Below, piece after piece: positions 1 to 64,000 of a stretch of DNA of 64,000 nucleotides. Source of the DNA: Eledone cirrhosa (lineage: Eukaryota). Every line of letters begins with the position of its first letter. The first letter of the stretch is position 1. Location: assembly GCA_964016885.1 (NCBI GenBank), contig OZ024757.1:39494001-39558000 (forward strand). Direction: 5' to 3'. Under the pieces are notes generated by a model. That model was not told the origin of the DNA and did not search any database. It saw nothing but the letters and a program-made list of their open reading frames with translations. The position numbers and the translations under genes are program-made.

Positions 1-199
1 CAATCGAGTTATTAACAAGATACAGCTGAAATTAATGCATGCAAGATTTCACAGCTCTAGAAACATCCTTCGTAGGTTAACCAAGTTCTTCTCATATATA
101 TATATATATATATATATAATGCCAATCATTGTAAGTTTGAATCTAACTGACATGTAAGAACATAACAGAAAGAAAGAGAGAGATAGGGGGGAGAAATGA

Positions 200-815
200 A
201 GTGCAACAGAAGGGAACATGGATTACAGGTTAAAATATAGTCTAGATAGATGAGAAACAAAACGAGGATGTAGTTTATAGAACACCCAAATGATTTATAA
301 GTCGACCTTAAGTAGGAGCAATAACATTAAGAAAGACATGAACAGCACTACATCATTTTCTTTTGAAAATTTTGAAAGTAGGTTTATAAGTATCAATTTC
401 AGTAGATGTTCGTAGTTGTCTCTGTGGCCTAGCGCTAAGTACAAGAGATGGTGGTGATCATGGTCTTGGGTTCAATCCTGGTCGAGAGGTATATGTAATC
501 ATTTTCAAATTTTTAGTTTACATCCCATAGAAAAAAACTAAAAAGTTTTACCGGGAACACCTCTCCCGACCAGGATCGAACTTCAGACCAAGATCTCCAC
601 CGACTATGACTCTCCCAAGCAGACCACCGAGACACTTACAAGAGTTTAATGAAAATTAATAATTATAAACCTACTTTCAAAATCATATTTAAAAAGATGA
701 ATTATTATTCATATTTAGGGTCGACTTGTCAATCTTCTGGCTCTTTGGTAACACCCTTATTATTCCTATATGTGTTTAATTGTAGAATTAATTTAATTTG
801 ATTAGTTTAACAAAT
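200..815. mobile_element. Dispersed repeat with an internal palindrome containing two convergent tRNA-like (SINE-head) modules
   Basis: Reverse complement matches 58325-58880 and 58930-59365. Internal inverted repeat TTTGAAAGTAGGTTTATAA (~371-389) / TTATAAACCTACTTTCAAAA (~663-682). B-box-like GGTTCAATCC at ~469 (+) and GTTCGATCC at ~573-581 (-). Confidence 0.75.
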
Positions 816-884
<69 letters not shown>

Positions 885-984
885 AACTTAGGCAATGTTG
901 GGTCGTGTGAGATGGAAAGGTTTTATCATGTCACCACAAAAATTTAAAGAATTTAGAGGTGGTTGTTACTAGAATACACATGAA

Positions 985-1210
985 AATTCAATGACTATAG
1001 TTACGATAGCAATGTCTTGTCACATTCTGTATCACACTGAATCTCCCTGAGAACAACTTTAATGGCACACACGTGTCGATGGAATGCTCAACCACTTTAA
1101 TTTCACACACCAGGATGTTCCGTTGATCTAAATCTTCTTTATTCACACATCAAAATGTTGTGTTGATCACATAAACTGGAACCTCCTCGTCGTAACCGAC
1201 GGAGTGCCAG
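985..1210 (+). mobile_element. Decayed SINE 3' portion (octopus-type)
   Basis: Ends in AACTGGAACCTCCTCGTCGTAACCGACGGAGTGCCA, resembling a common cephalopod SINE tail recalled from memory. Confidence 0.55.
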
Positions 1211-1499
1211 TACACTTAGTACCAGTAAACTTAATACTTTGTATATTGAATCCGTCTGTCTGTCCCTCATTACTATTTGTGTACATTTGATTAAAAATGT
1301 CTTCCACAACTACTAAATCTTCATTAGTCTTTGCCATTCCACATTGATCGGCATTTACTTACGTTTTGACAGATATCTCTGGAGAATTCGCAATTTTTGT
1401 GGCCTAAAACGGTTCACATTTGCATGTTTCACATTCCTTCGAGGTTAATAAATTCACAGCAAACATCAGCATCAATAATGAACTATAGCATCTATTGTT

Positions 1500-2527
<1,028 letters not shown>

Positions 2528-2528
<1 letters not shown>

Positions 2529-2693
2529 TAAAGAAAAAGAGATGAAATCGAAAATGCAACTGGAGTCTTATTTTTTTAAAAAGAAAATAAGACTCCAGTT
2601 GCATTTTCGATTTCATCTCTTTTTCTTTATACTTTCACTCATGTAGGACACCTCGGTTATTTTTCATTTTGTAAAAAAACCCTCACTTTCTAA
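2528..2693 (+). mobile_element. (TA)n-flanked fold-back element (inverted arm + tail)
   Basis: ATAAAGAAAAAGAGATGAAATCGAAAATGCAACTGGAGTCTTATTTT is mirrored at ~2584-2631, followed by a ~60 bp tail. A related copy lies at 36688-36905. Confidence 0.8.
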
Positions 2694-2875
2694 TATATAT
2701 GTATATATATATATATGTATATGTATATATATATGTATATGTATATGTATATTTATTTCATTATAATACCATTATATATTTTAAAGGATTGTAAATAAAA
2801 CGAGTAAATCAGACAAAGTTGGAATTCCTCTTATTAATATATATATGTATATATATATGTATATGTATATATATA

Positions 2876-3385
2876 TAAAAACAAATAACGAAACGAAATT
2901 AAATTTCGTTTCGTTTGTAACTCACTTTTGTATGACTGACGCTTAAACAATTAAGTTAAAAATGTACATCCACATATGTATACTGAAATACTAGTATGCA
3001 TATGAATACACACACGTATACATATGTAGATGTACCGAGTTTTTCACTGGTCACTTTACTGTGAGTGTCCAGCTATTCTGTATGTAAACACACAGACAAA
3101 CCGGTTTTTAGAGTCATACTCGTTTTTGAGGAAACACCTTTCCTCTATTCTCCAGAAAGCCAGACAAGGAATATTGAACTAGTTTCGATGTTGTTACATC
3201 TCATCAGCAATATTTACCTATCTTCCGGCCTTTCTAGAGAATCGTAAAAGCACATATCGTTATATGCTTTTTCTATGAAAATTAGTAGTGGGCAGACTAA
3301 TTTGCATAGAGCGTGAGTACGTACCGGTTCAACGGAGACGATAAAAACAAATAACGAAACGAAATTAAATTTCGTTTCGTTTGTA
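2876..3385 (-). mobile_element. Hammerhead-containing retrozyme-like element, 466 bp monomer + ~45 bp terminal direct repeat
   Basis: ACAAATAACGAAACGAAATTAAATTTCGTTTCGTTTGTAA occurs at 2881 and 3347. Flanked by (TA)n, with an internal hammerhead. Second copy at 42670. Confidence 0.8.
3170..3214 (-). ncRNA. Minimal type I hammerhead ribozyme
   Basis: Minus strand reads AATATTG-CTGATGA-GATG TAACAA CATC-GAAA-CTAG-TT-CAATATT: 7 bp helix I, 4 bp stem II, palindromic helix III, GUU site. Confidence 0.85.
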
Positions 3386-3578
<193 letters not shown>

Positions 3579-3592
3579 TGTATATATATGTG

Positions 3593-3660
<68 letters not shown>

Positions 3661-3772
3661 GAAGTAGTAACACAACAGTTAGTTCACCATACAGAGAACA
3701 ATAGTTACACCTTAGCGGATCTTCAGCTCGTACTGGTCATGGTTATATGCCCATATATATATATATATATGC

Positions 3773-3821
<49 letters not shown>

Positions 3822-3961
3822 GTTTAGCCAACAGAACGTGTGTATAAGATACAGGCGTCCTGTCGAATATATGACAGTATTTAATTAGCTCAATGCTTGA
3901 AAGCAGAGCCGTTATATGGAACAAAAACAAAGAGCGCTTACATCATCAATTAATATTTATT

Positions 3962-4008
3962 TGCTGACAGTGTTTCGTCCTTGCATAATTGCTGGACTCA
4001 TCGGAGCG
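3962..4008 (-). ncRNA. Hammerhead ribozyme, core-mutated copy (CCGATGA)
   Basis: Inverted copy of 5242-5288 with a T>C change in the core. Confidence 0.65.
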
Positions 4009-5241
4009 TTATAAAGAGGAATTAGATCAATAGTATAAACTCTACCGACCTATATCACAAGAACGATCCATATGTAGCACAGAGGACTAAGAAGAGTGGG
4101 GTGCTTGGACGACGCGTCACCGCTAGAAGCCGATACATAGACCAAAATCAGTTACAATAATTAAAGATAAGGAAAAAGAAGGAAAAATAAGGTAAAATAA
4201 TTAAAGATAAGGAAAAATAAAAGATAAGGAAATTAAAGATAAGAGATAAAACGTAAAGGATAGAGTCTAGAAGTAAGGATAACAATAAAGATAACAATAA
4301 AGCGATGATAATATAAGGAAATATAAAAAAACAATAACAAATAATAAAAATAAAAATAAACATTAGAATAAAAAATAGGAGGTGATAAAAATAACAACAA
4401 AAATGAAACATAAAAGATAACACATTATATAAGCAATGCAAATAAATACAAGTAAATATGGTTGTAGACAGTAGAAGATTCCAGAGGTGACAGTTTAAGA
4501 ATGGTATCAACCAAAGTGAATGTAAGCAGAGTCAGATATAGCGGGAGTCAGATGAAGCGATCATATAGTGCAACTCCATGTATCCATCACAGTTTGGCGA
4601 CAAGTGTTATAGGTGGCGTTCAAATGCAATTTATCTGTGTGATTCACAGAACATACAGGTCGCTAAAGCAAAGTGTAGTGGAAGCAGGTGAAAGCAATCA
4701 TCATAGATATCAGTAGAACATAACGTGTGCGCGTGTGTGTTAGTCTACATAGACCCACTCACACACGCACACACACATATACATATACATATATATATAC
4801 ATGTATCTACGTGTTCCACTCGTCCGTGTTATCCCTTACGATTACAATACTATCTACTCCAGTCTCATGCCGTGATCAATACCTCCGCATCATAGCTGTG
4901 GGGCTGTGAATCCATGTAATCCCAAGTTTCCCAGCATACCACGTGGTGTAACGATTGACTTAAATTCTCCAAGTCATATAGGTATAGATGTAACTATACA
5001 TATTAAGCTGTAAGGTACATTCGGCGCATCCACAGTGTCGCTTACTATATTCCAACCTGGTACAATGGTAATCCAATATGCTTAAATTTAATTAATTAAA
5101 TCAAATCAATTGACCATTTAATTGATTCCGGCGCTTCTGTGTTCTTCACTTTGCCCACATTCAAAGATTAACACTCAGAATATGATGACCTTTAACATAG
5201 GTCGGTAGAGTTTATACTATTGATCTAATTCTTCTTTATAA

Positions 5242-5288
5242 TGCTCTGATGAGTCCTGCAATTATGCAAGGACGAAACACTGTCAGCA
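5242..5288 (+). ncRNA. Minimal type I hammerhead ribozyme
   Basis: TGCT-CTGATGA-GTCC TGCA ATTA TGCA A GGAC-GAAA-CACTG-TC-AGCA; GUC site. Confidence 0.85.
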
Positions 5289-5331
5289 AATAAAGATTAA
5301 TTGATGATGTAAGCGCTCTTTGTTTTTGTTC

Positions 5332-5403
<72 letters not shown>

Positions 5404-5451
5404 AGACGTAAAATAAGAAAATTATAAAATTAACTTACTTACTAAAATATC

Positions 5452-5536
5452 ACTTCCAACTAATTAGTTTCTGGAATGGAGTAAATATATTTTCCGAAGA
5501 ATAATATACAGAGAAGCATTCCGTCGTCAGGAAAGT
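5452..5536 (-). ncRNA. Type I hammerhead ribozyme with extended stem II
   Basis: Minus strand reads ACTTTC-CTGACGA-CGGAATG...CATTCCA-GAAA-CTAATTAG-TT-GGAAGT. Confidence 0.75.
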
Positions 5537-6222
5537 CTATTCTCATGTAAGTTTCCAGGCAAAGCGAGGACACTGGAAACTTATTAAAAAAATAATTCAG
5601 TGGATAGGAAATAGCGAAGCGTGGACTGAATTCCAAGCCATTGAGAAAATCACTGCCTCTACGTCTGTGGAAAATTCAAAAAGAATCGAACACGTGACAT
5701 CGAGGTTAATCAGTGGAAAGTGGTTTGCTAATAAGACAGCGGCCTGCCTACAACCGTAGCAGCAGTCATGGCCAATATTGCTCGACAAATAATTTGGAGA
5801 TAATAATAAATAATTCATATCTAGTAACATATATATACAGATGCATATCAATGCTAGCAAATATATAGGTTTTGTCTTAATAACAGTGTGGTTCAATGCA
5901 TGGGGTTGCAGAACAATAATATAAGAGACGTAAAATAAGAAAATTATAAAATTAACTTACTTACTAAAATATCACTTCCAACTAATTAGTTTCTGGAATG
6001 GACGGTTGTAGGCAGGCCGCTGTCTTATTAGCAAACCTATTTCCACTGATTGACCTCGATGTCACGTGTTCGATTCTTTTTGAATTTGCCACAGACGTAG
6101 AGGCAGTGATTTTCTCAATGGCTTGGAATTCAGTCCACGCTTCGCTATTTCCTATCCACTGAATTATTTTTTTAATAAGTTTCCAGTGTCCTCGCTTTGC
6201 CTGGAAACTTACATGAGAATAG

Positions 6223-6307
6223 ACTTTCCTGACGACGGAATGCTTCTCTGTATATTATTCTTCGGAAAATATATTTACTCCATTCCAGAAATTAATTAGT
6301 TGGAAGT
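6223..6307 (+). ncRNA. Type I hammerhead ribozyme (second copy)
   Basis: Same as 5452-5536 with one substitution in helix III. Confidence 0.7.
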
Positions 6308-6476
6308 GATATTTTAGTAAGTAAGTTAATTTTATAATTTTCTTATTTTACGTCTCTTATATTATTGTTCTGCAACCCCATGCATTGAACCACACTGTTA
6401 TTAAGACAAAACCTATATATTTGCTAGCATTGATATGAATCTGTATGTATATATATGTTACTAGATATGAATTCTT

Positions 6477-6522
<46 letters not shown>

Positions 6523-6524
<2 letters not shown>

Positions 6525-6670
6525 TGAGTTCAAATTCTGCCGGAGTTAGATTTGCCTTTCATTCTTACGCTGTCGCTAAATGAAGTACCAGTAATGCACT
6601 GAGGTCTATTTAATCGACTTTCTCCTCTTCCGAAATTACTATCATTGTGTCTAAAGTAGAAACAATTATT
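6523..6670 (+). mobile_element. tRNA-derived SINE, 5'-truncated
   Basis: TTCTGAGTTCAAATTCTGCC...TTTGCCTTTCATTCTTACG...AAGTACCAGTAATGCACTG...GTAGAAACAATTATT; the family occurs more than 12 times in the window. Confidence 0.8.
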
Positions 6671-7102
6671 TTACAATATCACTTATAGTAATAGATATTA
6701 ATCACAGCTAGGTTAGTAAGTCGATACAATATACTTATTTGCTTTGTCTCTCAATATACAGGGAAACATCCATTATGTTACATGTTTGTATACTAAAAAT
6801 GATTATATTTGTAGACCTCCCCACCCTGCAACTGATACGCCACCTTTTGTATATATATACCTATATAACTTCATCACAAATTTTTGGCTTCTTCGTTCAC
6901 AACATTATATAATAAAAAACACCCAGAATATTAAATTGTATCATGATTTTTCAACCTAAGAGGGCTTTAACTGCTACAGAATTCAATCTTCATAGTCAAA
7001 TAAACAGAGCTTTTGATATTTACATAGAATTTATTTCATTAATACTTCGGCACGAATGCTATGCTTCACTGATGAACTCACAATCAAACTGAGAGGTGAC
7101 AC

Positions 7103-7139
<37 letters not shown>

Positions 7140-7190
7140 AAGTGTGTGTCTGTGTGTATATATGTCACTCTCTCTCTGTCTCTCTTTCAC

Positions 7191-7267
<77 letters not shown>

Positions 7268-7330
7268 ATAAAATATATATATATATATATATTTATACAC
7301 ACACACATATATATATATAGAGAGAGAGAG

Positions 7331-7362
<32 letters not shown>

Positions 7363-7420
7363 ATATATGTATATATATACATAAATAGACATAAATAGAC
7401 ATATATATATACATATATAG

Positions 7421-7471
<51 letters not shown>

Positions 7472-7552
7472 AGTTATTCAGGGTTGAGTCGGAGGTAACC
7501 ACAGTAAGTAAGGTACTCAATACATAGTCCTGTAGAATCTCATCTATATTAA

Positions 7553-7591
<39 letters not shown>

Positions 7592-8221
7592 TAATATTGT
7601 GTTATTATTTCTGGCAATATTATAACAATATGACCCTCCCCAAGTATAACTATATATATATATATATATATACTAATATTTGAAATCAGTGGATTCTATG
7701 GCTAGACAGAATGGTAAATATAGCAGTCACAAGGCATAGGTTAATATCCACGTTCGATATATATATATATATATATATATATGTGACAGGACATTTTAGA
7801 AATATACAAAAATACCTAAGTATTATCAACTCTTAATATAAGAGTGTAATAACTAACTTAAGATAATTAAAAGTGGTATATCAATTTTAATATATTTAAT
7901 CATCATGATACGAGAAATAAAATGAAAAATAACTATCCAAAAATAAGTAAATACTGATAGAAAAGAACTTTAAGTGGCGCCATTGTACCTCTGAACAATA
8001 TGGCGATGGTATTCAAGAAAATAGCTTATAGAAAACAATTGAAAATTTCGCATAAAAGCAAAGTGGGACATATTGTTTTCTAAGTAAAAACATAATATGC
8101 TAAGTTGAATAAATTTAAAAATTCGTCTCCTTTATTCATAATTCGGATGTTCCAAGTTTTCTCTAATAAAAAATGTCTACGTTTGAAAGACTAAAAGCGA
8201 GAAGGAAAAAGTTATGCATGA

Positions 8222-8305
<84 letters not shown>

Positions 8306-8414
8306 CTCTGTCTGTGTGTGTGTGTGTGTTTTGTGTGAATATATATGAGCGTGTCTGAGTGTGTGTGTCTCTATGTAACAGTCTATATATAGGTGTGTGC
8401 GTGTTTGTATGTGA

Positions 8415-8472
<58 letters not shown>

Positions 8473-8579
8473 TAATATATATATACACATACATATGTAT
8501 ACATATACATATATATACATATACATATATATACATATACATATACTATACATATATATATATATATATACATATATAC

Positions 8580-8648
<69 letters not shown>

Positions 8649-9180
8649 TGTTTGTATATACAGACGCACACGCACGCACCTATATATAGATGGTTCATTG
8701 GAGACACACACACTTAGACACGCACATATATATAGTAGAGGCAGAGACATACAGACAGAGAATGAGAGAAAAAGAAAAGAGTAAAGATAGAAGAAGAAAA
8801 AGAAGTTAGAAACAATAGTAATTTTGTATACATTAAACTATTATCAGGCCACAGTATTAGGATATATAGAATGGAGACAGGTCTTTCATATTAAAATTTC
8901 GAAATGCCTTTGTGCGATCTTCTGTATTTTGAATTGCAAATTCAAACAATTTTAAAAGACTATGAAAAACGAAGGAAACATATAGGTTTAGATTAGATGT
9001 TAATTTACATATTTTAACATAATTTGTCTGAGATAGGAAATATGTTACATTCAATAATATCAACAACTAGGCAAAACAAATACAATAAACTATAAAGAAA
9101 ATGGTATTTTAATTTTTCTAGGAAGACCAAGTCCTTCGTGCTAAAGTTAATAGTACGTAAATATAAATATGAATATGTAT

Positions 9181-9242
<62 letters not shown>

Positions 9243-9518
9243 TATGTATGTATGTATACATATACACTCACACGTGTGTGTGAAAAATATACTGAAACAA
9301 CGAAGAAAACATCACGGTAAAATGACGAAATATATTAGTTTATCGCTTGATGTAGGAGGATAACAGCCTTTACGTTTCGTGGTCTAGTCTTGCATCAGCA
9401 CATAGAACTGGGAATGACAGATCAAATAGAAAATTAGGGAGTGAGTAGCGGAAGTAAAGTAAAACATTTTTCATTCTTCCGGTGAAAAATCTTGTATGTC
9501 AGTCAGTCATTTGGGGGA

Positions 9519-9566
<48 letters not shown>

Positions 9567-9569
<3 letters not shown>

Positions 9570-9733
9570 GGCTTCTACAGGACTAGAACTGTTTCATTCG
9601 GCAGAAATCACCGGGAAGCCCGAATGAAACAGTTCTAGCCCTGTAAAAGCCATTTCTATATTAAATATTTATACTCTTCTATGTATTAAGTACGTTACTT
9701 ACTGTAGTTACCCCCTATTAAACCAGGGATAAA

Positions 9734-9736
<3 letters not shown>
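9567..9736 (+). mobile_element. Short fold-back element with a hammerhead 3' half and tail
   Basis: AATGGCTTCTACAGGACTAGAACTGTTTCATTCGG is mirrored by CCGAATGAAACAGTTCTAGCCCTGTAAAAGCCATT. The tail is related to 7471-7556 and 47170-47228 (both -). Confidence 0.7.
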
Positions 9737-9807
<71 letters not shown>

Positions 9808-9817
9808 TATATGTATA

Positions 9818-9890
<73 letters not shown>

Positions 9891-10083
9891 ACATATATAT
9901 ATGTATATATATATATATATATATGATGGCTGCCCCCTCGTTATCGAGTATGGCCATATATATATATATATACATACATATATATATGTATATATATATA
10001 TATGTATATATATATACATACATATATATATGTATATATATATATGTGTATATATATATACATATATATATTTACGTATATAA

Positions 10084-10114
<31 letters not shown>

Positions 10115-10193
10115 CATATATATACATATATATATTTACATATATATATATACATATATATATATACATATATATATACATATATATATATAC

Positions 10194-10228
<35 letters not shown>

Positions 10229-10451
10229 CATATATATACATATATATATGTATATATATATACATATATATATATACATATATATACATATATATATGTA
10301 TATATATATACATATATATATATATACATATATATATATACATATATATATGTATATATAAATACATATATATATATACATATATATATATATACATATA
10401 TATATGTATATATATATACGTATATATATGTATATATATACATATATGTAC

Positions 10452-10524
<73 letters not shown>

Positions 10525-10545
10525 TATGTATATATACACGTATTT
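9736..10545. repeat. (TA)n/(TACA) microsatellite containing a ~35 bp RTE 3'-end fragment (9925-9957, -)
   Basis: Minus strand TGGCCATACTCGATAACGAGGGGGCAGCCATCA resembles the 3' end at 27202-27232. Confidence 0.85.
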
Positions 10546-11534
10546 ATATGCCTTCTTCTCCGCCTACTTCTTCGTTTTTTCTCTTCCCCTCTCGTTCTGC
10601 ACCCACTTATTCCTGGAGGGAGAGTCATGAGCCTAGAGTCTCCAAACTCTCCTTCCAGCGGGTCATATCAGAAGCAACCGTCTCAAATTGATCTGGTAGG
10701 TTACCCAAGCGAGAGCAGCCAAGCTCATGCATGGTATTCCTCGTGGTTTACCTCTGGGTTTCCTGAAGCTTATCTTTGCCCGGAAAATCTGCCCAAATAT
10801 TGTTTCCTGAGATATTCTAATCTCATGCCTGTAATATAGAAGCTATGCTCTCTCAATTCGGAGAAGAAGTTCAACCTGGCCAGAAAATCTCTGATCTCCG
10901 AACGAGCTATGTAATCTATCTAATTATGTTACTCTAATGACCTTTTATGGATTGAAATGATTAATATGATTGATTAAATCAAAGCGCTGCCCCAGCATGG
11001 CTTCCCCGATGTCTAATGATTAAAACCATCACTGCATAAACACACGTACAAAAACAACGCAAAACACACACACACACACACACGTGCACACAGACACACA
11101 CACACACGTGCACACAGACACACACACACACACATAGAGTCTTTAATAGATGACATCAATCAGTTTGACGACATAAATATGCGAAACATCAATTGTGTAG
11201 ATACACATCGACGAATTCCGCTTGATTCCTCATCTCTATCATCAGTTAGGTTTCATTTAGAAGCCGCCTTTATCGAACAATTAATTAACCTACCACTATT
11301 ATCCATTATATTTTTATTTTGTTTTTACTTTTCTTGTTGTAGTTTTTGTTGTTTGGTTCATCTTTCGATATCCATTAAATCATTTCATCACAGATATTCA
11401 GCTGTCTTCTTGCCAAACATTCAACATATATTTATCTACAGGAAAAACAAAATCACCATTCACTTAATATTTAGTCATGAATTATTAGAAAGATTTTACA
11501 GTGATTATTTGTATTATTATCATTATTGTTATTC

Positions 11535-12030
11535 GTTGGATTGGCAGAATCGGTAGAACGTCGAACCACTTGTTTTGTGGCATAGAATTAACCCCCTTTT
11601 AGTTCTGAGTTTTAATTCTGCCGGGGTTAGCTTTGCTTTTGATCCTTACGAGGTCAATAAAATAAAATACCAGTAATGCACTGGAGTCGATTTAATCGAC
11701 TGTTCCCTCAGTTTCAAATTGCTAGCCTTGTGACTATAGTAGAAACAATTGTTATTATTGTTATTACTATTGAGTTCAAATCTCGCATTCATCATTACGG
11801 GGGTTGATAAAATAAAGTACCAGTAATGAAATGGAGTCGATTTAATAGATTTTCCCTCCCACAAAAATGTTTGGCCTTCTACCTACATCAGATGTCGTTA
11901 CTTCGTGCGGTGTATTGGCAGAATCGTTAAAATATTGGACAAATGTTTACCATTTTTTTTATTCAGATCTTTATCTTTGAGTTTTCCGTCCCCACAAAAT
12001 TCCTGGCCTTAAACCTAATTCCGAACCCAT
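11535..12030 (+). mobile_element. Cluster of three decayed SINE copies
   Basis: Repeated TTGGCAGAATCG...GAGTTCAAAT...ATAAAATAAAGTACCAGTAATG...GGCCTT motifs. Confidence 0.75.
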
Positions 12031-12312
12031 TATTATTATTATTGTTGTTGTTGTTATATCGACAAGATCGATTCTTAGATACTAACTAAATATATTAGTT
12101 AATATGACAATTTTGTTTTATGACGCAGCGAAACATTTCTTTATAACTGATTAATGGGGAAAAATATACTTTATCTGTAAGATTTGGAGGGAAGGTGTCG
12201 GAATATTATAATGGAAGCATTAACGTCATCGCCAGCATCTAATTTAAGCTTTATAATATCTCAGATAATATTCTCCGAGGAGAAGACAATATATATAAAA
12301 ACTATAAGAATT

Positions 12313-12495
12313 GTTTCTACTTTTCACACAAGGCCAGCAATTATCCCAGTGCATTTACTGGTAATTAAATTTATCGACCCAGTAACGATGAAAAGCAAAG
12401 TTAACTTCGGTGGGATTTAAACTAAGACCGTAAAGAGCCTTAACTCATGGCTGCATAGCATGGCATCTGGCTCTCTACTGATACTGCGAATGCAA
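12313..12495 (-). mobile_element. SINE copy
   Basis: Reverse complement of the same SINE family. Confidence 0.7.
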
Positions 12496-12785
12496 TGATG
12501 ATTTTAAATTTAGGCACAAGGTCAAAAAACGAAAGACACAAATCTTCAAGGTCTTCAGCCTTTGAAATGAAATTTGGCAGTTTCCACCCCTATAAACGGT
12601 ACTGCTGGTCCAGTAGGGATCGCAGCGTCAGACAAACAAGCCAAAACAATAACTTACAGCAATTAAATCATCAGGCGTCCACTAAATGACCCCAGCCTGG
12701 CCAGAATGTGTCCTTGATGACACGGATAAATCCAAGATATCAGGTCTCACCATTCAAACAGAGCACAAACGTGAACACAACAGGC

Positions 12786-12901
<116 letters not shown>

Positions 12902-13071
12902 ATTTCATATATATATATGTGTGTGTGTGTGGTGTATGTATGTATCTATATATGTATGTATATTTCTATGTATTTATGTACATATGTACTTATATATGTA
13001 TGTGTGCGTATGTATGCCCGAATGTATGTATGTATGTATATATATATGTATGCTTGCGTACGTATAATATA

Positions 13072-13455
13072 TATATCAATAATATTAATGAATGGAAACT
13101 ATATTTATGAAACCATATTTATTCTATTATATATATTTCAAGAGTACCAAAACTTTGGTACGCACTCATCAGATAAAATACAAAGTTTGTTTTATAAATA
13201 GTGACATACCCAGGAATCAAACCTTAGAAGTTCAAGGTATGTCACTATTTATAAAACAAACTTTGTACTTTATCTGATGAGGGCGTACCAAAGTGTTGGT
13301 ACCCTTGAAATATATATAATAGAATAAATATGGTTTTATAAATATAGTTTCCATTTATTAATATCATTGATATTATACTCCAGAAAACATGTCGAGTGCT
13401 TCGTATCTGTTATAAGTATATTTGTTGAATTACCAACAAATTAAATATCCCTTTG

Positions 13456-13458
<3 letters not shown>
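13072..13458 (+). mobile_element. Fold-back hammerhead element (arms ~13074-13210 / 13236-13372, plus tail)
   Basis: ~135 bp inverted arms with a few substitutions; 3' tail; (TA)n flanks. Confidence 0.85.
13269..13323 (+). ncRNA. Minimal type I hammerhead ribozyme (inverted copy at 13123-13177)
   Basis: TTTAT-CTGATGA-GGGCGTACCA AAGTGT TGGTACCCTT-GAAA-TATATA-TA-ATAGA; AUA site. Confidence 0.75.
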
Positions 13459-13527
<69 letters not shown>

Positions 13528-13574
13528 CATATATATATATATACATATATATACACAACATATATATATACACA

Positions 13575-13629
<55 letters not shown>

Positions 13630-14234
13630 GTATGTATTTCTCTCTTTGACTACCTCTCATCTCCCATTTTTCTTTTTTTTTTTCATAAACATATTCAAAT
13701 TCTTTTATAGAAATAACTGAATTAAATTTATAATCAAATTAAATAGATAACTAAATATAATTTAAAAAGCTTATCGCAACAGGAACTGCACTCAGTTTTC
13801 AACAAATGTTGCTTGTAAATCTATTGAAATTGAAAAATAAATGAGATAATGAATTGCTGTAGCATTTTAGCATTCTTAGATTGCTGCATATTAATTTTAT
13901 AAAGCCTTTATATTTGTATTGGTTTCTTTTGGTTTTAGTTTGTTTGTTTGCCTGTTTGTCTATTTGCTTGTTACGTTGTTATTTTTATGAACTCACATTA
14001 TTACTTTAAATTGATTTATCACTCCAATATTTTGGTTTGCTTTGGGATATAAAATTCAAACCGAAGGGATATTGAATTGACACATATTAAAGAGAACAAA
14101 ACCTAGGAAAAACCATAAATAGTAAACATGGATGTCAGTAAGAGTCGAAGTAGCATAAGTAAAAAAAAACATGACAAATATAAAACATATAAACTAAATA
14201 AAGATACAATAATAATAACAACAACAATAGTAAT

Positions 14235-14967
14235 AATTGTTTCTACTTTAGGCACGAGGCCAGCAATTACCCAGTGCATTACTGGTACTTTATTTTATCG
14301 ACCCCGTAAGGATGAAAGGCAAAGTCAACCTCGGCGGGATTTGAACTCAGATCGTAAAGGGACGTAACTATGCTGGCGTCCGACCCTCTACCGATACCGC
14401 CAATCCACCGCCCTAGTTACAACAATAGTAATAATGATCGTCATAATGATAGAAATATTTGTTTCTACTTTAGGCACAAAGCCGGCAATTGGAAAGGAAG
14501 GAGAAAGTCGATTAAATCGACCCCAGTGCATTACTGGTACTTTATTTTATTACCCCCCCCCCCCATAAGGATGAAAGGTAAAGTTAGCCTCGGCCGGATT
14601 TGAACTCAGAAAGTAAAAGTCCATAACTCTATGCTGCGAAGCATGGTGTCTGACGCTCTACCGTTACTACCAAACCACCACCCTATAGTAATAATAATAA
14701 TATTAATAATAATAATAATTGTTTCCTATATAGGCACAAGGTCAGCAATTTTGGAGGAGGGGAAAGTCGATTAAATCGACACCAGTGCATTACTGGTACT
14801 TTATTTTATCAATATCGTAAGGATGAAAGTTAAAGTTAAACTCGGAGGAAGGATGAAAGTTAAAGTTAAACTCGGAGGAATTTGAACTCAGATCATAAAG
14901 GGCCGTAACTCTTTGCTGCAAAGCATGGTGACCGTCCCTCTACCGATACTGCCAATCCACCACCCTA
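14235..14967 (-). mobile_element. Three tandem SINE copies separated by (TAA)n
   Basis: Copies at ~14235-14414, 14458-14685 and 14718-14967; the last has an internal 30 bp duplication (14820-14880). Confidence 0.9.
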
Positions 14968-16299
14968 ATAATAGTAATAATAATAATAATTATGATAATA
15001 GCAATAATCCTAAAATTTGAATTATTGTGTCACCTTATTTAAATACTAGAGTTAGCAAGGCGATCGAAGATCGTTTTAAAACGTTTAAGAGTTTGAGAAG
15101 ATTTATAGGTGATTTATAGGATAGTAATATGATTAAAATAAATGTGTTTTTTATTATATCGAATTGAAAGGAAAAATACAAGAAAACAACAAGTGAACTT
15201 AGAGTTATAAAAACAAACAAACAAACAACAGCAACAACATAAAATATAAAACAGCGAATACAATACGACATTGAAATTTATCTGACATTTTCCTGGAGAT
15301 ATTTGTTTGTTAAGATCCCTGTTAAAATTGGCGAAGAAAGGAAACAATTGAAAATTGTAATAATAAATGTCTAAGAAATTGTTAAGAAATACGAGTAAGG
15401 GTATAATAAATGGATACTTGAAGCAGCCGGATGTTTCAACGTTTCAAATATTTTATCAACACAATAAACGTTACACTGAGCAATCCAAGCTTTACAGTTA
15501 TTTAATATTTCTGTGTTAAAATTATTGTTGTTTTACTGTGTCTGTCATCGTGGCTTAATTAGAATGGAATAGAATCGATTGGATCTTCGTCGATTTTAAT
15601 GATGCTTGTTAGATGTTATAATTATTCGGTCACTAGAACGGTATGTTTACTCGTGAAATTAACGTGCCAGTGGCCGAGCATTAAACAAATATTTCTTTCT
15701 TTTGTATCCGAATATAATCGAGAAAACAATGCTTCCATTAGTCTTTCTAATTGTTGATTCTATCTACCGATCGCAAATCCTAGTAGAAGCAGCAACGTGA
15801 AATAAACTGTTTTGCCGGCCAGGAAATCGAACTCACAACACGCATGTGCGTGCGCGTGTGTGTGCTTATGTGTGTATGCGTGTGGTTGTGTGTGTGTAAT
15901 AAATGACTGATAAGTTTTAGAAAGAGACAACAATATGGTAGAAACATATAAAGGGTGAAGGATGACAAATAAAACAAAACAAAGTAAGGTTTTACTCAGT
16001 ATATTTCAACATATTCCCAGACTACTACCTTTTCAAATGTAAACGGAAACAGTACAAAACAAAAATGAACGATCGATGTATATATACCCACTCAACGGGA
16101 AAAGATGGGCATATTTTCCCGTTCATTGGGTTTATATTTACACCGGTTATTATTAGATCTTATTTAGTAACATTTATGGAGAAGTCTTCAAATTCAATTT
16201 TCAAACATCGGTCACCACATTCTAAACATAGGTTGATTATATTATATTATATTATATTATATCATATTATATTATATTATATTATATTATATATATATA

Positions 16300-16367
<68 letters not shown>

Positions 16368-16415
16368 GTACATGTATATTATATATGTATGAATATATCT
16401 ATCTATATATATGGC

Positions 16416-16470
<55 letters not shown>

Positions 16471-17737
16471 ACCTAGCCACATCATAATACTTGTACCTTG
16501 ATCATTTGATAGTTAATAGTTATCGATTGATTTTATGTCTTCGAACATAGTTAATTTCTTCGGGTTATATACATTACTCCAATCCCGGCGTTAATGTGAA
16601 TATAAATTTTATTCTCTGACAGATATGACTTTTTCCAACATGTTTAACAGTGTTAAGAAGTCAAATAGACATAAGCACTGAGAATTCGATGCCAGATTTG
16701 GCTATATATGTCGTTACATCTTGTTTATGGAATTCTACACTTGAAAACTCATAATCAGTCTAACCTTTCAAATGCCATCAATTCCAATATAAACGTCAGT
16801 AAGGTGAAGTATGAAATACATTAACATATAAATTGTAAAACGAATTATATAATAACTTATAAACACAGACGGTATTGAAGCGAAAGTTACGTTTAATATA
16901 TACTCGATTATAATTTCAAATTATGGTGTCAAAGTTTGATTTTAGCATTTAGCTATTTCCTATGCCTTTCCTACAGCTTTGATGGTTATTCTCATTTTTC
17001 CTATACGGAAAGAAGTATTTCCAAGGAATTTTTGGCATTTGATTAAAGTTAAATTTTGAAAGTCCAAAATGAAATATTCTTTTGAAGTAGTAATAGCACT
17101 CATGATTTTAAATGTCGGCGTTAACAGACATTTTGAATGTGTCACACGAATTCTCTTCACAGTTCATTTTCAGAAGACATTCTGTTGAAATATTTGGCAT
17201 GGATTTCTTTTTCTTAGATCATTTTAAAATCCAGCTATCACATTTCCATTCCATTTTATAAATTTTATTTCGATGAAAATGTAAAAACCCCGAAATATAA
17301 AAGAAATGTAAGTTAAGACTGTATGTAGTCTGTTGTCTTGTGTAGTTTGGTTCACTTCAGATTTCCCTCCTTTGTTCGTCCATCCCAGCTCTCCCATGAA
17401 ATTTTGCAGGCCCAAAACAAGCCTTTTTCAAACGGGTCCCTCCTCCTAAGTCATAATAACGTAACTAGTTACGTAAATGTCGATGCGGTATGTTCACGCA
17501 AAAATAACTGGTTGGCTTCGTTTTTTGTTTTCAATGCTCTGTCAAATACAAATAATAGAGTGGCGACGTAATTCGAGTAAATTTATTAGACACTAACTCG
17601 AGTTCGGCAAAATATAGTACATTATATAAATTTGCCTCAGAGAAGAGAATTTGAAAGAGATATTAAAAAAACGTTGAGACAGTGAAATGGAATTTGTACG
17701 TCTATCAATAAAAGTTTACACAGTTATGTGAATATTC

Positions 17738-20090
<2,353 letters not shown>

Positions 20091-20224
20091 GTATATATTA
20101 ATTGGGTATTTGTCTATGGTCGTTTGCAGATGAGTATTAGTAAATTGCTACAGTAAATACACATTTATTCAGACGTAAAAAACACAACATATATTTCTCT
20201 ATTCTTGTAGGCACACAGAAATAT

Positions 20225-20288
<64 letters not shown>

Positions 20289-20341
20289 GTATGGATGTAT
20301 GTATGTATGTATGTATTTATGTATGTATGTATGTAATGTGC

Positions 20342-20391
<50 letters not shown>

Positions 20392-20518
20392 GTAATTAAA
20401 GTTTTGTGTATATATATATATGTGAGTCTTTCTCTCCCTATATATTTGTGTTTCTTTGTATGGGTGTATGTATAATATATATACATATATGTGTCTATAT
20501 AATATATATATATATATA

Positions 20519-21284
<766 letters not shown>

Positions 21285-21351
21285 TATACATATATATATT
21301 AATTTATTAAAATAAAAGATTAAAGTTTAAGCAAAGAATCGCTGCTTTCAC

Positions 21352-21406
<55 letters not shown>

Positions 21407-21587
21407 TATATTAAGGCTATAAAAATATATGTATAGTAAAATTATTTCTAGTTTTCTATTCAAGTGTGAAACCAGGTTTTGTTATTAGTTTAGCTTCGAC
21501 TTTCGGGGCAAATAATATTTCTCGCTTTTTCTTTGAGACTTTCTCTTAATTTACTTTACTCAAAAAGATGAAAGTAATGTGTCGTTG

Positions 21588-21620
21588 TCTTCTTCTTCTT
21601 CTTCTTCTTCTTCTTCTTCT

Positions 21621-21674
<54 letters not shown>

Positions 21675-21870
21675 TCGTCGTCTTCTTCTTCTTCTTCTTC
21701 TTCTTCTTCTTCTTCTTCTTCTTCTTCTTCTTCTTCTTCTTCTTCTTCTCAGGCTATTGTTATTGTTATTATTGTTGTTTGTATTGTTTTTATTGTAGTT
21801 GTTGTTGTTATTGTTGTTAATGTTTTTATTATTGTTATTTTTGTTATTTTGTATTATTATTAATATTATT
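21588..21870. repeat. (CTT)n(CGT)n(CTT)n and (GTT/ATT)n trinucleotide repeats
   Basis: Directly visible. Confidence 0.95.
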
Positions 21871-22534
21871 CGCTGCTGAATTACGTAGATGCATTTGATT
21901 TATTATATATATATTTTTTGTACAAGTCTCTACTCGAAGCCAAGGACATTTACTTCAGAGGATAGAGTTTTATTGAACAGATAACTTCTAAGAAGTTATA
22001 GAAAGTCTAACTATTCGGGCTCACTATAAAACAATACGGTTTCTAATTGATTTTTCATTTTTTTTTCTTCTTCAGATGATGAAATTTTAATTCGTTTTCA
22101 TGTCATCTATTTGCAGAGAATGACGATGAAAATTGCCAGACAAACGTTCTCACAAGAAATAAATCGATACACAAACAGAAAACAAATTTTAAATGTGTAT
22201 ATCTGCTGAAAAGGGAACGTCTAAAAATGAAATGAATACTTCTATAGCCCCTAAATATAGAAGCTGAAATACGACAGGTAAGTGGCACATGGTATTTATT
22301 AAGGACCTTCTTCTTGTTACATCAGTAATTGTATTGTGTACGTTCGTAAATATTGGATTTCTTGTAATCTTCTTTTGTCATGTATAATGGATTCTTATCT
22401 AGGCATAAGGCCTTCAATATTGTTGTTATGTTGTTGTTACAGCTCACACCTATGCAGGTTTAGCTGGCCTCCTCCAGGATATATCTCGTTGGAGGTATCT
22501 TGGGTGATTTAATAATAGGGACCCCAGTCCTATC

Positions 22535-22875
22535 ATCTCATTTCTACAGCTGAGTAAACTGGAGCAACGTGAAATAAAGTGTCTTGCTCAAGGAAACAAC
22601 ACGTCACCCAGTCCCAGAATTGAACTCACAACCTTTCGATTGCAGGCCTAATGTTATAACAACTAAGCCTTGTGCCTTCACAATTTTGGGGGAGGGGAAA
22701 GTCGATTAAATCGACTCCAGTGCGTGACTGGTATTTTATTTCATCGACCCCGTAAGGACGAAAGGCAGGATTTGTTAACCTCGGCAGGATTTGAACTCAG
22801 ATCATAAAGGACCGTAATTCTATTCTGCAAAGCATGGTGTCTGACCCTCTACGATTACTGCTAATCCACCGCCCT
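22535..22875 (-). mobile_element. Two adjacent SINEs (CORE-like tRNA SINE ~22535-22680; main family ~22681-22875)
   Basis: Minus strand GTGAGTTCAATTC...CCTTGAGCAAGACACTTTATTTCACGTTGCTCCAG; a fragment of the same family lies at 49068-49126 (+). Confidence 0.8.
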
Positions 22876-23218
22876 TTCTTTTGTCATATATAATGTTTTT
22901 CAATGTGAAATAAAATAAGTTTTAGTTTCTCCAGCTGCTGTTTCAATATGAATTACTTACAATAAAATTTCGCTGGAGATAGATTAGCAAAATTTAATAA
23001 GTATGGGATGGGGATGATTATTCAAGACCTGAGATTACGTGAATTATTGACGGACGTAAAAATGAAACCTCAATACCAAAGTAGAGTTTAAATATTCATT
23101 CATTGTGGCTAAGACTTTTTACTCTGGCGTCTCACCTACATACTCACTGACATGAATGCAGATCGCGTGAGTGCGCAGGTGAAACTTTAGCGCAACAAAT
23201 ATAAATGTCTATGTATGT

Positions 23219-23299
<81 letters not shown>

Positions 23300-23314
23300 T
23301 GTGTCTGTGTGTGT

Positions 23315-23350
<36 letters not shown>

Positions 23351-23821
23351 ACATTTGTAACTGTATCTGTATTTATGTCTCGTAATCAAGCGCTTCGATA
23401 TAAAAGAAAAAACGAAATCGATTGAATAAGTACTATTGAAAAAAAATACTGGCGTCGAATGATCAACTAAATTGAAGCGATGCTCCAGCTTGGACTCCAT
23501 CTAATTATTGAAACCAGTGAAAGAATAACCAGGTAATGTTTGTCTCTGTTGAATTGTCGAACTGCTCAACACAAGCTTACATTGGAAGTGTTTTAGTGAA
23601 TGATACTTGTTAGTTCATGTGAGATTGAACAGGAAACTTAATCAGAGCCGTTGTTCTGCTCAGCTATTCATGTCGAATGAAGCGTCCGTCATTGAACGAA
23701 CAATGGGCTTGGTTTTGAAATACCTGTCTCATCCCATACAAATTGAATCTCTCGCAGTCACATACACACACAGAGACACACATATAGACACACATATAGA
23801 CACACACACACACACACACAG

Positions 23822-23858
<37 letters not shown>

Positions 23859-23967
23859 AATATATACATACATACAGACACACACATACACAGACAAGCA
23901 CATAGACATATATATACATTCATATATATATATATATATATACATACACATATATATGTATATATAT

Positions 23968-24024
<57 letters not shown>

Positions 24025-24129
24025 ACAGACATACAGATAAACGGGAAGACACTCAGATATATATATTAACAGAGAGAAAGAGAGAGAGAGAGTGAGAGAG
24101 ATGTAAATAGAGAGAGAGAGAGAGAGAGT

Positions 24130-24200
<71 letters not shown>

Positions 24201-25918
24201 TGGGGGAGACCGACAGAAAAAAAAACAAACGGACAGGAAAATTTACGTTGTTTGACCTGTGGCTAAACAAATCAACAACACGACTGTCCTGAAACAATTA
24301 ACCTACATTGTGTGTGAAAAAGGTTGTATGAACCTGAGTAGAGACATAAAGGAGTGAGAAGAGAAGAGAATATAAAGCTGATGCTGGACAGCAGTCCAAC
24401 TCCAGAATTTTATATTAAAGCACAGTCAGTGGAAGAGAGATGAATTGGAAAGTGCTTTCGTTATTGAGAGGAAAAATGTTTAATATCTCTACCGATAATA
24501 GAATGAGGCAGATAAGTGTGAATAAAATGAAGTTGTTCACAGACCTAGAAACAGAGGTGATAAAGCGATTTGTTTTCAAACAATACACAACAATATATAC
24601 TTTTATACGCAGTCAATATACAGATACGGATAAAAAGGTGAAGCATTGAAACACACAATTGGTATATCTGTTAGAGGAATATATTGCCAATAACATTCAG
24701 ATTGCTATTAGAATAACAGAAATAAAATAAAACAGAGACAGAGGTGTTCTCTACTGAGTTAATGAGCATTTAAAATGGATACTGCCAGGGACAACTTAGT
24801 CAACGATATTGGAATATAAATTAGAAAAGAAAGGGAACTTTGAAGGTGTAGTGTATATTGAAATGTTGCCCGACATAGTATATAATGAGTGATAGAAAGC
24901 TTATTTGTATTACTTATTTTGAAGGGTATCAGAGAGATGCCGTGTGAAACATGTAAGTAAAAGTGAAGAACAAGAGAAAGAAGGACAGAAGGAAAGAAAT
25001 ACTGCTGATAGACCATATCTGAATTGAGTGTTGGTAACGTGGGAAGCAGGAATTTGCTAAAGTATGCGCATAAAGGGAGCCAAGGTGGGAACAATAACAT
25101 TAGGGAATTTTTGTTGTAAATAAAGACATCAAACTGCCACTTGCATTCGAAGCTAACAAACTAATGCGATAATCTTAAGTAATAATAAACTTCAAACAAA
25201 ATAAAACAAAATAGATAGTTCTCTTTCAATAGCAAGCATTCTAAGGATCACTTAAGAGCTAGTTATTCCAAATAATAATAAAATGATGGTGATAGGAACT
25301 CATTAGTGAAATATTACGATGGGTTAATAGGTTTTATAAGTAGTCTTTAAGTATACACGCCAATCGATATCTCACAGTAATAATAGATAACGATATAAAT
25401 GAAGTAATAAAAGTTTGCGGATGTTTTTGTTAATGACCCTGTTCCCATATATACAAGGTGGTGACTGAAATACGTCCCATCCTTTCACAGAAGCGAGTTA
25501 AAGTTATAGACTATCCCATGCTCAATGACTCAACAGCCCAGGACTTATTTCTGTTTCATTGGTGTTAAATGATTGAGACTACAAACCTCTCTCTTCTGTC
25601 GAAGAGTTAGCACCCAGTTGTTACTAGCACACAGTGTCAGCTGTGTAAGTTAAGCAGCAGGAAGTTGGAGTAACAATCATCCTCAAAGACACTACACGCC
25701 GCCTGGGCAGGGAAACCAACCGAATATTTTATGATCAGTAGCCAAAAAACTCCAAACATTACGCCACGTGTATCCACTATAGATGAGAAGTCCATGATCC
25801 ATGTCAATACTGAAATTAGAAAGTAAACGATTATTAGATGGGATATAGCAACTTCTTGTATGTGTTTGAATAACTAAAGATTTCCTATATACAGTATATA
25901 TATATATATATATACATT

Positions 25919-25970
<52 letters not shown>

Positions 25971-25976
<6 letters not shown>

Positions 25977-26520
25977 TAAAAAAATAATGAATAAAACAAT
26001 GAAACAGTTCCTTATATTAAACAAAAAAAGTTCATTATTTAACGATCGTTTCTAGGATATATATGTGTTAGAATTGGCATGCATATTCAACAGATCTATG
26101 TACAAAATTATACAAGATTATACAAACTATCAAATTTAATATACATACCAACACATATATATGCCGTCTTCAGAAATAATTTCTGAAGACGGCATATGTA
26201 TGTGTTGGTATGTATATTTAATTTTGATAGTTTGTATAATTTTGTATAATTTTGTACATAGATCTGTTGAATATGCATGCCAATTCTAACACATATATAT
26301 CCTAGAAACGATCGTTAAATAATGAACTTTTTTTGTTTAATATAAGGAACTGTTTCATTGTTTTATTCATTATTTTTTTAATAATTTATCTTGACTCTGT
26401 ATTCCGTTTATCTTTCACCGAAAGTGATATTTCATTGCATCTCTTCTTTCCATGATATCCGGATTACATTGAGTTCTTCATACGGATTGGACACTACCGT
26501 AAACTCTTGGTAGATTTATC

Positions 26521-26523
<3 letters not shown>
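25971..26523 (+). mobile_element. Near-perfect ~415 bp palindrome plus tail, hammerhead element
   Basis: 25971-26177 is mirrored at 26179-26387 with essentially no spacer; tail runs to 26523; (TA)n flanks. Confidence 0.88.
26179..26320 (+). ncRNA. Hammerhead ribozyme with a 115 nt stem II domain (inverted copy at 26037-26177)
   Basis: ATTT-CTGAAGA-CGGCATATGTATGTGTT...AACACATATATATCCTA-GAAA-CGATCG-TT-AAAT. Confidence 0.65.
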
Positions 26524-26576
<53 letters not shown>

Positions 26577-26845
26577 TATATACATATATATATGTATATA
26601 CTTATATATATATGTACATATATATATATATAATATATAAGATCAAAAGATGGTTAAAAGAGTTCCATGTATTTTATTATGCGCATTTCAAAAACAAATA
26701 TCATCATGCAATAATATTTGTGTTTTCATCAGATAAAATAGGCAGACATGATATGAAGGTTAAAAAACACTCGTGAATAGTGCAGTTTTAAATCAACATA
26801 AATATATATGTATATGTGTATGTTGATTTATACATATACATATAC

Positions 26846-26932
<87 letters not shown>

Positions 26933-26990
26933 CATCAACATATATATATAGATATGTATGTGTGTATGTATATATATATATATATATATA

Positions 26991-27232
26991 TAGTGAGCAA
27001 AAGCTTCACGGCACAGGCATTACTTTATATCTGGAGATCTCTCTGCACTTGTCGTCACATAGTACCATGGGCCCAGCACTATGTGTCAATAATTGTCACA
27101 AGTGTAGTGTTTGTACCAGAGTTTTCAAGTCGCTGGCTGGACTAAAAGGTCACACTCGTTCAGCGCATAGGTAGGGGTTCTCCTACATGGATATAAAGTA
27201 GTGGCCGTACTCGAAAACGAGTTGGCACCACC

Positions 27233-27233
<1 letters not shown>
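26991..27233 (+). mobile_element. 3' end of an RTE-type non-LTR element with a C2H2 zinc finger remnant
   Basis: Encodes [23 protein letters not shown]; 3' stem-loop CTCG-AAAA-CGAG followed by (TA)n; homologous to 46517-46750. Confidence 0.75.
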
Positions 27234-28910
<1,677 letters not shown>

Positions 28911-29747
28911 CACTCATATGGAAACCTGCAGTATCAATGTAACATATATGGGCTTACTGGTACGTACTGTGTTAGACGATCAACTTACGAACAAACCACC
29001 TAACGAACTCGTTCGTGAGTCCTACTGTACATAGTATATTAGTAGAGTTCATGTTCATGTGACTAACTGAACCGTTAAAGTCGATGTCTTAGCTAGAGCC
29101 ACTGTCCAGTGAATAACATTATTATGAAATCAAAAAATGAAACAAAGCATTTTTCGAGCGTCTGTATAACATGGATGAGTATCGTTATATTAAGTTAGAA
29201 CTTTGAAAACTGTAAAAGAGAGAAGAAAATCTGTAATAATATGAACAAGTGCTAGACGAGCATTACGTTATATTTTTCAAATAAATTTCGATTCTAACTG
29301 AAATAAAGACAAACATAACATACATCAACAATATCAAAACCAACAACAGACAGACAAACAAAGAAAACATATATATAATTTTTACAAAATTTAAAAAATT
29401 TAAAAAATTTAACAAAAATATAAAATCTGCATTGCATGGGACTGGAAATATCCTAAGGAAAGAACAAATTTCTATCTAATTTCCAGACCTGATGGGACAA
29501 AAGTAAACAAATAGAAAAGTCAAAACAGAAAAGACAATCAAGGAAACGTTTCATACACACAAAACAAACAAGAAATAAAGAAAGGAAAGTCGTTAATTTC
29601 ATTTTCCAGTAGTCAATACTATAACTATAGTGTATATTGAATTTTAATAGAAACAAAAAAAATAGATCGCTGAAATGAATAACAGAAATTTCAACAAAAC
29701 TCTATGACATATTGTTTACTTTAAATGAGAAAAAGAATATATATATA

Positions 29748-29790
<43 letters not shown>

Positions 29791-29801
29791 ATACATACAT
29801 A

Positions 29802-29988
<187 letters not shown>

Positions 29989-30558
29989 CATGTATAAAAT
30001 GAAAATTTGTCTCGAACAAATCTTATGTATTGTTATTTCTATTTGTTTTCGTGAAGTATCTTTTGTGTTATTTTGTTTTAAATTTGCACTCGCTCAAGTT
30101 TATAACTTAATCCAATTTTCTTCAGCTCAGCTCAGTTCAGCTCATACACTTGCCATCACAATTAATATATATAGTCGATTAAAGTTTAACGACTGGTTTT
30201 GTTTCTGTTTGAAAAAATAGAAGACCCTAAAACAGAAATTAAAAACACATTTCTTTGTTTTATATGTTTAGGCATTTTTGAAAGAAACATACAACAAAAT
30301 AACAACCACTTTGCACGTAGCACTCAATAAGAATATATCGATAAATCGATATGTTATATCTCAGAATAATATACATATGTTAAAGGTGTGACAAATTGAA
30401 AACTGTGGTAAAGTGAAGAATGCTACAGAAGCCAATACAACAACTAAAATACAAACAGGTTAATACGAACCTGGACCTTATTGATAGATATTATAGAATA
30501 TCTTCGACTGGTTTCTGTGAATCCTAAATCAATAATGGATTACGCAATATGTGAGTCT

Positions 30559-30750
30559 GTACTGTATGAAGATCGAACGTGGACTCACTTTATCAACAGG
30601 TGTTTCTTTCTGTGTGTCGGCAACGCTGTCTGAAGGCACCATCGTGATGGTAGACACTACAGCCATCACGATGGTGCCTTCAGACAGCGTTGCCGACACA
30701 CAGAAAGAAACACCTGTTGATAAAGTGAGTCCACGTTCGATCTTTATACA

Positions 30751-30754
<4 letters not shown>
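30559..30754. mobile_element. Fold-back (~92 bp arms, 12 nt spacer) with a hammerhead 3'-half-like motif
   Basis: 30559-30650 is mirrored at 30663-30754; contains GAAA-CACCTG-TT-GATAAAG; ends in (TA)n. Confidence 0.7.
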
Positions 30755-30798
<44 letters not shown>

Positions 30799-30802
<4 letters not shown>

Positions 30803-30846
30803 CAAACCCCTTATATTATATAGACAGAATCAAACATACTTTCTTT

Positions 30847-30904
<58 letters not shown>

Positions 30905-30951
30905 CAAACCCCTTATATTATATAGACGGAATCAAACATACTTTCTTTCTT

Positions 30952-30985
<34 letters not shown>

Positions 30986-31033
30986 AAGAAAGTATGTTTG
31001 ATTCCGTCTATTATATAAGGGGTTTGATCTCTA
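30799..31033. repeat. ~52 bp unit: two direct copies and one inverted copy separated by (TA)n
   Basis: AGACCAAACCCCTTATATTATATAGAC(A/G)GAATCAAACATACTTTCTTT at 30799 and 30901, inverted at ~30985-31030. Confidence 0.9.
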
Positions 31034-31806
31034 TATATATACATATATTGATTGACAAATAGGCTGTGTGGTCAGGTCTGAAATGTGTTTCTGTCGTTAG
31101 AGATTTGCTAGATAAAGGGTTAACGTATTGTTAAGATAACACCGTATTTAAACAACATATTTAAAAGTAACATGAACTATGCATAAGACTAGAAAGTATA
31201 GTTTCATATCAGCTGAGAATCTTTAAACCTGATCTCCTACACATATAATAACATTATTTATCCCTATATGCCCTATTGATTTCCTTTTTATCATTCTTTT
31301 TATAATTCTTCATCCCTTTCATCTTCATCTAGTCCTTTCCATGGAATCTCCCTTTTTTCATTTTTGTATATTTTTCTTTCTTCAAAACTGCGTTTATCAT
31401 ATTTCCTAATCTAAATTTCTTTATATTTTCCCTAAGTTCACACCATTTTATGTTCCGACACCAACATCAATTTTACGCACAGCCGCACCTCCCCCAATCT
31501 ATTACACTAAACGCTACCAGCACTGACACTACATACGATCATAAGTCACACCTGTTTTTAGTAACATTTCAACAAATGCAACAACACTCCAGCCAACACT
31601 TATCTTAACCACACTCAACTTTTCCTTTTACTTAACCCATATTTTCTTCGCTTACGTACATGGAAACTATATATATGTATATATATATATATTTATATAT
31701 ATATTTATATAGACATATATATATTTATATAGACATATATATATATATATATATATGTGTGTATATATATATTTATATATATATTTATATATATATTTAT
31801 ATATAC

Positions 31807-31894
<88 letters not shown>

Positions 31895-31896
<2 letters not shown>

Positions 31897-32080
31897 CGAA
31901 GGAAATGTGGTAAGGAACCAGGTGGACCATAACGCACCAAAGTACTCAATACTTGAGGTAGTAGAGTGGGTAATAGGAACCAGTAAGACCCCGACAGCTG
32001 AGCTCAAGCCGTTTCGACGACTAATCCCCAGAATTAGCCGTCGAAACGGCTTGAGCTCAGCTGTCGGGGTCTTACTGGTT

Positions 32081-32084
<4 letters not shown>
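31895..32084 (-). mobile_element. Short fold-back family with a hammerhead 3' half (GAAAC-GGCTTGAGCTCAGCT-GTC-GGGGT)
   Basis: Arms 31974-32024 / 32034-32084 plus tail. Family members at 36626-36670, 37021-37092, 43407-43594, 50339-50503 and 56385-56523. Confidence 0.8.
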
Positions 32085-32138
<54 letters not shown>

Positions 32139-32172
32139 TATATAACTATACATATGTGTATATATACTTATG

Positions 32173-32203
<31 letters not shown>

Positions 32204-32270
32204 TTATATATATATTTATATATACACATATATGTATATGCATATATAACTATACATATGTGTATATATA

Positions 32271-32333
<63 letters not shown>

Positions 32334-32341
<8 letters not shown>

Positions 32342-32793
32342 ATATTTGGGGAGGGTCATATTTGCGTAATATTGCCAGACAAAAAAACAAACAAGCAAAT
32401 AAATAAATAAATATATAGACAGACTGAACAAAAAAAAAAAAAATGGCGTAGACATACAACACAACAGGAGGAACAATGAATATAACACCACTGACGATGT
32501 TGCAGATGTGCAACGAAAGATTTATGTAAACTATATATATATGTGTTTGTCTATATTGTATCTGTATTATTTTTGACCGCCGGTCAGTCAATGGCAACAT
32601 TGAGGACCGAGTAAGTTAGATCGCAGATATATATATATAAAAGACAGCGAGAAGCGAAAACCAACCAAACAGTGAGTGTGTTCTGTTATTAATTCTGGCA
32701 ATATTACGCAAATATGACCCTCCCCAAATATAACAATATCTGTTTCGACACACGATTTCATATAAAAAACCTCGCAAAACTAATTCATCGCCG

Positions 32794-32796
<3 letters not shown>
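32334..32796 (+). mobile_element. (TA)n-flanked element with ~45 bp inverted termini and a 3' tail
   Basis: TATTGTTATATTTGGGGAGGGTCATATTTGCGTAATATTGCCAGA is mirrored at ~32694-32738. Relatives at 7588-7652, 36505-36625 and 51800-51940. Confidence 0.75.
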
Positions 32797-32875
<79 letters not shown>

Positions 32876-33064
32876 AGCAGGATGGTTTATTTGTGTTTAT
32901 CTTTTAGAAGGAGGGGCATCATTAAGATGACGTCATATCGATAATATCTTTACGATTCGTAGCAGTGATAATTCGACTACTTACACACACACGCACTTAT
33001 ATTATATATAAATATACATAATAAACTACATTATATCATATTATAAATATATACTCACATATAT

Positions 33065-33098
<34 letters not shown>

Positions 33099-33512
33099 TT
33101 TTATATGTATAAATATATATATATGTATATATAATATTTATATATGTATATATTTATATATATTTATATATATACACACATACTATATATATATATATAT
33201 ATGTTTATATGTGTAGGTATGTTGTACTTCATTCTATTGCTATATTCAGTACTACTTTCATAATAACAACTCTACTGTATAAAGATGATGAAATGGGTTA
33301 CATATTAAGACTCTACTAAACCATCGAATATGAAATGTTTTTCCCTCTTATTGTACATTATATATTTTTAAAATAATCCATGGGAAATCTGTTCTTTTTG
33401 TGTACCTTTTATGTTGACTTCTCGTTCGTTTGTTAGTAGTTTCTTGTGTAATTTACTAAATGTGCACAAACGAAGAGCACTTATATATATATATATGTAT
33501 GTATAAATATAA

Positions 33513-33570
<58 letters not shown>

Positions 33571-33598
33571 ATATATACATATTTAAATACATACATAC

Positions 33599-33630
<32 letters not shown>

Positions 33631-33757
33631 ACAGAGAGAGAGAGAGAGATAGGTTCGTATGGATGAATACAAGTGTGAAACAGGAGTAATGTAAAATTAT
33701 ATAAATATATATATGTATATATATGTGGTGTTTGTATGTGTGTGTATGTGGAGGTTA

Positions 33758-33835
<78 letters not shown>

Positions 33836-34202
33836 ATATATAGGTATGCATGCCGAACGTGAAAGCAGCAATGTAAATTTGTATATATTCTCAACACGTT
33901 GCAAATTTTTTTATTTTTTTAAAATCTTTTTAAGTAGATATCAGAGAACTGTGAAGGGAAAAAAAAAGAAATTTATCGGTTTTGAAGTCAATATTCATGA
34001 ATATGTGTGCCTTTATTGACTTATTCCTTATCAGAAACTATATTCCAACGTATACAATTTGTTCAATTTGTCAGTAGATTTCTTTATTCTTCTTTACCAT
34101 TTCTGTGGCTTTCAGATATAGCTTATATATATATATATATATGAATGATATGATATGATATATACATATATATTATATATTGTATATATATATACACACA
34201 CA

Positions 34203-34351
<149 letters not shown>

Positions 34352-34835
34352 GCGTGCGTATATATGTGTGTATGCGTGTGTGGTGTTTATCTTTAAATCT
34401 ATTCAACGCTTTCTTTCTCTTTCGTTTCGTTTTTAACATTTCGCTTTTATTATCAATAAATCGATTCAACTATTTGAAAACCCATATAAAAGATAGAGCT
34501 AATATAAGATAGATAACTGCAATATATTTCAAGAGTACTTTCGACAAGGCGTGCCGTTACTAGAAGGGCACTATCCATTATATAACATTACAAATTACTA
34601 TTCTAAACCAAACCTCTCCTAATTTTCAATATCTCAAAGCTGAAAGAAATATTTGTAAATGCCTATTTCATTTATTGATCTGAGTAAAAAAAAGGTGAGT
34701 ATACCTTTCATACAAGCTGTTCGATGTATCAGAAAGAAAGCTAAAATGGGTTTGTTAATTCAGCAACAAATGTTCAACTAATGACTACATGGAAACAGGA
34801 AAAGAATGTAATAATAATAATAATAATAATAATAA

Positions 34836-35052
34836 ACCCGCGTATAGAAGAAATTCAAACGATAGTACTAATGGGAACTGCCCATATACTAAGGAAGATT
34901 CTGTCAATATAAGTACATCACAAGTCTAAACACCTAAAGATGCATGTGTATGTATGTTCTTTCTTGAACATGGCGGACCTTGTTGTCTCTTGAGGTCACT
35001 GGTTGTGACTTGGTGATAACTCGTATGAACATAAAGCAAGATAAATACAACT

Positions 35053-35056
<4 letters not shown>
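34836..35056 (+). mobile_element. 3' fragment of an R4/Dong-type non-LTR retrotransposon
   Basis: Encodes PRIEEIQTIVLMGTAHILRKILSI*, then a 3' UTR; (TAA)n on both sides. Confidence 0.75.
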
Positions 35057-35127
<71 letters not shown>

Positions 35128-35275
35128 GGAAATTTCCATTTAACTCTAAAAGGATTCAGTAAATATACAAAACAACACTTCTAAAACACACAATAAATAT
35201 TTATAACTTTGGCAAAAGGTCGCACATGTAGTGAAGGAATATTTTAGAAATATAGACTGAGGTTATCCATTGATA

Positions 35276-35425
35276 GGCGGCAAATTTGTAGTCATTAGAA
35301 CGTCGGATTGAGTGCTTTGCAGTAATCGTTTCGGCCCTCTACTCTCTGAGTTCAAATCCCGCCGAGGTCAACTTTGCTTTTGAAGGGCGATAAACAAATT
35401 ACCCGTCTAGTACTGGGGTTGATCA
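35276..35425 (+). mobile_element. SINE copy
   Basis: CTGAGTTCAAATCCCGCCGAGGTCAACTTTGC core. Confidence 0.75.
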
Positions 35426-35485
35426 ATCTTCTATATCTCTTTCTCACTTCTATTCTCTCACTTCTACTATTCTTCTCTGGATATA

Positions 35486-35750
35486 CATCATCATCATCCT
35501 CATCATTGTTTAACGTCTATCTTCCACGCTAGCATGGTTTAGACGGTTTTGTTCCACTTGATGCGGGATTGGTCGGGAGACGATGTTAGCTCGTACAGAA
35601 CTGTCTCTGGCAAGTTTTCTATAGCTGGATGCCCTTCTTGACACCGACCACATTTACAGTATCGACTGGGAACCTTTTTATAGTGTTTCCTACGCTAGCA
35701 CTTTACAGTATGGACTGGGTGCTTTTTTGTGTCACCGACACGAACAGATA
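35486..35750 (-). mobile_element. RTE-related SINE 3' part with an (ATG)n tail
   Basis: CATCATCATC...GTTTAACGTC...GCATGG and GCTGGATGCCCTTC motifs typical of RTE-derived repeats. Confidence 0.55.
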
Positions 35751-36687
35751 GAGAGAGAGAGGCAGAGAGGAATTAGTGGCTTTCCCCCAACTCTTGTCCT
35801 GCTCTGAGTATTGAAACTGTGAATATATCGCAGCTAATTCAAGAACCAAAGGAATTTCTTCTAACCGACAAATCATCACTGCAAATCTAAATATATTCTC
35901 ATTAAAAATAAACATAAATATACTGATTGTATACAGATTAATGCAAAGCTTTATTCTGAATCATTCTATATTAGTAGTATCACTATTTCTGAATATGATC
36001 GGTGATAGATCAAACAACCCCGTAGATACTTTCTATCAACTTTGTTATATTCTACTTTTGCTTTCAACATTCTGACGAGTTTCAGAAACGTAACACTCTT
36101 GTTTGTTTTTACATAAGCGCTATTTACTTGACGTGCGGGCAACAGTAGACTTACATATCAATGCTATTTTCTACTTTAATGTCATTAGTTACATCCGCCG
36201 GGAACTAACATACGTTGTGTGTTTTACTTAATTTATAAACATATTACAGAACACTTTGTCGTGTTTCTCAAGAGACGATCTTTAACTTCACAAGTTAGTT
36301 TCTTCAAGTAGAATTATAACCTGAAGTATGTTGAAGTAAAAATATATTTCTCTGTAATTAAATCCACGGAGAAGTATTGTTTAAAGTGAAATCCAGTTTA
36401 CTCTGCCGATGCCGATGTACCTTTCCACAGATATGTATATATATATATTTATATTTATATATATATAAACATTGATTGCCAAATAAATTAACTATGGAGC
36501 TATGAAAGAGACAGGAGCGAAAACGAACCAAACAGTGAGTGTGTTTTATTATTATTTCTCCTTGTGCCAAAAGTAAAAACAATTATTATTTCTGGCAATA
36601 TTGTTACAACAATATGACCCTCCCCGTCGAAACGGCTTGAGCTCAGCTGTCGGGGTCCTACTGGTTCCTATATATATATATATATAT

Positions 36688-36901
36688 TAGAAAGTGAGGT
36701 TTTCTTTTACAAAATGAAAAAAAACGAGATGTCCTACACGAGTGAAAGTATAATGAGAAAATATGATTTTTAAAAACCACAAACCCTCCATCTCAATCCT
36801 ACTTTTGAAAAGCACAAGAACTGCGAAACCGGTAAAAGAACCAAATAAATATATATTTTAAAAAAAAAGACTCCAGTTGCATTTTCTATTTCATCTTTTT
36901 T

Positions 36902-36905
<4 letters not shown>
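36688..36905 (-). mobile_element. Member of the 2528-2693 family: tail on (-), inverted arm with a degenerate hammerhead (36812-36838, +)
   Basis: Matches 2625-2693 (as reverse complement) and 2589-2631. Contains CTTT-TGAAAA-GCA CAAGAAC TGC-GAAA-CCGG-TA-AAAG. Confidence 0.65.
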
Positions 36906-36979
<74 letters not shown>

Positions 36980-37090
36980 ATTTATGTATGTATATATATA
37001 TATATGTATGTATATATATAGAGTGGGTAATAGGAAAAGAGTCAGGACCCCGACGGCTGTTTCGACAGTTAGATCCGAACTAAACCGCCA

Positions 37091-37165
<75 letters not shown>

Positions 37166-37534
37166 TTTAAAAAAATTCGCTGTACTTACTATACGTGCCT
37201 TTACCGCGGTTTCAAGTTCCAAAATAAACGGATAATCCAACCAAGCGGATTTTCATTGAGAAGGGAACTCTCTTCAGAATGCTCTTCTCACTCGGAGAAT
37301 ATAACATTCCCGAGTTTAAATCACAAACTGACGCCATACAAAACTGTTCCTAGATGAGAGTGAATGAAGAAAGGAAGAATCTTGCCTAGTGCCGTGTGCA
37401 AAGACAGAAGGCCGGGTGGACAGGTCAATGTCCTGCCACTAGAAATAGCAGCAGTATATCCAGGGAGTGCGTCACCAACCAATAAACCTAATGAAGGAGT
37501 AACCATTCGTCTTTCTATTATTGTTATCATTATT

Positions 37535-37639
37535 ATCCCGTCGAGGTTAACTTTGCCTTTCATTCTTACGGGTTCGATAAAATAAAGTACCAGTAATACA
37601 CTGGGTAATTGGTGGCCTTGTGCCAAAAGTAGAAACAAT

Positions 37640-37643
<4 letters not shown>
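37535..37643 (+). mobile_element. 5'-truncated SINE
   Basis: GAGGTTAACTTTGCCTTTCATTCTTACGGGTTCGATAAAATAAAGTACCAG. Confidence 0.8.
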
Positions 37644-37696
<53 letters not shown>

Positions 37697-39332
37697 CACA
37701 TACTTACATATATATGGAAGCAGGCACATCAAATGTGTTAAAGTCAGTTATTGTACCCTTGCTATAAAGATGAACATTTAAAATGTGTTTCCCTCACTCT
37801 GTTAAAATATTCATTTCTCATTCGAATTTCCACAGCACTAACATATGCATGTATATATACATTGACTTCCATCAATGTGTCTATATATACAGACAATGGA
37901 ATATTGTCGAATTTAACTATTATCTCACTATTTCCTTTCCATCGACATACAAACATTCTCCCCGGATTGCCAATCTGCCTCGTTGTATGGTCTGTCACGT
38001 TATTGCATTTTTCCAGTCCAAAGGATAATTTAATATGTCATGATTTGGTTTCAGTGTACACACCATGCAACATTTAACTGTGTCTCAGCTGCATTCTTAT
38101 ATAAGATCAGAATCTATTATACATAACAATGTTTTGTAGCGGATAAAACAAATATCGTTATGTACGCCTACACTGATATAATCGGTGTATAATCGAAACA
38201 TGAAAATACATTCTAAAATGCTTGGCATTCACATAGTAAAACTATTTGACAATGATACTACACAGTGAACGCATTATTCACAATAAATGTTACTCTAACT
38301 ATAATATCATATTAATTCATCTCATGTTCTTAGAAGAACATCAGATAGGCGTGGCTTCCTCGGTCTCGGTGAATAGAATTACAGATGTGAATGTGTTTCC
38401 ATAGAGCAGTTGTTCTCAAAGTGGGTTCCGCAAAGGAGTCCTTGTTGTTTAGGGCTTATGAGAGAGGGGTCCAGCTGGTACTTTGTTTCGGGTCTATGCA
38501 ACATCCATATTGAGAAAAAACATTTGCCAGCTTCGGGCCCCAAAGTGCTCTTGTTCCGCCTTGTAAAATTTCTCTTGGAGGCTCTGTTGGTGCCCCGTGA
38601 AAAAAGATGAAGAGTATACCTATATTACGGCCATAGAACAGTATTAGACTTCAGGGTTCTCCCAAAGGTTTCTGAACCAAAGAGGGTTCCACGTTGAAAA
38701 GGTTCTGGAAGCCCTGCCCCAGAGGATAGCGAGAAAGATACGCCAAAAGAGCCTTTCCAGCATGCTGGGCTCTTTCGTGCGGAGAGCCTTATGCATCGCG
38801 ATCGCAGTAAGTGGTGACTTAGTTTGGTCACTATTCAGACATATACTCCTTTCTACACCTTTATCAACGAGTTGGTTAATCCGATCGTCGAGTTCATCCA
38901 TCATATATTCTGAGTTTCCTACAACATGACTTACCCTAGGCTTAACCCTCACCTCAAACATATTTTTTATGTGAAATATTTATGTAATTAAGTGTTATAT
39001 ACGTTATTTATGTGTACAGTTTCATTCTGTAAGAAGCTACAGCTATTTTCATTAATTCTTTTGCTGCCTTTACAGAGGTATTTTATTTACAAATATTTCC
39101 AGTTGTATGAAATAAAAGTAAACTATTATTATGATATTTATTCTAATGCCGAGCCTAATATCCGGACTTTGTCAGAATTTATTTATTGCAAACTAAATCG
39201 ATCTTTATGAATAATTGCTTCACAAAATATAGTCACGTTCCATTAACTTAAAAATAAATATCATGGTACAGTTGAGTTTGTAATTAATTTATTTCGCATT
39301 GGCATTATATATATATATATGTATATATCCAC

Positions 39333-39398
<66 letters not shown>

Positions 39399-39455
39399 AC
39401 ACAGACATATATATATATATACACAAATATACACGCACACTTTTATATACAGTAA

Positions 39456-39566
<111 letters not shown>

Positions 39567-39782
39567 AGAGAGAGAGAGAGTATATATATATATACAGTAT
39601 GTATATAATAACAAAATAGATGGGCGTGAAATTTAGTAGAGTGTATTAGACTTCAACATAATTAAATGTTGATGCAGTCGGTAATTAGTTATTGTTACAT
39701 ATGAGCTCAAATAGCGCTTGGGTTACCTTTCATCAATTCTGTATTCGGGGGGCGATAGTCGTTGCTATAAACTATAGGAGAT

Positions 39783-40050
39783 GGAAGCGTGTGGCTTAGT
39801 GGTAAGGTTGTTGGACTTATGATCATATTGCCGTGGGTTCGATTCTTGGACTGAGATTTGCTGTGTGTTGTGTGAAAACATGTGGCTATTAGTAAGGGTG
39901 TAGGACTTACGATCATAATGTCGTGGGTTCGATATCTGGCCTGAGATTTGCTGTGTGTTGTGTGAAGACATGTGGCTAAGTGGTAAGTGTGCTGGAATTG
40001 TAATCATAATGTGGTTTCGATTCCTGGCCTAGGTTGTGTTGTGTTGTTTT
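39783..40050 (+). repeat. Three tandem ~90 bp tRNA-derived SINE heads
   Basis: TGTGGCTTAGTGGTAAGG (A box) ... GGGTTCGATT (B box) repeated at ~39783, 39873 and 39963. Confidence 0.8.
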
Positions 40051-40297
40051 GTGTTGTTGAGCTTCACTTAATTTATTTTTTTATATTTATTTTCATTTGT
40101 ACCCCTGCCACCGTTCCCCGTCCCTTTTTTTGCTAAATGTCTCTCCCCACTCCCCTACACACCCTTGGAACACTTTTCGCAAGAAGAAGCGCTTATGCCC
40201 GAAACGTCGTTCCCAATCACCCACCCCCACTCTCAAGAGCGTGAAACTAATAAAGCTTTGTTCGTACTGCCTCTTTGTTTTGTTCCCGTTCCATTTT

Positions 40298-40374
<77 letters not shown>

Positions 40375-40487
40375 TATACATATATATATATTATATATAC
40401 ATGTATATACTATATATATATATACACACTATATATATTTATATATATATATATATACATAAATATATATATGCATACATATATATC

Positions 40488-40563
<76 letters not shown>

Positions 40564-40986
40564 CATAGCGATCTTTTCTCGTATGATGTAATTTGTAATT
40601 CATCTTACAGTTCCTGGGTTCCCAACGTCCAACTTATTATCATCATCAATTCTCGTACTCTATTTACGTACGGAATCTTCTTAATCTATTTTCTCCGAAT
40701 GATGGAATTTCTTATCTTTCTTATGTTTTTTCATTCACTTTCTTCCCCTTTATTTCATAATTGTTTTTTTTTGTTTTGTTTTTCTTTTCCTCACCTATAA
40801 CAACATCTATTTTTCTATCAGTTACATTCGTTTTTGTTTTTTTTTAATTGAATTTCCTTTATTTGTTTTTTTTTTGCATTTTAACGTGTGTTTTTTTCTT
40901 TTTTTATTTAAAGATAAACAAAGCCTACAAATGAATCTCAGAACTAAGCTACTTACAATTCTGTTGAAATTTCCAAATATTCATAC

Positions 40987-41104
<118 letters not shown>

Positions 41105-41204
41105 TAATATATATATATAATATAAATATATATATATATATATTCATAGGTATACATATATAAATATACATATATATACATATGAATACATATAAATACA
41201 CACT

Positions 41205-41264
<60 letters not shown>

Positions 41265-41310
41265 CAGACACACACACACTCACATATATACATACACATA
41301 TATATATATA

Positions 41311-41394
<84 letters not shown>

Positions 41395-41471
41395 TGTGTG
41401 TGTCTGTATTTATATGTATTCATATGTATATATATGTATATATATGTATATTTATATATGTATACCAATGA

Positions 41472-41521
<50 letters not shown>

Positions 41522-41568
41522 GTATGTATATGTATGTAAATATATATATATATGCAAGTATACATATC

Positions 41569-41605
<37 letters not shown>

Positions 41606-41791
41606 ATATATATATATGTGTATATATATATATATATACATACTCCCATGTACGTCAATACTCATCTTTTTCCATTTATCTGAGCGTTCTAAACCCCATT
41701 ATCAGGAAGAAATTCCTTTAGTAAAAAATACGGTGAAAGCAATTCTATTTTCTAATTTCAAACCTGCTCACTGTTTCAAAACATACTTACT

Positions 41792-41827
<36 letters not shown>

Positions 41828-41849
41828 ACACAGACTCTCACATATATAC

Positions 41850-41891
<42 letters not shown>

Positions 41892-42457
41892 GTATATATA
41901 AATATATATATAAATATATATACATACATATATATGGGTGGGGTTACAAATTAAATTGTAGAATATAATAAAAGAAACCTGTTAATTTATATTGTGAAAT
42001 CTTGCGACAGTTCAGACATTATCAATAATGAAATCTGTTATTATTTCGCAGTTCGTAAGTATTACTATACTTTCTTTGTAATTCGTTAATCTAGAGTAAA
42101 TTTCCTAATATGCTATATTAGTAACATATTTTCACTCTCAAAAAAACCTCTACCAATGTAGTTATTTCTAGATCCTTATCCAGTTCTCTATTCACATAAA
42201 TATAGTATATTCTGGTTCAATTACTCTCTTTTATCAGTCGTGATTTTGTTGTACTTTTTGTTTATTTGTTGTTGTTGTTTTTTGTTATTTTCTTGTAAAT
42301 TCTTTCTCACAGTGGATCTCATATGTAAAAATAATGGTTTACAGTTTTGTTAAGGAGTTATATATAACTATATATGCTGAGATGCAACGGTTCTAGCAGG
42401 GAAACCCATGCTAGTCGCGTCAATATATTTATATGTAAACACACACACATACACACG

Positions 42458-42522
<65 letters not shown>

Positions 42523-42577
42523 TATATATATATAATGAATATGTATATAAATATCATATGATCTATATATATATATA

Positions 42578-42621
<44 letters not shown>

Positions 42622-42626
42622 GTACA

Positions 42627-42668
<42 letters not shown>

Positions 42669-42669
42669 T

Positions 42670-42975
42670 ATAAAAACAAATAACGAAACGAAATTAAATT
42701 TCGTTTCGTTTGTAACTCACTTTTGTATGACTGACGCTTAAACAATTAAGTTAAAAATGTACATCTACATATGCATACTGAAATACTAGTGTGTATATGA
42801 ATACACACACGTATACATATGTAGGTGTACCAAGTCTTTCACTGGTCGCTTTACAGTGAGCGGCCCAGCTATTCTGTAAGACTTGGTACACCTACATATG
42901 TATACGTGTGTGTATTCATATACACACTAGTATTTCAGTATGCATATGTAGATGTACATTTTTAACTTAATTGTA
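42670..42975 (-). mobile_element. Truncated fold-back copy of the 2876-3385 family
   Basis: 42670-42878 is highly similar to 2876-3082; arms 42742-42838 / 42878-42974. Confidence 0.85.
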
Positions 42976-43127
42976 TATTATATTATATTATATATATATA
43001 TATAATATGAATAACTCTGGAAAACATATAACTGTTGAGTGGTTCCAATCTATTGTAAAACTCATTTTTTGATGTATTCATTGAACCTTGTTTAACTTTT
43101 AAATATATATATATATTATATATATAT

Positions 43128-43321
43128 AGTTCTAGAATCAGACAGATCCATACAATGATCGTGTCTCGAGCTGTCTGCCGGCGAAACATTTGTAACACAC
43201 AATAAATTAAGTCCAGATGTATCACTGATTTTTCGTTTTATATTATATCACACTCTGCTCTGTAAGAACATAGAGTGCTCAACCGTCATACCGCCTATGG
43301 AAGCATCATAGCTACCATTAA
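43128..43321 (+). mobile_element. Short element with a core-deleted hammerhead (43161-43198) and tail hairpin
   Basis: GTGT-CTCGA-GCTG TCTGC CGGC-GAAA-CATTTG-TA-ACAC; CACTCT...AGAGTG in the tail. Confidence 0.6.
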
Positions 43322-43337
43322 ACACACACACACACAC

Positions 43338-43406
<69 letters not shown>

Positions 43407-43407
<1 letters not shown>

Positions 43408-43594
43408 CGAAGGAATTGTGGTAAGGAACCAGATGGACCATAACGCACCAGAGTACTCAATACTTAGGGTAGTAGAGTGGGAAATAGGAAAAAGTATGAC
43501 CCCGACGGCAGAGCTCAAGCCGTTTCTAGGGCTATATCTGGAAATAGCCGTCGAAACGGCTTGAGCTCTACCGTTGGGGTCATATTTTTACCTA
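43407..43594 (-). mobile_element. Fold-back hammerhead-half family copy
   Basis: Homologous to 31895-32084. Confidence 0.8.
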
Positions 43595-43672
43595 TATATA
43601 TATATTTTTGGCTAACTTTGGAATGGAGTAAATTTATTTAGGATTAAACTTAGGAAACTGGCACGTTTAAGA

Positions 43673-44083
43673 TCTGTAATAGCAATAAACTATATTAATA
43701 AATTAATACGTGAGTTTTGTATCGAATAATAATAATATTATAATAATATTAATAATATTCGATTCGTTTGCAAGCAAACAACCTCAGAACGCTATGTTTT
43801 TATGACGACTATCGTCATCCTTTTGTGTTGCAGAAAAGGAGCTACACAATCAAGATAAAGAACCCTAACCCTAAACCTAACCCTTACCCTAACACTAACC
43901 GTAGCCCCGAAACATTTTTCGGTTGTTTCTCTATGTTACCGCTAGACAAAAGGCTGACAGTAGTCGTCTAACATATATAGCATTATGAGGCTGTTTGCTT
44001 GCAAACGTATCAACTATTAACAAAATTATTGTTCGATATAAAACTTAGGAATGAATATATTAATGTATTTTATTATTACAGCT
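43673..44083. mobile_element. Diverged fold-back/MITE-like element with internal telomere-like (CCCTAA)n
   Basis: ~43673-43826 is imperfectly mirrored at ~43946-44083 (e.g. CGTTTGCAAGCAAACA / TGTTTGCTTGCAAACG). AACCCTAACCCTAAACCTAACCCTTACCCTAACACTAACC lies at 43861-43900. Confidence 0.7.
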
Positions 44084-44159
44084 CTCCGCCTAATACTTGA
44101 TGGTAATCGCCTTTTTTTTTTAAATTAAATTTCACCGTCTAGCCAATAAAGTAAATTAT

Positions 44160-44745
44160 TATTGTTGTTCTTGGTGGGGTGGAGGTGTTAGATTTCTTGA
44201 TGTTGGTGTTGTTGGTATTGGTGTTGTTGGTGTTGGTGTTGTTGGTGTTGGTGTTGTTGGTGTTGTTGGTGTTGGTGGTGTTGGTGTTGGTGGTGTTGGT
44301 GTTGGTGTTGGTGTTGTTGGTGTTGGTGTTGGTGTTGTTGGTGCTGTTGGTGTTGGTGTTGTTGTTGTTGGTGTTGTTGGTGTTGGTGTTGTTGTTGTAG
44401 TTGTTGGTGTTGGTGTTGTTGGTGTTGTTGGTGTTGGTGTTGTTGGTGTTGTTGGTATTAGTGTTAGTATTGGTGTTGTTGGTGTTGTTGGTGTTGTTGG
44501 TGTTGGTGTTGGTGTTGGTGTTGGTGTTGGTGTTGGTGTTGTTGGTGTTTTTGGTGTTGGTGTTGATGTTGTTGGTGTTTTTGGTGTTGGTGTTGATGTT
44601 GTTGGTGTTTTTGGTGTGGTTGGTGTTGGTTGTGGTGATATTTTAGGTGGTGTTGTGGTTGATGCTGTTTTGGGTGTTGTTGGTGTTGGTGTTTTTGTTG
44701 TTGTTACTGATTTTGTTGTTGGCATTGTCGTCGTCGTTATCATTC
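44160..44745. repeat. (GGTGTT)n/(GTT)n low-complexity tract
   Basis: Directly visible; gives a Thr/Pro-rich ORF on the minus strand. Confidence 0.9.
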
Positions 44746-45234
44746 TGGTTATCTTTGATATTAATATTAAAATAAAATAAAGTAACTAATACGTATAGAA
44801 TTGAAGACAGCACGATATTTCTATTAGAAAATATGACAAACCATATTACAATATAATAAACCAGACGATATATTTCTATTAGAAAAGATGATAGAGTCAG
44901 TAGATAAGCTTATCAAAAGAAAATAGCATCTTCTACGTTTTTTTGTTCTTACAAATATCTACATATATTATCTTAGAATCATTTAGGAGATGTAAATTTT
45001 ACTTAATTATTTATATGATGGGCCGACGGCAATAAATGTGTTTCTAGGAGTCTCTTTTTAAGATTCTGCTTACACGAATTGGTTTGGTGTGCAAAACATA
45101 TACAAACATATACATTTATAGATACACACATACACTTGTGTATATGAGGGTGTGTATTTGCTTGATAGATATGCACATACTAACACACACACACAGGCGT
45201 ATATATATATATATATATATACATATATCTATTT

Positions 45235-45367
<133 letters not shown>

Positions 45368-45523
45368 TCAGAGAGAGAAATTGATAGATATGCGTATCTA
45401 TACATGTAAGCGTGTGTGTCAGTGTCAGTGTGTATTAGAGTATGTACATGTGTGTGTGTGAGTTTATGTGTGTGAAAACGCGTGTGTGAGTAGTTGTTTG
45501 CGTGAATGTGTGTATGTGACCGC

Positions 45524-45555
<32 letters not shown>

Positions 45556-46246
45556 ATGAGTGTGTGCGAGTGCGCATATATGTGAGTCTGTATATGAGTG
45601 AGTATGTGTGTGTAGAAGGGAGAGAACTGACATTTTATGAAACAAAAAAATATTTTTTTTTTTATTGAATTATACAAATTTATTAAATTTGGATTTTATT
45701 ACATCTAATATTCATTTGTTTATATTTATCATTCACATTTCTTGTCAATCTAATACGAAGGAATATTTTCTTGTTGTTTAAATATAAATAACAGATTTGC
45801 TATAATTCTATACAGTGTGTAATTGTGTGTGTGACCATTGTAAAGGTGCTCTGTATGAAATACAATTTTAAAGTACCATAGGAATCGTGCATAAGAAAAT
45901 ACAAAAGTCTATTTATTTATATATATATTTACATAAATGTGTAAATGTCGGTTCTTTTGTACCAAAGGCGGACACATATATTCACAAATACAACACTTAT
46001 TATGTTGATCAAATCTCAGCGTATTTCCGTTTGGTCGCCCACAGAAAATGAAATATCAAATTGAAGATAAAGACAAATTTCATAAAATATATAACATATT
46101 TATATAAATATCATAAATAGGATATATATACCCACAAATCATATGTATATATATATATATATATGTGTGTGTGTGAATGTGTGTGTGGGAGGGTGGGTCG
46201 CGGGTGGATGTGTGTTTCCGCGTGGTGTGTTAGTTTATATACATAT

Positions 46247-46311
<65 letters not shown>

Positions 46312-46452
46312 ACATAAGGTTTAAGACTTAGACATTCTCTATCTTCTCGTTTACTTATCTACTATCCACCCCCCCCTCTCTCTCTCTCTCTCTGTGTTTT
46401 CATACGTATTCATAAAGTGCTCATATTGGTGGAACAAAAGTAACACATTAAG

Positions 46453-46516
<64 letters not shown>

Positions 46517-46518
<2 letters not shown>

Positions 46519-47122
46519 TGGCTGCCAACTCGTTTTCGAGTACGGCCACTACTTTATATCCATCTAGGAGAACCCCTACCGATGCGCTAAACAAGTGTGA
46601 CTTTTTAGTCCAGCCAGCGACTTGAAAACTCTGGTACAAACACTACACCTGTGACAATCATTGACAAATAGTGCTGGGCACATGGCACCATGTGAGGACA
46701 AGTGCAGAGAGATCTCCAGATATAAAGCAATGCCTGTGCCGTGAAGCTTTTATAGTGAGCAAAGGCACTGTACAAAGCCAGTCCCACTCTCTTAACCAAG
46801 ATGATATTTACCAAAAAGAAGAACAAGTCAACATCATTGGATACCATCAGGGTTGCAGGTGTTATATCAGAGTTTTCCTTCTCCTAGAATTCTGCCTTGA
46901 CAAAGGCTAAGGGGTCATCTCTCCCGGTGATTTTGGATGGCCATTGACTCTTAAGAGCTCCTTTGCCCTTTGACAGGTTTTGTTTTTAGTCCTGCAGGAT
47001 GTCCAAAGTCACCCACTTCACCAAGAAACCTTGGTGGGGTTGCCAGTTTAGTCGCCAACGACCCGACCATGAGACAGGTTGTACTGGGATACATGTTACC
47101 AGTAGCACCAACTGGTGACCTG

Positions 47123-47126
<4 letters not shown>
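46517..47126 (-). mobile_element. Internally deleted (bipartite) RTE-type non-autonomous element
   Basis: 3' part matches 26991-27233. 5' part has TCTAGGAGAAGGAAAACTCTGA (minus strand), resembling RTE 5' UTRs. (TA)n on both sides. Confidence 0.65.
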
Positions 47127-47158
<32 letters not shown>

Positions 47159-47388
47159 TATATATATATGAGTCCCGAGTTCAATCGTGGTTAAATACAG
47201 TAAGTAAGGTACTCAATGCATTAGTAGTGTGTAAACAACAAATCTCTCTCTCTATATATATATATGTTAAATTTGTTCATATATATACATATATATATAT
47301 ATGAATACATATACATATAGCTTATATAAGCTATATATTCTGAATACATAGAACGTACAACTGAGGCAAAACTGGGAGAAATCTGCGC

Positions 47389-47462
<74 letters not shown>

Positions 47463-48972
47463 GCAACGTCGATTCCAAATATCAGAGCAGACATCAAGCT
47501 CCCGAGCATATGCCTCCATATATAAAGAAAGAATGTTGAACGAAATTCAAAATCCGACCTTTTTACTAGGTATCATATAAAGCCAGGTAAAAATTGAATG
47601 TAGTCCTTAAAATATGAACTATGTTACTTGCTATATTTTTACATGCAAGAAAGGTGAAACCAGTATAAATAGGCCAGAACCATTAATTACACTATTCCAC
47701 AAATACAACAGAGAAAGGTACATAAATAGATATGATAGGATTAGGTATTATTACTTCATGTCTACCTTTACCAATAGTTCTCTACCACTGAAACGAATCT
47801 ACCAGAAAATCCAGGAATATCTGCAGATATAATAACACAGAAATAAAAGTTACTTTTGATCGCATCAGATTAGCTAATTCAAGAATATATATATGTTTAT
47901 ATTGAACACGAATATAAGAAAAAAACTGGAAATATGGAAGCTGAACAAGAAACAACTACTAAAAAAAAACTAAAAATGTAATAAAAAATTGCAAAGACGA
48001 ACAGTAAAAGATTTAAATTTATAAATAATGAGAACGTACATCACGAAGCTATATAAAACACTAGCAGAAACAAGAAATGGAATATCTAATGATAATAATA
48101 ATAACAATAATAATAAAGATAATAACAATGAACAAAAAACAATGCAATTCCAGTATATTTAAAGAATATTGATAAACAAAAGCCAAACAAAATAATACTG
48201 ACGAAAATATGAGCAGAGAAGAATATGAGATAGCTTTTAACATTGAAAAGTTTAAATATGATAATAATCTAAAGATGAATATATTTTAAGAATACAAATC
48301 GATATAATATATTTCTATTGATAAACAAAGAATCCACTTCAGTTAAAAACAATATAAATAGAAAAAAAAAACAATTAAAAATACCAAATTTTTGTTCGTT
48401 CTTAGAATTGAAAAAAAATTTCGTTTGGAATTTAATATTGATTTTTAATGTAGGCACAAGACAAGTAGATTACGTTGTTCTTATAGACCCAGGTAGACAG
48501 AAAGACACTTTGTTGGAGGATTTGAACTCAGAATAAAATAGACAGAACATGCAATCGGCCTTTCTATCAGTTCTCCCAATCGACAACGCTGCTGTGTGGA
48601 CATTAATATTGGAAATATAAACCTAATAAGTTTAATTATTGTGCCACTCTGTTGATATTTCTCTTAAAATGTTCTTATTTTCCCCTTTATTCAGTATTAA
48701 CATTACACAGTTATCTATTCCACATTACATTCCTATATCATTGCTCACTGCTCGTAACGTTTAGACTAATGAAATGAGTTTAGTGCCTTCGTACGTTAAG
48801 CAACCAGTTTCAGATCATCCATAAAAAGCAAGTATTACTGACTTATGCTGGTAACATAATAGGCTTACCTTTCTAAGGGGTTAACTCTCAACAAATAGAG
48901 TAGACAATAAATAACTACACTTCCTCAGTGTGAGTGTGAGTCCATATCTAAATACACACACACAAACATATA

Positions 48973-49063
<91 letters not shown>

Positions 49064-49220
49064 AATATTCCTGGACCGGGCGATGCGTTATGCCCTTGAG
49101 CAAGACACTTTATTTCACGTTGCTCCTTCTACCTACAGTTGCGACCGATAGATAGTTTTAGCAATTGGAAAGACCAATGAAAACATTGTTTCCTCGGTCT
49201 GATTTGACGAAAGTCGATCG

Positions 49221-49263
<43 letters not shown>

Positions 49264-49837
49264 CATGTAAAAAGACATAAGTAACCATGCATATACATCA
49301 TACGCATGTATACACACATATGTGTAGGAAAGTACTAATATGTAAACACACGTGTAAGAAAATGCTTGTAAGAACATATGATGGCGTACTTTTCTTAAAA
49401 TGCTTACAATGTTCATCTAAAAATTGATTTTCATATGTCACAAACAATACATTGTAAACTGTTAACGCTAAATTGACATTTGTCGACAACCAAAAAATTA
49501 ATATGAAGCAATTACCTGTAGAGTTTCCTAATGAAATACGAAATAATATGTTTAGATAATCAATAGCATTTTGCATTTTTGCATGTAGTTATATCTCCTG
49601 CTCAGGATTACACACGCATACAGACACACACACACATACACACAGACACACACACACATACACACAGACACACATACACACATACACACACACATACACA
49701 CACATACACAGACACTCACAGATTCAACACACATTCTTATAGATATAAGTATGCATACATAAGTACTCTATATATACATCCATATGTTAACTCACTACTA
49801 TATATATATGCATATGAGGTTGACACACTACTTAGCC

Positions 49838-49875
<38 letters not shown>

Positions 49876-49878
<3 letters not shown>

Positions 49879-50034
49879 CTTAATGTATTGTAACCTCATG
49901 TTACAGTTGGTTCACAAACCTGAGCACTCAGTGCCCGATTGATTCAAATCGAACCTTAGGCCGATCGAGGGCGAAACGCGCGTCATACTTGAATAATCTT
50001 AATGATGATATTCTGACACCTTCCTGATTATTAA
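49876..50034 (-). mobile_element. Minimal insertion: tail on (-) joined to a hammerhead 3' half on (+)
   Basis: TGAGTGCTCA on the minus strand at ~49921-49930; CC GATCGA GG GC-GAAA-CGCGCG-TC at ~49961-49984. Confidence 0.5.
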
Positions 50035-50503
<469 letters not shown>

Positions 50504-52044
50504 ATATATATATATATATGTGTGTGTGTATATAAATATATATATATATTATATATATTGTGAGGGCAGACTCAGAGAAAGAAAAAGTGACGACGAAAAC
50601 CACAAACACTGCTCATCGCTGACAATGAGAAGAGCAGCCTTCCTAATGCTGTACAGAATCACAGTTGATTTATCATGTATAGGAATCAATGGACAAATGC
50701 TGTTCAGCCCAACAAATCTAAAATTTTTTCCTTGATAATACCAAGTTTTTCTTAAAACCATAACGTGACAATATATCACTTGTTACTCCCTTTCAATGTT
50801 AATCCTATCATCAGCAAATTCATGCCTAAGTTAATACGAATGAGAGAAAACTTCAATTTCAACTTTATTCGGGTTATTTTAAGATGAAATTAATAAATCA
50901 TCAGCTTAATTTGAAAATAAACGTAAATGTCTTTCAAAAAAGAAAACTATAATTACAGGAATGTTTAATATGGTAAAACATAAAAATGATAATTATATTT
51001 CATAAATCATGGCCAAAACTTAATGGTAAAACAGCAGAAACTAAGGCAATACATATATTATGTCTTGCATATCTTTGACATGCAAATCTATTTGTAGCCT
51101 TACGTGTGGGCAACGGTGTCAGAGAATAGGCCACTAAATCGATTAGTTTGTAAAAACATTTGGTTCTTGAAACTAGAAATAATGGAAAACACGCATCAGA
51201 ATCGATGATTACGACATTTATCTTAATGGAAGAGTTAACAGAAAATATGTGTAATGTAGCTTGAATTAGAATGATACAGCTCAACTCTATAGAAGTCAAG
51301 TGCATACAGAAGACATGTTTGATGTTAATATTTTATTATTATAATATATTATATATTTTATTTTTGTTTTTGTAAATGTAGTCAAAGAGGAATATCACTT
51401 CGGTGTTTTAGAAAGAGAGAGAGAGAGAGAGGATAAAAAAATTAATGTAGTATCTTGAAAGAGAGGAACAATTCTTTGTGTCTGTTCGTGAGCAATGATC
51501 GAAGAAGAATACTGCACATGGGCAATCATATTAAACATTTTTGTATGTGACAATACTTTTGGAGGAGATGAAGCTATTAACAAGAATATAGAAACTACAT
51601 GGTCAGTAAGCTGAAACTGGAGACTACATAAACACTTTTAAATCCATAAACTTCAAGAGGAATAAACGAGTAGCAATACTTTGTTTAGGAACTTAAATTG
51701 ATAAATTGTAGCTGTTGTTTTAGTTGTAATGGTAACGGATTCTAATTTTGGCACAAAGCCAGCAATTATTTATAAAAATATAAAGATATACTGAATTGAA
51801 ACGAAAACCAGACCAAATAGTGAATGTGCTTTACTATTTTTGGCAATAATCGGACAACATGATCCTCCCCATACATAACAATATCTGTTTCAACACACGA
51901 CTTCATATCACAAACCTTGCAAAACAAATACATCACCCGCATCTCTTCTTTATCATCTTTTTTTAATACTTTTTGCAGCATATATTTACGACCAATTATG
52001 TTCTGAATTCAAAACCTGCCGATGTCAATTATATTACATAATCG

Positions 52045-52440
52045 TTTCTAGTTTTGGCACAAGGCCAGCAATTATCTAGTACATTACTGGTACTTTATTT
52101 TATCAGCCCCGTAAGGATGAAAGGTAAAGTTAATCTCGGTGGGATTTGAACTCAGATCATAAAGGGCCGTAATTCTTTGCTGCAAAGCATGGCGTCCGAT
52201 CCTCTACCGATACTGCCAATCCACCGCCCTGGCGGTGGGTTGAAAGTATAGACAGAGCATAGAACAAAATGTTTTGCGACATATCATATTTACAGACGTT
52301 TATGTTCTGAGTTTAAATCCTGTCGAGGTTAGCTTAGCTTTTCAACTTAACGAGGTCAATAACATAAAGTACAAAAAATACACGGAGATCGATTTAATCG
52401 ACTTTCCCCTGTCTCTTAAATTTCCGGCCTTGTATCACAT
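52045..52440. mobile_element. Head-to-head SINE pair (- 52045-52230, + 52231-52440)
   Basis: Main SINE family in both orientations, joined at CCGCCCTGGCGG. Confidence 0.8.
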
Positions 52441-52993
52441 GCTTGCTAAACTTACAATCCTATGAATAGTAATATACTATGTTGTGGTATGAACGAAAAA
52501 AACAAAAAAACCCTGAATGAATAGGAAATAGATTTTACCAAAGCAAATAAAAAGATATCGAAATTTCTGGAAAAACAAATTTCTGAAAGTAAATATTATA
52601 GAAAGATTTGAGACTGCAAATAAATATAATTTACGATTTTTGTTACAGAAAGTACCACATAGTGTGAGAAATAATAGATTCGTTATTCATAACCATATGT
52701 GTGTTATATATGTAATATAATATAATATAGTATAATATAGCATAATATAATATACGTATATTGATGTACGTTAAAACGTATCTTTCATTAAATACGTATA
52801 TGGAATCGTGTATGTAAACATCTAGATATATTATGCTACGCAACGATGTGGCCTGTATTTTTATCAGTAAACAATTATTATATTTTGAAAAATATATTTA
52901 AATAATATATAGTGAAGTTCTTAAGATTTTGATAAATATACTTCATTTTTTATTCAAAGAATTATGTACTTAACACTTTTCATCAGATTAAAT

Positions 52994-53026
<33 letters not shown>

Positions 53027-53189
53027 AAGATACATACATTTGTTGATGAGCTGCGATATAGCTACAGTGAACCATAGTGTGTTTTGGGTCTTTCAACATC
53101 AACCAGAAAGGACCAGGGGCTGAATTGTGTCGCAAAGCCCAATTGGTCACGAACTTTGCTAACGAACTTTCGTAAGTTTCGTACGAAAG

Positions 53190-53292
53190 TTCTTCTTCTT
53201 CTTCTTCTTCTTCTTCTTCTTCTTCTTCTTCTTCTTCTTCTTCTTCTTCTTCTTCTTCTTCTTCTTCTTCTTCTTCTTCTTCTTCTTCTTCT
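53190..53292. repeat. (CTT)n microsatellite
   Basis: Directly visible. Confidence 0.97.
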
Positions 53293-54169
53293 CCACCTTC
53301 TCCTCCTCTTCCTCCATTTAATCCCCCTCCTTCATTCTTCATCCACTTCTTTTTCTTCTCCTTGCGTATGAGATTGTTGTCATGCACTAAATCAGAAAGC
53401 AGTTATCTGTATCCAGGACCCACTGCGAGGAGTCCAACAACTTGGACGCTGTTCAAAACCTCTATATGTCACCCCCAAATAAAACATATAAACAGTCTTT
53501 ATCTAAAAAAAAATTAAATTAAATTAAAAATAGATTTTAATCAGGTTATGGACTACATGCAACAAAACACTTCTATTCGCTTAAAAGTGTATATTCGAGT
53601 AAACGAATGAAACGATAGGATACCGGAAGTGGACTGAAGGTATTTGAACGATTAAAATGACGCATTCTCCGACAGAATAAGAACCTACAAACATTTTGCT
53701 AGTAGCACGAAACTTCTTAATTTTATATTCTAGTTTTGCTAGAAGGTGAAGTAGAGAAGCATGATTGGTTTTCCAAGTAACACTTTATAAATTCCATCAT
53801 GAAGACATCTCCAGGGAATATGAAGAAAGAAATAATAAATATTTACGCTATTAACACTATAATCGCGCCAACATGGCCGCAGTACTTCATGTTTGATAAA
53901 TAGGTATTTTTGATGGGGTTAATTTTCATTCGTCGACGCCATTCCATTTATCCATTTACCCATGTGTGTAAGTTTAGTTAGTTTCACAATGCTTTTAGTC
54001 CATCGAGGATATGGTGTTAAAAGCTAATAGCCATCTTTGAATCAACAGAAGACATTAATTATGCATATATATATATATATATATAATATGCATATAAATG
54101 TTTGTATATAAACATATAGAATGCACTCTCGGTGACTGCATATATAAACATACATATAAATATCCATGT

Positions 54170-54202
<33 letters not shown>

Positions 54203-54280
54203 CGTACACATATGCACATATATATAGATATAGATATATATATGTATGTATACATATATATAAAAACACGTACACATATG

Positions 54281-54331
<51 letters not shown>

Positions 54332-54703
54332 GTACACATATGCACATATATATAGATGTATATATATGTATGTATACATATATATTAATACATATTTAAT
54401 GTATGTATATGTGTGTATAGACAATAGAAAGTTGATGTTTCTATATTCTTTGGGGTTTTCTGTGGTGCTAGAGTAAAGTTGGTGAAGGAAGAAACAATAA
54501 AAGCATAATATACAGAAAGAAAGAGAGAGAAAGATAGAGAGAGGGAGCTAGATAGAGAAAGAGAGATAGAGATAGAGAGAGGCAGAGAGATGAATAGAAA
54601 GAGAGAGTGACGGACAGAGGGGGCTAGATAGAGAAATAGAGACAGATAGAGAGATATATATAGAGAGATGAATAGAGAGAGAGACAGATAGAGAGAGAGA
54701 GAG

Positions 54704-54784
<81 letters not shown>

Positions 54785-54864
54785 AGACAGCGAGATACAG
54801 ATGGAGACTTGGAGATTCTGGTGAGAGAATTACAGACTAAACATAATGATTAGATCAAATGATA

Positions 54865-55640
54865 ATAACAACAACAGTAATAACAACAATAACAACAACT
54901 ATAATAACAACACTAATAACAACAATAATAACAACAACAATAATAACAACAATAAGAGCAACAACAACAACAAGACTTAAACCACGGTACACTTAAACTA
55001 ATGCATTCTCACGCCTCTCTATATGCTGTGATATAGTGTGACTAAAAGACAAACAGTACTTGGAAAATAACAAAGAAAGAAATACAAGGAAACAACGAGA
55101 CTGACAGTCATCAATTTCAAATTCACCACCATCGCTACCATCACCACCACCACCAATACCACCACAGTCAACACTAATACAACCACCAATACCAGCAGTA
55201 CCACCACACCAACACTAATATCATCACCACCAGTACCACCAACAATACCTCCACCACCATCACCACCAATACCAACACCACTATCATCGACACCACCACC
55301 ACCACCAGTACCAGCACAGTCAACAATAATACCACCACCACCATCACCACAAATATCACCACCACCACCACCACCACCAACACCAACACCACCACTACAA
55401 CCAACACCACCACTACAACCAACACCAACACCACCAATACCAACACCACCACTACAACCAACACCAACACCACCACTACAACCAACACCACCACTACAAC
55501 CAACACCAACACCACCAACACCAACACCACCACCAACACCACCACTACAACCAACACCACCACTACAACCAACACCACCACTACAACCAACACCACCACT
55601 ACAACCAACACCACCAACACGACCACAGCAAGCACAAACA
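54865..55640. repeat. (AAC)n and (ACC/AAC)n low-complexity tracts with an 18-24 bp higher-order unit
   Basis: CCAACACCACCACTACAA is repeated across 55380-55610. Confidence 0.9.
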
Positions 55641-55938
55641 TCAAGATTTTTCTTTATATTAAAAATAAAAATATTACAATAAAACGCAAATGAAAATTCT
55701 AGAAAACAAAAGCAAATTGTTGTATTGGAGTATAAGGAGAGGTGAAGGGGATAGGAGGAGGAGTTGTGTCATTAAAGAAGAAATAAGATAACAGATATAT
55801 ATAAACAATACAAATATACATTCAAATATGTACGTCTATATATATATACATGTAAGTATGTGTGTGCGCTTGTTATATACGTATTTATTTATTTATATAC
55901 GTTTATTTAATTATATATATACACGCACACACACACGC

Positions 55939-55971
<33 letters not shown>

Positions 55972-56312
55972 TATATATATAGATATATATATATATATAC
56001 ATATATATGAAGTGTTTCCGTAGAGTAGGTAAAGAAAAAGAGTGCTCTATGTAGGCTACAGAGTTTTTAGTTATGTAATAAACAACATAAGATAATTATT
56101 TCATTTACCAAAGGTTTCACGAAGACAGATGAGCCTGGTAAAGGCGTCTATAACTATATATATGTGTATGTGTGTGTGTGTATGTAAGTATATATGTATA
56201 TATGTATGTATATGTGCATGTATGTATGTATGTATATATGTATGTTTGTTTGTTTGTAAGTATGCATGTATGTCTATATGAATGTATATATATTTTTATG
56301 TACGTCTGTTTG

Positions 56313-56372
<60 letters not shown>

Positions 56373-56384
56373 AAATTCTAATTT

Positions 56385-56523
56385 AGTCCAGAAATAGCCG
56401 TCGAAACGGCTTGAGCTCTGCCCTCGGTGTCATACTTTTTCCTATTTCCCACTCTACTACCCTAAGTATTGAGTACTCTAATGCGTTATGGTGCATCTGG
56501 TTCCTTACCACAACTCCTTTGTT
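56385..56523 (+). mobile_element. Hammerhead-half family copy
   Basis: GAAATAGCCGTCGAAACGGCTTGAGCTCTGCC...ACTCTACTACCCTAAGTATTGAGTACT. Confidence 0.8.
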
Positions 56524-56844
56524 ATATATATATATATGTTTGTGTCTGGCTCTTGCTCTCTCTTTCTGAAAGTGAGAAATCTCGAGCGTCGCTTCATTCG
56601 AATCTTTCCAAATATTTGTAATGTAATTTTTTTCAGAGAACTTCACTGAACTAACTCATTACTATACTATTGTTGGTCTGTTTTTCTAACTGTTCAAGTC
56701 CTGTTTTTCTCCACTTCCTATTCCGCCTGGATATATCCATGATTATGTTTGTCTTCTCTTTCCTTCTTTCTTTCTTCAGTGTTCATTCGAGTCATTAATT
56801 AATTTCGAAAACAAATGCAGAAAATAAAAATACAAACAAAATAA

Positions 56845-57343
56845 TAATTTTTATTATTATTTTTGTTCTTTGAGTCTCAGTCATTGATGTTAGTTAACTG
56901 GAAAGTTTGTTGAAATGAATATCAAGCCACTACCTGCAGCCTCAGATATTCAGGACGTATCGGAGGGTTCTTGCTGTTCCCAGCAAGCATGCCTTTTGAA
57001 GTGTTCCAAAAAGTGGGGCGGGGCCAATTTTCTTTAACCATCCCTGGAAACTTTTTGAGATAGTACCTAGTGCGCCTATGATAATCGGGACCACTTTGAC
57101 TTCATGGCAGTTCCAAATCCTTTTTACCTCCCACTTTAAGTCCTGGTATCGGTTAATTTTCTCCCTCTCCTTCTCTTGCACTCTCGTGTCGAATGTGGGC
57201 AGGCCACATCCACAATAAGGCACGATCTTTTTTCCTTGTCCAAAACCACCAGGTCAGGTCTATTGTGTTCCAGTTTCTTGTCCGTCTGTATCTTAAAATC
57301 CTTCACCTGATCGTTTTCTATTACCGACTCTGGTTTATGCTCA
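56845..57343 (-). pseudogene. R4/Dong-clade non-LTR retrotransposon 3' fragment: restriction-like endonuclease domain, frameshifted
   Basis: EHKPESVIEND..DFKIQTDKKLEHNRPDLVVLDKEKRSCLIVDVACP / FDTRVQEKEREKINRYQDL...VVPIIIGALG...LQKACLLGTARTLRYVL*: a PD-(D/E)xK-type RLE motif set. (TAA)n at both junctions. Confidence 0.9.
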
Positions 57344-57364
57344 TTATTATTATCATTATTATAA

Positions 57365-57682
57365 GGGCGGTGGATTGGCAGTATCGGTAGAGGGTCAGAG
57401 GCCATGCTTTTCAGCAAAGAGTTACGGCCCTTTATGATCTGAGTTCAAATCCCGCCGAGGTTTAACTTTGCCTTTCATCCTTACGGGGTCGATAAAATAA
57501 AGTACCAGTAATGCACTGGTTAATTGCTGGCCTTGTGCCTAAAGTAGAAACAATTATTATTATCATTATTCAAATCCCGCCGAGGTTAACTTTGCCTTTC
57601 ATCCTTACGGGGTCGATAAAATAAAGTACCAGTAATACAGTGGGATAATTGGTGGCCTTGTGCCAAAAGTAGAAACAATTAT
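57365..57682 (+). mobile_element. Full-length plus truncated SINE in tandem
   Basis: GGGCGGTGGATTGGCAGTATCGGTAGAG...GAGTTCAAATCCCGCCGAGG...CCTTTCATCCTTACGGGGTCGATAAAATAAAGTACC; the central part resembles the Meta-SINE-type domain. Confidence 0.9.
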
Positions 57683-57918
57683 TATTATCATTATTATTAT
57701 TATTATTATCTTTATTATTATTATTATTATTTTAACTTTTCTTCCTATTTCATTCCAAGTGAAATGTTTCGTTTTTTTTAATTTTGTATGTTAGTCTTTA
57801 TTTGTTTCTGTTCATTATTCAGATTTCGTTTTCATTAATGTTTAAGTCGCAAATGTTTCTTTGAAATATGCATTCATTATACTTATACTTATACACAAGA
57901 CACACGCACACACACACA

Positions 57919-57987
<69 letters not shown>

Positions 57988-58023
57988 ATATATATATACA
58001 TATATATATTCATATATATATAC

Positions 58024-58081
<58 letters not shown>

Positions 58082-58324
58082 GCAACTGTAAACACACACG
58101 CATAAATATATGTTCACTAACGCAAGTATATATATATACAAACACATAAATGTTGAGACATTCATAAAAGGTTGACATTTGGTTTCCAGGTACTTTGTTC
58201 AATGAAAGACTAGTGTTCGAAACGTTAAGACTCATATATTTCTAAAGCAACACTAACATACAGTCATGAGTTGTTCTTTAGAGAAATTGTTCATGATTCT
58301 ACTCTCAATACAATATATATATAT

Positions 58325-59365
58325 CATTTGTTTGTTAAACTATTCAAATTAAACTAATTCAACAGTTAAACACACATAGGAGTAATAGGGTCGTTACCAA
58401 AGAGCCAGAAGATTAACAAGTCGACCCTAAATATGACTAATAGCTCTAGGAAAGCCATGAACGAAACCATATATTTTAAAATTTGATAGGTTTATAATTA
58501 TTAATTTTCATTATACTTTTATAGCTGTCTCAGCGGCCTAGTTGGTAGAATCCTAGACTGTGCTGTTGTTCGATCCTAGTCGGGAGTAGGGCTCCCGGTA
58601 AACCTTTTCAGTTTTTTTTTTCTATGAAATTTAAAATAAAAACTGAAAAATTCTACATGTTCCTCTCGACCAGGATTGAACCTAAGACCAAGAACTCCAC
58701 AGTATCTAGTATCTACCACCAGACTACTGAGACAACTACAAAACTCTATTAGAAATTCATACTTATAAACCTACTTTCAAAATTGTCAAAACAAAATGAT
58801 GCTTTGTCGTTCATGTCTTTGGGTGTTCCATAAACTACATCCTAGTTTTTTTTTTCTCATCTATCTAGACTATATTTTAACTTGCAGTCAATGTTACATT
58901 TCTGTTGCACCATCTTATTAACTTTGGTTTTGAAAGTAGGTTTATAATAATTAATTTTAATTATACTTTTGTAGCTGTCTCGGTCGCGTAGTTGGAGGAG
59001 TGATAGACGGTGGTGATGCTGGTCTGAAGTTCGATCCTGGTCGGGAGTAGGGCTCGAGGTAAACATTTTCAGTTTTTTTTTTCTATGGAATGTAAAATAA
59101 AAACTGAAAAATTGTACATGTTCCTCTCGATCAGGATTGAACCCAAGACCAGGATCTCCACCGTCTGTACTGAAACTGATGCTTATAAACCTCCTTTCAA
59201 AATGTTCAATACAAAATCATGTGGTGTCGTTCATGTCTTTCTTAATGTTATTGCTCCTATTTAGGGTCGACTTCTAAATCATTTGGGTGTTCCATAAAAT
59301 ACATCCTCGTTTTGTTTCTCATCTATCTTGACTATATTTCAATATTTCAACCTGTAATCCATATT
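58325..59365. mobile_element. Two partial tandem copies of the 200-815 repeat, inverted relative to it
   Basis: For example GTTACCAAAGAGCCAGAAGATTAACAAGTCGACCCTAAATATGA is the reverse complement of ~709-752. Confidence 0.8.
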
Positions 59366-59396
59366 TTATATCTGCTACACCTCATATGTCCCTCTC

Positions 59397-59462
<66 letters not shown>

Positions 59463-59695
59463 TCTCGCTTTCTCTCTCTGTGATATTTGAATCTACTATG
59501 ATATGGGCAAATTTAAATAAATATTCTATAAATATTCAATAAATATATTTATCTCTACTTCCGCCGAGAATTAACAGCTAATGAAAGAGTTAAACACAGA
59601 GAAACACGTGTTCATCTATGATTCCAGACATAAACTATATATTTCAAATAGTGACATCACACTTCATTATTCGTGTCATTGTTCAGAGCAAAATA

Positions 59696-60650
<955 letters not shown>

Positions 60651-61136
60651 TGGAATGAGTTATGTTTAACACAGTGAATTAAATATGGTGCCATTTTGTA
60701 AACTATTAATTGGTTGTTTAATATTTCCCGTAGAGATTCCCATTGATAAATTATATTACTTTCGTTAATAGAAATTATTGATAAATTTAAGAATATATTG
60801 TTGAATTAATGCAGACAATTATTAGTATTATCATTTCTTTTCATAATCATTCGGACGTCTAGCAGAGCAGAGCTTATCTCGCGTTGTTTCTAGAATACCG
60901 TGAGAATAGTGAAAGGAAGTAACATACAATAGAACAACAAGCTTTTTATTGATAACATTGACAGATAGAAAGAGACAGAGAGACAAGAGTGGGACTTAGA
61001 AACAGATAAATAGACATACAGACAGACAAGAGTGGGACTTAGAAACAGATAAATAGACATACAGACAGACACCTCGGAAACTCGAAGGTAATGATTTTCC
61101 TATCAATTGTGTGTTTTCATTAACGGCTACAATATC

Positions 61137-61295
<159 letters not shown>

Positions 61296-61440
61296 CTTGT
61301 GTGTGTGTGTGTGTGTATAGCTTGTAAGGCTTTAGTAATTGTCCATCTATTATGTGGGCATGTATGTGTGTTCGTACAAATGCATATGTACGTAATTTCA
61401 CATACAAACATACGCTTTTACATACTTACATACATACATA

Positions 61441-61836
<396 letters not shown>

Positions 61837-62193
61837 ATACTTTGGGAGTATATATGTATATATATAGAGAGAGATAGAGAGATAGATAGATACAAGTATA
61901 CACATACATTCATACGCATACAGAGAGAGAGAGAGGGGGGAGAGGGAGTGACAGAGAGCGGGAGAGCGAGGGATGTATATATATATCGGCTAGAAAGTAG
62001 ATTCAATAGATTATACGATTTATTAATGTGTTGGTAGCTTCCAAATTTTGCTTATTTTCTTTCATAGTTACACAATAAAACCGAACTATTGAAATAAATG
62101 TTTCTTTGGCAGTGTAGTTTAAACTCAACAATATCTATAAAATATCGGAACATATGAAAATGTCACAAAATACCCATGAGTGTGCTGGTGTGA

Positions 62194-62243
<50 letters not shown>

Positions 62244-62269
62244 TCACACCAATTCCGATGGAATTACTT

Positions 62270-62329
<60 letters not shown>

Positions 62330-62374
62330 TATAGTTTGTGTTTTCTTCTCATATTTATACGAACATATATGTTG

Positions 62375-62429
<55 letters not shown>

Positions 62430-62431
62430 GG

Positions 62432-62478
<47 letters not shown>

Positions 62479-62483
<5 letters not shown>

Positions 62484-63087
62484 GGAATAGAATGAAACGA
62501 AATTTCATTTCTCACTCTTAGTACGGCACTTACTTAAATGTAAGTATATATGTATACGTACATACATATATGTATACAGACGTACAGTAGTATGTATATA
62601 TATACATATATGCACACATATATATATGCACGTACTGTGCCGTAAGTAAGTGCCGTATTAAGAGTGAGAAATGAAATTTCGTTTCATTCTATTCCATTTA
62701 CCGTTTTCGGTATGCCCGGCCGACTGAACTCACTCGATATGCAAATTAGGCTGCTCACCCGTTAATATGCATAAGGAAAGTATACACTTTCAGACGTTCA
62801 ACCATCTGGCAGGAAGGTATACGATTCTGACGATAGCTAATAAGCTTGAAACTAGTAGATCGTTCCTGTGTCAGTGTTGAACAAAAAGGTGACGTGGTTG
62901 CCTAAACACTGTACGGCGTAATTCGGGCTGTTTGTTTGTTTACAAACAAACAAACCGAGCATTATAATAAATGTTCGGTAAAACCGATACGTGCATATAT
63001 ATATGTGTGAATGTATATATATATATATATATACATACTACTGTACGTCTGTATACATATATGTATGTACGTATACATACATACATA

Positions 63088-63092
<5 letters not shown>
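62479..63092 (+). mobile_element. Retrozyme-like element, ~450 bp monomer with an inverted arm spanning the end-to-start junction
   Basis: The reverse complement of 62479-62634 equals 62988-63091 followed by 62643-62700. Confidence 0.85.
62821..62863 (+). ncRNA. Minimal type I hammerhead ribozyme
   Basis: ACGATT-CTGACGA-T AGC TAATAA GCT T-GAAA-CTAG-TA-GATCGT; GUA site. Confidence 0.8.
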
Positions 63093-63162
<70 letters not shown>

Positions 63163-63373
63163 ATATATATATATATAGATATAGATATATATATATAAAC
63201 ATATATATATATATAGATATAGATATATAGATATACATATTCATAATACATATATATATATATATATACATATATATATGCACATATATATACATATATA
63301 TATAGTGTTTTATTATATATATATATATACACATATTCATACACACATATATATACATATATATGCAGTGTTT

Positions 63374-63423
<50 letters not shown>

Positions 63424-64000
63424 GGGTGGGGTTTCAGCTGCATTTCTCCATCGTAAATTATTCCCAGTGGATATTTCTATGGTAAAATATATCTAAATAC
63501 GTGTTAAACATCTGTTGTATCCAGCACATACATGTATTCTTTTTTCTTTCCCTCTATTTCGGAATAAAAAGAATATTTTGAATTAGTCACGATTATATCT
63601 CGCCTTTAGAACACAAATATATTTTTACTATTCACATATAAGTTGACAATAAATTTTGTTTGTTATTTTAAGGCTGCAATGCCCAGTAAGCAAGTAGAAT
63701 ATTTATCTTGTGCAAATATAGCAACGTAACAAATATCTCTCTCTATATATACACACCCGACAAAAAATACAAGAACAGCGATAACCGTATGCTTAAGGAT
63801 AGATTGAAGCATGGGGTAAAGGGGTAGGATTAGAGAAACAATTGTTCAGTCCTATGACGTGGCTTTTTGGGTCAAGTAAGTTTGCCCTAACCTAATATCA
63901 GTTAGTATATGGTTGGATGCTTGGCTTGAGAAGCTAATAATTACCAAGGGACAGGATTGTGACAGAAAACAACCTTGCTAAGGACAGCAAGGATTCTAAG

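Follow-up and report, generated by a model that had tools for sequence, protein, structure and literature searches.

At 62,427-63,160 of the window (the whole 64,000-nt stretch of Eledone cirrhosa DNA that was analyzed) lies a copy of a ~446-nt (450-base) non-coding repeat with a hammerhead-like motif, a repeat that the genome contains in thousands of copies; the arms of this one are set back-to-back in a TA microsatellite. With a probability of roughly 0.6, the two-arm copy was laid down in (TA)n by a Penelope-like RT/GIY-YIG protein acting in trans, with priming at two sites, and with a circle as the template for some insertions of the family and an uncut linear multimer for others. Entry of animal retrozymes into the genome by way of a circle and a Penelope enzyme has so far been proposed, not demonstrated.

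Organization of the two-armed locus

Between (TA)n runs lie two arms with their 5' ends facing each other, the short one at 62634-62479 (minus strand) and the long one at 62643-63091 (plus strand), with the following features.

62427..62436, minus strand: 10-nt extra copy of the outer end of the tail, 43 nt beyond the arm and past (TA)n
62437..62478, no strand: (TA)n target, left flank (from the sequence)
62479..62536, minus strand: tail, unit positions 1-58, at the outer end of the short arm; a recurrent family end, 57/58 to 62643-62700, and putative priming site 1
62537..62540, minus strand: CATT, the last bases of the unit, which the sense arm lacks at its end; found ahead of almost all unit starts in loci L002-L030
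62540..62634, minus strand: 3' part of the unit (positions ~345-442), the short 5'-truncated arm (from alignment and segmentation)
62635..62642, no strand: 8-nt filler at the head-to-head inversion point (from sequence and segmentation)
62643..63091, plus strand: long arm, a nearly full-length unit whose outer end is the second recurrent family end and putative priming site 2
62821..62863, plus strand: type I hammerhead-like motif (from the consensus core; predicted cut after 62857)
62923..62980, plus strand: two adjacent hairpins within the unit (fold of 62915-62990, z = -5.1)
63092..63160, no strand: (TA)n target, right flank (from the sequence)

Read on the minus strand, the short arm passes from the last ~95 nt of the unit through CATT into the unit's first 58 nt, just as an earlier sequence-only reading had described it: 62634-62540 aligns with the end of the sense unit (62988-63088) at 90% over 101 columns, the mismatches being simple-repeat lengths, and 62536-62479 is identical to the unit start (62643-62700) at 57 of 58 positions. 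Unit positions 1-58 are present twice, once in the long sense arm and once as the outermost part of the short arm; taken together, the two arms start at position 1 and reach position 58 of the following unit, a total of 504 nt with one ribozyme site. An alignment of the short arm with the natural head-to-tail join in locus L016 spans 158 columns and contains 2 substitutions along with two gaps of 2 bases; the long arm matches its closest genomic copies at 97-98%.

The flanks are long (TA)n runs, in keeping with an inversion that arose by DNA fold-back or as an assembly artefact in AT-rich sequence. However, each arm has content that is missing from the other, the CATT-tail join in the short arm and positions 59-344 in the long arm, so neither can have been folded back from the other. 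The layout is moreover common to 63 of 91 loci (see below), and opposite-strand joints within this unit are also present in the contigs of two public runs, leaving fold-back or artefact hardly credible as an explanation.

The filler, the recurrence of both outer ends and the link to Penelope-like insertion all lie beyond what the sequence-only reading had covered. At the inversion point, GTGCCGTA at 62637-62644 is a repeat of 62650-62657, which would have arisen by slippage. No target-site duplication is readable in the (TA)n flanks, and the locus has no RT/GIY-YIG ORF and no long ORF of complex sequence. The tail-end piece at 62427-62436 is possibly a false start with TA addition. A 9-nt tail-end motif is found in 3 of 91 flanks, and only that at 62427-62436 sits in pure (TA)n; with a count of 3/91, two of them probably chance, the idea that the family habitually makes repeated false starts at its tail end was rejected. 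Repeated short pieces are also seen ahead of the partner-arm ends in L044, L072, and L086. At 62187-62252, 230 nt to the left of the element, a 12-bp inverted repeat encloses a (TA)n run, and beyond it come a small hairpin and a second run of (TA)n.

The hammerhead-like motif

The motif lies in the middle of the unit and not at an end, as the sequence-only reading had noted: the core begins at 62827 and the predicted cut falls after 62857, position 215 of 449. It was identified by its consensus core, and 261 copies were gathered at up to 5 mismatches. It is composed of a 6-bp stem I (62821-62826/62858-62863), a CUGACGA...GAAA...GUA core, a 4-bp stem II with a U-U at its base, and a palindromic ACUAGU stem III, and it conforms to the type I core with a 6-bp helix I, a 4-bp helix II, and a short palindromic helix III that is defined in PMC4209133. 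The ACUAGU palindrome (duplex, -4.8 kcal/mol) fits the dimeric hammerhead form described in the same paper.

The core is intact in 216 of the 261 copies, and variants at stem I pair 3 mostly keep pairing (A-U, 189; G-U, 45; U-G, 11). The pair that closes stem I is G-C in 242/261 copies and U-G in the window copy, where both bases of this cut-adjacent pair (62826 and 62858) are changed, a G-C to U-G replacement present in 1/261 copies. The U-U at the base of stem II replaces the G10.1-C11.1 pair in 256/261 copies; the trait concerned is common to hammerheads and lies outside the retrozyme definition. This pair is termed highly conserved in hammerheads (PMC4209133), and because it is missing the predicted ribozyme may cut poorly. 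An Rfam scan returned no hammerhead match at the gathering score or up to E=10, and the only matches, to microRNAs, stayed below threshold and came from AT-rich and inverted stretches. Folded from cut to cut, the monomer has paired (closed) ends, with a z of -7.4. Contig pieces from four public runs stop at 62857 and were considered as products of cleavage; this was rejected, as ends and strand cannot be read from these contigs and the stops are explained by the private base of the window copy at 62858.

Several other structures are present elsewhere in the window. Two copies of another hammerhead-like motif, at 13172 (minus strand) and 13274 (plus strand), lie back-to-back within an inverted repeat (12830-13626), and nearly the same motif is found in L221, 1.8 kb behind a GIY-YIG ORF. 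A third hammerhead-like motif at 3207 (minus strand) has the same ACUAGU palindrome and a different stem II, and 3288-3318 is a weak match to unit positions ~86-116. Near-perfect inverted structures (97-98%) at 19623-20089, 25968-26389, 5397-6362, and 20515-21068 are possibly other two-armed insertions. The segments 58487-59240 and 57462-57643 contain a degenerate direct repeat of ~450-460 nt (82-88%) together with a 58-nt repeat pair, the latter presumably a SINE end.

A repeat family with tandem and solo copies

A search of the genome itself gave 2,848 candidates, and among the 40 that were scored, full-length matches are 96-98% identical and several are in tandem at a spacing of 426-448 nt. 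A 31-nt hammerhead string has 10,046 exact matches in the genome, a count that takes in related 420-430-nt units, and the tail end joined to (TA)n has 1,361; the reversed controls give 0 each, so chance occurrence of motif and tail is excluded. Units are 442-452 nt long and form arrays of 3-6 units. No published account of this family or of two-armed retrozyme insertions was found; the supplements of PMC7229834 and of the 2026 preprint (bioRxiv 10.64898/2026.07.22.740005) may list such families.

The join of unit end, CATT, and unit start had been taken as a footprint of RNA circularity, an interpretation that is not supported. Because CATT precedes nearly every unit start in L002-L030, and the join is contained in genomic tandem DNA arrays, it is ordinary interior sequence of the family and no RNA ligation point. 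It is crossed by 85 of 91 tail arms. The flagged join alone adds nothing on the route of entry; the statistics of the family do.

Two recurrent outer ends and scattered inner ends

Ninety-one insertions were segmented on both strands against one natural monomer treated as a circle; these are the window copy and 90 others, drawn from the 1,361 tail places in the order in which they fall on contig C1, with one duplicate place skipped. All 90 comparison loci are from this single contig and were picked by the tail, which makes the tail end constant by choice; it also recurs in L002-L030, which were chosen independently. A credible inverted partner arm is present at 63/91 loci, and its end falls at positions 428-446 or 1-3 in 50 of the 63, at the tail end in one (L110), and elsewhere in 12. 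The family has two recurrent insertion ends ~60 nt apart, with a tail on one end only, save in L110, the 1 of 63 in which both arms are tailed. The inner (5') ends are scattered all round the unit. Breakpoints mapped on the circular monomer, as the sequence-only reading had suggested, hence include two recurrent outer ends, spread 5' ends, and no excess at the cut site.

Target-primed reverse transcription leaves this kind of pattern, in which 3' ends are fixed and 5' ends vary. The sense unit then 'ends' at a putative priming site and 'starts' where the 5' breakpoint of the window copy fell; 5' breakpoints are spread all round the unit. Mean arm lengths are 329 and 371 nt and the longest arms are 1,659 and 1,652 nt, up to 3.7 units; a single linear master with a 58-nt terminal repeat, the kind of template that the sequence-only reading had named as the alternative to its own, cannot explain arms of up to 1,659 nt. 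Arm lengths are consistent with a constant stop rate (KS p 0.18 and 0.42), and the position of the second site is independent of the length of the first arm (Spearman -0.06, p 0.62).

Test of cut monomers as template

A cut linear monomer would limit the arms to 289 and 231 nt and would pile up 5' ends at position 216. These limits are exceeded by more than 10 nt in 41/91 and 36/63 arms, and stops within 5 nt of the predicted cut number 3 in 101 passes, with 1-7 per 62-139 passes in other intervals. The template is an uncut multimer or a circle: with arms as long as 3.7 units and no pile-up of 5' ends at the predicted cut, the ribozyme-cut linear monomer is excluded. Seamless tandems would likewise result if the enzyme jumped end to end at the cut site between ribozyme-cut linear monomers. 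Against such jumping, 5' ends are not in excess at the cut (3/101), subfamily types are unshuffled between units, and in copies such as L057 and L107, which have C at position 8 of the inner unit and G at that of the tail, the short hairpin downstream of the cut is still of the C type, which places the change elsewhere than at the cut; template jumping is accordingly a very improbable source of the tandems.

Uniformity within insertions

Comparison of 13 polymorphic subfamily columns, in which pairs are not independent, gave mismatches of 18/302 within the same arm, 21/316 between opposite arms, and 20,429/59,139 between different insertions, with a background of 3.2-4.0%; 18 of 43 informative loci have at least one mismatch at these columns. 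All three units of L061 have private variants in common, and so do the two arms in each of L037, L041, L074, L077, and L097. Private variants are mostly unshared (26/219 shared in the same arm and 16/241 in opposite arms), as expected after insertion. The common subfamily and private variants within an insertion favor a monomer (one-unit) bottleneck. Homogeneity within an arm is no proof of a circle because uniform arrays can arise in DNA, as in the duplication in L231, and agreement between opposite arms needs one RNA molecule only.

Two arrays with alternating units differ in organization. In L231 (5418-8097; G000:C3:84866000-84875999), an old array with C at position 8, the middle four units alternate and the ribozyme core is broken in every second one; this alternation is read as a later two-unit duplication at the DNA level. 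An origin of L231 from a dimeric circle was rejected, since the middle alone alternates and its repeats are much closer than the other units. In L233 (3053-4768; G000:C1:19312000-19319000), an array of a 420/422-nt subfamily, two unit types alternate from end to end with 14-16 differences between types and 0-4 within, and a stem I mismatch recurs in alternate ribozymes; either duplication in DNA or a dimeric circle would produce this arrangement.

Circles, linear multimers, and the polarity at position 8

Position 8 of the unit is C in one subfamily, and neighbors of C8 and G8 units were counted on 30 plus 40 loci from 76 exact matches, together with the earlier loci (L043, L121, L122, and L124 were left out as duplicates and L171 was replaced by L231). 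An internal C8 unit is followed by a same-arm tail with G in 12, C in 21, and A in 1 of 34 cases, by an internal G8 unit in 0/10, and by a G8 tail on the opposite arm in 3/21. From an internal G8 unit to a C8 tail, the counts are 0/20 in the same arm and 1/28 in the opposite arm (1/48 in total). The same-arm tail mismatch (12/34 with C8 inside versus 0/20 in reverse; Fisher p 0.002) far exceeds the 3-4% background.

If a monomeric ~446-nt circle were the template of every insertion and were read by rolling-circle reverse transcription, then the lack of a stop at the cut site, arms of up to 3.7 units, and the constant stop rate would all follow, and the star-like divergence among units of the arrays L028, L072, and L078 and the private variants held in common would fit; circles have also been demonstrated for mussel retrozymes (PMC7229834). 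However, one monomer circle has a single position 8, and a circle for all copies therefore fails on the one-way mismatch between C8 units and G8 tails, unless the G8 tails derive from another circle that serves as template only when synthesis begins. L233, which alternates two unit types, also speaks against a circle in every case, and we consider this explanation unlikely. The template of the sequence-only reading, a ~450-nt circle or head-to-tail multimer, stands insofar as it was more than one unit long or circular (arms reach 1,659 nt) and is contradicted at position 8 as regards a circle alone.

The simplest reading of the polarity is that C8 would have arisen in an inner unit of a source locus with a G tail, which was then copied as uncut linear RNA. 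In the copies with the older base at position 84 (L139, L148, and L198), all tails are non-C. The polarity, seen at one column only, could also come from an early switch between two RNAs, out of abundant G8 RNA.

In a further explanation, genomic tandem arrays are read through into linear transcripts, which stay uncut and give rise to all insertions; the ribozyme is idle or acts in a different step, and the arrays are homogenized in DNA. This explanation draws on the existence of arrays of 3-6 units, the C8/G8 polarity, the DNA-level duplication in L231, the non-canonical base of stem II, and the report that insertion in vitro is unaffected by ribozyme mutants (PMC11167929). With mean arms of 329 and 371 nt, however, linear copying alone shortens arrays, and several subfamilies each have arrays that are uniform for all markers, all-C8 arrays included, for which a one-unit bottleneck is needed. 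Conservation of the core in 216/261 copies and of pairing in most stem I variants likewise argues against an idle ribozyme, and linear templates throughout seem rather unlikely, if a little less so than circles throughout.

Templates were probably mixed across insertions, with a circle for some and uncut linear RNA for others. Provided that both primers act on a single molecule, the window copy needs no more than a 504-nt uncut unit-plus-tail RNA, or a circle, and cannot discriminate between them; its join therefore shows redundancy, not circularity. We tentatively suggest, at somewhat short of even odds, that the family spreads by two templates, linear unit-plus-tail mosaics (a new C8 inside and an old G8 tail) and ribozyme-made circles that homogenize arrays, and that a Penelope protein primes both arms at two fixed sites on one RNA.

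Proposed mechanism and candidate helpers

In the mechanism favored here, the unit would be transcribed, a dimer would self-cleave, and the RNA would circularize. The circle would close at the predicted ribozyme cut, 215 nt from the join, and would leave no mark. A Penelope-like RT/GIY-YIG protein, acting in trans, would cut the AT-rich (TA)n target, and DNA synthesis would be primed from both nicks at two RNA sites ~60 nt apart, with a circle as the template RNA in some insertions and, in others, a linear multimer that had not been cut. The two cDNAs would then be joined at their far ends, giving head-to-head arms.

The insertions have several features of a non-autonomous Penelope-like element, with 5' truncation, partial tandems, an inverted 5' copy, and a one-sided tail between two start sites. 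The same genome contains 10,597 GIY-YIG candidates, and six candidate ORFs that were scanned include three with RT and GIY-YIG, two with RT only, and one with GIY-YIG only. Coding Penelope-like copies at L216 789-4537 and L226 2460-5725 are back-to-back palindromes of 3.3-3.7 kb with 97-100% identity. In L226, one arm abuts TA directly and the other continues for ~45 nt. No coding element with the tail or ribozyme of the unit, and no pLTR with its sequence, was found in 40 of the 10,597 GIY-YIG candidate loci, among which L221 and L222 have separate retrozyme copies only. The helper is accordingly a putative one, with a Penelope-like RT/GIY-YIG protein as the candidate.

For a lizard Penelope-like element in vitro, two RT start sites inside the RNA define a one-sided tail, both strands are cut and extended in AT-rich DNA, and uncut RNA is the main template of the protein (PMC11167929). 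The inverted 5' copy, the tail, and the (TA)n bias of Penelope-like elements have been described (PMC8557442, PMC3846280), and a proposal of 2014 has Penelope-type tandems copied from circular templates. Arkhipova 2013 (PMC3846280) explained head-to-head joints by self-priming on an antisense template; for the Eledone family two primings fit better, because the arms differ in content.

Comparison with known systems

In twin priming of L1, a 5' inversion comes from a second primer on the other strand, at a variable site that coincides with the stopping point of the first cDNA. The Eledone insertions share the 5' inversion; in contrast, their second site is recurrent and unrelated to first-arm length. 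Plant LTR retrozymes (PMC4918200), as described in PMC7229834 and the 2026 preprint, are likewise ribozyme-bearing non-autonomous retroelements for which circular RNA is proposed, but they carry a type III hammerhead in direct LTRs, PBS/PPT, and 4-bp duplications, none of which are present in the Eledone unit, where the motif is of type I and mid-unit and the terminal repeats are inverted.

Endonuclease-bearing Penelope-like elements (PMC8557442, PMC3846280, PMC11167929) are alike in their 5'-truncated partial tandems, the head-to-head inverted 5' copy, the extension at one end, the AT-rich or (TA)n targets, and the two RT start sites inside the RNA. They differ in that the Eledone unit has no ORF and its tail is ~60 nt instead of 30-40. 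As an ORF-free substrate of 450 nt, the unit is suited to an in vitro Penelope assay.

Metazoan non-LTR retrozymes (PMC7229834; bioRxiv 10.64898/2026.07.22.740005) have a non-coding, low-G+C unit of 150-450 bp with a type I hammerhead motif in each, thousands of tandem and solo copies, a strongly self-paired monomer, and Penelope-like elements alongside, all of which the Eledone family resembles. Circular RNA and cleavage have been shown for them and are predicted for the Eledone family; stem II of the Eledone unit begins with a U-U; and neither back-to-back arms nor two fixed ends are described in the available text of PMC7229834 or of the preprint. In the Eledone family, the fixed ends at two sites, the markers of the subfamilies, and a motif present in more than 10,000 copies allow circular and linear routes to be counted from sequence, and if the two-template reading is true, the rolling-circle step is a countable fraction, with about one-third linear among same-arm pairs of the C8 subfamily. 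Judged by its sequence, the element behaves as a non-autonomous Penelope-like element and has the sequence features of the metazoan non-LTR retrozymes reported in PMC7229834 and in the preprint.
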